In this document: positions 1 to 64,000 of the stretch, piece by piece | How positions within the stretch are numbered: the stretch's first letter is position 1 | Layout of the letters: every line of letters begins with the position of its first letter | Source: Mobula hypostoma | Lineage: Eukaryota | Assembly: GCF_963921235.1 (NCBI RefSeq) | Contig: NC_086108.1 | Location: forward strand, 1,116,001 to 1,180,000 | Reading direction: 5' to 3' | Length of the DNA: 64,000 bases | Made by a program: the position numbers and the translations under genes | Notes under the pieces: model-generated | The model's database searches: none | Told to the model about the DNA's origin: nothing | Seen by the model: only the letters and a program-made list of their open reading frames with translations

Positions 1-172
1 ATGTGAGCTCCATTTTAACGTTTGAGAGAAGTTTGGATAGGTATATGGGTGGTAGGGGTACGGAGGGCTATGGTCCCAGGGCAGGTTGATGGGAGTAGGC
101 AGTTTAAATGGTTCAGCATGGACTAGATGGGCTGAAGGGTCTGTTTCTGTGCTGTACTTTCCTATGACTCTG
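1..172 (+). mobile_element. CR1 3' end
   Basis: tttaagagaagtttggataggta-like ORF2 end followed by ggctgaagggtctgtttctgtgctgtac...ctatgactct. Confidence 0.7.
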
Positions 173-345
173 TGACCAATTAACCTACTAACTGGTACAT
201 CTTTGGACTGTTGGAGGAAACTGGAGCACCCTGAGGAAACCCACACATTTTAGGGGAGGACGTACAAACTCCTTACGAAGGACGCTGGAAATGAACTACA
301 AGCTCGGACACTCCCAGCGGCACTAACCGCCAGGCCACCATGGTG
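173..345 (-). mobile_element. V-SINE-like element
   Basis: tctttggactg...gaggaaactggagcacc..gaggaaacccac core shared with the copies at 27730, 28790, 41150 and 53340. Confidence 0.65.
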
Positions 346-1009
346 CTGTCGGTGATCTGCTTTGATGGTACAGACAGCCAGCACTGTCCGTGAAAGCCGA
401 GGACAGGGACAGTTGGTCAGAGGTACAAAAACATGAGGTAGTGAGGAGGCAGTGAAGCCTCTGATGAGGTTCCTCTAGCCTGTCGAGGGCAGCCAGCCTG
501 ACCAGCCGTGTTCTGCATTAGGAAGGTTCTTTCTTCTTCTGACCTGAGTGCTTCCTTCCTCAGTCTGGGGTTGGGGGGGGCGTCAGATGTTCAACAGTGC
601 TTGGGAGGGTGGACGACAGAGGAAGACGAGGTGTGTCTCAGATCCCTCGGTGGGGGGAGGGGGGGTAGACGTTGCTCACTGTACCTGACAGCTTGGTGAC
701 CCACATGTTGCCTGGGTTGCTGCCGGTCTGGTCAATGCAGACAGTCTGACCCACTGCTCTCAATCTCTTGACCTGCGTAAAGGAGAGAGGTCAAAGCCCC
801 TCAGGTAAACAGGAACATCTGCTTTTCAGAGAGGTTCCTTTCATAGGAGGGGCAGGGCAGGAGGGGGAAGGGTCTTCTTCTGCATAGGGAGCACAAGTGA
901 AACATCTCTACAGGTATACTCGCTGATGAATCACGTGAGTCTCACTCCCATGAGTATAACCCAGATGGCTCGTCGGCCCGAGATGCCTTACGCTGAAGGA
1001 GTAATCATT

Positions 1010-1410
1010 CTGTAGAGTCATTGAACACGACAGCACAGAAACAGGCTCTTCAGCCCATATAGTCCATGCCAATCTATTATTTTGCCTAGTCCCATAGACC
1101 TGCATCCAGACCATAGCCCTTCATACCCCTCACATCCATGTAACTTCTCTTAAATGTTGAAATCAACCCCACATCCACCACAGTTCATCCCACACTCCCA
1201 CTAGAAGAACCTCCCCCTCATGTTCTGCTTAAACATTTAACCTTTCACCCTTAACCTATGACCTCTGGTTGGAGTCTCACCCAACCTCAGTGGAAAAAAA
1301 CCTGCTTGTATTTAGCCTACCCCTCATAATTTTGTACGCCTCTATCAAATCTCCCCTCATTCTCCTATGCTCCAGCAAATAAAGTTACTCAACCTTTCCC
1401 AATAACTCAC
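1010..1410 (-). mobile_element. Degenerate CR1 3' fragment
   Basis: Reverse complement of CR1 3'UTR and ORF2 C-terminus. Confidence 0.7.
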
Positions 1411-1419
1411 GCCCAGCAG

Positions 1420-2857
1420 ACAAGGTGAAGGAGAATTCTAAGGACTTCTACAGCTATGTTAAGAGTGAAAGGTTTGCGAAGGACAATCATGGACCCTATA
1501 CAGATTACAGAGGAGGAGGTGTTTGCTGTCTTGAGGTAAATTAGGGTGGATACGCCCTCAGATCCTGACGAGGTGCTCCCTTGGACCCTGTGGGAGAGAA
1601 GTGTGGAAGTTGCAGGGGCCCTAATGGAGATATTTAGTGACAGATGAGGTACCAGGGAATTGGAGGGTAGCTAATGTTGTTCCACTGTTTAAGAAAGGCT
1701 CTAGGAATAAACCAGGAAATTATAGGCCGATGAGCCTGACATCAGTAGTGGCGAAGTTACTGGAAGGTATTCTAAGTGACCGGATGTGAATATTTCGATA
1801 GTCAGCAAGTTTCTAACCAATCTTGTGGAGTTTTTTGAGGAAGTTACCAGGAAAGTGGATGAAGGCAAAGCAGTGGACTTTAGTAAGGCATTTGACAAAG
1901 TCCTGCGTGGCAGTTTGCTCGAGAAGGTTCAGTGGCTCGGCACTCGGGATGAGGTAGTTAATTGGATTAGACATTGGCTTCATGGGAGAAACCAGAGAGT
2001 GGTAGTAGATGGTTGCCTCTTTAACTGGAGGCCTGTGACTAGTGGAGTGCTGCAGGAATTGGTGCTGAGTCTGTTGTTTGTCATCTATAGCAATGATCTG
2101 GATGATAACGTGGTTAACTGGATCAGCACATTTGCAGATGACACCACAACTGGGGGTGTAGTGGACAGCAATGAAGACTATCAAATCTTGCAGTGGGATC
2201 TGGACCATCTGGAAAAATGGACTGAAAAATGGCAGATAGAACTTAATGCAGACAAGTGCGAGGTGTTGCACTTTGGTAGTTCCAGCCAGGGTAGGTCTTA
2301 CATAATGAACGGTAGGGCACTGAGGAGTGTTGTAGAACAAAGGGATCTGGGAATACAGGTCCTTAATTCATTGAAAGTGGCGTCACAGGTAGATAGGGTC
2401 GTAAAGAAAGCTTTTGGCACACTGGCCTTCATAAATCAAAGCATTAAGTACAGGAGTTGGGATGTTCTGTTGAGGTTGTACAAGATGTTGGTGAGTCTTA
2501 ATTTTGAGCATTGTGTGTAGTTTTGATCACCAACCTACAGGAAAGATGTAAATAAGTTTGAAAGAGCACAGAGAAAATTTACTAGGATGTTGCCAGGACT
2601 GGAAGACCTGAGTTACAAGGAAAGATTGAATAAGTTAGAACTTTATTCCCTAGAACGTAGGGAAGATTTGATAGAGGCATACAAAATTATGAGAGGTATA
2701 GATACGGTAAATGTAAGCAGGCTATTTCCCACTGAGGTCTGCTGAGACTACATCTAGAGATCATGAGTTAAGGGTGAAAGGTGAAATGCTTAAGGGGAAC
2801 ATGAGGGAAAACATCTTCACTCAGAGGGTGGTGTGAGTGTGGAACAAGTTTCCAGCA
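1420..2857 (+). mobile_element. CR1 ORF2 remnant
   Basis: ORF 1786-2520 with DFSKAFD, FADD and RDLG motifs. Confidence 0.88.
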
Positions 2858-4348
2858 CATAGAAACATAGAAACATAGAAAATGGGTGCAGGAGTAGGCC
2901 ATTCGGCCCTTCAAGCCTGCACCACCATTTATTTTGGTCATGGCTGATCATCCAACTCAGAACCCTGCACCAGCCTTCCCTCCATACCCCCTGATCCCCG
3001 TAGCCACAAGGGCCATATCTAACTCCCTCTTAAATATAGCCAATGAACTGGCCTCGACTGTTTCCTGTGGCAGAGAATTCCACAGATTCACCACTCTCTG
3101 TGTGAAGAAGTTTTTCCTAATCTCCGTCCTAAAGGGCTTCCCCTTTATCCTCAAACTGTGACCCCTAGTTCTGGACTTCCCCAACATCGGGAACAATCTT
3201 CCTGCATCTAGCCTGTCCAATCCCTTTAGGATTTTATACGTTTCAATCAGATCCCCCCTCAATCTTCTAAATTCCAACGAGTACAAGCCCAGTTCATCCA
3301 GTCTTTCTTCATATGAAAGTCCTGCCATCCCAGGAATCAATCTGGTGAACCTTCTTTGTACTCCCTCTATGGTAAAGATGTTTTTCCTCAGATTAGGGGA
3401 CCAAAACTGCACACAATACTCCAGGTGTGGTCTCACTCAGGCCTTGTATAACTGCAGTAGTACCTCCCTGCTCCTGTACTCGAATCCTCTCGCCATAAAT
3501 GCCAGCATACCATTCGCCTTTTTCACTCCCTGCTGTACCTGCACGCCCACTTTCAATGACTGGTGTATAATGACACCCAGGTCTCGTTGCACCTCCCCTT
3601 TTCCTAATCGGCCACCATTCAGATAATAATCTGTTTTCCTATTTTTGCCACCAAAGTGGATAACTTCACATTTATCCACATTAAATTGCATCTGCCATGA
3701 ACTTGCCCACTCACCCAACCTATCCAAGTCACTCTGCTTCCTCTTGGCATCCTCCTCACAGCTAACACTGCCACCCAGCTTCGTGTCATCCGCAAACTTG
3801 GAGATGCTGCATTTAATTCTCTCATCCAAGTCATTAATATATATTGTAAGCAACTGGGGTCCCAGCACTGAGCCTTGCGGTACCCCACTAGTCACTGCCT
3901 GCCATTCTGAAAAGGTCTCGTTTATTCCCACTCTTTGCTTCCTGTCTGCTAACCAATTCTCTATCCACACCAATACCTTACCCCCAATACCGTGTGCTTT
4001 AAGTTTGCACACTAATCTCCTGTGTGGGACCTTGTCAAAAGCCTTTTGAAAATCCAAATATACCACATCCACTGGTTCTCCCCTATCCACTCCACTAGTT
4101 ACATCCTCAAAAAATTCTATGAGACTCGTCAGACATGATTTTCCTTTCACAAATCCATGCTGACTTTGTCCAATGATTTCACCGCTTTCCAAATGTGCTG
4201 TTATCACATTTTTGATAACTGACTCCAGCAGTTTCCCCACCACCGACGTTAGGCTAACCGGTCTATAATTCCCCGGTATCTATCCTTTTTTAAAAAGTGG
4301 GGTTACATTAGCCACCCTCCAATCCTCAGGAACTAGTCCAGAATCTAA
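2858..4348 (-). mobile_element. Young 5'-truncated CR1
   Basis: ORFs 3437-4243 and 2957-3436 (RT and C-terminus); (CTATGTTT)n tail at the left end. Confidence 0.95.
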
Positions 4349-4975
4349 CATGGGGTGGATATGATTTTAATTTCAACACTTAATATAAGTTTGGATAGAT
4401 TTGAGTTTATTAGAAGGATTACAGGGATTTCTGGAATGAAGGGCTTGTTTGATGCAGGTTGGTTACCAGTGATACAGTCAGAAACATGTGAATTGATTAT
4501 GGGGAACAAGGACATGGCAGACTAATTGAATAACTACTTTGGTTCTGTCTTCACTAAGGACAAAAATAATCTTCCGGAAATAGTAGGGGACAGAGGGTCT
4601 AGTGAGATGGAGGAACTGAGGGAAATACATGTTAGTAGGGAAGTGGTGTTAGGTAAATTGAAGGGATTAAAGGCAGATAAATCCCCAGGGCCAGATGGTC
4701 TGCATCCTAGAGTGCTTAAGGAAGTAGCCCAAGAAATAGTGGATGCATTAGTGATAATTTTTCGAAACTTTAGATTCTGGATTAGTTCCTGAGGATTGGA
4801 GGGTGGTTAATGTAATCCTGCTTTTTAAAAAAGGAGGGAGAGAGAAACCAGGGAATTATAGACCAGTTAGCCTAACATCGGTGGTGGGGAAAATGCTAGA
4901 GTCAGTTATCAAAGATTATCAAAGGTGCTGAGGAAGAGGATTTCTTGGAATGTATGCGGGATGGTTTTTTGAACC

Positions 4976-5795
4976 AACATAGAAATATAGAAACATAGAA
5001 AATAGGTGCAGGAGTAGGCCATTCGGGCCTTCGAGCCTGCACCGCCATTTATTATGATCATGGCTGATCATCCAACTCAGAACCCCGCCCCAGCCTTCCC
5101 TCCATACCCCCTGACCCCCGTAGCCACAAGGGCCATATCTAACTCCCTCTTAAATATAGCCAATGAACTGGCCTCAACTGTTTCCTGTGGCAGAGAATTC
5201 CACAGATTCACCACTCTCTGTGTGAAGAAGTTTTTCCTAATCTCTGTCCTAAAAGGCTTCCCCTCTATCCTCAAACTGTGGCCCCTCGTTCTGGACTTCC
5301 CCAACATCGGGAACAATCTTCCTGCATCTAGCCTGTCCAATCCCTTTAGGATCTTATACGTTTCAATCAGATCCCCCCTCGATCTTCTAAATTCCAGAGA
5401 GTACAAGCCCAGTTCATCCAGTCTTTCTTCATATGAAAGTCCTGCCATCCCAGGAATCAATCTGGTGAACCTTCTTTGTACTCCCTCTAAGGCAAGGATG
5501 TCTTTCCTCAGATTAGGGGACCAAAACTGCACACAATACTCCAGGTGTGGTCTCACCAAGGCCTTGTACAACTGCAGTAGTACCTCCCTGCTCCTGTACT
5601 CGAATCCTCTCACTATAAATGCCAGCATACCATTCGCCTTTTTCACCGCCTGCTGTACCTGCATGCCCACTTTCAATGACTGGTGTATAATGACACCCAG
5701 GTCACGTTGCACCTCCCCTTTTCCTAATCGGCCACCATTCAGATAATAATCTGTTTTCCTATTTTTGCCACCAAAGTGGATAACTTCACATTTAT
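4976..5795 (-). mobile_element. Young CR1 3' fragment
   Basis: ORF 5077-5712 and (CTATGTTT)n tail. Confidence 0.95.
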
Positions 5796-7336
5796 GGTCT
5801 GCATCCTAGAGTGCTTAAGGAAGTAGCCCAAAAAATAGTGGATGCATTAGTGATAATTTTTCAAAACTCGTTAGATTCTGGACTAGTTCCTGAGGATTGG
5901 AGGGTGGCTAATGTAACTCCACTTTTTAAAAAAGGAGGGAGAGAGAAACCGGGGAATTATAGACCGGTTAGCCTAACGTCGGTGGTGGGGAAACTGCTGG
6001 AGTCAGTTATCAAGGATGTGATAACAGCACATTTGGAAAGCGGTGAAATCATCGGACAAAGTCAGCATGGATTTGTGAAAGGAAAATCATGTCTGACGAA
6101 TCTCATAGAATTTTTTGAGGATGTAACTAGTAGAGTGGATAGGGGAGAACCAGTGGATGTGGTATATTTGGATTTTCAAAAGGCTTTTGACAAGGTCCCA
6201 CACAGGAGATTAGTGTGCAAACTTAAAGCACACGGTATTGGGGGTAAGGTATTGGTGTGGGTGGAGAATTGGTTAGCAGACAGGAAGCAAAGAGTGGGAA
6301 TAAACGGGACCTTTTCAGAATGGCAGGCGGTGACTAGTGGGGTACCGCAAGGCTCAGTGCTGGGACCCCAGTTGTTTACAATATATATTAATGACTTGGA
6401 TGAGGGAACTAAATGCAGCATCTCCAAGTTTGCGGATGACACGAAGCTGGGTGGCAGTGTTAGCTGTGAGGAGGATGCTAAGAGGATGCAGGGTGACTTG
6501 GATAGGTTGGGTGAGTGGGCAAATTCATGGCAGATGCAATTAAATGTGGATAAATGTGAAGTTATCCACTTTGGTGGCAAAAATAGGAAAACAGATTATT
6601 ATCTGAATGGTGGCCAATTAGGAAAAGGGGAGGTGCAACGAGACCTGGGTGTCATTATACACCAGTCATTGAAAGTGGGCATGCAGGTACAGCAGGAGGT
6701 GAAAAAGGCGAATGGTATGCTGGCATTTATAGCGAGAGGATTCGAGTACAGGAGCAGGGAGGTACTACTGCAGTTGTACAAGGCCTTGGTGAGACTACAC
6801 CTGGAGTATTGTGTGCAGTTTTGGTCCCCTAATCTGAGGAAAGACATCCTTGCCTTAGAGGGATTACAAAGAAGGTTCACCAGATTGATTCATATGAAGA
6901 AAGACTGGATGAACTGGGCTTGTACTCGTTGGAATTTAGAAGATTGAGGGGGGATCTGATTGAAACGTATAAGATCCTAAAGGGATTGGACAGGCTAGAT
7001 GCAGGAAGATTGTTCCCGATGTTGGGGAAGTCCAGAACGAGGGGCCAGAGTTTGAGGATAGAGGGGAAGCCTTTTAGGACCGAGATTCGGAAAAACTTCT
7101 TCACACAGAGAGTGGTGAATCTGTGGAATTCTCTGCCACAGGAAACAGTTGAGGCCAGTTCGTTGGCTATATTTAAGAGGGAGTTAGATATGGCCCTTGT
7201 GGCTACGGGGGTCAGGGGGTATGGAGGGAAGGCTGGGGCGGGGTTCTGAGTTGGATGATCAGCCATGATCATAATAAATGGCGGTGCAGGCTCGAAGGGC
7301 CGAATGGCCTACTCCTGCACCTATTTTTTTTCTATG
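5794..7336 (+). mobile_element. Young 5'-truncated CR1
   Basis: ORF 5811-6947 (RT), a ~20-bp deletion near 6890, complete 3'UTR. Confidence 0.95.
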
Positions 7337-8734
7337 TAAGATGTGATAACAGCACATTTGGAAAGCGGTGAAATCATCGGACAAAGTCAGCATGGATTTG
7401 TGAAAGGAAAATCATGTCTGATGAATCTCAGAATTTTTTGAGGATGTAACTAGTAGAGTGGATAGGGGAGAACTAGTGGATGTGGTATATTTCGATTTTC
7501 AAAAGGCTTTTGACAAGGTCCCACACAGGAGATTAGTGTGCAAACTTAAAGCACACGGTATTGGGGGTAAGGTATTGATGTGGATAGAGAATTGGTTGGT
7601 AGACAGGAAACAAAGAGTGGGAATAAACGGGACCTTTTCAAAATGGCAGGCAGTGACTAGTGGGGTACCACAAGGCTCAGTGCTGGGACCCTAGTTGTTT
7701 ACAATATATATTAATGACTTGGATGAGAGAATTAAATGCAGCATCTCCAAGTTTGCAGATGACACGAAGCTGGGCGGCAGTGTTAGCTGTGAGGAGGATG
7801 CTAAGAGGATGCAGAGTGATTTGGATAGGTTGGGTGAGTGGGCAAGTTCATGGCAGATGCAATTTAATGTGGATAAATGTGAAGTTATCCACTTTGGTGG
7901 CAAAACTAGGAAAACAGATTATTATCTGAATGGTGGCCGATTAGGAAAAGGGGAGGTGCAACGAGACCTGGTGTCATTATACACCAGTCACTGAAAGTGG
8001 GCATGCAGGTACAGCAGGCGGTGAAAAAGGCGAATGGTATGCTGGCATTTATAGCAAGAGGATTCGAGTACAGGAGCAGGGAGGTACTACTGCAGTTGTA
8101 CACGGCCTTGGTGAGACCACACCTGGAGTATTGTGTGCAGTTTTGGTCCCCTAATCTGAGGAAAGACATCCTTGCCATAGAGGGAGTACAAAGGAGGTTC
8201 ACCAGATTGATTCCTGGGATGGCAGGACTTTCATATGATGAAAGACTGGATCGACTAGGCTTATACTCGTTGGAATTTAGAAGATTGAGGGAGGATCTCA
8301 TTGAAACGTATAAGATCCTAAAGTGATTGGACAGGTTAGATGCAGGAAGATTGTTCCCGATGTTGGGGAAGTCCAGAACGAGGGGTCACAGTTTGAGGAT
8401 AAAGGGGAAGCCCTTTAGGACCGAGATTAGGAAAAACTTCTTCACACAGAGAGTGGTGAATCTGTGGAATTCTCTGCCACAGGAAACAGTTGAGGCCAGT
8501 TCATTGGCTATATTTAAGAGGGAGTTAGATATGGCCCTTGTGGCTAAAGGGATCAGGGGGTATGAAGGGAAGGCTGGTGCAGGGTTCTGAGTTGGATGAT
8601 CAGCCATGATCGTGCTGAATGGCGGTGCAGGCTCGAAGGGCCGAATGGCCTACTCCTGCACCTATTTTCTATGTTTCTGTGATAGAGTAAATTTACTGAC
8701 TAAAACATTGAAGTAGTGATGATTCACAAAGGGC

Positions 8735-9520
8735 TCCTTCTGCCCCCTTCCTTTCTCATCCTGAAGAAGGATCTCGATCTGAAACATCGGCTGTTTGTTC
8801 CCTCCCCCGCCCCATAGATGCTGCCTGATCTGCTGAGTTTCTCCAGCATTGTTCGTGTGTGTGTGTGTGTTGGTTGCTCTGGATTTCCAGCATATAACTT
8901 TCTTCATACTTGCTTCTATAATCACCCGCTTGTCTGTAAGTGTCCAGCCGATTTTCAGTGACCTGTAGTATAGCTGGTTCTTTATTTCGTTAGTTTCTGA
9001 GGCTGTGTTATGGCAGCATACATCAAGACTACCCTTGTTGTCTCATAGACTGCTCTTATCATAGACAATTGGCTTATGTCCAGGTTTCAGTATAACAGGT
9101 GTCCATGAGGCAGGGTTTGTGTTGGAGTGGGTTACTTATAGTTAGAGTCCTGCAGAAGGGTCTCGACCAAAACGTTGACTGTTCACTTGTTTCTATAGAT
9201 GCCCCCTGACCTCTAGATACGTAATTCACAAAGGTTGATATGCAGGCACAGCATATTACCTTTCTCGTCCCCCAATAGTCCACTGTTCAATCCTATCATA
9301 TTCCTCCTTCTTCAGCCCTTTACCTCTTCCACCAATCATTCCCCAGCTTCTTACTTCCCCCTCCCCCACCCATCTGGCCTCACCTATCAACTGCCAGCTT
9401 GTACTCCTTCACCCAGCACCCCCCCCAACCCACCTTCTTAGCCTGGCTTCTCCTCCCTTACTCTCCAGTCCTGAAGACGGGTCTTGGACCAAAACATCAA
9501 CTGTTTATTCCTCTCCTCAC
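8735..9520 (+). mobile_element. Three degenerate Penelope-like element terminal fragments
   Basis: Repeated ctgaagaagg.tctcg.cc.gaaac.t.gactg...atagatgctgcctg motif at ~8761, ~9150 and ~9471. Confidence 0.65.
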
Positions 9521-9614
9521 TCTCTGCAGACATACACAAAGCAGAAGAAAAACCCCGACAAATGAACGACAGGGAAAAGGTTTGAACCCCAAAGTCCAAA
9601 CCAAGACAGATAAG

Positions 9615-11730
9615 GAAATGGTCTAAGAATTTAATGCAGACAAGTGTGAGGTGTTGTACTTTGGGATGACAAACCAGGGTCAGACTTGCATGGTGCACGG
9701 TCAGGCATTGAGGACTGTGGCAGGATGGCAAGATTTGAGAATAAGTTGAAAGTGGCGTCACAGGTAAATAGGGTCATAAAGAAAGCTTTTGGCACATTGG
9801 CCATAAATAAAAGTATCAGGTACAGGAGTTGGGATGTTATGTTCAAGTTGTATAAGATGTTGGTGAGTGGGAATCTGGAGTATTTTGTGCAGTTCTGGTC
9901 ACCTAGCTACAGGAAAGATTGAAAGAGTACAGAGAAAATTTACAAGGATGTTGCTGGGACTTGAGGGCCTGAGTTGTAGGGAAAGGTTAAATAGGTTACA
10001 TTGTCCATTTAGAACCGAGATGAGGAGGCATTTCTTCAGCCAGAGCGTGGTGAATCTGTGGAATTTGTTGCCACAGGCGGCTGTGGAGGCCAAGGCATGG
10101 AGTGTATTTAAGGAAGAGATTGATATGTTCTTGAATAGTAAGGGGATAAAGAATTATGATAAGTAGGCAGAAGAATGGGGTTATAAAAATCAGCCATGGT
10201 TGAATAGTGGAGAAGACTTGTTGGGCCATTCTTCTCCTACATCTATGGCCTCATGGAATCTGATCCCAGACTAGTTTCACAGTTTCCCTGTGGGTAACTG
10301 GTTGATGCAGGTCAACAGAACATCGTGAGGTGGGGCTAATCTTAACGCTCCATCCCCTGGCTGATCTGCTTTTGAGAAACAGGCCCTGCCCTCATTGTCA
10401 GAGACATCATTGACCAGGAAGGGGCTTCCCAATCCAGCAGAAGACCTCCCATCCAAGGCAACTTCCAACATTTCCTTAGTGGCTGCAGAACTGGTCAACT
10501 AAGTAATCACTGTTCTCCATGCTGAAATGCCGCAGTGTTTTGGCCATAAAGGAGTAGCTCCGTGGTATGACGATAAACAGATCACTCTGCTTTAGGCCCC
10601 TCAGAATGGGAATGGGCCTAGTCCTGTGCTTCTCCGTTCTCAGTGAGTGATGGAATCCGTATACAAAATCCACAAAGTAGGCATCAACCCCACCCCCATG
10701 CTTTAATAAAGATTGGTGTATGTTATGGAGAGTGCAGCAGTTTGTTATATGCTACAACGGGATTTGCAGAGCTGGACTGAGAAGTGGCAGATTGAGTTCA
10801 ATCCAAATAAGTGTGAAGTGCTTCACTTCGGAAGATCAAACTTCCAAGCCTCTTAGCAGTGTGGAGGAGCAGAGAAATCTTGGGCCCATGTCTATAAATC
10901 TGTCAAAATTGTCACAGAAGTGGATAGGCTGGTTAAGAAGTTGTATGATGTAATGGCCTTCATTAATTAGGGGACTGAGTTCAAGAGCTGCTCTATAAAA
11001 CCACACTTCATTTCTGGTCACCTCATTACAGGAAGGACACAGAAACTTTAGATGGGGTGCACGGGGATTTACCAGAATGCTACCTGGATTAGAGAGGATA
11101 GTTCAAAATTCAAAGTAAATTTATTATCGAAGTAGCAATACGTCACCATATACAACCCTGAGATTCATTTTCTTGTGGGCATACTCAATAAATCTATAGA
11201 ATAATAACCTTAACAGAATCAACGAAAGATCACACCAACGTGGGCTTTTAGCCAGAGTGTTGAAAACAACTAACTGTGTAAATACAAAAAGAAACAATAA
11301 TAATAATAAATAAATAAGCAATAAATATCAAGAACACGAGAAGAAGAAATGAATGGGAGATTGGGTGAGCTGGGGCTTTTCTCTTCGGGGCGAAGGGGGA
11401 TAGGAAGTGACTTGATAGAGCTGTGTAAGATGATAAGAGGCATAGATTGATTGACTGATCAGCCAGATACTTTTCCCCATGGCAGAAACGGCTGATATGA
11501 GAGGATATTAAGGTGATTGGATGGAATCATGTCAGAGGTAGAGTGGTTGCTGTGTGGACCTCTACCAGGTGTCATGGTCGAGGCAGATACAGTAGGGACA
11601 TTTAACAGACTCATAGACAGGCACATGGATGATTGAAAAATGGAGTTATGTGGGAGGGAAGGGTTAGATTGACCTTGGAGTAGGTTAAAAGACCAGCACA
11701 ACGTTGTGAGCTGTACTGTGCTTTAAATTT
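9615..11730 (+). mobile_element. Old degenerate CR1 fragments (9615-10255, 10710-11730) with a Rex1-like tail inserted antisense at ~11105-11345
   Basis: Fragmentary RT and C-terminal motifs (KKAFGTLA, VQFWSP, FFSQSVVNLWN). Confidence 0.7.
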
Positions 11731-12279
11731 GTGGCTAACAGAATTGTAAGTGTTCAACAAATCAACAATCTTTATGATTCTTCTCAGCCCCTTTGTTAAG
11801 TAATTCAACATAGGTACTGTATATTCCCATCACATATGGGAGGGGTGGCTGTGACAAATCCCTTCTGAACTACCAAATCCACGAGCCTTTTGACTAACAT
11901 TTTAGTAAATAACTTTAATAATATTGAGCCGCACCAAGTCCAGCTCCTTCAGTTTTTCTGCCGATGAGGAACTCGCTGACGGGGGTAGGCCTGCAGTTCG
12001 TTAAGTTCTTCATGTCCAGCAGGATCTTGTGATCGTAAAATAAAAATATGTTTAATAGTAATCAGCTGCCAATCATCCAGCAATCTTGCTTTCTCCACCT
12101 CGTCAAATTTTGGAATAAGGGTTGTCTAGCTATTTTACATTGGGGTGGGCATTTAACCCAAGAAGCAAACACATTGGTCGTTAGGAAAAGGATCACAAGG
12201 CAATCACACTCTCCAAAGCATCCATTTTTAATTCAGGTACAGGAAATTCAGCTTTATAAAATCCATTAAAAACATTACT

Positions 12280-12285
12280 TTTATT
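12280..12285 (-). promoter_or_regulatory. Candidate polyadenylation signal (AATAAA) of the BCL11-like gene, implying a ~4.2 kb 3'UTR
   Basis: Minus-strand AATAAA with an upstream TGTA and a downstream T-rich tract; 12290-16466 is mostly unique and TE-poor compared with the rest of the window. Confidence 0.4.
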
Positions 12286-12449
12286 TTCAAAACTTGGGTT
12301 AGAGTATTTTTACAAAATACCTTCCCTGTAAATCAAAACCTCTTTTCAGTGTTGTCATAGGATTGTTTTTCTTTCTTGGCAAGGCGTCAACCACTTAATC
12401 CATCTTTTTGGACAGTACTTCACCCAAAGAATTTCCCTAGTGCCGACCA

Positions 12450-12800
12450 CCACCTCAGGATGCCCTAACGCACTTAACGTGCAGTGAAGAGCTTCTGCGA
12501 TGCAGCCAATGTGTGCACAGCAAGATCCCACTGCATCTGGTCTCTTTGAACGAACCCTCCCTCCTCCTTGATCGAAATAACATTTGAGGGGTCTTTTACG
12601 TCCGCCGAGGAGGGCAGACGGGGCCTTGGTTTAATGTCCCGTCCCAAAGACAGCTCCTTCTGAGACTGCGGAGCTCCCTCGTGATGGAAGCAGGGTGCGT
12701 TGGCCTGGATGGTGCAGTCTTCAAGAAAGGGGAAGGAGCGGTGGGGTGAGGGAGGGGCGGGGCAGTGACTTCCAGCTTCTCAGAACCGGAGGTTGTCCGA
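12450..12800 (+). mobile_element. Deu-domain SINE remnant (AmnSINE1/SacSINE1-like) in the putative 3'UTR
   Basis: gcagccaatgtgtgcacagcaagatccca and tcttttacgtcc...gagggcagacggggccttggtttaatgtc...aaagac resemble the Deu core as recalled. Confidence 0.65.
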
Positions 12801-12854
12801 TAAATGGATATGAGGACTTTGGGATACATCCTGAGTTCCAGATAGGTAGGCAGT

Positions 12855-12855
<1 letters not shown>

Positions 12856-12894
<39 letters not shown>

Positions 12895-12920
12895 TGAGAG
12901 AGTGAGTGTGTGTGAGTGAG

Positions 12921-12970
<50 letters not shown>

Positions 12971-12975
12971 TGTGT
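12856..12975. repeat. (GT)n/(GA)n microsatellite
   Basis: Direct reading. Confidence 0.98.
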
Positions 12976-15900
12976 TTCCTCTGCAACGCACCCCTTCCAG
13001 TTCATCCGGTGACAACACTGTTATGTCCTACCCAGCCCTTTGGACCCTCACCCTCTCCTAGCCTCCTCACCCAGAAAGAATCCCCTACCAAACATTAACT
13101 CAAGATAAACCCTGTTACCCAGAACAAATACCCCACATAGCGATACAATAAAATAGGTCAGTGCTACCTGGCAAGAGATTGTACAGTTTAACTGCTATTT
13201 TAGATGCCCTGAAACATGCCAGTTTTTTAAAAAAGTTCACAAGATCAGACAATACCACATTCAATGCATTCTCCAACTCTTATCCCCTGATTTGCCTCCT
13301 CCTTTCCATTGCAAACTGTGTTTGACACAGATTTAAATCCACCCTGGTTATCACAGAGACATTGAAAATAGAAAAGGGCAAAGGTCATATAAAACTCTCA
13401 CCCTACCCCTGGCTGAAGATCCCGGGCACTACGCGGCTTTGCTGCCATGTACAAAACACACATGTTCTAAAAATATTAATAAAACGAGGGGGAGGAGTGA
13501 GATCTGATCTCTGAATGCCACCAACAACCCCTGTACGGAACTGGAGCCTCATCTGTCATCTTCAACCCAGCTCCATGGCTCTCACAGGTTCACGTCACCA
13601 TATTTCCAAGGCGAAGCCAAGAGCATCTCACTTCACCCATAAAGGGCCCTGGCCATAAGGAGTTAGTGGGGGGGGGGGTTGGTGGGAGCGACTCCACAGA
13701 CTGAGAGAATGAGGCCTACAGGCTCAAGGCTCGCTTGTCCCTTCCCTTGCAGACGCAGGGCCTGTTTCTTCCCTCCCTCTCCCCCAGGTCCTACATCAGC
13801 CTTTTGACCCAACAGGCCTGAGGCCTGGCCCCTTCCCACAGCCTCTCACACTGCTCATTCCCACCACCCCTCTCCCCAGTCCTAATGATACCTCAGGCTC
13901 GGTGCATCCCCACAGGCTCAAGGTTTGTGTTTCCATTCCCCCAGCAGAACCAAGGCCTGTTCACCACTCCTTCATGCCCAAGGCCAAATGATCACCCTCT
14001 CGGGCCTAGTGCTGGGGTTGGAGGGGGCTGGGTATTGAAGCTGAAATGATCGAGGCTTCGCACGTCTGGAAAACGGCAGGCTGTTCCTCTCTGTTGGGTA
14101 TTTTACACCCATGTTACTTTCCTTCCTTCGAGCCAAGGAATCCTTCTCCAGACCCTCATCCTCAATCAGTACGTGAACATCCAGCAGCAACCACGGAAAG
14201 CTTCAGGAAGTCCTGAGGTTATGGAAGTGCAGGCCTCCATTCACAAGCCCAGTGAAGGCCAAACGACCCACAACTTCTGGGGAAGTGGGTTGGAAGGGTC
14301 CCAAAAATCCCCTACCCATATCTGAAGGAGGTGCTTCCTGAGTATTGCTCCCTGAGCAGCCTGGTTATAATCTTGCATCACTCTGCAATTCAGCAGACTG
14401 TCCGTCACAGATAAGGAGAGATTCCACAAATAAAAACTGAGGCACAAGACCGGCAGTTCAGTCCAACAGTTCAAAGTAACAGGTGCCACTCTAAGCAGAA
14501 TTAACAGTGGCGTAATTTCCGCCTCTGCAGACTTGCCAACAACACCTCTCACTGTGATAGTGTGCCCTCAGCCTCCGCCGTCCTCACCTCCTTTACTTGG
14601 AGTGTTTCAAACCAATTTTTGGAAACTTTAGAACTGTCATTTGGTTTCAGGAGTGTCTTGGGGAGGGAGGCAAAGGATTAAGGGCAGAATTCCCGAGTTC
14701 AAGGCCTACCATCGTAGGCCTTCGCAGTGGCATTAGGAATACCTGAATTGTCCCAACCCCCCAGCAGATGTTTAAAGTCACCACCTCCTCCCTAAATTAC
14801 TGTGGAGTCCTTCGGAATAGAAAATTTATCTCTAGTGCTGGTCTATGAACATAATGATCATAACGTACAAAAATGTCCTTTCAAACGTAGCATTGCTATT
14901 CGGAATGATAATTGAGTTCAGGTCATCCATTGGCTGTGGAGAGAAGGGGACAGGGTCACCCTGATGTGGGGTAGGAAGAAGGGGTGAGAACTCTAGGCAT
15001 TTGGGGTAATATCACGGAGTCAGTCCACTTCAAACCTGACAAAAGTGCTGCCACTAGGGAGGGGTGGGGAAAGAGTACTATCCACCTATTGCCAAAAAGG
15101 GTAAACTAAGGGAATGCCTATAAAATCATATGACATAGGAGGAGAATTAGTCTGCATTCAGCCCATCCGGCCCGCTGAGCATGGCTTATTTATTGTCCCT
15201 CTCAACCCCATTCCTGGCATGCTTTCCAAAGTCCATAAAACCCAGAGCTCGGTAAAGCCGACAGGGCTCACCCACGTCCACTTTTGTCTATCTTTCAATC
15301 CTCTTAAGGCACTTCCTTTGAGTTTCTTTGCCCCTCTTCTTCTTGCCCTGCCCTGAGTTATTGGGAAATGAAGGGTCGTTAATTTCAGGACAAGCTTCCC
15401 TTCCCCGCCCCCGCCGCTACCACCCTGCCAAACCCGTCGACTGTGCAGGAGAATGCACACTGTTGGCTGGCTGACATGGACAATGTGCCCCCCTCTGGCC
15501 ACTTAGTTGGTCATCTAGCTCTTTCTCCAAAAGTTTTCTGCACCACTTCAGCACCAAGTGGCAAACCCTGTCTCCGGTGTCTGTTTCTAAAATGCAAAGT
15601 TATTTCTGGCCCATGAGTCACGTCGTGCATCTTTCACCTTGGACATGAGAGGTCAATTACCCCTGAGCTGCTCATCAACTTTGGCAGAGGGAAAAGAACT
15701 TGGGAACTGCATTTCACAGTTGGCCAACTCAACTGAAGCCTCAGTTTTTGGCAGATGCTTCCCAAATGGGAATAGAGGGGGAAACACTTTTCTCCAGAGA
15801 GGGTAGAGCCCTCTCCCACAGGGGTGGGATTGAAGACGACAGCGGGGAGGTATAAATCCTAAGAGATAAGGAAAGAAAGATACAGGCTAAAGAGAATTTT

Positions 15901-16466
15901 GGTCTGCTGGGCTGAAGGGCCTACTTCTATACTGTACAACTCAATGAGTAGGATTTGGGGATTGAGTTGAGATACACTGAGTAGGAATGGTCTTTTTCTC
16001 TGCCTCTCTCTCACACTCTGAAGTTTGGGAAAATAAACCCGGAGTGTTCTGAGAGGTGTGGACAGTAGCAAAGAGAGCTTCAACCGGGGGGGCACAACCT
16101 CAGGAATGTAAACCTAGAACCTTTTTGGTCTGTGATGAAAGGGGTATTTCTTCAGGGTCCAAAGACCCTTTGGAATTCTCTCCCTCTTGGGGGGCCATGG
16201 ATGCCTCAAGCAGAGGTCAGTGGTTACTCAGGTGAGGTGGGGTGTTGGTTGGAATCCTGAGACACTGGGCGGGAAAGGCACAAATCCGCTATGACTTCCT
16301 TGGGGGAAGAGAAGGTGGGCTGGGAGGATGGGCAAGGGGGAGGGGAGAGGATGTCTATATGGGGAGGGAGTGTGGACGTGACAAAGGAAAGCTGCACTTG
16401 CTGTGGGATTCCTGTGCTCTGCCCCCTCCCCGGGGCACGGCGGGTCGCTCTCCCTGCTGCCCTGCT

Positions 16467-17282
16467 CTAGTGGAAGGGCTGGGCGTCCTGTAACTGTTCG
16501 CCATGCCGTTTCTTGACGTGCTTTTCCAGGGTGCTGTAGATGCTGAAGGGGATGTGGCACGTACGGCAGCGGTAGACCTCCTTTCCCGGCTGGACGTGCG
16601 TTTTCATGTGGCGTGTCAGCTTGCTGCTCTGGGTGCAAGCGTAGGGGCAGAGCTCGCAGCGGTACGGCCGCTCACCGGTGTGGCTACGCCGATGCACTGT
16701 CAGGTTGCTGGCGTTGCGGAAAACCTTGCCACAGAACTCGCAGGCATTGCGCCGGCGGCCTTCATCCCCGCCTCCGCCACCCAGCCGCTTGGGCGTGCCA
16801 GGCCCGCTGTCTGCCGACACGTCCCGGGGCGGGCTGGACGAGCAGGAGCCACCGTTGTTGTCGCCGCCGGAGTTCTCAGAGGCCGGTGAGGCCCGGGGGG
16901 CAGGGGACGGGGAGGGAGTGGTGGCGGAAGAGGAGGCGGGAGGAGGGGGAGGGGGAGGCAGGGCGGCCGGCTGCCGGGATGCAGCGCAGTCAGCCAGCCA
17001 GCGGGAGTAGAAGTTGAAGCCGGCCTCCTCCGGGCCCGAGCCCGGTTCGGACTTCACGGCGGTACGCAACAGGCTGGATCCCAACGGCGACACTAGTAGA
17101 CTCTTGGTGTGGTAGCTGAAACCATTGGCCAGGCCTGGGACTGCGGGCTGCTCAGCCTCACCATTGGCCAGCAGCCGCTCCGAGTCCGAGGCCGGCCCGT
17201 TGCCCTCGCTGTCCGATGGCTCGGTCGCGTCTTCCGGCCGTGTCTCCTCACCCTGGTCCGGGTCCACCATCATCTCTTTAAT
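16467..17282 (-). CDS. Terminal coding exon of the same BCL11-family gene: C-terminal ZF4-ZF6
   Basis: Acceptor ctctgtttctgccaacag|ATT AAA GAG ATG is phase 0, compatible with the upstream donor (...[13 protein letters not shown]...). Encodes [13 protein letters not shown] and [49 protein letters not shown]...[24 protein letters not shown], then a TAG stop. Confidence 0.93.
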
Positions 17283-17341
17283 CTGTTGGCAGAAACAGAG
17301 GTTTCCGTGAGATAATAAGAAATAGGAGTATAATTAGGCCA

Positions 17342-17546
17342 ACATGAGGAAATCTGCAGATGCTGGAATTTCAAGCAACACACACAAAAAATGCTGGTGA
17401 ACGCAGCAGGCCAGGCAGCATCTCTAGGAAGAGGTGCAGTCGACATTTCATGCCGAGACCCTGACGAAGGGTCTCGGCCCGAAACGTCGACTGTACCTCT
17501 TCCTATAGATGCTGCCTGACCTGCTGTGTTCATCGGCATTTTTTGT
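17342..17546. mobile_element. Penelope-derived fold-back insertion with a 16-bp TSD
   Basis: Imperfect palindrome of ~160 bp centred near 17465; TSD GAGTATAATTAGGCCA at 17326-17341 and 17547-17562; sits in an older minus-strand CR1 (17310-17990). Confidence 0.85.
17461..17493 (+). ncRNA. Minimal type I hammerhead ribozyme core motif (Penelope-associated)
   Basis: CTGACGA-A-GGG(TCTCGG)CCC-GAAAC-GTC-GACTG; the 5' strand of stem I is lost in this copy. Confidence 0.55.
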
Positions 17547-18405
17547 GAGTATAATTAGGCCATTTGGCCTGTTGACTCTGCTCCACCATTTCATCATGGA
17601 AAATCCATTTTCACTCTCAGCCCCAATCTCCTATCTTCTCCCAATATCCTTCATGCCCTGACTAATCAGGAATCATCAGCCTCTGCCTTAAAAAGTACCC
17701 AATGACTAGGCTTTCACAGCCCCTGCGGCAACAAATTCCACTAATTCACTTCTCTTTGGCTAAAGAAATTACTCCTCATTTCTTTTCTAAAAGGATACCC
17801 CTCTAAGCTGAGGCTGTGTCCTCTGGTTTTAGACTCCCCTCAATGCAGGAGACATTCTCTCCACATCCAAAGGCCTTTCGCCATTCGACAGTTTTCAATG
17901 AGATCTCAACTCATTCTTCTGAACTCCAGTGAATAGAGGCCCAGAGACACCAAATGCTCCTCATAATGACAAGCCTTTCAATACTCTCCAACTCGAAATG
18001 TTAAAATGTTAAAATCTGAAAGGTTGCTGGAAACCTTTCAGGCCATTGGAGCCTGGCCAACAGCAGCTCCCAGTGATGATAGCCTTTATCTGGCTACCCG
18101 AACTGCACCTGCTCCGTAACTGCCGCACTCTTTTGTCAGAGTTTCACAGAACAGAATCAGGTCAATCGGCCTGACACACCCGTGTTGACCAAGGCATCTT
18201 TGTAAGTTAAGACTACAAGACACAGGGACAGAATTAGGCCACTCAGCCCATTGAGATGGCTCTGCCACTTCATCACAGCTGATTTGTTATCGTTCTTGAC
18301 CCTATTCTCTCGACTTCCTGTAACCTTTGACATCCTAACTAATCAAGAACCTATCAAGCTCTTCTTTAAATAGAACCATGTGGTCTGCACAGCCATCTTG
18401 TGGTC

Positions 18406-19466
18406 ATAGAAACATAGAAACATAGAAAATAGGTGCAGGAGTAGGCCATTCGGCCCTTCCAGCCTGCACCGCCATTCAGTATGATCATGGCTGATCATCC
18501 AACTCAGAACCCTGCCTCAGCCTTCCCTCCATACCCCCGATCCCCGTAGCCACAAGGGCCATATCTAACTCCCTCTTAAATATAGCCAATGAACTGGCCT
18601 CAACTGTTTCCTGTGGCAGAGAATTCCACAGATTCACCACTCTCTGTGTGAAGAAGTTTTTCCTAATCTCAGTCCTAAAAGGCTTCCCCTTTATCCTCAA
18701 ACTGTGACCCCTCGTTCTGGACTTCCCCAACATCGGGAACAATCTTCCTGCATCTAGCCTGTCCAATCCCTTTAGGATTTTATACGTTTCAATCAGATCC
18801 CCCCTCAATCTTCTAAATTCCAACGAGTACAAGCCCAGTTCATCCAGTCTTTCTTCATATGAAAGTCCTGCCATCCCAGGAGTCAATCTGGTGAACCTTC
18901 TTTGCACTCCCTCTATGGCAAGGATGTCTTTCCTCAGATTAGGGGACCAAAACTGCACACAATACTCCAGGTGTGGTCTCACCAAGGCCTTGTACAACTG
19001 CAGTAGTACCTCCCTGCTCCTGTACTCGAATCCTCTCGCTATAAGTGCCAGCATACCATTCGCCTTTTTCACCGCCTGCTGTACCTGCATGCCCACTTTC
19101 AACGACTGGTGTATAATGACACCCAGGTCTCGTTGCACCTCCCCTTTTCCTAATCGGCCACCATTCAGATAATAATCTGTTTTCCTATTTTTGCCACCAA
19201 AGTGGATAACTTCACATTTATCCACATTAAATTGCATCTGCCATGAATTTGCCCACTCACCCAACCTATCCAAGTCACCCTGCATCCTCTTAGCATCCTC
19301 CTCACAGCTAACACTGCCGCCCAGCTTCGTGTCATCTGCAAACTTGGAGATGCTGTATTTAATTCCCTCATCCAAGTCATTAATATATATTGTAAACAAC
19401 TGGGGTCCCAGCACTGAGCCTTGCGGTACCCCACTAGTCACTGCCTGCCATTCTGAAAAGGTCCCC
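18406..19466 (-). mobile_element. Young 5'-truncated CR1, same subfamily as the 2858-8678 cluster
   Basis: ORF 18485-19441 (GVPQGS, FADD) and (CTATGTTT)n tail. Confidence 0.95.
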
Positions 19467-20117
19467 TAAAGGAAGTCCTGTGCCCCACTTGCTCGTATTT
19501 GGCTCATACCCTCTAAGTCTTCCCTGTCCATGTATCTGTCCAAGTGTCTTTTTGTCACGTCAGCCTAAAATTGACTCACAAGAGTCAAACAGGCCATTCA
19601 GCCGAACGGTTGCACGCAAACCACAATGCCTTTCTGATGGCTTTGCGGACGAAACGAAGGTAGGTGGAGGGGTAGGTAGTACTGAGGAAGCAATGCGATT
19701 GCAGTGGAAGAATGGGCAAAAAGTGGCAAATGGAATACAGCGCTGGGAGATGTATCATAATGCATTTTGGTAAAAGGAACAATAGTGCATACTATCTACT
19801 AGTTCCACTAGCCTGCATTTTTTCCGGTATCCCTCTAAACCTCCCCGCTGAACACCAGTGGACAGCAGGCAGAATATTCTCCATCTACTATCACTCTCTG
19901 TCTTCTGTAGACGAGTTCAATTCTGAATGCACACAGCCGAGTTTTCATGGATCCACATGGGAACCTCATCAAATGCCTGTCTGAAATCTGTGTACTGTGC
20001 AACACATCCACTGCCTTACATTTAGTCATTTCCTTCGTCACCTCCTTGGGAAAAAATCAATCAGTCTCATAAGGCACAGCCCATCCCTCACATAACCATG
20101 CTATCTATCTCTAACTA

Positions 20118-21009
20118 CAGTACTCTGCAATAGTCTGAGACACATGCAGTATGTATCACTAGGGGGCCTGAGACTTTTGCACGGTACTGTAGTAATTTTA
20201 TGTTTTGCACTGTACTACTGCCACACAAAGAACAACATTCATGACACACGTGAGTGATGATAAACCTGATTCTGATATAGGTCTCTACTGTGGACTGAGA
20301 GTGGGAAGGGGTCAGGGAGAGGGGAATCATGGTTAGGAAAAGGGGAAGGGAGAGGGGAGGGAGCAGGAAGCACCAGAGAGACATTCTGTAATGATCAATA
20401 AACCAATTGTATGGAAACAAATGACCTTGCCTGGTGTCTCAGGACCGGGTGTACCTGCCCCTTACTTGGCACTCTTCCTCTGCCACCTTTCCCACAGTGC
20501 TCCACACTCGCCATTCCCAACATCCTTTGCTCCCACCAGATTTAAAAATTGGTTTCTGCTCCACGTTGAATGTTGAAAGGACGAGATAAAGTGGATGCGG
20601 AGAGGATGTTTCCTCTGGTGGGGGTATCCAGAACTAGACGGCACAGCCTCAAAATTGAGAGGCAACCCTTTAGAACAGGGGTAAGGAGGAATTTCTTTAG
20701 TCAGAGAGTAGTGAACCTGTGGAATGTTCTGCCACAGACTGCGGTGGAGGCCAAGCCCATGGGTATATTTAAGGTGGAAGTTGATAGTTTCCTGATCGGT
20801 CAGGGTATCAAAGGATGTGGTGAGAAGGCAGATGTATAAGGTTGAGTGGGATCCGGGATCAGCCATGATGGAATGGTGGAGCACACTCGATGGGCTGAAT
20901 GGCCTGATTCTGCTCCTATGTCTTATGGCATTGACAAATACAGTACTGTGCAAAAGTCTTCAGGGCCCTAGCTATATATATATGTACCTGAGACCTTTGC
21001 ACAGTACTG
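20118..21009. mobile_element. Non-autonomous Tc1-like composite element with a TIR-spacer-TIR hairpin at each end, interrupted by a CR1 3' fragment (~20570-20930)
   Basis: TA-flanked CAGTACT(G/C)TGCAA(A/T)AGTCT ... AGAC(T/C)TTTGCAC(A/G)GTACTG at 20118-20189 and 20941-21009; a second partial copy lies at 58225-58670. Confidence 0.75.
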
Positions 21010-21459
21010 TATCACCAAATGCTTGTAAATCAGGTCCCTCCGAATCCTCTCATTAATTTTCCCACCTCTGATGTAAGCCTCACAGGCCTATAATTTCCAG
21101 GATTATCCCTATTCCCTTTCTTGAACAGCATTTACCATCCTCCAATTGCCCCGGTCCCAGACCAGGGAGGAAGCAAAGGTCACTGTCAACACCCTAGCAA
21201 TCTCTTCCCTCACTTCCTGTAATAACTGGGGTGTATCCCGTCTAGCCCCAGGGACTGATCTGTCATACTGCTTTTCAGAAACTGCCACACCGCCTCTATC
21301 TTAACCTTGACATGCTCCAGCACATTAGACTGTTCTATGCTGACCTCACATTTGTCAAAGTCCTTCTCCTTGGCCAACACTGAACAGACTATTCATTAAA
21401 GTCCTCCCCACCCTCCAGGCACACACTTACCCCTTTATCCCTCATTGGTCCTATCAAAC

Positions 21460-24400
21460 AACTGATTGTGGACATCAGAAAGGGTAAGATGAGGGGGGGG
21501 GGGAACACAAAGCAGTTCTCATCGAGGGATCAGAAGTGGAAAGGGTGAGCAATTTCAAGTTCCTGGTTATCAACATCTCTATGGATCTATCCTGGACCCA
21601 ACCTCTCAAGAGGGCTACAAAGAAAACATGACAGCAGCTATACTTCATTAAGAATTTGAAAAGATTTGTTATGTCACCAAAAACATTCAAAAATTTCAAC
21701 AGAAGTACTAGAAACATAGAAACCCCACAGCACAATACAGGCCCTTCGGCCCACAAAGCTGTGCCGAACATGTCCCTACCTTAGAACTACCCAGGCTTTA
21801 CCCATAGCCCTCGATTTTTCTAAGCTCCATGCATCCATCCAGGAGTCTCTTAGAAGACCCCATCGTTTCCATCTCCATCGCCATCACCAGCAGCCCATTC
21901 CACAGACTCACCACTCACTGTGTAAAAAACAAGGACACAACCCACCCAGCCAACACACTTTTCGTCCCTCTTCCCTCCGGGAGAAGGCTCAGGAGCTTGA
22001 AGACTCGTACGGCCAGATTTGGGAACAGCTTCTTTCCAACTGTGATAAGACTTCTGAAGGGATCCTGACCCGGATCTGGGCCGTACCCTCCAAATATCCG
22101 GACCTGCCTCTCGGTTTTTTTTTGCACTACCTTACTTTCCCTTTTCCATTTTCTATTTATGATTTATAATTTAATTTAAATTTTTTATATTTGCTATCGA
22201 TTTGTAATCCAGGGAGCACGAAGCGCAGTATCAAATATCGCTGTGATGATTGTACACTCTATTATCAATTGTTTGGCGACAATAAAGTAAAGTAAAGTAA
22301 AAGTAATGCTATATTCTGCCATCATATTTGATCTACCAAAATAAACCACCTCACATTTATCTGGGTTTAACTCCATCTGCCACTTCTCAGCCCAGTTTCG
22401 CATCCTATCAATGTCCCACTGTAACCTCTGACAGCCCTCCACACTATCCACAACACCCCCAACCTTTGTGTCATCAGCAAATTTACTAACCCATCCCTCC
22501 ACTTCCTCATCCAGGTCATTTATAAAAATCACAAAGAGTAGGGGTTCCAGAACAGATCCCTGAGGCACATCACTGGTCACCAACCTCCATGCAGAATATG
22601 ATCCATCTACAACCACTCTTTGCCTTGTGTGAGCAAGCCAGGTCTGGATCCACAAAGCAATGTGCCCTTGGATCCCATGCCTCCTTACTTTCTCAATAAG
22701 CCTTGCATGGGGTACCTTGTCAAATGCCTTGCTGAAATCCATATACACTACATCTACTGCTCTACCTTCATCAATGTGTTTAGTCACATTCTCAAAAAAT
22801 TTAATCAGGCTCGTAAGGCACGACATGCCTTTGACAAAGCCATGCTGACTATTCCTAATCATATTATGCCTCTCCAAATGTTCACAAGTCCTGCCTCTCA
22901 GGATCTTCTCCATCAACTTACCAACCACTGAAGTAAGACTCACTGGTCTATAATTTCCTGGGCTATCCCGACTCCCTTTCTTGAATAAGGGAACAACATC
23001 CACAACCCTCCAATCCTCCAGAACCTCTCCCGTCCTCATTGATGATGCAAAGATCATTGCCAGAGGCTCAGCAATCTCCTCCCTCACTTCCCACAGTAGC
23101 CTGGGGTACATCCCGTATGGTCCCGGTGCCTTATCCAACTTGTTGCTTCCCAAAAGCTCCAGCACATCCTCTTCTTTTAATATCGACATGCTCAAGTTTT
23201 TCAGTCCACTGCAAATCATCCCTACAATCATCAAGATCCTTTTCCGTAATGAATACTGAAGCAAAGTATTGATTAAGTAACTGCTATCTCCCCCGGTTCC
23301 ATACACACTTTTCCACTGTCATACTTGATGAGTCCCATTCTCTCATGTCTTATCCTGTTGCTCTTAACATACTTGTAGAATGCCTTGGGGTTTTCCTTAA
23401 TCCTGTCCGCCAAGGCCTTCTCATGACCCCTTCTGGCTCCCCTGATTTCATTCTTAAACTCCTTCCTGCTAGCCTTATAATCTTCTAGATCTTTATCATT
23501 ACCTAGTTTTTTGAGCCTTTCCATAAGCTCTTCTTTTCTTCTTGACTAGATTTTCAACAGCCTTTGTGCACCACAATTCCAGTACCCTACCATCCTTTCC
23601 CTGTCTCATTGGAATGTATCTACACAGAACCCCATGCAAATATCCCCTGAACATATGCCACATTTCTTCTGTACGTTTCCCTGAGAACATCTGTTTCCGA
23701 TTTCTAGCGCCTCTTCCTCAGGGCACCACTGCTCAATACAAGAGGACATGGCTTTAAGGTAAGGGGTGGGAAGTTCAAGGGGGATATTAGAGGAAGGTTT
23801 TTTACTCAGAGAGTGGTTGGTGCGTGGAATGCACTGCCTGAGTCAGTGGTGGAGGCAGATACACTAGTGAAATTTAAGAGACTACTAGACAGGTATATGG
23901 AGGAATTTAAGGTGGGGGGTTATATCGGAGGCAGGGTTTAAGGGTCTTCACAGCATTGTGGGCCGAAGGGCCTGTACTGTACTAATCTATGTTCTAATTT
24001 ATGCTTCCAAGTTACTGCCTGATAGCCTCATTGTTCCCCTTACTCCAATTAAACGTTTCCCTAACTCGTCTGTTCCTATCCCTCTCCAATGCTATGGTAA
24101 AGGAGATAGAATTGTGATCACTATCTCCTAAATGCTCTCCCACTGAGAGACCTGACACCTGACCAGGTTAATTTCCCAATACCAGATCAAGTACAGCCTC
24201 TCCCCTTGTTGGCTTATGTACATATTGTGTCAAGAAACCTTCCTGAACACACCTTACAAACTCTACCCCATCTAAACCTTCACTCTAGGGAGATGCCAGT
24301 CGATATTTGGGAAATTAATATCTCCCACCACGATGACCCTGTTATTATTACACCTTTCCAGAATCTGTCTCCCTATCTGCTCCTCGATGTTCCTGTTACT

Positions 24401-24970
24401 ATTGGGTTGTCTATAAAAAACACCCAGTAGAGTTATTGATCCCTTCCTATTCCTAACTTCCAGCCACAGAGACGTTGTAGACAACCCCTCCATGACTTCC
24501 TCCTTTTCTGCAGCCGAGACACTGTCTCTGATCAGCAGTGCTATGCCCCCACCTCTTTGCCTCCCTCCCTGTCCTTTCTGAAACATCTATGGAGAGCATT
24601 CTAATTGGCTGTATCATCGTCTGGTACGGGGTGGGGGGGGGGCAACGGCACAGGATCAAAGTAAGCTGCACGGTTGTAAACAGTCGGCTCCACCACGAGC
24701 ACGAGCACTGGTCTCCACAGTGTGCAGCGTGTCTCCAAGGAGCGATGCCCCCCGCCACCAGATTTCTGAATGGACGTTGAACCCATGAACCACCTCACCA
24801 CTTCTCTATTTCTATTTTTGCCCTACTTATTTAACTTTTTTATTGAACTAAATTAATACACACACAGACACGCACACACAAACTGTAATTCAGGAGTTTT
24901 TCTATTATTATGATTGCACTGTACTGCTGTCACAAAGGTGACGACATGCCGGTGATATAAAAACTGATTG
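21460..24970 (+). mobile_element. Rex1/Babar-like LINE 3' part (21460-21708, 24586-24970) split by a CR1 insertion
   Basis: LIVDIRKGK...IEGSEVERVSNFKFL-type text resumes as MESILIGCIIVWYG after 24585. Confidence 0.75.
21709..24585 (-). mobile_element. CR1 ORF2 copy, itself interrupted by a Rex1-like 3' end (~21930-22305, +) and a CR1 3' end (~23700-23995, +)
   Basis: RT in ORF 22194-23306; endonuclease pieces 24272-24586; (AAAGT)n tail of the nested insert near 22285. Confidence 0.88.
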
Positions 24971-25384
24971 TGATTGACTCTCATCCTCCTCCTGTTCCAC
25001 ACGTATATGCAGAAACCCTTGCAGGTGTGTTTTCCTTAACGCTACTCACCAAGGATTTCTCATTTCTCATGCCTCTTCCACCTCTCTTCTTCAGCACCTT
25101 CCTGGCTACTTTATAACTCTCAGGGCCCTTTGCTCCCTAAACCTTCAAACATGTCTTCTTCTTTCGCTTGACCAAATGTTCCACCTTTCTTGTCAATTAT
25201 AGGTTCTTTACCCTACCGTCCATTCCTGCTTCACTGGGACAATCCTATCCTGAACCCAAGCAATGGCTCCCTAAAACAACTTCCACAATGGAATTTCACT
25301 ACGGAAATGCATTTCCATAGTGTATTTCACTAAGAACATCCATTCCCAATTTACGATCCCAACTTCCTCCCAAATACCATTTTA

Positions 25385-27655
25385 ATCTCTCAGTGGGAGA
25401 GCATTTTGGAGATAGTGATCACAACTCTATCTCCTTCACCATAGCATTGGAGAAGGATAGGAACAGACAAGTTAAGGAAACGTTTAATTGGAGTAACAGA
25501 AATATAAGGCTATCAGGCCAGGAACTTGGAAGCATAAATTGGAAACAGATGTTCTCAGGGAAATGTACCGAAGAAATATGGCAAATGTTCAGGGGATATT
25601 TGTGTGGAGATCTGCATAGGTACGTTCCAATGAGACAAGGAGAGGATGGTAAGGTACAGGAACCGTGGTGTACAAAGGCTGTTGTAAATCTAGACAAGAA
25701 GAAAAGAAGAGCTTATGAAAGGTACAAAAAGCTAGGTAATGGTAGAAAACTAGAAGATTATAAGGCTAGCAGCAAAGAGCTCAGGAAATAAATTAGGAAA
25801 GCCAGAAGGGGTCATTGAAAGGCCTTGGCAGACAGGATTAAGGAAAACCCCAAGGCATTCTACAAGGATATTAAGAGCAAGAGTATAATATGTGAGAGAG
25901 AAGGACCAATCAAGTGTGACAGTGGAAATGTGTGTATGGAACCGGACGAGATAGCAGAGGTACTTAATGAGTACATTGCTTCAGTATTCACTATGGAAAA
26001 GGATCTTGGTGATTGTAGGGATGACTTACAGCGGACTGAAAAGCCGGAGCATGTAGATATTAAGAAAGAGGATGTACAGAAGCTTTTGGAAAGCATCAAG
26101 TTGGATAAGTCACCAGGACCGGACGAGATGTTCCCCAGGCTACTGAGGGAGGTGAGGGAGGAGATTGCTGAGCCTCTGGCAATGATCTTTGCATCATCAA
26201 TGGGGATGGAAGAGGTTCTGGAGGATTAGAGGGTTGCGGATGTTGTTCCTTTATTCAAGAAAGGGAGTAGAGATAGCCCAGGAAATTATAGCCCAGTGAG
26301 TCTTACCTCAATGGTTGGTATGTTGATGGAGAAGATCCTGAGAGGCAGGATTTATGAACATTTGGAGAGGTATAATATGTTTAGGTATGGGTTTGTCAAG
26401 GGCAGGTTGCGCCTTACGAGCCTAATTGAATTTTTTGAGGATATGACTAAACACATTGATAAAGTTAGAGCAGTAGATGTAGTGTATATGGATTTCACAA
26501 GGCATTTGATGAGGTACCCCATGCAAGTTTTTTTGAGAAAGTAAGGAGGCATGGGATCCAAGAGGTCCTTGCTTTGTGGATCCAGAACTGGCTTGCCCAC
26601 AGAAGGGAAAGAGTGGTTGCAGATGGGTCAGATGGAGGTTGGTGACCAGTGGTGTGCCTCAGGGATCTGTTCCGGGACCCCTACTCTTTGTGAATTTTAT
26701 AAACAACCTGCATGAAAAAGTGGAGGAATGGGTTAGTAAATTTGCTGATGACACAAAGGTTGGAGGTGTTGTGGATAGTATGGAGGGCTGTCAGAGGTCA
26801 CATCGGGACATTGATAGGATGCAAAAATGGGCTGAGATGTGGCAGATGGAGTTCAACCCAGATAAGTGTGAGATGATTCATTTTGGTAGGTCAAATATGA
26901 TGGCGGAATATAGTATTAATGGTAAGACTCTTGGCAGTGTGGAAAAGCAGAGGGATCTTGGGGTCCGAGTCCATAGGACACTCAAGGCTGCTACGCAGGT
27001 TGACTCTGTGGTTAAGAAGACATACGGTGTATTGGCCTTCATCAATCGTGGGATTGAGTTTAGGAGCCGAGAGGTAATGTTGCAGCTATATAGGACCCTG
27101 GTCAGACCCCACTTGGAGTACTGTGCTCAGTTCTGGTCACCTCACTACAGGAAGGATGTGGAAGCCATAGAAAGGGTGCAGAGGAGATTTACAATGATGT
27201 TGCCTGGATTGGGGAGCATGCCTTATGAGAATAGATTGAGTGAACTCGGCCTTTTCTCCTTGGAGCGACGGAGGATGAGAGGTGACCTGATAGAGGTGTA
27301 TAAGATGATGAGAGGCATTGATCATGTGGATAGTCAGAGGCTTTTTCCCAGAGCTGAAATGGCTAGCACGAGAAGACACAGTTTTAAGGTGCTTGGAAGT
27401 AGGTACAGAGGAGCTATCAGGGGTAAGTTTTTTACGCAGAGAGTGGTGAGTGTGTGGAATGGGCTGCCGGCGACGGTCGTGGAGGCGGATACAATAGGGT
27501 CTTTTAAGAGACTCCTGGACAGGTACATGGAGCTCAGAGAAACAGAAGGCTATGGGCAACTCTAGGTAACTTCACAGGTAAAGACACGTTCGGCACAGCT
27601 TTGTGGGCTGAACGGCCTGTATTGTGCTGTAGGTTTTCTATGTTTCTATGTTTCT
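25385..27655 (+). mobile_element. 5'-truncated CR1
   Basis: ORF pieces 25393-27565 (SDH, FADD, RPHLEYC) and (TTTCTATG)n tail. Confidence 0.93.
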
Positions 27656-28904
27656 AATTAGTCACCTTCCCCAATTAAGTACTTTCTGATACTGCTTGTC
27701 ACTGTCCGAGACTATGGATGGTATTTGAGTGGTTAGCACAACTAGCGACCCGGGTTTCAATTCTCTCCGTTATTTGCAAGGAGTTTGTATGTTCTCCCCA
27801 TGACCGCCTGGGTTTCCTCCAGGAGATCCCGTTTCCTCCCATAGTCCAAAGACGCACCAGCTGAGGGGGTTAATTGGTCATTGTAAATTGTCCTGTGATT
27901 CGGCTAGGATTAAAACAGACACAGCTTGGAGGGCTGGAAGGGAATATTCTGTTCTGTATTATAAAAATAAATAGATAGATGGCAGATAGAGAGAGAGATG
28001 GAGATAGAGAGAATGAGAGGAGAGAAAGAAAGAGAGAAAGAGAAAGAGAGACAGGAAGGAAAGAGGGGAAGTAGGAGGGAAGAAGGGTGTTGGTGTTTGG
28101 TGGTCACCATCTCTGAAATGCTCACCCGCCAATAAACCTGCCACCTGACCGGCTTCACTTCCTGGCACTAGATCCAGTGTGGCCTCTCCTCTAGGCAGAT
28201 TGTCCGTGCATCGTGCCAGGAATCCTTCTGGGACACACCGAACAAATTCTGCCCCATCTAAATGTTTTGCTGTAAGCTGGTGCCAATCAGTATTAAGGAA
28301 GTTGAAGAGACTGCTGAGCCTCCTGCAGTATTTTGAGTGTGTCGGTTGAAGGCAACCCTGCTATATTTTCACCTTTCCAAAATTTGCCTACTTATCTGCT
28401 CCTCATTGTCCCTGTTGCTATTGGAGGGTCTATTGAAAACTCCCAATTGAGTGATTGCTCCGTTTCCTGTTTCTGACTCAGTAGACTACGCTCTCTATCT
28501 GCAGCTGTGATACCTTCTCCCCTCAGGCCGTGAGGCTACCGAGCACTCCGCCACCACCCAAGCCTCATCACGTATGAAGCCCCAGTAGCATTATTCTGTT
28601 CACTTTTTAACGTGTCACAAATGGATCTTATTATTTGTGATAATATTACTTTATGTGTTGGGCTCGTCAGTGATATTATCTGTGTTGTGCAGCATGTTCT
28701 ATGTAGAGGTATACATGAGTACATTTGAAATGACAATAAACAAAATTGAATTTGTGTATGCAACATTCCTAGTAAATCTCTCAGTCGCCTTACAGTACTG
28801 GGGAGCTGGGTTCAATTCCCACCGCTGCCTGTAAGGAGTTTGATCGTTCTCCCTGTGATCCGGCCGGTTTCCTCCAGGTGCTCCGGTTTCCTCCCACAAT
28901 CCAT

Positions 28905-29500
28905 AGAATAATAACCACAACAGAATAACCACACCAACATGGGCGTTCAACCAGAATGCAGAAGACACCAAGCTGATCAATTATAAACAGAAAGAAATAA
29001 TAAATAACTAAATAAACAAGCAAATAAATTAATAAACAAATAAGCAATAAATATTGAGAACATGAGATGAAGAGTCTTTGAAAGTGAGTCCATTAGTTGT
29101 GGGAATGGTTCAGTGTTGTGGTGAGTGAAGTTATCCACACTGGTTCAGGAGCCTGATGGTTGTGGGATAATAACTGTTCCTGAACCTGGTGGTGTGGGAC
29201 CTGAGGCTCATTGTGGTGAGTGAAGTTATCCACACTGGTTCAGGAGCCTGATGGTTGTGGGGTAATAACTGTTCCTGAACCTGGTGGTGTGGGACCTGAG
29301 GCTCATTGTGGTGAGTGAAGTTATCCACACTGGTTCAGGAGCCTGATGGTTGTGGGGTAATAACTGTTCCTGAACCTGGTGGTGTGGGACCTGAGGCTCA
29401 TTGTGGTGAGTGAAGTTATCCACACTGGTTCAGGAGCCTGATGGTTGTGGGGTAATAACTGTTCCTGAACCTGGTGGTGTGGGACCTGAGGCTCCTGCAC
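28905..29500 (-). mobile_element. Rex1-like LINE 3' end containing a tandem expansion
   Basis: TTRFRNSYYPTTIRLLN C-terminal motif; AT-rich 3'UTR shared with the copies at 11105 and 38530. Confidence 0.7.
29116..29494. repeat. 95-bp tandem repeat, 4 near-identical copies
   Basis: Period 95 (ORF ends at 29131, 29226, 29321, 29416). Confidence 0.97.
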
Positions 29501-29640
29501 TTTTTGACTGTTTCTGTGCCGAATGACGCTATAAGTCCATGGAAAGTCCAATTAGACAACAGTACTGCCCAGTTGGCCTTGTGAGGGTGGGTCAATTTGA
29601 GGATGGGCACATGAACTGATCAACAGTGAGACACGCACAT

Positions 29641-31000
29641 ATAAAAAGTATTCACCGCCCCCCCCACCCCCCGGAAGTTAATAATACAAAATAATTGATT
29701 GCATAAGAATTCACCCCTATAATATGACACACCAATTTATCACTGGTGTAGCAATTGGTTTTAGAAGTCACAAAATTGGTTAAATGGAGATCTGTTTTTG
29801 GAGACTTGTGTGCAGTCAAGGTGTTTCGATTGATTGTAGTAAAAATATACATATCTGGAAAGTCCAACTGCTGGTGAGTCAGTATTCTGGAAAAAACTAC
29901 ATCATGAAGACAAAAGAACACGCCAAGCAAATCTGTGAAAAGGTTATTGAAAAGCACAAGTCAGGAGATGGATACAAGAAAATTTCCAAGTCACCGAAAA
30001 TCCCTTGGAGAACAGTTAAGTCAATCATCAAGCAATGGAAAGAATATGGCACAGCTGTAAATCTGCCTCGAGCAGGCCGGCCTCAAAAACTGAGTGACCA
30101 TGCAAGTGAGGACTAGTGAGGGAGGACACCGAGAGACCGATGACAACTCTGGAGGGGTTACAAGCTTCAGTGGCTGAGATGGGAGAGACTGCACATACAA
30201 CAGTCTGCATGGGTGCTTCTTTATGGGAGAGTGACAAAGAGAAAGCCACTGTAGAAAAAAAAACTCACATGAAGTTTGCCAGGAGCCATGTAGGAGACTC
30301 TGTGTCAGCTGGAAGATGGTTCTATGGTCTGATGAAACCAAAATTGAACTTTTCGGCCATCAGACTAAACACTAAGTTTGGCATAAACCAAACACCGCGT
30401 ATTATCAAAAACACACCATCCTTGCTGTGAAGCATGGTGGTGGCTGCATCATGCTGTGGGGATGCTTGTGAAGGTAGAGGGTAAAATGAATGCAGCAAAA
30501 TACAGGGAAATTCTGGAGGAAAACCTGATGCAATCTGCAAGAGAACAGTGACTTGGGAGATTTGTTTTCCAGCAAGGCAATGACCCCATGCATAATGCCA
30601 AAGCTAGACAGGAATCTCTTAAATAAAACCATGTCCTGGAGTGGCCAAGTTGGAGTCCAGACCTCAATCCAATTGTGAATTTGTTGTTGGACTTGGAAAA
30701 GGCTGTTGATTCACGATTCCCATGCAGTCTGACAGAGCTTGAGCAGTTTTGTAAAGAAGAATGGGGAAAAATTGTAGTGTCCAGATGTGCAAAGCTGATA
30801 GAGACCTATCCACACAGACTCAAGGCTGTAATTGCTACCAAAGGAGCATCTACTAAATACTGACTTGAAGGGGATGAATACTTATACAATTACTTTGTGC
30901 TTTATATTTGTAATTAATTTAGATCACTCTGTTTTCACTTTAGCACAGAAGAATCTTTTTCTGTTGATCAGTGTCAAAAAAGCCAAATTAAACCTTTTGG
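29641..31000 (+). mobile_element. Degenerate Tc1-family DNA transposon; transposase pseudogene ~29904-30863
   Basis: [74 protein letters not shown]; aaaagtattcac and gatgaatactt terminal motifs. Confidence 0.92.
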
Positions 31001-31026
31001 CTGACTGTGCCCTCGCCTCTGTACTT

Positions 31027-32100
31027 TCCTCCCTCCATCCCTCCCCCGTACCTCCCTCCATCCCTCCCCCCGTCTCTCCCCCCATCCCTTCCCCTGTCTC
31101 TCCCCCCATTCCTCCCTCCGTACCTCCCTCCATCCCTCCCCCGTACCTCCCTCCATCCCTCCCCCGTCTCTCCCTCCATCCCTTCCCCTGTCTCTCCCCC
31201 CATTCCTCCCTCCGTACCTCCCTCCATCCCTCCCCCGTACCTCCCTCCATCCCTCCCCCGTCTCTCCCCCATCCCTCCCCCCCGTACCTCCCTCCATCCC
31301 TTCCCCCATCTCTTCCCCATCCCTCTCCCCGTACCTCCATCCATCCCTCCCCCCGTCTCTTCCCGCATCCCTCCCCTGTCTCTCCCTCCATCCCTCCCCC
31401 CGTCTCTCCCTCCATCCCTTCCCCTGTCTCTCCCCCCATTCCTCCCTCCGTACCTCCCTCCATCCCTCCCCCGTACCTCCCTCCATCCCTCCCCGTCTCT
31501 TCCCCCATCCCTCCCCCGTACCTCCCTCCATCCCTCCCCGTCTCTTCCCCCATCCCTCCCCCGTACCTCCCTCCATCCCTCCCCCGTACCTCCCTCCATC
31601 CCTCCCCCGTCTCTCCCCCCATCCCTCCCCGTACCTCCCTCCATCCCTCCCATCTCTTCCCGCATCCCTCCCCCGTACCTCCCTCCATCCCTCCCCGTCT
31701 CTCCCCCGTACCTTCCCCTGTCTCTCCCCCCATTCCTCCCTCCGTACCTCCCTCCATCCCTCCCCGTCTCTCCCCCCATCCCTCCTCCTGTACCTCCCTC
31801 CATCCCTCCCCGTCTCTCCCCCGTACCTTCCCCTGTCTCTCCCCCCATTCCTCCCTCCGTACCTCCCTCCATCCCTTCCCCTGTCTCTCCCCCCATTCCT
31901 CCCTCCATACCTCCCTCCATCCCTCCCCCGTACCTCCCTCCATCCCTCCCCGTCTCTTCCCCCATCCCTCCCCCCGTACCTCCCTCCATCCCTCCCCCGT
32001 CTCTCCCTCCATCCCTCCCCCGTACCTCCCTCCATCCCTCCCCCGTCTCTTCCCCCATCCCTCCCCCCGTACCTCCCTCCATCCCTCCCCTGTCTCTCCC
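31027..32100. repeat. Pyrimidine-rich minisatellite (cccgtacctccctccatccctcc-type units; G-rich on the minus strand)
   Basis: Direct reading; about 1.07 kb. Confidence 0.97.
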
Positions 32101-32254
32101 TATAAGATGCCAGTGAAGTCTGCAGCTACCATAATAGCCACATTGTGAAGTAACTGTCTGCTCCCCTGTGCAATATCACAGGACAGGACATTAATCATGC
32201 TACACAAACAGAAGGCTCATCAGTCAGGAAGAGAATAACCGTTAATATTAGACT

Positions 32255-32870
32255 GTGAGATATAGGAGCAGAATTAGCCCATTTGGCCCATTGAGTCTGT
32301 GCTGTCATTTCATCATGGCTGATTCATGTTCCCTCTCAGCCTCAGTCTCCTGCCTTCTCCCCATATCCCTTCATGCCCTGACCAATCAAGAATCTATCAA
32401 CCTCTGCCTTAAATATACATAGAGACTTGGCCTCCACAGCAATGAATTCCACAGATCCACCATCCTCTGGCTAAAGAAATTCCTCCTCACCTCTGTTCTA
32501 AAAGGACGCCCCTCTGCTCAGACGCTGTGTCCTCAGGGCCTAGACTACCCCCAACCATAGAAAATCTCTTCTCTCTATCGAGGCCTTTCACTAATCAATA
32601 GGTGTCAATTAGGTCACCCTCTCATTCTTCTAAATTCCAGTGAATAGAGGCCAAGAGCCAATACTCTTCAAATGACAAGCCATTCAATCCTGGAATCATT
32701 TTTGTGAACCTCCTTTGAACACTCTCCAGTTTCACAAAGCCTTTCTAAGATATAGGGCCCAAGCCCACTCACAGTATTGTAAGTAAGGGCTCACCAGTGC
32801 TTTATAAAGTCTCAACATTACATCCTTGCTTTTATATTCTAATCCTCTTGAAAAAAATGAATGCTAACAT
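32255..32870 (-). mobile_element. Older CR1 3' fragment
   Basis: gatataggagcagaattagcccatttggccca tail and ORF2 C-terminus. Confidence 0.8.
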
Positions 32871-33588
32871 GGCATATTTTTTGCCTGCTGAAACCTCGTG
32901 GATCAGGTTGGGTATTCTGTACCAAGGAGGAATTCAGCACAGTCTGAGGAACAAAAGCTCCCAGCTTCCGTTTACCATCTCCATGATCACCCAAGCTTCT
33001 AATGAAGGTGCTTCTATTCCTTGGTAAAACTGCAGGTAATTTCCCTGGGGCAGAGTAGGCTGACCCAAGACATCACTTGGTGATTCCCCTCTTGGCCCAG
33101 CCATTGGGTCTCTCTTCCACCCATCCAAGATATCTACCAGGAGTACTGCATGTGCAGGGCCCTTAGCTTTATCAATGACCCCACCCATCTGCCCCACAAT
33201 TTCCCATCCCCCCCCCAACAGGAGGCACCTTAGCATTAGGACAAAGACTGTTAGAATGGGAAACAGCTTCCTCCCCCAGACTACTGAAATCCCTGCCGTC
33301 TCATCATGTATATACTGTATATACAGTAGCAATATACTGTTTACTTGTGTCGTAAATGCACCTTATTAACTTGCGAATTTATTTGTGGTAATATTACTGT
33401 ATGTGTTATGCCTGTGTGTGTGAGTTATATGTAACATGTTGTACACCTTTGGTCTGGAGGAATATTTGGTGGTATACAATCCCAATGAAGGGGCCCGGCC
33501 CGAAACGTTGATTGTTTAATCTTTCCCATAGATGCTGCTCGGCCTGCCGGCTTCCCCCTGCATTCTGTCCGTGTTGCTATGTACATAT

Positions 33589-34120
33589 GGTTCCTTGAGG
33601 TTGTTATAGCCGGGGGTGGTAATGGCAACAAGCTCCCACTACCTATTAAATGGTGTATGTCTCAAATAGCCTCTGACAGCCAAGTCCAGCTCCTGGCCTT
33701 CACGTGAGGCTTAGCTACTAAGCCCAGCAGAACCATTTCTACTGACAGGAGAAGGGGCAAATGTGGGTTACTGGCACCTTAAAACTGGTCACTTCAGGCA
33801 GATGAGGCTCATCAGCTGTGGTTGGCAGCTCAGCTGGAAGGAAAACTCTGACCTCAAACCTCCGCTGCCTTGTGGCTATACCCAACTCATGGGGAAGGTT
33901 TTGGGAGTAAACCCCGAGGGAAAGATCCAGAGCCGGACACCTGCACTCAATGCTGACTGGCAACTCCTGCGATGCTGCTGGTGCCATTTGGCATTGGTCT
34001 GTGCTGTTCCTTTGCTACACGGGCATCCGCTTGCTCTCCATATCGTACTGCCCAAGCTTGCGTGTCTAGACAGCTGGGATGCAACATCCACGGTCAACCT
34101 TGAGTGACGGAAGCCTCAGA
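33589..34120 (+). mobile_element. Non-coding retroelement (SINE or RTE-5'UTR-like) with a structured 5' end
   Basis: Homologous along its length to the minus-strand copy at 50128-51296; no ORF. Confidence 0.7.
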
Positions 34121-37100
34121 TACATGTATACGATTGAAGTGACAATAAGCTTAAACTTGGACTTGCGTATACAGTACTGCTGGTAAACATCTCGGATGGG
34201 TGGAAGAGACCTCAATGGCTAGGCTTGGACTCAATATCCTCTCCAAGTCAGAACCACTGCTGAACGTGAAATATTTTCAGCCAACTACGTCTACATAAAT
34301 CAGACACCTTCTTCCCACTATCCTGGGCCAAAGGGAACAGCATCCAGGAAGACAGCTGTATAGAGCGGGAGTCCGAGTAGAGGGAGTCAGAGTACGAGGG
34401 CATTGACTCAATGGGGCTTCAATGATAATGGATCAAGACGAAGTAAGTTACTTGTGAAAAATAGGATAAGGAAGCTTATCTGCGAGGCCAGTGTTCTGTA
34501 CTGGGCCAGGTTAGGGAACTGGAGATGCAGCTCAATGACCTTCATCTGGTCAGGGACAATGAGGAGGTGATAGATTGGAGCTATAGGCAAGTAGTCACAC
34601 TGGGGCCTTGGGAGACAGATAATTGGGTAACAATCAGGTGAGGGAAGAGCAAGAGTCAGATACTAGAGGCTGTCCCTCTTAACAATAAGTACTCCTGCTT
34701 GAGTACTGTTGGGGGTGGGGGGAAATGACCTACCTGAGGGAAGCAACAGTGGTCGCGCCTCTGGCACAGAGTCTGGCCCTGTGGCTCAGAAGGGTAGGGA
34801 AAGGAAGAGGTTGGCAGCAGTGATAGGGGACTCTATAGTTTGGGGGTCAGACGGGTGATTCTGTGGACACAGGAAAGAAACACAGATGGTAGTTTGCCTC
34901 CCAGCTGCCAGGGTCCGGGATGTTTCTGATCGCGTCCACGATATCCTGAAGTGGGAAGGAGAACAGCCAGAGGTTGTGGTACATATTGATACCAATGACA
35001 AAGGTAGGAAAAGGGAGGAGATCCTGAAAGCAGACTACAGGGAGTTGGGAAAGAAGCTGAGAAGCAGAACCACAAGGGTAAAAATCCCGGGATTACTGCC
35101 TGTGCCACGTGACAGTGAGTATGGGAACAGAGTGAGGTGGAGGATAAATGCGTGGCTGAGGGATTGGAGCAGGGGGCAGGGATTCAAATTTCTGGATCAT
35201 TGGGACCTCTTTTGGGGCAGGCGTGACCTGTACAAAAAGGACGGGTTGCACTCGAGTCCGAGGGGGACCAATATCCTGGCGGGGAGGTTTGCTAAGGCTA
35301 CTGGGGAGAGTTTAAACTAGAATTGCTGGGGGGTGGGAATCGAACTGAAGAGACGGAGGAAGGAATGGTTGGCTCACAAATAGAGAAAGCTTGTAGACAG
35401 TGTGAGAGGAAGGATAGACATGTGATAGAGAAGGGACACGCTCAGACTGATGGTTTGAGATGTGTCTATTTTAATGCAAGGAGTGTCATGAACAAAGTGG
35501 ACGAGCTTAAAGCGTGGATCAGTACTTGGAGCTATGATGTTGTGGCCATTACGCAGACTTGGATGCTCAGGGGCAGGAATGGCTACTTAGAGTGCCAGGC
35601 TTCAGATGTTTCAGAAAGGACAGCCGGGGGGGGATGCAAAAGAGGTGGGGGTGTGGCACTGTTGATCAGAGATAGAGTCACAGCTGCAAAAAAGGAGGAA
35701 GTCATGGAGGGGTTGTCTACTGAGTCTCTACGGGTGGAAGTTAGAAACAGGAAGGGGTCAATAACCACCCAATAGTAACAGGGACATCAAGGAGCAGATA
35801 GGGAGACAGATTCTGGAACGGTGCAATAATAACGGGGTTGTCGTGATGGGAGATTTTAGTTATCCCAGTACCGATTGGTATCTTTCTGGAGTGAGGAGTT
35901 TAGATGGGGTGGAGTTTGTTAGGTGTGTTCAGGAAGGTTTCCTGACTAAAAGAGAAGAGGCTGTACTTGATCTGGTATTGGGAAATGAACCTGGTCAGGT
36001 GTCAGATTTCACAGTGGGAGAGCATTTTGGAGATAGTGATCACAGTTCTATCTACTTTAGCATAGCATTGGAGACGGATAGGAACAGACAAATTAGGAAA
36101 ACGCTTAATTGGAGTAAGGGAAAATTTGAAGCTATCAGGCAGGAACTTGGAAGCATAAATTGGGAAGAAATGTTCTCAGGGAACTGTATAGCAGAAATGT
36201 GGCAAATGTTCAGGGGATATTTGCGTGGAGTTCTGCATAGGTATGTTCCAATGAGACAGGGAAAGGATGGTAGGATATAGGAACCATGATGTACAAAGGC
36301 TGTTGAAAATCTAGTCAAGAAGAAAAGCTTACGAAAGGTTCAAAAAACTAGATACTGATAGATAGCTAGAAAATTATAAGGCTAGCAGGAAAGAGCTTAA
36401 GAATGAAACTAGGAGAGCCAGAAAGGGGCCATGAGAAGGCCTTGGCAAGCAGGATTAAGGAAAATCCCAAGGTATTCTACCAGTATGTGAAGAGCAAGAG
36501 GATAAGACGTGAGAGAATAGGACTAATCAAGTGTGACAGTGGAAAAGTGTGTATGGAACTAGAATAGGTAGCGGAGGTACTTAATGAATACTTTGCTTCA
36601 ATATTCACCATGGAAAAGGACCATGGTGATTGTAGGGATGAGTTAGAGCAGACTGAAAAGCTTGAGCATATAGTCATTAAGAAAGAGGATGTGCTGGAGC
36701 TTTTGGAAAGCATCAAGTTGGATAAACTACTGGGACCGGATGGGATGTACCCCAGGCTACTGTGGGAGGCAAGGGAGGAGATTGCTGAGCCTCTGGTGAT
36801 GATCTTTGCATCATCAATGGGGACGGGAGAGGTTCTGGAGGATTGGAGGGTTGAGGGTGTTGTTCCCTTATTCAAGAAAGGGAGTAGAGATAGCCCAGGA
36901 AATTATAGCCCAGTGAGTCTTACCTCAATGGTTGGTATGTTGATGGAGAAGATCCTGAGAGGCAGAATTTATGAACGTTTGGAGAGGCATAATCTGATTA
37001 GGGATAGTCAGCATAGCTTTGTCAAAGGCAGGTTGTACCTTACCAGCCTGATTGAATTTTTTGAGGATGTGACTAAACACATTGATGAAGGTAGAGCAGT

Positions 37101-37232
37101 AGATGTAGTGTATATGGATTTCAGCAAGGCATTTGATAAGGTACCCCATGCAAGGCTTATTGAGAAAGTAAGGAGGCATGGGATCCAAGGTGACCTTGCA
37201 GTATTGGCTTGCCCACAAAAGGCAAAGGCAAA

Positions 37233-37790
37233 GATATGAGAGGATCATGGGACAGGAGGCCTAGGGAGAAAGAAAAGTGGCGGGGGCGGGGAGCCCAGAG
37301 GATGGGCAAGGGATATAGTCAGAGGGACAGAGGGAGAAAAAGGAGAGAGAGAAAAAGAATGCGTGTATATAAATAAATAAATAATGGATGGGGTACGAGG
37401 GGGAGGTGGGGCATTAGCGGAAGTTTGAGAAGTCAATGTTCATGCCATCAGCTTGGAGGCTACTCAGACGGAATATAAGGTGTCATGCCACCAGGTTTCT
37501 CCCTAGGCCTTCTGTCCCATGATCCTCTCGTATCCCTTTTGCCTATCACCTGTCCAGCTCTTGGCTCCATCCCTCCCTCTCCTGTCTTCTCCTATCATTT
37601 TGGATCTCCCCCTCCCCTTCCCACTTTCAAATCTCTTACTAGCTCTTCCTTCAGTTAGTCCTGACGAAGGGTCTTGGCCCGAAACATCGACTGTACCTCT
37701 TCCTAGAGATGCTGCCTGGCCTGCTGCATTCACCAGCAACTTTTATGTGTGTTGCTTGAAATTCCAGCATCTGCAGATTTCCTCGTGTTT
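37233..37790. mobile_element. Penelope-like terminal fragment with internally inverted structure
   Basis: gatatgagaggatcatgggacaggaggcctagggagaaa at 37233 is inverted at ~37496-37535; ends tgcttgaaattccagcatctgcagatttcctcgtgtt, as in the 17342 insert. Confidence 0.8.
37656..37693 (+). ncRNA. Minimal type I hammerhead ribozyme motif (Penelope-associated)
   Basis: TAGTC-CTGACGA-A-GGG(TCTTGG)CCC-GAAAC-ATC-GACTG; stem I TAGTC/GACTG intact, GTC>ATC change. Confidence 0.55.
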
Positions 37791-39533
37791 GCTGGCAGAA
37801 TATAGTATTAATGGTAAGACTCTTGGCAGTGTGGAGGATCAGAGGGATCTTGGGGTCCAAGTCCATCGGACACTCAAAGCTGCTGTGCAGGTTGACTCTG
37901 TGGTTGAGAAGGCATACGGTGTATTGGCTTTCATCAACCGTGGGATTGAGTTCAAGAGCTGAGAGGTAATGTTGCAGCTATATAAGACGCTGGTCAGACC
38001 CCACTTGGAGTACTGTGCTCAGTTCTGGTCACCTCACTACAGGAAGGATGTGGAAACCATAGAAAGGGTGCAGAGGAGATTTACAAGGATGTTGCCTGGA
38101 TTGGGGAGCATGCCTTATGAGAATAGGTTGAGTGAACTCAGCCTTTTCTCGGAGTGAAAGAGGATGAGAGGTGACCTGATAGAGGTGTATAAGATGATGA
38201 GAGGCATTGATTGTGTGGATAGCCAGAGGTTTCTCCCCAGGGCTGAAATGGCTGACACGAGAGGTGACAGTTTTAAGGTGCTTGGAAGTAGGCACAGAGG
38301 AGATGTCAGGGGTAAGATTTTTACGCAGAGAGTGGTGAGTGTGTAGAATGGGCTGCCAGTGATAATGGTGGAGGCGGATACAATAGGGTCTTTTAACAGA
38401 CTTTTGGATAGGTATATGGAGCTTAAAAAATAGAGGTCTATGGGTAACCCTAGGTAATTTCTAAAGCGCATGTTCTGGACAGCATTTTGGGCCAAAGGGC
38501 CTGTATTATGCTGTAGGTTTTCTATTTTTCTAACCAGAATGCAGAGGACAACAAACTGTGCAGATGCAAATATAAATAAATAGCAATAAGTAATGAGAAC
38601 ATGAGATAATGAGATAAAGAGTCCTTAAAGTCAGATCATTGGTTGTGGGAACATCTCAATGGATGGGCAGGTGAATGTGGTTATCCCCATTTGTCACTAG
38701 CCTGATGGTTGAGAGGTAGTAACTATTCTTAAAATGTGGTGGTGCTTGTCCTGAGGCTCTTGTTCCTTCTACTGATGGCAGCAGCGAGAAAAGAACATGG
38801 TCTGGGTGATGGGGATCTCTGATGATGGATGCTGCTTTCCTGTGACAACATTTCATGTAGAGGTGCTCAGTGGCTGGGGATGCTGGGCCGAAACCACTAC
38901 CTTTTGTTGGCTTTTCCATTCAAAAGTATTGGGTCTTCCCATTCCAGGATGTGATGCAGTCAGTCGATACAGTCTCCACTACACATCTTTAGAAGTTTGT
39001 CAAAGTTTTTGATGTCACACCAAATCTCCGTGGACTCCTAAGAAAGAAGAGACTATACTTGAGAGAAGGAGGAATTTCTTCAGTTAAGAGTGTTGAATCG
39101 GTGGAATTTGTTGCCTTGGATGACATTGGAAGCCAAGTCATTGGTCTCTTAGACAGTCATATGCAAATACAGACAATGTATGATAGGTCACTAAAGAGAA
39201 TCACAAGATTCTACAGATATTCTGTGGAGAGCATTCTACCGAGCTGCGTAACTGTCTAGTATGGCGGGGTGGGGGGGGGGCGGCTACTACACAGGATTGG
39301 AATAAGCTGCAGAAAGCTGTAAACTCAGTCAGCTCTGTCATGGGTACTAGCCTCCCCAGCATCCAGGACATCTTCAAGGAGTAATGCCTCAAATAAGGTG
39401 GCGTCCATTATTAAGGACCCCCATCACCCAGGACATGCCCTCTTCTCATTGCTACCATCAGGGAGGAGGTACAGAAGCCTGATGATTCTTCCCCTTTGCT
39501 GATTTCTGAATAGACACTGAATCCATGAACACT

Positions 39534-40513
39534 CATCATCATCATCAGCTGCCGTGCCCAGTTTGAGCTTTGACTGCCATGGCCCACACACTCCTGTTTC
39601 GGGTCAAGTGTACCAATTCATTGGTGTTCATTTCCAGTTCTCTGGCTGCTGTCTCCATCATCATTTATCTTTTGTCTTCCTCTTGCTTTCTTCCCTTCAA
39701 TCTTCCCCATAATTTCCGTGCATTCCAACTCTTCTTTCCTAATCACATGTCCAATGACCTTACATTGCCTTTTCATGATCTCATACATTATCTCTCTTTT
39801 TGTGTTTGCTCTGTTCATGACATCCTCGTTAGATATTCATTTCGTCCATGATATTCTTTGCATCCTCCTCAAAAACCACATCTCTGCTGCTTCAATTCGT
39901 TTCATGTTACTAGATATTGTCCAACATTCTAAGCCATATAACATAACTGGATAAACGTAATATTTCAGTACTCTGAGGTGGGTTGTCATGCCTAGTTTAG
40001 TATTGTCAGTATACTCTTCATTCTCGTAAAGATGTCTTTTGCCATCCCCATTCTTCTTTTGATGTCCAAGTCACACCTGCCATCTGATGTCACCCTGCTT
40101 CCTAAGTAGCAAAAGTTCTGTACTTGTTTTATGTCTTCCCCGTTTATTCTCAGCCTGCAGATAGGATTCTCCTTCTTTTTGGATATCACCATACATTCTG
40201 TCTTTTTGCAATTGATAGACTCATTTTTGCACTATCTTCAACAACTATATCAATTAAATTTTGTAGTTTTTCCTCCGTACTTGCAATTAACGCAGTGTCA
40301 TCTGCATATCTGAAATTATTGATGTTTTCACTGCCAACTTTGATTCCCAAGATGTATCTTATTTTTTGTAATATTGTTTCACTGTACACATTAAATAAAT
40401 CAGGGGAGAAAACACACCCTTGTCTAACGCCGCTCTTGATTTTCATAAACTGACTCACTACTCCATCTATTCTTACAGCGGCAGTTCGTTCCCAGTACAG
40501 ATTTCTATGAAAT
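39534..40513 (-). mobile_element. 5'-truncated RTE-clade LINE with (GAT)n tail and 12-bp TSD, nested in a Rex1-like element
   Basis: GVRQGCVFSPDLFNVYSE, NNFRYADD, FCYLGS, GKKARGR; TSD TCCATGAACACT at 39522-39533 and 40514-40525. Confidence 0.92.
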
Positions 40514-41149
40514 TCCATGAACACTACCTCACTACTTTAGATTTCTGCTTTTACACTACTTATTTAACTGTTTAATATATATGCATACTTACTGTAATTC
40601 ACAGATATTTTTCTATTATGATGTACTGCTGTCGCAAAGACAACAAAGTGATTCTGATTGTGGATAGGGATATGGTGAGTGTGTGCAATGCACTGCTGGG
40701 GTAGGAGCAGAAATTGACTGGTTAGAATCAGAATCAGGTTTATTATCACTGGCATATGTTGTGAAAGGTCTTGGTTGGTAAAGGTAAAGGAATGGAGGGC
40801 GGTTGAAAGAGTCTGGGGAGAACAAGTTCAGAAAAAATTCACGATGATTAAATGGCAGAAAATACTCGATGGGTTGGATGGCTTAATTCTGCTGTTGTGT
40901 CTTATAGCTTTACAGTACCTGTTCACATGACAGTAAACAAGTTTAATTTGTTTTTTATTTAGAGGCAGGGCTTGGACTAGACCCTCCCAGACCTTCGAAC
41001 CGCGCTGCTCAGCAATCGCTGCTTTAACCCTTGCCCAGGGATTCCCATCCGTTGTTATAGCATGGCCCAACACCATTAAGCAGGTTGGCAACCCCTGCCC
41101 CAGCTTAATCACAGAACCATTTGAAATGAACAACTAACCGGCTAACTGT

Positions 41150-41300
41150 TACGTCTTTCAGAGGAAACTGGAGCACCCGGAGCGAACTCACACATTCCAC
41201 ATGGAGAATATACAAACACGTTACAGACGACGCCGGGATTGAACACCAAACTCCGATGCCCTGAGCTGCAATAGAGGCGCGCTGTCATTGTTACGCTACC
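41150..41300 (-). mobile_element. V-SINE-like element just 3' of the exon donor
   Basis: gaggaaactggagcacccggag...acaaac..gttacagac core. Confidence 0.65.
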
Positions 41301-41333
41301 GTCGGTGCCCTGACGTATGTTCAAAGCACTCAC

Positions 41334-42154
41334 CTTCAAGCTGAACTCGTCCTGGCTGCTGAGGGGTGAGGTGACGCTGGGGTTCTGCTGCCCTCCGCGT
41401 TCGTCCGTGTACCTCCGCCGGTGAGACGCCTGCTCTCGGGCGGCCCTGCCACCGAGCATGCCCGTGGTGGGCGGCCAGCCGTTGAAGAGGCCAGCATGGG
41501 TCTTCATATGCCTCTTCAGCTTGCTGGACTGGCTGCAGGCATGCTCGCAGAAGGGGCAGCGGTAGGGCTTCTCGCCCGTGTGGCTTCGCCGGTGCACCAC
41601 CAGGTTGCTGGGAAACTTGAAGGTCTTGCCGCAGAACTCACAGTCCTTGCTCCGGCCGTGTGGCGAGTGCTGCCGGCCGGTCCCCGAGGACGAGTGGCCG
41701 GCTGGCACGGCCGGCAAGCGGTGCTGGTGGCTCCGGCGGGACGGCCCAGCTCCCCCCACTAGGGTCCGCAGCCGGCGGGAGAACTCCACCGGCGGCCGCC
41801 GTCCCTGGGCTGGCGAGGGTGCCGTCTCCTCTGAGCCACTGTCACTCTGGTCGGGCAGCCGGTGGAGGGGCGGAGCAAAGAGCAGGGAGCCCGTCACCGC
41901 CGCTGGCGAGCGGACCCGGAAGGGGGTCTCTCGGGCGCGGGGCCCCTCGGAAGGGCTGCCCTCCTGGGACCGGGGGGACAGGGAGCCGGCGGGGTTGTCA
42001 GTGCTGGATGGTGGTGGCAAGGGGGACTCGGCGTGGTCCAGCTCGAGGAAGATGTGGAGGCCATGGTTGTACTGGGCGTGTTGAAGCAAGAGCCAGGCGC
42101 TGGGGAAGGGTTCCTTGCAGGAGGTGCAGATGTAGCAGACGGGCTCCACCTCAT
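41334..42154 (-). CDS. Internal coding exon of a BCL11-family C2H2 zinc-finger transcription factor (BCL11A/B-like, possibly ZNF296 orthologue): ZF1 plus the ZF2-ZF3 pair
   Basis: Translation (D)EVEPVCYICTSCKEPFPSAWLLLQHAQYNHGLHIFLE matches BCL11 ZF1; also EFSRRLRTL and [49 protein letters not shown]. Acceptor ctttttctgcccacag|AT at 42155/42154 (phase 1); donor AAG|GTGAGT at 41334/41333 (phase 0). GC/CpG-rich. Confidence 0.92.
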
Positions 42155-42449
42155 CTGTGGGCAGAAAAAGAAACAAGCGTAGGTTAGAAAACCATTGCCT
42201 ATCAAACACACAGCCTGGAGCCCACCATCACCAAAGACTTGACATTGGGAACAGTTTGCACTGACTATATGGGCCGAATGCTCTGTTTCTATGCCTGTAT
42301 GATGAAGACCATAAGACATGGGAGCAGAATTAGGCCACTTCCTATCCACGTCCACTCCAAGAGCTGACTTTCAATATTCAGGAGGTTTCAATGAGATCCC
42401 CCTCATCTCTCTAAACACCAGTGAGTCGAGCCCCAGAGCCTTCAAAAGC

Positions 42450-43115
42450 CAGCAAGCCATGCTAGCATCTCCTCTTAAAGAGGTCCAGTATGTCAACAGA
42501 CATTGCAACAAACTTTTACACTTTTGCCAAGAGTCAGACCACACTTGGAGTATTGTGGGCACTTCTGGGCCCCTTATCTAAGAAAAGGTGTGGGTGTGCA
42601 GGCCTCGGACAGGGTCCAGAGGAGGTTCGTGAGAATGATCCTGGAAATGGAAGGGTTAATGTACGAGGAGTGTTTGTTGGCTTTAGGCCTGTATTCACTG
42701 GAGTTTAGAAGCATGATGAAGTGTGGGGCTGGGGGGGGGGGGGGGAAGATTCTCATTAAAACCGGCAAATATTGAAAGGCCTAGATAGAGTGGACATGGA
42801 GAGGATTTTTGCTATAGCAGGGGAGTCTAGGACCAGTGGGTACAGCCTCAGACTACAAGGTTGTCCCATTAGAGCAGAGAAGGAGGAATTTCTTTAAAAG
42901 AGGGAGGTGAATCTGTGGAATTCATTGCCACAGATAGCTGGCAACCAAGTTAGGGGGCAAATTTAAAGTGGGGGTTGATAGGCGCTTGATTAGTCATGGC
43001 ATGGAAGGGTACAGGGAGAAGGCAGGAGATTGAAAATAAATCAGTCATGATGGAATAGGAGCGCAGACTTGATGGGCCCACTGGCCTAATTCTGCTCCAA
43101 CACTTTATGGTCTTA
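42450..43115 (+). mobile_element. Degenerate CR1 3' fragment
   Basis: RPHLEYC...LGLYSLEFR motif and 3'UTR. Confidence 0.8.
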
Positions 43116-45628
43116 AATGCAGTGTAGAAAGTATCTTCTGCCCAGCCACAAATCCTTCTCAATGTTATTTGTTCAGCCTCCATACATGCAGATCTAAGTT
43201 ACATAGAAATATAGAAAACCTACAGCATAATACAGGCCCTTCGGCCCACAAAGCTGTGTCAAACATGTCCCTACCTTAGAACTACCTGGGCTTTACCCAT
43301 AGCCCTCTATTTTTCTAAGCTCTATGTAGCCATCCAGGAGTCTCTTCAAAGACCCTATCGTTTCCACCTCCACCACCACCGCTGGTAGCCCATTTCACGC
43401 ACTCACCACTCTCTGCGTAAAAAAACTTATCCCTGACATCTCCTCTGTACCTACTTCCAAGCACCTTAAAACTGTGCCCTCTCATGCTAGCCATTTCAGC
43501 CCTGGGGAAAAGCCTCTGACTACCCACATGATCAATGCCTCTCATTACCTTGTACACCTCTATTAAGTCACCTCTCATCCTCCTGTTTTCGTAAGGCATG
43601 CTCCCCAATCCAGGCAACATCCTTGTAAATCTCCTCTGCACCCTTTCTATGGTTTCCACGTCCTTCCTATAGTGAGGCGACCAGAATTGAGCAGAGTACT
43701 CCAAGTGGGGTCTGACCATGGTCCCATATAGCTGCAACATTACCTCTCGGCTCTTAAGCTCAATCCCACGATTGATGAAGGCCAATGCACCGCACGCCTT
43801 CTTAACCACAGAGTCAACCTGCGTAGCAGCTTGGAGTGTCCTATGGACATGGACCCCAAGATCCCTCTGATCCTCCACGCTGCCAGGAGTCTTACCATTA
43901 ATACTATATTCTGCCATCATATTTGACCTACCAAAATGAACCACCTCACACTTACCTGGGTTGAACTCCATCTGCCACTTCTCAGCCCAGTTTCGCATCC
44001 TATCAATGTCCCACTGTAACCTCTGACAGCCGTCCACACTATCCACAATACCCCCAAACTTGGTGTCATCAGCATATTTACTAACCCATCCCTCCACTTC
44101 CTCATCCAGGTCATTTATAAAAATCAAAAAGAGTAGGGGTCCCAGAACAGATCCCTGAGGCACACCACTGGTCACCGACCTCCATGCAGAATATGACCCG
44201 TCTACAACCACTCTGACCCTGTGGGCAAGCCAGTTCTGGATCCACAAAGCAATGTCCCCTTGGATCCCATGTCTCCTTACTTTCTCAATAAGTCTTGCAT
44301 GGGGTACCTTATCAAATGCCTTGCTGAAATCCATCTACACTACATCTACTGCGCTTCCTTCATCAATGTGTTTAGTCACAACCTCAAAAAATTCAGTCAG
44401 GCTTGTAAGGCATGACCTTCCTTTGACAAACCCTTGCTGACTATTCCTAATCATATTATGCCTCTCCAAATGTTCATAAATCCTGCCTCTCAGAATCTCC
44501 TCCATCAACTTACCAACCACTGAAGTAAGACTCACTGGTCTGTAATTTCCTGGGCTATCTCTACTCCCTTTCTTGAATAAGGGAACAACATCTGCAACCC
44601 TCCAATCCTCCAGAACCTCTCCCATCCCCATTGATGATGCAAAGATCATTGCTAGAGGCTCAGCAATCTCGTCCCTCACCTCCCACAGTAGCCTGGGGTC
44701 CATCCTGTCCGGTCCCGGTGATTTATCCAACTTGATGCTTTCCAAAAGCTCCAGCACATCCTCTTCCTTAATATCTATATGCTCAACCTTTTCAGTTCAC
44801 CGCAAGTCATCCCTACAATCGCCAAGATCCTTTTCCGTAGTGAATACTGAAACAAAGTACTCATTAAGTACCTCCGCTATTTCCTCCTGTTCCATACACA
44901 CTTTTCCACTGTCACATTTGATTGGTCCTATTCTCTCACGTCTTATCCTCTTGCTCTTCACATACTTGTAGAATGCCTTGGTGTTTCCCCTAATCCTGAC
45001 ACCAAGGCCTTCTCATGGCCCCTTCTGGCTCTCCTAATTTCATTCTTAAGCTCCTTCCTGCTAGCCTTATAATTTTCTAGATTCATATCATTACCTAGTT
45101 TTTTGAACCTTTCATAAGCTCTTCTCTTCTTCTCGACTAGATTTACAACAGCCTTTGTACACCACAGATCTTGTACCTACCATCCTTTCCCTGTCTCATT
45201 GGAACGTACCTACTCAGAACCCCACGCAAATATCCCCTGAACATTTGCCACATTTCTTGGGTATGTTTCCCTGGGAACATCTGTTCCCAACTGATGCTTT
45301 TAAGTTCCTGCCTGATAGCCTCATAGTTCCCCTTACTCCAATTAAACATTTCCTTAACTTGTCTGTTCCTATCCCTTTCCAATACTATGGTAAAGCAGAT
45401 AGAATTGTAATCACTATCTCCAAAATGCTCTCCCACTGAGAGACCCGACACCTGACCATGCTCATTTCCCAATACCAGATCAACTACAGCCTCTCTTCTT
45501 ATAGGCTACATATTGTGTCAAGAAACCTTCCTGAACACATCTAACAAACTCCACCCCATCTAAACCCCTCCCTCTAGGGAGATGCCAATCGATATTTTTC
45601 CTGTTTCATTCCTGTAGAATTAGATAGC

Positions 45629-46564
45629 ATGCCTGCAGGGTTGGTGCTTTGTTCAGGGTGTCAGATGTGGGAATCCTGGGAGACTTCCAGCCTCCCTGAT
45701 GGCCACATCTGTGCCAGGTGCACCGAGATGCGGCTCCTCAGAGACCGTGTTAGGGATCTGGAGCTGCAGCTTGATGACCTACTGCTTATCAGGGAAAGTG
45801 AAGAGGTGATAGACAGGAGCTACAGGGAGATAGTCATCCCTAGGCTACAGGGGTCAGAAAACTGGGTGACTGTCAGGAGAGGGAAGGGAAATGCCCAGAC
45901 AGTGGAGAGCACACCTGTGGCTGTCCCCCTCAGCAACAAATATCTTGTTCTGGATGCTGTTGAGGGGGATGACCTGACAGGGGACTCCCACGGTGACCGG
46001 ATCTCTGGCACTGAGCCTGGCGCTGTTGTGCAGGAGAGGAGGAGGGAGAAGAGAAATGCGGTAGTCATAGGGGATTCCATAGTCAGGGGAATGGACAGGA
46101 GATTCTGTGAGTCTGATAGAGATACCTGCATGGTGTGTTGCCTCCCAGGTGCCAGGGTACGGGATGTCTCGGATCGGGTCCTGAATATTCTGAAGGGGGA
46201 GGGTGAGCAGCCAATTGTCTTGGTACATGTTGGTACCAATGACATAGATAGGACAAAGGAGGAGGTCCTGAAGAGAGATTTCTGGGAGTTAGGAAGGAAG
46301 CTGAGAAGCAGGACCTCCAGGGTAGTAATCTCAGGATTGCTACCTGTGCCACGTGCTAGCGAGGGCAAGAATAGTAGGATCAGGCAGATGAATGCGTGGC
46401 TGAGAGACTGGTGCAGGGGACAGGGCTTCAGATTCTTAGATAATTGGGATCTCTTCTGGGGGAAGTATGACCTGTTCAAAAAGGACAGGTTACACCTGAA
46501 TCCGAAGGGGACCAATATCCTGGCGGGAAAGTTTAATAGAGCTGTTAGGGAGGGTTTAAACTAA
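45629..46564 (+). CDS. CR1 ORF1 protein (311 aa): CxxC...CxxC zinc finger, leucine zipper/coiled coil, SGNH esterase domain
   Basis: CSGC...CARC, LRDRVRDLELQLDDL, and GDSIVRG, HVGTND, DRLH blocks; uninterrupted ATG to TAA. Confidence 0.9.
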   Translation: MPAGLVLCSGCQMWESWETSSLPDGHICARCTEMRLLRDRVRDLELQLDDLLLIRESEEVIDRSYREIVIPRLQGSENWVTVRRGKGNAQTVESTPVAVPLSNKYLVLDAVEGDDLTGDSHGDRISGTEPGAVVQERRREKRNAVVIGDSIVRGMDRRFCESDRDTCMVCCLPGARVRDVSDRVLNILKGEGEQPIVLVHVGTNDIDRTKEEVLKRDFWELGRKLRSRTSRVVISGLLPVPRASEGKNSRIRQMNAWLRDWCRGQGFRFLDNWDLFWGKYDLFKKDRLHLNPKGTNILAGKFNRAVREGLN

Positions 46565-46665
46565 TTTGGCAGGGGGATGGGAACCGGAATGATAGAGCAG
46601 AGGAAGGGGAAAACAGAAATAAATCTAAGATAGTGAGCAGTAAAGATGTCAGGAAAGACAGGTAG

Positions 46666-49551
46666 GTGATGGGGCAAATTTGTAGCCATTGGGATGAGTT
46701 GCAGTGCAATAAAGTTGCAGTGGAATCAAAGCGAAAAGTACCAAATACTGGTTTTAAGGTGTTATACTTAAATGCACGCAGCATAAGGAATAAGGTGGAT
46801 GATCTTGTCGTACAGCTACAGATTGGCAGGTATGATACTGTGGCCATCACTGAGACGTGGCTAAAGGATGCATGTCTCTGGGAGCTGAACATCCAAGGAT
46901 ACACGGTGTATCGGAAGGATAGGAAGGTAGGCAGAGGGGGAGGCGTGGCTTTATTGGTAAGAAATGATATTAAATCATTAGAAAGAGGTGATATAGGATC
47001 GGAAGGTGCAGAATCTTTATGGGTTGAACTGCGAAATCGCAGGGGTAAAAGGACCCTGATGGCAGTTATTTATAGGCCTCCAAACAGCTGCAGGAATGTG
47101 GACTACAAATTACAACAGGAAATAGAAAAGGCTTGTCAGAAGGGCAGTGTTATGATAATTGTGGAGGATTTTAACATGCGAGTGGATTGGGAAAATCAGG
47201 TCGGCACTGGATCTCAAGAGAGAGAATTTGTAGAATGTCTGCGAGTTGACTTTTTAGAACAGCTTGTTGTTGAGTCCACTGGGGGATCGGCTGTACTGGA
47301 TTGGGTATTGTGTAATGAACCGGAGGTGATTAGAGAGATTGAGGTGAAGGAACCCTTAGGAGGCAGTGATCATAACATGATTGAGTTTACTGTGAAATTT
47401 GAAAAAGAGAAGGCGAAATCTGATGTGTCGGTATTTCAGTGGAGTAAAGGAAATTACAGTGGCATGAGAGAGGAACTGGCCAAAGTTGACTGGAAAGGGA
47501 CACTGGCAGGAAAGACGGCAGAGCAGCAGTGGCTGGAGTTTATGTGAGAAGTGAGGAAGGTGCAAGACAGGTATATTCCAAAAAAGAAGAAATTTTCGAA
47601 TGGGAAAAGGATGCAACCATGGTTGACAAGAGAAGTCAAACCCAAAGTTAAAGCAAAGGAGAGGGCATACAAGGAAGCAAAAATTAGTGGGAAGACAGAG
47701 GATTGGGAAGTCTTTAAAACCTTACAAAAGGAAACCAAGAAGGTCATTAAGAGGGAAAAGATTAACTATGAAAGGAAGCTGGCAAATAATATCAAAGAGG
47801 ATACTAAAAGCTTTTTCAAGTATATAAAGAGTAAAAGACAGGTGAGAGTAGATATAGGACCGATAGAAAATGATGCTGGAGAAATTGTAATGGGAGATAA
47901 GGAGATGGTGGAGGAACTGAACGAGTATTTTGCATCAGTCTTCACTGAGGAAGACATCAGCAGCATACCGGACACTCAAGGGTGGCAGGGAAGAGAAGTG
48001 TGCGCAGTCACAATTACGACACAGAAAGTACTCAGGAAGCTGAATAGTCTAAGGGTAGATAAATCTCCTGGACCAGATGGAATGCACCCTCGTGTTCTGA
48101 AGGAAGTAGCTGTGGAGATTGCGGCGGCATTAGCGACGATCTTTCAAACGTCGATAGATTCTGGCATGGTTCCGGAGGACTGGAAGATTGCAAATGTCAC
48201 TCCGCTATTTAAGAAGGGGGCAAGGAAGCAAAAAGGAAATTATAGACCTGTTAGCTTGACATTGGTGGTTGGGAAGTTGTTGGAGTCGATTGTCAAGGAT
48301 GAGGTTACAGAGTACCTAGAGGCATATGACAAGATAGACAGAACTCAGCATGGATTCCTTAAAGGAAAATCCTGCCCGACAAACCTATTACAATTTTTTG
48401 AGGAAATTACCAGTAGGCTAGACAAGGGAGATGCAGTGGATGTTGTATATTTGGATTTTCAGAAGGCCTTTGACAAGGTGCCACACATGAGGCTACTTAA
48501 CAAGATAAGAGCTCATGAAATTACGGGAAAGTTACATACGTGGATAGAGCGTTGGCGATTGGCAGGAAACAGAGAGTGGGAATAAAGGGATCCTATTCTG
48601 GTTGGCTGCCGGTTACCAGTGGTGTTCCACAGGGGTCCATGTTGGGGCCGATCCTTTTTACATTGTACATCAATGATTTGGATTATGGAACAGATGGCTT
48701 TGTGGCTAAGTTTGCTGACGATACGAAGATAGGTGGAGGGGCCGGTAGTGCTGAGGAAACGGGGAGTCTGCAGAGAGACTTGGATAGATTGGAAGAATGG
48801 GCAAAGAAGTGGCAAATGAAATACAATGTTGGAAAGTGTATGGTTATGCACTTTGGCAGAAGAAAGAAACGGGCAGACTATTATTTAAATGGGGAAAGAA
48901 TTCAAAGTTCTGAGATGCAACGGGACTTGGGAGTCCTCGTACAGGATACCCTTAAGGTTAACCTCCAGGTTGAGTCGGTAGTGAAGAAGGTGAATGCAAT
49001 GTTGGCATTCATTTCTAGAGGAATAGAATATAGGAGCAGGGATGTGATGTTGAGGCTCTATAAGGCGCTGGTGAGACCTCACTTGGAGTACTGTGGGCAG
49101 TTTTGGTCTCCTTATTTAAGAAAGGATGTGCTGACGTTGGAGAGGGTACAGAGAAGATTCACTAGAATGATTCTGGGAATGAGAGGGTTAACATATGAGG
49201 AACGTTTGTCCGCTCTTGGACTGTATTCCTTGGAGTTTAGAAGAGTGAGGGGAGACCTCATAGAAATATTTCGAATGTCGAAAGGCATGGACAGAGTGGA
49301 TGTGGCAAAGTTGTTTCCCATGATGGGGGAGTCTAGTACGAGAGGGCATGACTTAAGGATTGAAGGGCGCCCATTCAGAACAGAAATGCGAAGAAATTTT
49401 TTTTAGTCAGAGGGTGGTGAATCTATGGAATTTGTTGCCACGGACAGCAGTGGAGGCCAAGTCATTGGGTGTATTTAAGGCAGAGATTGATAGGTATCTG
49501 AGTAGCCAGGGCATCAAAGGCTATGGTGAGAAGGTGGGGGAGTGGGACTAA
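46666..49551 (+). pseudogene. CR1 ORF2 (AP endonuclease plus reverse transcriptase), disrupted
   Basis: Consecutive ORF pieces 46666-47547, 47551-48585 and 48540-49406 with ETW, GGGV, SDH, YRPVSL, DFQKAFD, GVPQGS and FADD motifs. Confidence 0.92.
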
Positions 49552-50127
49552 ATGGGAGAATGGATCTGCTCATGATAAAATGGCGGAGCAGACCCGATGG
49601 GCCGAATGGCCGACTTCTGCTCCTTTGTCTTATGGTCTTATGATATTTGAGAAATTAAACTCTCCCACCACAGCAACCCTGTTATTATTACTCCTTTCCA
49701 GAATCTGTCTCCCTATCTGTTCCTCGATGTCCCTGTTACTATTGGGTGGTCTATAAAAAACACCCAGTAGATTTATTGCCACCTTCCTATTCCTAACTTC
49801 CAGCCACAGAGACTCCGTAGACAACCCCTCCATGACTTCCTGCTTTTTTGCAGCCGTGACACTCTCTCTGATTAACAGTGCCATGCCCCCACCTCTTTTG
49901 CCTCCCTCCCTGTCCTTTCTGAAATATCTAAAGCCTGGCACTTGAAGTTGCTGATTTATGCCACACCTTGTGTCACCACTATAGTGTGGGCACCTCTGGA
50001 CAACGTCCACTATTATGTCCCACCCCTTGATCACAAACCAAACAAGCTCAAGTTAATTTTTTTCCCCACTTATGATTCAGGATAACTCCTGCTAAACTTC
50101 CACGTTAATTACCTTTTTAAATCAGAA

Positions 50128-51296
50128 TCTGAAGCCTGTCGGTCAGAGTCGACCATGAATAATGCATCTTAGCTTTCTAGATATGCAAGCCATATATAAC
50201 CATATAACCATATAACAATTACAGCATGGAAACAGGCCATCTCGGCCTTTTTAATCCGTGCTGAACTCTTACTCTCACCTAGTCCCACCGACCTGCACTC
50301 AGCCCATAACCCTCCATTCCTTTCCTGTCCATATATCTATCCAATTTAACTTTAAATGACAACATCGAACCTGCCTCAACCACTTCTGCTGGAAGCTCGT
50401 TCCACACAGCCACCACTCTCTGAGTAAAGAAGTTCCCCCTCATGTTACCCCTAAACTTTTGCCCTTTAACTCTGAACTCATGTCCTCTTGTTCGAATCTT
50501 CCCCACTCTCAATGGAAAAAGCCTATCCACGTCAACTCTATCTATCCCTCTCATAATTTTAAACACCTCTATCAAGTCCCTCCTCAACCTTCTGCGTTCC
50601 AAAGAATAAAGACCCAACTTGTTCAACCTTTCTCTGTAACTTAGGAGATGAAACCCAGGCAACATTCTAGTAAATCTTCTCTGTACTCTCTCTATTTTGT
50701 TGACATCTTTCCTATAATTCGGTGACCAGAACTGTACACAATACTCCAAATTTGGCCTCACCAATGCCTTGTCCAATTTCAACATGACATCGCAGCGCAA
50801 TACAACATGGAGAGCAAGCTGTTGCCCATGTAGCAAGCTCCCCCTCTCCACGCATCTGATGAACCCAAAGGAACAGCAGAGACCGATACAGTTTGGTACC
50901 AGCAGTGTCGCAGGAGTTGCCAGTCAGCGTTGAACTCAACTTAGGGACACTAGCTACGGACTTTTCCCTCAGAGTTTACTCCCACAGCCTTCCCCGAGAG
51001 TGGTATATCTGCAAGCTAGTCGAGGGTTGAGATCAGTTCTTCCTTCTCCATCTGAGCTGCCAATCACGGCTGATGAGCCCCGTCTGCCCGAAGCAAAGGT
51101 TTTAAGGCGCCAGTAATCCGCCTTTGCCCCTCCTGTCAGTAGAATTGGTTCAACTGGGCATAGTAGCGAAGCCACACATGAAGGCGAGGAGCCGGACTTG
51201 GTTGTCAGAGGTTATTTGAGTCACACGTCATTGTTTAATAGGTCATGGGAGCTTGTCCCCATTACCAACCCTGCCTATAACAACCTTAAGAAACCC
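50128..51296 (-). mobile_element. Second copy of the 33589 element, interrupted by a CR1 3' fragment (~50192-50790, minus, (TATATGGT)n tail)
   Basis: Shared ggttgttatag...ggtaatgg..acaagctccca...ctactgacaggag text; ORF 50279-50851 is a CR1 C-terminus. Confidence 0.75.
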
Positions 51297-51465
51297 TTAA
51301 TCAGAATCAGGTATATTATACCAATGTATAAGTATTGTTTAATTAATAAATTAGTTGATAAGATACACTGTATAAATATTATACTAACTAATTAGGGAAG
51401 TAGTCACGAATCGCTCTATGGAATTTCTACAGATGTACTGTTGAAACTATCCTGAATGGTTACAT

Positions 51466-51625
51466 TGTAGGTTTTTGTAAATAAAACCGTTAACAACTCC
51501 TTTATTATCAACCAAACACAAAAGTAAAATAAAACTTCACATCATTACATCATCACGTCAGAGCAGCCTCTTAAAGTGAACCCCAACTCACTTTAAGTGA
51601 GCTATGGAAGTTTCTACCCATTACA
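51466..51625 (-). mobile_element. Short solo-LTR-like insertion
   Basis: TGTA...TACA termini, minus-strand AATAAA, direct repeat TTACAT at 51460-51465 and 51626-51631. Confidence 0.6.
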
Positions 51626-52069
51626 TTACATCGCCCTACAAGCTCACGGCCTGATATACCAGTTCTGACGTTCAGGGGTGCAAGTGGTGGCAGCCTGCTC
51701 CATTGCAGACAGCCCTCCCCACCACTGACAGCAGCTACAGGAGACACCACCTCAAGAAGGCAGCATCTGATAAGGATGCCCGGCCATGCAATCTTCTCGC
51801 TGCTACTGGAGCAGGCCACCCGGCCCCTCATACTTGTCCCGTCACATGGACAATCAATGCTGGCTGCAACTTCTCTTCTGCATCAGTTCCCCATCATCCT
51901 CAATTCTCCAATCCTCCAAGTATTTATAAAGATCAGAAATGAGCTTTATTTGTCACGAGTACATCAAGTCATACAGTGAAATGTGTCGTTTGCATCAATA
52001 ACCAATGCAGTCCGAGCTTGTGCTGGCTTGAGTGGTGTCACAGCAATAATCATGCACTTAACGTCAACG

Positions 52070-52600
52070 TCAGTAAGACCAAATAATTAATTGTGGGCTT
52101 CAGAAAGGGTAAAGCCAGGGAACACACAGACAGCAGTTCCCATTCAAGGATCAGAAGTGGAAAGAGTGAGCAGTTTCAAGTTTCTGAGTGTCAATACCTC
52201 TGAAGATGTAACCTGGGCTCAATTTATTGACGCGGCTACAAAACGGTGGCTATGTTTCATTAGGAGTTTGAGGAGAATTGGTATGTCACCAAAGATACTC
52301 ACAAATTTGTACAGATGTACTGTGCAGAATATTCTAACTGGCTGCATCACTGTCCAGTATTGGGGGCGGAGGGGGGAGCTACAAGATCGAAACAAGCTGC
52401 AGAGAGTTGTAATCTCAGTCAGCTCCATCATGGGCACTAGCTTCCGGGAGCGATGCCTCAAAAAGGCGGCATCCGTCATTAAGGACCACTCCCCCATCAC
52501 CCAGGACATGCCCTCTCCTCATTGCTACCATAGGGAAGGAGGTACAGAAGCCTGAAGGCACACACTCCACCATTCAGGAACAGCTTCTTCCCCTCTGCCT
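52070..52600 (+). mobile_element. Rex1/Babar-like LINE fragment
   Basis: ORF 52091-52555: GSEVERVSSFKFL...LYRCTVQNILTGCITV. Confidence 0.8.
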
Positions 52601-52724
52601 GCACCATTTCTTTATTTTCATCCCCCTCCCCATCCCTATCTGTCCGGCTGCATTCTCCTCAGCTCCAATGTGTATTCTTCCCTGTTAACCCGAGAGTGAG
52701 GAGATGTTTATGCATATATCCAAA

Positions 52725-53320
52725 TGTAGGGTTCTCAGTAATACTCATCGTAATGTTAATTGTTAAGGCTGACAAAATGGCTTCTCTGTACTGTTACGGG
52801 GTTCTCTGTAGCAGCATGTTTGGGTTATAATTAGTGATAACGGGACTTGTATTCATTTGCTAGCCAATGGAAGTCATGTTATTCTATCTGTATGTGCAGG
52901 AACTGGGGGAGAAGTGCGGGTTTTTGGTGGAGGAGAAGAGGTCGGATGTGAGTCAAGCGCTCTGGTAGATCACTGGGAGTGACCCCAGCCGAGAGTCGAC
53001 GGAGTTCGAAGGAGATCGAGGGGAGGAAAGGATACCGAATTTCATGAGCTCCAACTAATTATTTGTGCACAGAACTGACAAAATTTACTGATTTGGCGCC
53101 TTTATTTTATTTGTTTCCACTAACCCATCACCGAGAAATAATTATAAAGTGTGATCATTTACTTGCCTATCGTGTACCAACTAATACTTTATGTCGTGGG
53201 CTTGTACCTGGATGCCATCACACAGTAGCCACACCAATGCGATTACAGAGTTGGCGGGGTCAACGCCAGTTCACCACAGACGCGGGACGAACGGGAGTCA
53301 AGTGAGGCATAGCCGCTACA
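52725..53320. mobile_element. Solo LTR (596 bp, probably Ty3/Gypsy)
   Basis: TGTAG...CTACA inverted termini and 4-bp TSD CAAA at 52721-52724 and 53321-53324. Confidence 0.8.
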
Positions 53321-54210
53321 CAAAGATTCTTCTGAGAATACGGCGTTCCCACCCGGGTGCTGCAATTTTCTCCCACATTCCAAAGATGTACCCCGGTCAG
53401 TAGGTGAATTGGTCATTGTAAATTGTCTCGTGATTAGATGAGGAGTAAATTGGAGGATTGCTGGGTGGCGTATCTCAATGAGACGGAAGGGCCTAGTCTG
53501 TGCGGTATCTCAATAAATAACATAAATGTGTCAAGATTCCAGTGCCCCAGTCTCCAGAATTTAAACTCACAACGTTTCGACTCTCAGCCAAGAGAGCATG
53601 GCCCAATGAGGCATGACAGGCCCCACGTTAATCACAACAAAGTAAACTTGCAACAAGAGGAAGTACTTTCACAGGAAGTGAATGCAGGTGTAAAATATTA
53701 ATAGTTATATCAAATACTATAATCAGGCAAACAGCAAATATTATTCCCTCAGCAACTCCTTTACACAACACTCTGTACGTCCCAGGCAGTTTTAAGAAAG
53801 TGACTTTCAAAACCCAGAACAAGAGAGGTAACAGAGCAAATGACAGGTCATTCCAGCCAGAATCTGGCTTTATGCTTCACTGAAAGGGGATAAGGTTCCC
53901 AGAGTTCAGGTACGGATGGCTGTAGGCCAGAGCTATTGGCCAGTGACTAACCTTACAGTCCTGGTGACCACTCTCTCTACCCTACAAATGGCCTCTGTCA
54001 ATTCTCTGCACATGTCAAGGTCCACATCCCAACCTGGGTGGGGGGGTGGGGGAGCGGTTAGGAGTTGTAATATATTTTGTTCCAGGTCCTCACACCAAAC
54101 AGGCTGCAGAGCGGCTGCCTCACAGCACCAGAGGCCTGGGGGTTCGATCCCTCCTCTGCATGTGTGTGCGATTTGTAAAATCACATCCCAGAGTACTGAG
54201 TACAGAATCT

Positions 54211-55030
54211 AGTCCCATCGATCTGCACCCAGACCATATCCCTCCATATCTTCCCATGTACCTATTCTTATATTAATCTGCTTCATCCCATCGACCCGCA
54301 CCCAGACCATATCCTCCTACCCCCCATGTACCTATTCCTATATTAATATTTCTTGTCCCATCGACCTGCACCCAGACCATATCCCTCCTACCCCCCATGT
54401 ACCTATTCCTATATTAATCTGTCTTGTCCCATCACCCACACCCAGAACATATCCCTCCTACCCCCCATGTACCTATTCCTATATTAATCTGTCTTGTCCC
54501 ATCACCCACACCCAGACCATATCCCTCCTACCCCCCATGTACCTATTCCTATATTAATATTCCTTGTCCCATTGACCCACACCTAGAACATATCCCTCCT
54601 ACCCCCATGTACCTATTCCTATATTAATATTCCTTGTCCCATTGACCCACATCCAGACCATATCCCTCCTACCCCCCATGTACCTATTCCTATATTAATA
54701 TTCCTTGTCCCATTGACCCACACCCAGACCATATCTCTCCTACCCCCCATGTACCTATTCCTATATTAATATTCCTTGTCTCATCACCCACACCCAGACC
54801 ATATCCCTCCTACCCCCCATGTACCTATTCCTATATTAATATTCCTTGTCCCATCGAACTGCACCCAGACCATATCCCTCCTACCCCCCATGTACCTATT
54901 CCTATATTAATATTCCTTGTCCCATCGACCTGCACCCAGACCATATCCCTCCTACCCCCCATGTACCTATTCCTATATTAATATTCCTTGTCCCATCGAC
55001 CTGCACCCAGACCATATCCCCTCCATACCT
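54211..55030. repeat. ~70-bp minisatellite (about 11-12 copies) derived from a CR1 3'UTR
   Basis: Unit cttgtcccatcgacctgcacccagaccatatccctcctaccccccatgtacctattcctatattaatat; flanks continue as minus-strand CR1. Confidence 0.93.
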
Positions 55031-55257
55031 CTCCCACCCATTTGCCCATCACACTTCCCTTAAGCCTTGAATTCGAACTTACATCCAGCACTTCCACCTG
55101 GCAGATCATGCCACACTCACACAACCCTCTGAGTGAAGAAGTTTCCCCTCATGTCCCCTTAAATATTTCACCTTTCACCCTTAACCCAAGACTTCTAGTT
55201 CTAGTCACACTCAATCTCAGTGGAAAAAGCCTGCTTGCCCTATCTATAACCCTCAGA

Positions 55258-55545
55258 CCTCGAAGGCGACCACAACCTTGTTGCAGGATTTAGAGGCTTT
55301 CGTGCTTCAATGACCCCAAGAGCAATGCTGGCTGCAGTCGGGGCCTTGTGCTTTGGCTCTTGGTAGGGTCACCCGTGTCAAACCGGTCCTCCAGGTTCAG
55401 GGGGTCAGCTCAGAGCTAGCAACCCTGACTAGTCAAAGAAGTTTTTTTATGGAAACAGCAATGAAGAATCCTCCTATACAGAGACAGAGGACCTTCTCTG
55501 CTGCCCTAAACGCCAGTGGTGTAACATGCAGTAACTAACTAACTA
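55258..55545 (+). mobile_element. Short RTE/Expander-5'UTR-like non-autonomous element with (AACT)n tail
   Basis: caaccttg...aatgacccc...tggtagggtcaccc.tg.caaac.ggtcct motif; flanked by a repeated ccctcaga. Confidence 0.55.
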
Positions 55546-55761
55546 TACCCCTCAGAATCTGGTGGAATTGATGGGAATGTGAGGACGAGCTGGTCACAGT
55601 TGGTGAAAGAATGTGTATTCTCTGGATTTGGCAGAAACGGCCTCCTCCCATGTCACAAAGGAACCATGGTAAACAGAGTCGACCTGCTAAACCTGCTCTT
55701 GGCACTTCAACAGCTCTGCGCGGGATTTTTCCCAGAATCCTCCACCAACCATATGTACACA

Positions 55762-56263
55762 CAGTGGCTCACTGCATAATGCAAATATCTAATCAGCCGA
55801 TCATGTGGCAAGAACTCCATGCATAAAAGCATGCAGCTGTGGTCAAGAGGTTCAGCTATTCAAACATCAGAATGGAGAAACAACGTAATCTCAGTGACTT
55901 TGACTGTGGAATGATTTTGGTGCCAGATGGGGTGGTTAGAGTATCTCAGAAACTGCTGATCTCCTTGGATCTTCATACACAGCAGTCTCTAGAGTTTACA
56001 GAGAATGGTTGTGAGAGAAAAAAAAAATTCAGTAGGTGACAGTTCTGTGGGCAAAAGATGCCCTATTAATGAGAGAGGTGAGAGGATTGCCAGACTGGTT
56101 CAAGCTGACTGGAAGGCAACAGCAACTGAAATAACCCTGCATTACAACAGTGGTGTGCAGAAGAGCATTCTGAATGCGCAACATGTCGAGCTTGAAGTGG
56201 ATGGGCTACAGCAGCAGAAGATCACACTGGGCTCCACTCCTGTACCTAATAAAATGATCACTG
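55762..56263 (+). mobile_element. Non-autonomous Tc1-like element with N-terminal transposase remnant
   Basis: CAGTGG start, tgtacctaataaaatgatcactg end, RNLSDFDCGMI...SETADLLG remnant. Confidence 0.75.
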
Positions 56264-56271
56264 CACGCATG

Positions 56272-56322
56272 CGTGTGTGTGTGTGTGTGTGTCTGTCTGT
56301 CTGTGTGTGTGTGTCTGTGTGT

Positions 56323-56365
<43 letters not shown>
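56272..56365. repeat. (GT)n microsatellite
   Basis: Direct reading. Confidence 0.97.
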
Positions 56366-56367
<2 letters not shown>

Positions 56368-56985
56368 CATCAGAGTATTGAGTACAGGAGTTGGAATTTT
56401 ATGTTGAAGTTATATAAGATGGTGAGGCCAAATTTGGAGAATTGAACAAGTTAGGTCTTTATTCCCTGGAGTGTAGAAGATTGAGAGGAGATCTGATAGA
56501 GGTATACAAAATTATGAGGGTTATCGAGAAGGTAAATGAAACAGGCTTTTTCTACTAAGATTGGGTGAGATTAGAACAAGAGGACATGGGTTAGAAGTGA
56601 AAGGAGTAAGAGGAACCTGAGGGGGAACTTCTTTGCTCAGAGGGTGGTGAGAGTGTGGAACGAGCTGCCTGTGGAAGTGGTGCATGCAGGATTGATTGCA
56701 ACATTTAAGAGAAGCTTCGATAAGTTTGGATGGGAGGGATAGGGAGGGCTATGGTCCAGGTGTGGGTCGTTGGGACTAGGGAGAAGTTTGGATGAGTACA
56801 TGGATGGAAGGGGTATGGAGGGCTATGGTCCAGGTGTGGGTCGTTGGGACTAGGGAGAAGTTTGGATGAGTACATGGATGGAAGGGGTATGGAGGGCTGT
56901 GGTCCAGGATGTATCGATGGGACCAAGTAGAATAGCAGTTCGGAACGGAATAGATGGGCCAAAGGGCTGGAATGTTCTATGACTC
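56366..56985 (+). mobile_element. CR1 3' fragment with an internal tandem duplication at ~56720-56910
   Basis: ORF2 C-terminus and ctatgactct tail. Confidence 0.8.
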
Positions 56986-57254
56986 TAAATGATTCTGATC
57001 AGAACGTAGGTTTTGGTTGAATTCTCAACAACACAAAACTTGATAGAGTGAAGAGGATTGACTATGGATACCGTGGGAGCCGGACAAACTTGATAGCTGG
57101 ATGAAGGTGGTGTGACTGGAATGTGTGAGGGTATGAAGTCTGTGGAGTAGGATATTGAGTTGGAAAGTATGGAAACAGACCTCTCTGCCCAACCGCTCCA
57201 TGCTTTCCAAAATAGATTACCAATGTAAACTTAGAAGTAAAGTTATCAGTAATT

Positions 57255-57780
57255 GCTACACCTGCACATTCACCTCCTCCCTCACCTCCATTCAGGGCCC
57301 CAAGCAGTCTTTGCAAGTGAGCCAGTCTGCTGGAATCACCCCTTGTGCCTGGTGCTCCCACTGTGCCCTCCTCTACATTAGTGAGACCTAATATAAACTG
57401 GAGTCCGCTTTGCTGAGCACCTCTGCACCATCCACCACAAGTGGGACTTCCCAGTGGACAAAGATTTTAATTCTCATTCCCATTCTGACATGTCGGTCCA
57501 CAGCCTCCTCATGCCAAGATGAGGTTGCCTTCAGGGTGGAGGAACAACACCTTATATTCGATCATATATTCCACCACCATTCTCTCTTTTATTCTCCACT
57601 CTGACCTTTTACTTCTCACCTGCCTATTACTCCCCCTGGGTCCTCTCCTCCTTCCCTTTCTCCTGTGGTGCACTCTCCTCTCCTGTCAGACTCCTTCCTC
57701 TCCAGCCCGTGACCTTTCCCTCCCACCTATCCTCCTCCCCCTCCCCCCACCTTTTTTATTCTGGCATCTTCCCCCCTTCT
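57255..57780 (+). mobile_element. Penelope-like element remnant including the GIY-YIG endonuclease region
   Basis: TSSLTSIQGPKQSLQV...CAWCSHCALLYISET...FAEHL, then a pyrimidine-rich terminal region like that at 37500. Confidence 0.75.
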
Positions 57781-58998
57781 CCCCATAACCTTTCACAACC
57801 TGACCAATAAAGAGCCTACAAACCTTTGCCTTCGATACACCCAGTGACCTGGCCTCTCCAGCCACGAATTCCACAGATTCACCACCCTGTGGCTAAATCA
57901 ATTCCTTCTCATCTCTTTTTAAATGGACGTCCCTCTGTTTTGATGCCCCGTCCTTTGCTTTCCTTCTCCTCCACCAAAGGAAGCATCCTCTTCACAACCT
58001 CAACCAGCCCTGTTGGGTTACCTTGATCCAAGCTCTCGGTTGCCGGACTGGATATTTTATATGCCCTGGTATCGAGTTTGATTTGAGAATCTTCCATGAG
58101 GGGCTTTAAGAATGTCTCACAAGCACAATTTCAGTGTTGTTGTGTGAGCTTCACAGTTAGCTCACAGCCCCTACATTAGAAGGTTATAGTTTTAAGCCCA
58201 ATACAAGACACAAAATGCACAGGGTTATGTATTGCACTGTACTGCTGCCGCAATAATGACAAATTTCATAAGTGAAGATAAACCAGATTCTGATATGGGT
58301 CTCTACTGTGGACTGAGAGTGGGAAGGGGGCAGGGAGAGGGGAATCATGGTTGGGAAAAGGGGAAGGGAGAGGGGAGGGAGCAGGAAGCACCAGAGAGAC
58401 ATTCTGTAATGATCAATAAACCAATTACTGGAATGAGATGACCCTGCCTGGTGTCTCAGGGCTGGCTGTGTCTGCACCCACGCTACCCTCTGCCCCTTGG
58501 CACTCCCTCTCTGCCACCTGTTCCACACCCCTCCCGTGACACTCCACTCTCACCATTCCCAACATTCTCTGTTCCTGCCAGATTTACAAATTTGCTTTCT
58601 GCTCTAAGTTGACAAATACAGTACTGTGTAAAAGTCTTGGGCACCCTAGCTATATGTAAGTGCCAAAGACTACTTAATTCAACCCCTTGAACGCGTCTGC
58701 CATCGAGTTTGATCACAGCTAATCTGTCACTTAAACTTGTCTTGTGTCTGTACTCCCTAGGCTATCAAAATACTGGCAATTGCACTTGTGAGATTGTCAA
58801 GCGGTTGTCACGCAGTACTGAGGGAGTACTACATGGTAAACTGTCTTCAGGAGTACCTGGAAGGTAAGATGAAGCTTCAGCTATGAGCACTCTTGCCTTG
58901 GACATCCCATCTCAAGTGCCACCTGTGAGATGTGAGCACAAAACAACACTGACACAAAAACTAGTGTCACTGAGTGTGATCGGCTGGTCAGCCAGCAC

Positions 58999-59070
58999 GG
59001 GTGAGGGTGAGGGTGAGGGTGAGGGAGAGGGTGAGGGAGGGGGAGAGGGTGAGGGTGAGGGGTGAGGGGA

Positions 59071-59117
<47 letters not shown>

Positions 59118-59141
59118 AGAGGGTGAGGGTGAGGGTGAGGG

Positions 59142-59190
<49 letters not shown>

Positions 59191-59665
59191 GAGAAACACA
59201 AACACCCTGCCTTTTCAATCTATCTACATCTCACATTTCCGGCTTCAACTTCACCAAGAATCGCTGGTCGATCCAATCAGGGAGGGGAGAGGGTGAGGGT
59301 GAAGGTGAGGGTGAGGGAGGGGGAGAGGGTGAGGGTGAGGGGAGAGGGTGAGGGGGAGAGGGTGAGGGTGAGGTAGGGGGTGAGGGGGAGAGGGTGAGGG
59401 TGAGGGTGAGGGTGAGGGGGAGGGTGAAGGTGAGGGGGAGGGTGAAGGGTGAGGGGGAGAGGGTGAGTGTAGAGGGTGAGGTTGAGGGGAGAGGGTGAGG
59501 GTGAGGGTGAGGGAGGGGGAGAGGGTGAGGGGAGAGGGGTGAGTGTGAGAGGGGGAGGGGAGAGGGTGAGGGTGAGGGAGGGGGATAGGGTGAGAGTGAG
59601 GGGAGAGGGTGAGGGTGGGGGTGGGGGTGAGGGTGAGAGGGGGTGGGGAGAGGGTGAGGGTGGGG

Positions 59666-59704
<39 letters not shown>

Positions 59705-59745
59705 ACGGTGAGTGTGAGGGAGAGGGAGAGGGAGAGGGAGAGGGA
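58999..59745 (+). repeat. (TGAGGG)n telomere-variant-like G-rich repeat in two blocks (58999-59191, 59281-59745)
   Basis: Direct reading. Confidence 0.95.
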
Positions 59746-59827
59746 GAAAGAAAAAAGAATTATTTCCTCTAGTGGTGGATGTGTAGCATAGAGCCCAGGA
59801 CTGAGATTGGGGGAGAAAGGGAAATAG

Positions 59828-60270
59828 CTTTATTAGGTATCACCTGTACCCAATAAAGCGGCCACTGAGTGCATATTCATGGTCTTCTGGTCATCCACTT
59901 CAAGGTTCGATGTGTTGTGCATTCATCAATGCTCCTCTGCACACCACTGTTGTAACACCGGGTTATTTGAGTTACTGTCACCTTCCCGTCAGCTTGAACC
60001 AGTCAGCCCTTTCTCCTCTGTCCTCTCTCATTAACAAGGTGTTTTTGCCCACAGTTTCTGAAATACTCAAACCACCCTGTCTGGCACCAACAGTCATTTC
60101 ATGATCAAAGACACATAGATCACATGTCTTCCCCCATTCTGATGTTTGGTCTGAATCTCTTGACCGTGTCTCTATGCTTTTAAGCACTGAGTTGTTGCCA
60201 CATGATTGTCTGATTAGATATTTGCATTAACAGCAGGTGCAGAGGGGTACCTGATAAAGTGGCCGCTCTG
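59828..60270 (-). mobile_element. Second copy of the non-autonomous Tc1-like element
   Basis: ctttattaggta...gtacccaataaagcggccactg and tacctgataaagtggcc terminal motifs; VGARQGGLSISET remnant. Confidence 0.75.
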
Positions 60271-60619
60271 TGTGCATCTTCCAGTGGTGGAGGGGGGGGG
60301 TTGAAGGACAGAGACCAGCACAGGAAACGTGTCAGCACGAGAGTCAGGAACGGAAGGGGTTATCAGAGTCACCAGTAGCAGGGGAGGGTGGGTCATTCTC
60401 GCTCAAACACTGACAAGGCTGGAAGGCTGAATGCTTGTCTAGTGCAATGGATTACGATACCGGGCGTCCATGAGCGGTGGGATGGAGTCTGTGAGCTGGA
60501 CGTCCCCCGATCCCATGTTGGCATTTGCAAGATTCTGTTGTGAAATGAGCACCATTTCTTCCCTTGGCCCGGCCCGCTGCCTGCTGCCCGCTGCCCGCTG
60601 CCCGCTGCCAACACACACT

Positions 60620-61045
60620 ACAGAGCAACATACACAAAGTGCTGAAGGTCAGACAGCATCTGCGGAGAGAAACAGAAAGTTGACGTTTCAAGCCGAGACC
60701 CTTCATCAGGCCAGGGAGGAGAAGGGCAGAAGCAACAATGGGGGGGCGGGGAAGGAGTACAAGCCGGCAGGTGAGGGAGGGGGGCATGAAGTAAGCGGCT
60801 GAGAAGGAATAGGTGGAAGAGGTGCGGGCTGAAGTAATCTGATAGGAGAGCAGAGTGGACCACTGGAGAAAGGCGGGGAGGAAGGACACTATGGGAAGGT
60901 GACGGCAGGTGAGGAGAGAAGGGGTAAGAGGGGATCCAGAATGGGGAATGGAAAAAGTGAAGGTGCTGGGAGGAGGAATTAACTGTAGGTTAAAGAAATC
61001 GACATTTATGCATCAAGTTGGAGGATACCCAGACAGAATATGAGT
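60620..61045 (-). mobile_element. Penelope-like terminal fragment with hammerhead core
   Basis: Minus strand reads CTGATGA-A-GGGTCTCGGCTT-GAAAC-GTC at ~60709-60682. Confidence 0.7.
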
Positions 61046-61894
61046 GGTAGATAGTCACAGGCACATCTAATGTTTCTGCCAGCTGATAATGACACAGGAG
61101 GAGGCTGTCTGGCCCTTCTACACCCTGCCAGCCCCAAGCCTTCACTCTCAGGTGCTCCAACCCCCGCTCCCCCCAATGGACAGATTAGCTACTGATCTTG
61201 AAACCTGACACAATTTAGCGAAGCAAAGATCTTGTTCCCCACCACAACCTGTTCCTGTACAGGTCCTCCCCCGGTTTACAGACATATATGTGGGTACGTT
61301 TGTACAATCCAGCATGTGGGAGACCAGTGAGGAGCCTCTGCTTGTTGCTGCGGGCAACTTCAGCCGGGTGGGAAGTCTCTGCAGCTGGATCATTGCCTCG
61401 TGCAGAACTTCCAGACATTGCGCAGATGCTGGAAATCTTGAGCAACACTCACAAGATACAGGAGGAACTCAACAGATCGGGAGGTTAATCTTTTGGGCCA
61501 AGATCCTTCATCGGGTCTGATTTCCCTCCATAGAAGCTGCCTAACATACTGAATTCCTCCAGAATTTTGTGTGCATGTTTCTCAAGACTTAGTTAGATGC
61601 TGTGGTTGAAAAGCTGGAGGGCAAAACTACACGGTAAAAAGGGAGAGTTTATGGGGTATGTGCAGGAAGTGTTTCTTTTTTGCACATACAGACAGTGGCA
61701 GGTGCCAGGAACGCACTCCCAGGATGTTAGTGGAAGCAAGTACAATGATGGCACTTCAGGGGCAGTCCTGAACAGGAAGGGAATGGATAGAAATGGATCA
61801 TATGCAGACTGATGGGATTGATTTCATTTGACATCATGGTCAACACAAGTATCATGGGCTGAAAGACACGTTCCTGTGCTGCACTGCTACAAAG

Positions 61895-64000
61895 AAACAG
61901 AAACCTACAGCACAATACAGGCCCTTCAGCCCACAATGCTGTGCTGAACATGTACTGACTTCAGAAATTACCTAGGGTTACCCATAGCCCTCTACTTTCC
62001 TAAGCTCCATGTACCGATCCAAAAGTCTGTTAAAAGACCCTATCGTATCCGCCTCCACCACCATTGCCGTCAGCCCATTCTATGCATTCACCACTCTCTG
62101 AGTAAAACACTTATCCCTGACATCACCTCTGTACCTACTTCCAAGCACCTTAAAACTGTCACCTCTCGTGTCAGCCATTTCAGCCCTGGGGATAAACCTC
62201 CGACTATCGACATGATCAATGCCTCACATTATCTTATACACCTCTATCAGGCCATCTCCCATCCTCCGTCGTTCCAAGGAGAAAAGGCCAAGTTTACTCA
62301 ACCTAGTCATGCATGCTAAGGCATGCTCCCCAATCCAGGCAACATCCTTGTAAATCTCCTCTGCACCCTTTCTATGGCTTCTACATCCTTCCTGTAGTGA
62401 GGCAACCAGAACTGAGCACAGTACTCCATGTGGGGTCTGACCAGGATCCTATATAGCTGTAACATTACCTCTCGGCTCTTAAACGCAATCCAAGGTGATG
62501 AAGGCCAATGCACCATATGCCTTGTTAACCACAGAGTCAACCTGTACAGCAGCTTTCACTGTCCTATGGACTAGGACCCCAAGATCCCTCTGATCCTCCA
62601 CACTGCCAAGAGTCTTACCATTAATACTATGTTCTGCCATCATATTTGACCTACCAAAATGAACAACTTCACACTTATCTGGGTTGGACTCCATTTGCCA
62701 CTTCTCAGCCCAGTTTTGCATCCTATCAATGTCCCGCTGTAACCTCTGACAGCCCTCCACACTATCCATAACACCCCCAACCTTTGTGTCATCAGCAAAT
62801 TTACTCACCCATCCCTCCACTTCCTCATCCAGGTCATTTATAAAAATCACAAAGAGAAGGAGTCCCAGAACAGATCCCTGAGGCACACCACTGGTCACCG
62901 ACCTCCATGCAGAATATGACCTGTCTACAACCACTCTTTGCCTTTTGTGGGCAAGCCAATACTGGATCCAAAAGCAAGGTCCCCTTCTATCCCATGCCTC
63001 CTTACTTTCTCCATAAGCCTTGCATGGGGTACCTTATCAAATGCCTTGCTGAAATCCATCTACACTACATCTACTGCTCTACCCTCATCAATGTGTTTAT
63101 GCACATCCTCAAAAAATTCAATCAGGCTCGTAAGGCACGACCTGACTTTGACAAAGCCATGCTGACTATTCCTAATCATATTATACCTCTCCAAATGTTC
63201 ATAAATCCTGCCTCTCAGGATCTTCTTCATTAACTTACCAACCACTGAAGTAAGACTCACTAGTCTATAATTTCCTGGGCTATCTCTACTCCCTTTCTTG
63301 AATAAGGGAACAACATCTGCAACCCTCCAATCCTCCAGAATCTCTCCCATCCCCATTGATGATGCAAGGATAATTAACGGAGGCTCAGCAATCTTCTTCC
63401 TTTCCTCCCACAGTAGCCTGAGGTATATCTCGTCTGGTCCCAGAGACTTATCCAACTTGGTGCTTTTCAAAAGCTCCAGCACATCCTCTTTCTTAATGTC
63501 TATATGCTCAAGCTTTTCAGTCCACTGTAAATCATCTCTACAATCGCCAAGGTCCTTTTAGACAGTGAATACTGAAGCAAAGTATTCATTAAGTACCTCC
63601 ACTGCCTACTCCAGTTCCATACACACTTTTCCACTGTCACACTTGATTGGTCCTATTGTCTCATGTCTTATCCTCTTTCTCTTCACATACTTGTAGAATG
63701 CCTTGGGGTTTTCCTTAATCCTGCTCGCCAAGGCCTTCCCATGGCTCCTTCTGGCTCTCTTAATTTCATTCCTAAACTCCTTCCTGCTAGCCTTATAATT
63801 TTCTAGATCTCTATCATTACCTAGTTTTTTTGAACCTTTCGTAAGCTTTTCTTTTCTTCTTGACTAGATTTTCAACAGCCTTTGTTTCCTATACCTTACC
63901 ATCCTTTCTCTGTCTCATTGGAACGAACCTATGCAGAATGCCACATAAATATCCCCTGAACATTTGCCACATTTCTGCCGTACGTTTCCCTGAGAACATC
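61895..64000 (-). mobile_element. CR1 ORF2 copy running off the window edge
   Basis: ORFs 62316-62540, 62479-62934 and 63060-63482 with FADD, GVPQGS and RPHMEYC. Confidence 0.93.

Follow-up and report, generated by a model that had tools for sequence, protein, structure and literature searches.

U_UUA_AAC is the slip site of coronaviruses such as IBV, and retroviral gag-pol likewise depends on a -1 frameshift. Heptamers that lack a structure usually shift poorly. On mammalian ribosomes U_UUA_AAC, G_GGA_AAC, and A_AAA_AAC are among the most shift-prone heptamers (PMC5009743, in part), and the -1 frameshift signal is described as bipartite, with a spacer of 5-9 nt (PMC7618472, in part). The nsp2 signal of PRRSV has a C-rich motif that is bound by PCBP and nsp1beta; its wild-type spacer is 10 nt, and spacers of 9-11 nt are active (PMC4937337, in part).

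When it comes to LINEs, the translation of ORF2 is settled for a few elements only, and those use reinitiation. SART1 and L1 resemble the elements treated here in having a bicistronic RNA whose ORF2 depends on the translation of ORF1 (PMC2881922 and PMC5972666, both in part). However, in SART1 the stop and start overlap as UAAUG, in L1 the spacer is 63 nt long, and their ORF2p is a separate protein, while the CR1 junction is without a stop-start and is predicted to yield a fusion. Frameshifting has been proposed for the non-LTR element HeT-A of Drosophila (PMC5009743, in part). HeT-A differs from CR1 in that it belongs to another clade, has no esterase ORF1, and would shift within gag.

CR1 is the dominant retroelement in most non-mammalian vertebrates and the most frequent mobile element of sharks, reptiles, and birds. 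The chicken has over 410,000 CR1 fragments (PMC11835228, in part). The esterase-type CR1s correspond to CR1 subgroup 7 with an ORF1 of type IV (Metcalfe and Casane, 2014, in part). Like the copies described below, they and ZfL2-1 have an ORF1 with a zinc-finger-like N-terminus, a coiled coil, and an SGNH esterase, and an ORF2 with an APE endonuclease and a reverse transcriptase (RT). The cyprinid ZfL2-1-like ORF1s differ in that their C-terminus is not LN.

Here the window denotes the whole stretch of DNA that was analyzed, 64,000 nucleotides from the cartilaginous fish Mobula hypostoma. Positions 35293-35480 of the window span the point where ORF1 of a decayed CR1-type LINE, called copy A, meets ORF2. 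A slip sequence lies immediately before the ORF1 stop, which suggests that the copying enzyme is made as a retrovirus-like fusion rather than by a restart of translation.

The junctions of the two window copies

The features of copy A are as follows.

34501-35320, plus strand: ORF1, 5'-truncated and broken, with an SGNH/GDSL esterase domain (Pfam PF13472, E 6.5e-10) and the C-terminus ...GESLN-stop
35293-35295, plus strand: TAA, the final stop of the -1 frame before the junction, followed by 15 nt of open -1 frame and then the heptamer
35311-35317, plus strand: slippery heptamer T_TTA_AAC in ORF1 phase, encoding the final Leu-Asn
35318-35320, plus strand: ORF1 stop TAG, directly adjoining the heptamer
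35328-35337, plus strand: G6-T-G3 run, separated from the heptamer by a spacer of exactly 10 nt; candidate unstructured stimulator
35311-35466, plus strand: N-terminal linker of ORF2, read in the -1 frame and stop-free over its 52 codons, with 35365 as its only ATG
35467-37220, plus strand: ORF2, comprising the endonuclease start (YFNARS at 35467) and part of the RT, with several frameshifts, cut off near 37220

ORF1 of copy A is damaged by a frameshift near 34710 and a stop at 34856-34858. It ends AGT TTA AAC TAG with TTTAAAC in X_XXY_YYZ phase, and this is the sole in-phase case among the 153 codons examined. The -1 frame is free of stops at 35296-35775; its translation, FKLELLGGGNRTEE..., reaches YFNARS at 35467. 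The first in-frame ATG is codon 19 of the linker, and the next one (35488) lies behind YFNARS. All coordinates given by the initial annotation (among them TAA at 35293 and the heptamer at 35311-35317) proved right, as did its statement that the -1 frame of copy A runs open from this TAA into YFNARS.

The other copy, copy B, corresponds to the 46.5 kb copy of the initial annotation and sits within an older minus-strand CR1.

45598-49641, plus strand: copy B, a near full-length CR1 flanked by 7-nt direct repeats (45591-45597 and 49642-49648)
45629-46564, plus strand: ORF1, open, 311 aa, with a Cys-rich N-terminus, a long helix, a linker, and the esterase; C-terminus ...REGLN-stop
46552-46576, plus strand: junction with the tandem in-phase heptamers G_GGT_TTA and T_TTA_AAC, the stop TAA, and a G5 run at 10 nt
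46555-46764, plus strand: linker of ORF2, 70 codons with a single stop (46663); the first ATG is codon 39, at 46669

TTTAAAC of copy B occupies 46555-46561 and is followed by TAA. The stop at 46663 appears, by eye, as a sense codon in the visible part of a related published consensus, HypSab_CR1-6b. PF13472 scores above its cut-off in ORF1 of both copies; ORF2 of copy B contains PF14529, PF03372, and PF00078, while in copy A PF00078 is found and the endonuclease start was recognized by similarity to copy B. Among named ORF1 homologues, the nearest come from rays and sharks. Judged from their sequences, both copies are vertebrate esterase-type CR1 LINEs, an assignment for which the junctions were compared by eye with consensuses labelled CR1 and the tree built was that of the esterase.

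The heptamer, the adjacent stop (TAG or TAA), and a downstream G-tract are retained in copies A and B, as the initial annotation had noted; the tract is a run of at least five G beginning at nt 11 past the heptamer. The linkers differ in length (52 and 70 codons) and in the position of the first ATG (codon 19 and 39). A fully open -1 frame was found in copy A, but not in copy B with its one stop. That two subfamilies carry the same site also stood; calling them independent was an overstatement. The copies are 72% identical in DNA over ORF1 and use the same codon at 65 of 96 identical residues (68%). Being this close in DNA and codon use, they could have kept T TTA AAC by descent, and taken by themselves they are little proof that the heptamer is conserved. 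Both copies are dead as well, so that only the fossil of a signal from active ancestors is open to study.

The only ORF1 ends in the window are those of copies A and B. TTTAAAC occurs at eight sites in the window, both strands counted, two of them being these junctions. The pattern TTTAAACTRRN{6,8}GGGGG, which was composed post hoc from the known sites, has two matches in the window, both at the CR1 junctions, and none in 100 shuffles. A TTTAAAC look-alike at 14776 on the minus strand was considered as a third junction and rejected, as it is without ORF1 homology.

Conservation of the heptamer beyond the window

Reads from relatives and published consensuses provided data on the heptamer outside the window. 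Contigs from three runs of relatives were aligned to 34850-35750, where depth is a sum over contigs and not a copy number; a fourth run contributed no reads. Among the changes listed for the three runs there is no majority change and no indel at 35311-35320. We reject the idea that the -1 offset stems from a sequencing error or a private indel, since no junction indel is listed in the three runs and the offset recurs in other loci. At 35365 the relatives read G in about 82-88% of the depth, with 87%, 84%, and 82% for the three runs, so the ATG at this position is private to copy A. The initial annotation was thus right that the first ATGs of the two copies are not at equivalent positions, but the one in copy A belongs to that copy alone. 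With the listed majority changes the linker of family A has no ATG, and the first in-frame ATG is the one at 35488, past YFNARS. We take the Asn of YFNARS to be essential, as in APE-type endonucleases. With no majority AUG before this motif, family A could not make a whole endonuclease from an AUG.

Distant loci were retrieved with esterase patterns that exclude the junction. Metagenome contigs gave at least 39 loci; among those listed, five reach a vertebrate-type junction and seven bird-like ones end before it. The label bird-like is our own assumption, made from similarity to ORF1s named from birds. TTTAAAC is exact and in phase in four of the five bird-like loci listed that reach the junction (L003, L006, L010, and L024), while the fifth, L004, is decayed and has one mismatch in the heptamer. 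When shark sequences are compared with L006, the codon is the same at only 18 of 38 and at 11 of 40 of the identical residues; synonymous sites are far more diverged between shark and bird-like elements. Twelve loci were found in genome contigs, one of them LINE-like (L042), and a vertebrate-type junction is present in none of the 12. The scan found no CR1 in viral contigs, and plasmids and phages gave no match.

Published consensuses were taken from the supplement of PMC13343379, the first 400 letters of each, and hits were classed by eye. In these parts TTTAAAC followed by a stop gave 23 hits, and 18 of the 23 are at ORF1 ends, in 12 species codes. The codes presumably stand for sharks, rays, a chimaera, the bowfin, a teleost, the coelacanth, a frog, a lizard, and crocodilians. 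Eighteen control terms, a subset of the synonymous combinations (other Leu codons, AAT, or another base before TTA), hit an ORF1 end at none of the 53 places listed, some of which were counted twice. Where junctions were located by upstream ORF1 words instead, all eight that are visible have the heptamer. The parts seen of the supplements of PMC4316615, PMC4120745, and PMC7140322 held no junction sequences. Given the codon use of the CR1s in the window, a lineage would have T TTA AAC by chance with a probability of about 0.01. Distant loci, codon chance, and consensuses agree in placing the conservation of the heptamer beyond what the protein needs.

The initial annotation had proposed that selection acts on a recoding signal and not on a dedicated start codon, and named common synonymous Leu-Asn variants as the case against it. 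Of the 53 control places in these partial consensuses none is at an ORF1 end, compared with 18 of 23 hits for the heptamer, and no AUG is kept. Its reading is supported by these sequences and may be widened to the CR1s of jawed vertebrates.

The C-termini of ORF1 proteins bear on a rival explanation, in which the ORF1 protein itself requires Leu-Asn-COOH, the heptamer results incidentally from codon choice and shared ancestry, and ORF2 starts from the first AUG. Among 275 proteins 207 could be aligned at the catalytic His, and 191 of these end 18-40 residues past it, 130 in LN and 10 in GN. Clustering at 80% gave 115 clusters: 66 LN, 10 GN, and 39 others, some of them by decay. The search profile included the LN columns and so favors LN hits, and kin are not independent. 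The residue before LN is E, Q, K, M, or W, whose codons cannot end in T, in none of the 66 clusters; these residues are also rare at positions -6 and -7 (4/66 and 5/66), one unclustered protein (P0034) ends E-L-N, and at 50% clustering a test on LN alone was not significant (p 0.09). Before GN the residue is Q in nine of ten clusters, which allows G_GGA_AAC, and one protein ends S-K-N, which allows A_AAA_AAC. At the protein level these distant Q-G-N and S-K-N ends would fit other slippery heptamers, as predicted. In a quick tree from which the tail was left out, the GN and KN ends and one LN end share a clade supported at 98%. A further search gave 18 close relatives that are complete, of which 16 end in GN, with Q, K, or A before it.

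A need of the protein for these residues would agree with the closeness of copies A and B, for which descent alone could keep the codons, and with the occurrence of TTTAAACT as plain F-K-L codons near the end of ORF2 as well. The terminal Leu is part of the last esterase helix; Leu310 ends the C-terminal helix of the predicted model (pLDDT 87 for residues 301-310), and the distance from His to the end is 22 residues in 55 of the 66 LN clusters. With the Leu in a helix at a fixed distance from His, a protein constraint may contribute. However, LN is elsewhere found 21-35 residues past His and can be replaced by GN or KN, Asn311 of the model has a low confidence (56), and among the 53 control places in the partial consensuses there is no synonymous variant at an ORF1 end, against 18 heptamer hits. 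Nor does protein need explain the fixed codons, the open linker that would then be untranslated, or a family A without AUG. We regard this explanation as already largely refuted and as the least probable of those considered.

Linker, downstream sequence, and the proposed frameshift

The sequences show that ORF1 closes with an in-phase U_UUA_AAC followed at once by its stop, that ORF2 lies in the -1 frame, that the linker is open, and that no AUG is conserved. From this anatomy and its conservation we infer that a programmed -1 frameshift at the CR1 junction quite probably yields an ORF1-ORF2 fusion. For the majority of ribosomes, translation would end at the stop of ORF1, and ORF1p would be released. 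In a minority, tRNA-Leu and tRNA-Asn would slip from UUA-AAC to UUU-AAA (a tandem -1 slip), and these ribosomes would continue with ...E-S-L-N-L-E-L-L-G-G-G..., giving a fusion of ORF1p, linker, endonuclease, and RT at a low fixed ratio in the style of Gag-Pol.

Translation from the slip site predicts a linker that is kept open in the -1 frame, and this was seen. Five junctions served as the DNA set (copies A and B, L003, L006, and L010), the decayed L004 and L024 being omitted. From the heptamer to the endonuclease motif, the five linkers have one stop in 308 codons of the -1 frame. The other two frames contain 22 and 33 stops, the 22 including the five that end ORF1. Four of the five are stop-free, and copy B has the one stop. 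Linkers are 37-88 codons long in DNA and 37-108 when gene models are included, and their peptides cannot be aligned between distant families. Selection on the linker peptide had been doubted in the initial annotation, and the unalignable peptides bear this out; the linker is not free of constraint though, given the one stop in 308 codons. F-K-L is found at the junction in nine gene models (six stork and three other proteins) and fixes T TTA AAY; the nine were chosen for open frames and are therefore uninformative on stop counts.

The main rival is termination followed by reinitiation in the style of SART1 or L1, where ribosomes would resume in the -1 frame, either from an AUG close by or from a non-AUG codon, with TTTAAAC and the G-run as reinitiation signals. 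Reports on the two bicistronic LINEs that have been studied describe such a mechanism (PMC2881922 and PMC5972666, both in part), initiation in L1 is described as AUG-independent (PMC5009743, in part), and a restart close to the stop that needs no AUG would maintain an open linker as well. An in-frame ATG lies 2 nt past the ORF1 stop of L003, as reinitiation would have it, and some Met is present upstream of the endonuclease motif in four of the five DNA linkers and in all stork models. However, an AUG overlapping the ORF1 stop was found in none of six junctions, L003 being the only one with a near AUG, and the first in-frame Met is at linker codon 5, 19, 23, 39, or 83 or is absent. Reinitiation does not predict an in-phase X_XXY_YYZ, T before LN, G before GN, or the swaps between heptamers either, and we consider it unlikely.

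For the frameshift reading it matters what could drive the slip, and the stem or pseudoknot suggested in the initial annotation was not borne out. Local folding was better than that of shuffles in none of six junctions (z -1.8 to +1.8), and a five-way consensus fold has no pairs. There is no shared long-range duplex, the best duplexes being at unrelated places, and Rfam gave no match in 34000-50000. With no significant or shared fold 5-9 nt downstream, we do not class the junction with the classical sites that are stimulated by a structure. It resembles the sites of viruses and LTR retroelements in its in-phase heptamer, with a structural or RNP protein upstream and a polymerase in the -1 frame downstream. 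It differs from them in belonging to a non-LTR element, in the stop immediately after the heptamer, and in having neither a conserved stem-loop or pseudoknot-like fold nor an Rfam match.

A run of at least five G begins at nt 11, that is after a 10-nt spacer, in all six junctions examined, with G-GGG-G conserved; the element body has 16 such runs in about 10,200 nt. In the visible parts of the 18 published consensuses the run is exact (G5 at nt 11) in five, shifted in nine (one base closer in four, elsewhere in five), and absent in four. These published consensuses have visible deletions; the count still speaks against a strict spacing. On these sequences a downstream G-run is common and not universal. 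G4Hunter scores are raised, at 1.08-2.4 (at least 1.2 in five of the six junctions), but the only quadruplexes predicted are two-tier ones, in three of six. By analogy, PRRSV offers the nearest model for a fold-free stimulator, with its unstructured low-complexity motif at a 10-nt spacer. The CR1 motif is G-rich, however, the heptamer is canonical, and exact spacing is found in only five of the 18 partial consensuses, so this is a resemblance and not membership. It may be speculated that a pause arises from slow termination at the adjacent stop, from the stemless G-run 10 nt downstream, for example as a protein-binding site, or from both.

Conservation of the G-run as nucleotides (G-GGG-G, 6/6) would also suit an RNA element with another role (RNP packaging, binding of ORF1p, a splice between a 5' exon and ORF2, or slippage of the polymerase), in which case the slippery look is incidental. 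In copy B the ORF1 ATG is directly preceded by a pyrimidine-rich stretch whose last letters are AG, so these CR1 elements may splice. However, no supported splice joint is among the 15 rows listed from one putative RNA run, which may be DNA. The stop varies between TAG, TAA, and TGA, so AG is not a conserved acceptor at the junction. Polymerase slippage would have to occur without a long homopolymer, and the phase-locking to the ORF1 stop and the swaps between heptamers are left unexplained, making such a role highly unlikely.

A broader form of the frameshift reading joins these points: esterase-type CR1s of jawed vertebrates and a distant clade would make a Gag-Pol-like fusion at interchangeable U_UUA_AAC, G_GGA_AAC, and A_AAA_AAC, driven without a fold by the adjacent stop and a protein-read G-run after a 10-nt spacer, while sister lineages would do so by stop-codon readthrough. 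This combination is possible, but we hold it only tentatively.

The search of the literature found no description of a slippery heptamer or of frameshifting where ORF1 and ORF2 of CR1 meet, though Haas 1997 and 2001, Kajikawa 1997, Kapitonov and Jurka 2003, and Repbase or Dfam notes may mention it. The word 'frameshift' does not occur in the parts covered of the main texts of PMC4120745, PMC3905857, PMC13343379, and PMC8665684, nor 'CR1' in the first 300,000 of the 449,034 characters of PMC5009743. As older CR1 papers may mention an overlap or a frameshift, novelty is provisional. On this provisional view a known mechanism would be at work in a large element family for which no description of it was found, in an unusual stop-adjacent and fold-free layout.

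If the frameshift reading is true, the RT of CR1 would be fused to the esterase ORF1p, which would provide a simple route to cis-preference and a set ratio of ORF1 to ORF2. Intact CR1 elements would have to be called differently, because the slip site instead of an ATG would mark where the measurement of ORF2 starts, and the reading would account for gene models in which ORF1 is spliced into ...FKL.... Were the joint, fold-free form true as well, no other natural frameshift signal in vertebrate genomes would be as abundant as this one, and its stimulator would be of a new type.

Copy B and other features of the window

Several features lie in or around copy B, the near full-length of the two dead CR1 LINE copies, or elsewhere in the window.

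Features by window position
14745-14776 (-): look-alike of the ORF1/ORF2 junction, TTTAAAC with a G6 run after it
30832-32175: strongly C/G-skewed stretch in which both strands carry long ORFs, in several frames
45591-45597 and 49642-49648: direct repeat of 7 nt on either side of copy B
45598-45628: pyrimidine-rich, AG-terminated stretch at the start of copy B, directly 5' of the ORF1 ATG
46552-46561: tandem in-phase heptamers G_GGT_TTA and T_TTA_AAC in copy B

The element into which copy B was inserted is an older A-family CR1 on the minus strand. GGTAAG motifs are found in the 5' ends of several published shark CR1s; with the AG-terminated stretch of copy B, they make a 5'-UTR intron conceivable. 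Tandem repeats typically give a pattern like that at 30832-32175. The minus-strand look-alike has no homology to ORF1 or ORF2; it was therefore rejected as a junction and is taken as a chance occurrence.

CR1 ORF1 in database records

Some CR1 ORF1 sequences are catalogued as a Pseudomonas hydrolase or are joined to host gene models, namely RPS24, TMEM204, RAD23B, PDLIM5, and VSIG10L2 (P0022, P0028, P0075, P0122, P0125, and P0131 for both kinds of record). These records are ascribed to contamination or mis-annotation, with exonisation as a possible alternative.

Variation at the ORF1/ORF2 boundary

E-G-L-N is a common ORF1 C-terminus in sharks. In one clade of distant ORF1s, [RTS]-K-N stands about 10 residues ahead of the stop; another ends in F-F-R or F-F-H (P0214, P0230, P0239, P0256, P0263, and P0265 for the two clades). 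At the protein level, the former residues would allow an A_AAA_AAC heptamer and the latter a U-run. In a LINE-like contig within a bacterial MAG (L042:2627), ORF2 lies in the -1 frame and overlaps the ORF1 stop, with no in-phase heptamer within 90 nt.

In six distant esterase-bearing LINEs, L026 and the five below, ORF2 continues the frame of ORF1 after a single stop.

LINEs with same-frame ORFs (locus:position)
L005:1827
L011:1589
L012:3487
L016:2405
L021:2053

The L016 stop has the context CAA TAG GAT, and no Met precedes the endonuclease motif. This layout is a candidate for stop-codon readthrough, which would be a second route to an ORF1-ORF2 fusion.

Follow-up and report, generated by a model that had tools for sequence, protein, structure and literature searches.

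A candidate programmed -1 frameshift site at the ORF1-ORF2 junction of CR1 retrotransposons from rays to birds

The translation of the second open reading frame of LINEs is a long-standing open question, and L1 ORF2 is translated by an ill-understood termination-reinitiation. Two papers from one research group, in the parts accessible, also call the mechanism of LINE ORF2 translation unclear or open (PMC3894237, PMC3708506). In most vertebrates, elements of the CR1 group are described as dominant among retrotransposons (PMC13343379). A CR1 copy in Mobula hypostoma raises the question of whether these elements reach ORF2 by ribosomal frameshifting. The window analyzed here is a stretch of 64,000 nt (GCF_963921235.1, NC_086108.1, 1,116,001-1,180,000, forward strand); coordinates below are positions in the window, and all features lie on the + strand. 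An earlier note on this DNA had proposed that a U_UUA_AAC heptamer joins ORF1 to ORF2. From comparison of the junction with its relatives, we think it probable that CR1 makes an ORF1p-ORF2p fusion by programmed -1 frameshifting.

The CR1 element and its ORF1-ORF2 junction

The element is a decayed copy of about 4.05 kb (45593..49643), which we call family A. Its 5' end was set from sister copies, 45593 being the common end in 16 of 29, and its 3' end is approximate, placed by the CR1-type tail ...tcttatggtcttatga. ORF1 (45629..46564) starts with the ATG at 45629, within a stop-to-stop span of 45578..46564, and encodes 311 amino acids plus the stop. The protein has an N-terminal Cys-rich/coiled region and an SGNH esterase domain and ends ...REGLN; Pfam places it among SGNH/GDSL esterase-type proteins (Lipase_GDSL_2, 1.2e-13; OSK, 5.1e-08). 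Among the listed homologues, the closest named relative is a ray ORF1-like protein, 87% identical. Named proteins of birds, turtles and crocodilians are also among the relatives, and we take these to be the kind that dominates CR1-rich genomes. ORF2 (46549..49551), as delimited from the ORF list and Pfam, consists of a linker, an APE endonuclease (EN; Exo_endo_phos and Exo_endo_phos_2) and a reverse transcriptase (RT; RVT_1). It is broken by an in-frame stop at 47545-47547 and by frameshifts near 48519-48585 and 49357-49406. The ORF1 relatives and the CR1-like 3' tail indirectly suggest that the element is a CR1-clade LINE with an esterase-type ORF1.

The zero-frame codons at the end of ORF1 are GGT (46553), TTA (46556), AAC (46559) and TAA (46562). 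Thus, a slippery heptamer, T_TTA_AAC (46555..46561), stands in zero-frame phase, and the ORF1 stop (46562..46564) adjoins its 3' end. The -1 frame, which is that of ORF2, is closed by a TAG 6 nt upstream of the heptamer (46546..46548) and is open from 46549 (GGFKLIWQGDGNRNDR...) to a TAG at 46663-46665; it then continues through VMGQ...YLNARS into Exo_endo_phos and RVT_1. YLNARS, the first endonuclease motif of ORF2 (46765..46782), lies 70 codons past the heptamer. A G-rich tract, GGGGGATGGGA (46572..46582), starts 10 nt past the heptamer and contains G5 (46572-46576) and GGG (46579-46581). Codon and frame reading therefore bear out what the earlier note had said of the in-phase heptamer before the stop, of an ORF2 frame that opens at 46549 after the TAG at 46546, and of a G-rich tract past the stop. 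The note had also read the -1 frame conceptually as ...G-F-K-L...; the frame is right, but this is not the sequence of a fusion product, as tandem slippage would give ...G-L-N followed by L-I-W-Q....

Such an ending is rare in the window. A heptamer of the form XXXYYYZ followed by a stop ends six of the 583 stop-to-stop ORFs of at least 50 aa, and two of these six are CR1 ORF1s. For TTTAAAC at a given site, the expectation based on composition is 8e-5. The second of the two ORF1s belongs to another, diverged copy, family B, whose ORF1 C-terminal part (34859..35320; 63% amino acid identity to family A) ends AGT TTA AAC TAG. Codon reading places its T_TTA_AAC in phase at 35311..35317, with the stop directly after it at 35318-35320. 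Its -1 frame (35296..35775) opens 15 nt before the heptamer and is open through YFNARS into the endonuclease, and in the sequence and in alignment A3 its G-rich tract, GGGGGGTGGG (35328..35337), lies 10 nt past the heptamer. In both copies the downstream ORF is in the -1 frame and open across the shift site.

The TAG that interrupts the ORF2 frame of family A (46663..46665) had been suspected to be a decayed CAG. Sister copies and run contigs confirm this: the column at 46663 is C in 27 of the 30 best genomic matches and T in three, and the depth of T>C in the Logan contigs of four public runs is 454.5/454.5, 79.5/79.5, 187/187 and 107170/107223, that is, about 100% C. The codon is therefore a sense codon in nearly all copies, and the TAG is private to the window copy. 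The molecule type of these four runs is unstated, and their contigs have no bearing on expression or splicing; no RNA holder was found among the 24 runs listed. In the same contigs, no variant of at least 10% occurs at 46542-46584, where depth peaks 3-10 fold. The loose ends on both sides of this peak indicate an island that is common to otherwise diverged families. No joints beyond single-contig ones were seen in the contigs of the four runs. Between-contig variants downstream of the tract were not clearly enriched at third positions, and a CpG accounts for two of the sites.

Conservation of the site and absence of a conserved ORF2 start codon

The end of ORF1 was compared among six diverged ray CR1 families (A-F) and three bird-type CR1 contigs (L035, L037 and L040). 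ORF1 ends with TTTAAAC and TA(A/G) in all nine lineages. TTTAAACTA is invariant in 9/9, and flanking codons vary. The 45 nt upstream of the heptamer are only loosely conserved in the nine-lineage alignment; the conserved block sets in precisely with the heptamer's first base and takes in the stop, of which TA is invariant in 9/9 and TGA is never seen. The heptamer is intact and in zero-frame phase in 69 of 73 genomic copies from five of the families, and TAA or TAG stands at the ORF1 stop position in 69 of 73. None of the copy sets is a random sample; each consists of the matches that scored best. The bird-type contigs come from a set of 33 metagenome loci, 14 of which were analyzed; an intact junction was reached only by L035, L037 and L040, together with a remnant in L032, and the remaining analyzed loci stop at contig edges or are decayed. 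A related-locus search of genome contigs gave five loci that were bacterial SGNH hydrolase-like or too short and were not used, and the same search of viral contigs gave none.

At the protein level, the last two residues of ORF1 are (nearly) invariant in alignment A1, and the ten preceding ones are variable. Leu-Asn ends ORF1 in 71/120 and 86/117 homologues of two listed sets (157/237 together), those that do not end so being mostly truncated or fused gene models. Almost all named ORF1 proteins of sharks, coelacanth, mormyrid fish, frog, turtles, lizards, alligator and birds end ...x-Leu-Asn; a cyprinid group with an esterase ORF1 has ...ET as its ending instead. Furthermore, the residue before Leu-Asn is compatible with an NNU codon in 154 of the 157 homologues that end in it. 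At the DNA level, every lineage uses TTA and AAC with a T before them, and TTA is a rare Leu codon in vertebrates. This points to constraint on nucleotides rather than on the protein. Thus, conservation of the heptamer, which the earlier note had asked to be examined, is found at the nucleotide level in 9/9 diverged lineages and goes beyond what the protein requires.

The ORF2 frame is likewise maintained. It is the -1 frame in every lineage examined, and in the majority of the ray copies examined it opens 6-27 nt before the heptamer; the distance from the closing TAG to the heptamer is 6 nt in 10 of 12 listed copies. Of 73 copies, 47 have this frame open all the way from the heptamer to the EN motif, with linkers of 47 to 108 codons, and the remainder have scattered private defects, so that no stop is fixed between the heptamer and EN. 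The whole examined stretch is open in only one of 62 loci, which indicates that the sampled copies are mostly dead; the ORF1 filter also excluded many copies.

The position of the first AUG in the ORF2 frame is not conserved. In family A it is the ATG at 46669..46671, 105 nt past the ORF1 stop, and by family it falls at codon 4, 19, 19, 39, ~88 or ~104. In families E and F there is no AUG between the ORF1 stop and YFNARS / ISETW, and the first one lies inside the endonuclease. Because these two families lack an AUG before the catalytic motifs of the endonuclease, ordinary AUG initiation is excluded there, and the downstream ORF does not need a start codon of its own. Family E is very young (40/40 scored matches are at least 99% identical over 401 nt), and in all eight copies examined the site is retained and the frame runs open to the EN motifs without an AUG. 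A conserved ORF2 ATG, which would have spoken against the earlier proposal, is thus absent. A restart AUG at or near the upstream stop, as in SART1 and caliciviruses, is found only in family D, where stop and AUG overlap as UAAUG, and in L035 and L037, where an ORF2-frame AUG lies 5-8 nt past the stop; families A, B, C, E and F and L040 have none. Near-cognate UUG, CUG or AUU codons occur within three codons of the stop in most ray families. In the first 22 codons of L040 there is no AUG and no obvious near-cognate codon.

How ribosomes may reach ORF2

In the frameshift model, CR1 RNA is bicistronic, and -1 slippage on the final two sense codons of ORF1 would give access to ORF2. The majority of ribosomes would read ...GGU UUA AAC, meet UAA or UAG and release the esterase-type ORF1p. 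A minority would slip back by one base, with the P-site tRNA on UUA and the A-site tRNA on AAC re-pairing to UUU and AAA; alternatively, tRNA-Asn on AAC could shift while the stop codon occupies the A site. Slipped ribosomes would then continue with CUA... in the ORF2 frame. The expected product is an ORF1p-linker-endonuclease-RT fusion of about 1,300 aa, which may be the active form, and slippage of low efficiency would give a low ORF2:ORF1 ratio, as with Gag-Pol. Atkins et al. (2016, PMC5009743) count U_UUA_AAC, the site of IBV, with the heptamers on which mammalian ribosomes shift most readily.

The likely stimulators are the adjacent stop and the G-rich tract. The tract begins 9-10 nt past the heptamer in all nine lineages, and columns G60, G63, G64, G66 and G70-72 of alignment A3 are invariant. 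Neither a stem-loop nor a pseudoknot was predicted downstream in five single-sequence folds (z-scores +1.10, +1.69, +1.62, -0.02 and +0.39), and RNAalifold on the nine lineages gave 0 consensus pairs. A two-layer G-quadruplex on the conserved tract was predicted in only two of the nine, and searching 46450-46750 against Rfam with an E-value limit of 1 returned only a 13-nt chance match. As no structure is predicted, the stimulator, if any, would be the conserved linear G-tract. A pseudoknot is the less likely mode: the tract would probably work in linear form or by binding a factor, or possibly by folding into a G-quadruplex. The bound protein might be a host G-tract binder, or the element's own newly made ORF1p, which would give feedback control of ORF2 synthesis. 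That the active RT of vertebrate CR1 is a frameshift fusion driven in this way, by a linear G-rich element via a bound protein or a G-quadruplex without a pseudoknot, is a tentative extension that we regard as rather doubtful as a whole. Several points count against frameshifting. Stimulators usually lie 5-9 nt past the heptamer, and no stem-loop or pseudoknot is found at that spacing; the G-run is at 9-10 nt instead, and a G-quadruplex is predicted in few lineages. To our knowledge, LINEs have no protease to free ORF2p from a fusion. The UAAUG of family D and the AUG 5-8 nt past the stop in L035 and L037 suit termination-reinitiation as well.

Termination-reinitiation is the main alternative, and we consider it possible but unlikely. 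The 40S subunit would be kept by the G-rich island after UAA/UAG, perhaps through rRNA or factor contacts, and would restart nearby at an AUG or near-cognate codon, giving a separate ORF2p that needs no protease; this mode has been shown for SART1 and proposed for L1. Besides the AUGs in family D, L035 and L037, the near-cognate codons close to the stop in most ray families are consistent with it. The tract also includes UGGGA or GGGA, which we take to be the core of calicivirus TURBS motif 1; TURBS elements are upstream of the stop, unlike the CR1 tract, which is downstream. LINE precedents exist: in the accessible parts of the sources, SART1 relies on UAAUG together with a downstream structure, and L1 translates its ORF2 independently of the AUG (PMC3894237, PMC3708506, PMC5009743). 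Restarting leaves unexplained why X_XXY_YYZ is invariant and in phase from ray to bird, including the third base of the preceding codon. It also has little to start from in L040, and families E and F lack any AUG before the EN motifs.

It is improbable, in our view, that the island is kept for another RNA or DNA role (ORF1p binding or packaging, an internal promoter, or an IRES-like, AUG-independent entry to ORF2) and that the heptamer is incidental. Such a role would suit a conserved block that runs past the heptamer into a G-rich tract without predicted structure, and translation of non-LTR ORF2 is itself termed an open question in the accessible text of the papers from one group (PMC3894237, PMC3708506). 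Against this, the first base of the block is also that of the heptamer, and the stop lies within the block; all examined lineages have ORF2 in the -1 frame, which opens shortly before the heptamer in the majority of the ray copies examined; and a canonical heptamer would arise incidentally at a rate of about 1% or less. Scarcely credible is a need of ORF1p for Leu-Asn at its C terminus, with ORF2 beginning at its first AUG. The dipeptide is indeed last in 157 of 237 listed homologues, but a protein-level need does not fix the codons TTA and AAC and the preceding T in 9/9 lineages, and the first AUG varies in position between families and lies within the endonuclease in E and F.

Relation to known systems

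Frameshifting in CR1 would resemble that of coronaviruses and retroviruses (IBV ORF1a/1b; gag-pol of retroviruses and LTR retrotransposons). The heptamer, U_UUA_AAC in zero-frame phase, is the same (PMC5009743), the polymerase ORF follows in the -1 frame without its own start codon, and a minor fusion product would be expected to set the ratio of structural protein to enzyme. Unlike those systems, CR1 is a LINE without LTRs or a protease and with an esterase-type ORF1; its stop adjoins the heptamer, no pseudoknot or stem-loop is predicted, and the linear G-rich tract 10 nt downstream is the sole conserved element on the 3' side. Among APE-type non-LTR retrotransposons, to which CR1 also belongs, ORF2 translation of Dictyostelium TRE5-A and TRE3-A is stated in a review to require a -1 frameshift (PMC5911963). 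These elements belong to another LINE clade and host kingdom and have no esterase ORF1. With SART1 and LINE-1, whose ORF2 is translated by termination-reinitiation or unconventional initiation, CR1 shares a bicistronic transcript with closely spaced ORFs; UAAUG is found in ray family D, and in bird-type copies an AUG follows the stop by a few nt. Most CR1 families here differ from SART1 and LINE-1, as far as the sources accessible describe these, in having no AUG near the stop, two of them none before the catalytic residues, and the SART1 and LINE-1 mechanisms described there involve no invariant slippery heptamer. Our literature search found no description of frameshifting in CR1, and a mention in older CR1 papers is possible.

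The closest parallel to the G-rich tract is PRRSV nsp2TF, in which a CCCANCUCC motif 11 nt 3' of the shift site is bound by nsp1-beta and PCBP (PMC5009743). As far as that source describes it, the PRRSV motif, like the CR1 tract, is a linear, unstructured and conserved 3' element about 10-11 nt from the shift site. The CR1 motif is G-rich, not C-rich, and is a candidate stimulator. In the accessible part of the 2016 review, G-rich or G-quadruplex frameshift stimulators were anticipated in nature, with none yet known (PMC5009743). If the tentative extension above is true, the CR1 tract would be such a natural stimulator; it may also supply a new type, an unstructured one. A slippery site kept from cartilaginous fish to birds would give CR1 a retrovirus-like expression mechanism that is directly testable, as it predicts an esterase-EN-RT fusion protein. 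It would also provide a simple sequence criterion for potentially competent CR1 copies. For annotation, this cautions that CR1 ORF2 should not be started at its first AUG.

Reading frames of element A and their junction

The CR1-type LINE of 4 kb called element A lies on the forward strand at 45593 to ~49643, in a vertebrate genome of 3.48 Gb. Of 29 sister copies, 16 have the same 5' end, and the tail resembles that of CR1 elements. Since ORF1 starts with the ATG at 45629, the 5' UTR is only 36 nt. ORF1 (+, stop at 46562-46564) encodes an SGNH/GDSL esterase domain (Lipase_GDSL_2, 1.2e-13), and the nearest named proteins among the homologues listed come from rays, the best with 87% identity. 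ORF2 (+), in the -1 frame relative to ORF1, encodes an APE endonuclease (EN) domain as well as a reverse transcriptase (RT) domain. This copy is dead: besides the TAG at 46663 it has an in-frame stop at 47545 and loses the frame twice, once near 48519-48585 and once near 49357-49406. CR1 fragments densely fill both strands of the window (1200-63900), in which tblastn with four ORF pieces of element A gave 60 further matches, with 24-75% identity, to parts of RT, EN or ORF1. One 5'-truncated minus-strand copy (43315-45656) adjoins element A, and another such copy lies at 49630-50923.

The zero frame of ORF1 ends with GGT TTA AAC TAA, and hence the slippery heptamer T_TTA_AAC (46555-46561, +) is in X_XXY_YYZ phase and touches the stop, as an earlier note had claimed. 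That note also placed ORF2 in the -1 frame and described a G-rich tract after the stop. Indeed, a TAG at 46546 shuts the -1 frame, which then opens 6 nt 5' of the heptamer, and the tract consists of G5 (46572-46576) and GGG (46579-46581), starting 10 nt 3' of the heptamer. An XXXYYYZ motif directly 5' of the stop was found in 6 of 583 ORFs of at least 50 aa in the window, and two of the six are CR1 ORF1s. The TAG at 46663, suspected to derive from CAG, is a private decay of element A: CAG is present in 27 and TAG in 3 of the best 30 of at least 4445 candidate genomic matches (96.7-100% identical), and T>C accounts for essentially all depth at this position in Logan contigs of four runs from four organisms.

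Conservation of the junction

The heptamer followed by TAA or TAG recurs in the other CR1 lineages checked, namely families B-F of the same ray genome and the bird-type contigs L035, L037 and L040. Family B, a diverged copy in the window whose ORF1 is 63% identical to that of element A, ends ORF1 with AGT TTA AAC TAG (35309-35320, +), and no stop interrupts its -1 frame from 35296 through YFNARS. Protein-guided searches of the genome revealed families C (GGT TTA AAC TAA), D (GAT TTA AAC TAA), E (GCT TTA AAC TAG) and F (GGT TTA AAC TAG). Of 73 own-genome loci, taken as the best-scoring matches rather than at random, 69 have an intact heptamer, and in 69 a TAA or TAG comes directly after it. No fixed stop precedes EN in the -1 frame: 47 of the 73 are uninterrupted between the heptamer and the first EN motif, 12 have a stop there, and the EN motif was not found in frame in 14. 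In a few own-genome ORF1 matches the open frame spans 474-707 aa versus ~319 (e.g., C52:78983350-78984285 and C18:184805993-184806937); these may be copies with an indel fusing ORF1 to ORF2 in one frame. A metagenome scan with the ORF1 alignment returned 33 loci, and the junction was intact in three of the 14 analysed (L035, L037 and L040), whose ORF1 has ~30% identity to the ray protein and bird proteins as closest named relatives. All three read (T/G)CT TTA AAC TAG, with the -1 frame open into YTNARSMGNKQEELE. In L032, a decayed fourth metagenome locus, gctttaaacTAG is still present, followed by a G-rich tract.

When the nine lineages were aligned (A3), TTTAAACTA was invariant, as were seven Gs in the tract 3' of it; in the ORF1 coding sequence 5' of this block, conservation over 45 nt was only loose. 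In eight lineages the G-run starts 10 nt 3' of the heptamer, against 9 nt in L035. Logan contigs of the four runs agree independently: no variant reaches 10% over 46542-46584, depth rises 3-10 fold over 46546-46581, and many contigs match the junction island only, with loose ends at 46537-46549 and 46582-46595. Judged from these alignments, the junction is conserved at the nucleotide level within sharp boundaries. Both Gly codons in the G-tract are GGG in every lineage (in family C, in typical copies), suggesting an RNA-level constraint.

The heptamer and the stop leave LN as the ORF1 C-terminus, which was found in 71 of 120 ray ORF1 homologues listed and in 86 of 117 further proteins from a search with the bird-type esterase; these rows are phylogenetically non-independent, and the counts are given without a p-value. 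The LN-ending proteins include named ones from many bird orders, an alligator, lizards, turtles, a frog, a mormyrid, Latimeria, sharks and rays, and homologues with other ends are mostly truncated or chimeric gene models. The final two residues are (nearly) invariant and the ten before them variable in the ORF1 protein alignment A1. In 154 of 157 proteins LN is preceded by G, A, S, T, C, Y, D, L, F or V, all compatible with a U-ending codon, and in the other three by E. A cyprinid esterase-type ORF1 group, 27-28% identical, ends with ...SLRTET or similar and not LN (P0100, P0103, P0106, P0110, P0111, P0114, P0115, P0118 and P0120), so the heptamer is not universal among esterase-ORF1 LINEs.

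Translation of ORF2

ORF2 has no conserved ATG, and its first AUG differs in place between families. Counted in codons from the heptamer in the ORF2 frame, it is at codon 39 in family A, 19 in B and C, 4 in D, 5 in L035 and L037, 23 in L040, ~88 or later in F and ~104 in E. In E and F it lies past YFNARS and ISETW, within the endonuclease; catalytic residues of APE-type endonucleases lie in these two motifs. Family E is very young, the best 40 of 1870 candidates for its 401-nt junction probe being all at least 99% identical. All eight copies retrieved keep GCT TTA AAC TAG, and none has a stop in the 102 codons covered of the -1 frame; this frame has no AUG in seven of them and one only inside the endonuclease in the eighth. 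Ordinary AUG initiation of ORF2 is thus excluded for family E.

Programmed -1 frameshifting, gag-pol-like and with an unusual candidate stimulator, probably joins CR1 ORF1 to ORF2. Comparative evidence supports this proposal of the earlier note. Frameshifting is the simplest account of the junction because U_UUA_AAC is shift-prone, is in phase and has the -1 frame opening just 5' of it. A large recoding review counts this heptamer with those most prone to shifting on mammalian ribosomes, and IBV uses it as its site (PMC5009743). At the joint the product would have ...G-L-N-L-I-W-Q... in place of the ...FKL... that conceptual -1 translation gives. As for a classical 3' stimulator structure, five single-sequence folds were no better than shuffles, RNAalifold on the nine lineages gave no consensus pair downstream of the heptamer, and an Rfam scan of the junction region gave no match. 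The only candidate stimulator is the conserved G-tract, on which a G-quadruplex is predicted in only two of nine lineages. According to the same review, G-quadruplexes stimulate frameshifting in synthetic constructs, with natural use 'not currently known' in 2016 (PMC5009743). The closest analogy to the CR1 tract is the PRRSV shift site, where CCCANCUCC, a linear motif located 11 nt 3' of the site, works via bound proteins (PMC5009743).

Termination at the ORF1 stop followed by reinitiation is the serious rival, and both processes may coexist. Family D loci L093, L094 and L107 read GAT TTA AAC TAA TGT GG..., so that the ORF1 stop and the ORF2-frame AUG overlap as UAAUG, as in SART1, atop the slippery heptamer. 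L035 and L037 have an AUG 5-8 nt 3' of the stop, and the title of Haas et al. reportedly fits reinitiation in CR1. L1 offers a precedent, as described in parts of three papers (PMC5009743, PMC3894237, PMC3708506). The one feature that reinitiation leaves unexplained is the heptamer. The fixed codons contradict a purely protein-level need for the C-terminal LN. The conserved block begins exactly at the heptamer, which makes an unrelated RNA element unlikely.

Full-text literature search found no description of frameshifting in CR1; the primary CR1 papers of 1993-2003 were outside its reach and could hold an early remark on the overlap. The word 'frameshift' is absent from the retrieved text of a review of non-LTR protein biogenesis, which calls ORF2 initiation in these elements an open question (PMC3894237). 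Likewise, the retrieved portions of a 2026 CR1-group survey (PMC13343379), a survey of ORF1 in 448 Jockey-superfamily elements (PMC4120745) and an amniote CR1 paper (PMC4316615) do not mention frameshifting, nor do those of the recoding review mention CR1 (PMC5009743). A -1 frameshift is stated for ORF2 of the Dictyostelium LINEs TRE5-A and TRE3-A in an excerpt of PMC5911963.

Public gene models with CR1 sequence

Several public models cross the junction in the ORF2 frame (P0035, P0228, P0230-P0233 and P0235), reading ...REGFKLNLQGAG... in stingray and ...SFKLDSKGEGDN... into EN-RT in stork and crane; they may be either indel-bearing copies or annotator frame corrections. P0022, named 'SGNH/GDSL hydrolase family protein [Pseudomonas aeruginosa]' and encoded by a contig of 4159 bp, shares 60% identity with the ray CR1 ORF1 and has the C-terminus ...REGLN; it seems to be vertebrate DNA that contaminates a bacterial assembly. 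CR1 ORF1 is also matched by host-named models, including a ribosomal protein S24 isoform, TMEM204 isoforms, PDZ and LIM domain 5, RAD23B-like and others (P0028, P0075, P0076, P0147, P0167, P0214, P0220 and P0225), and these are apparently mis-annotated exons.
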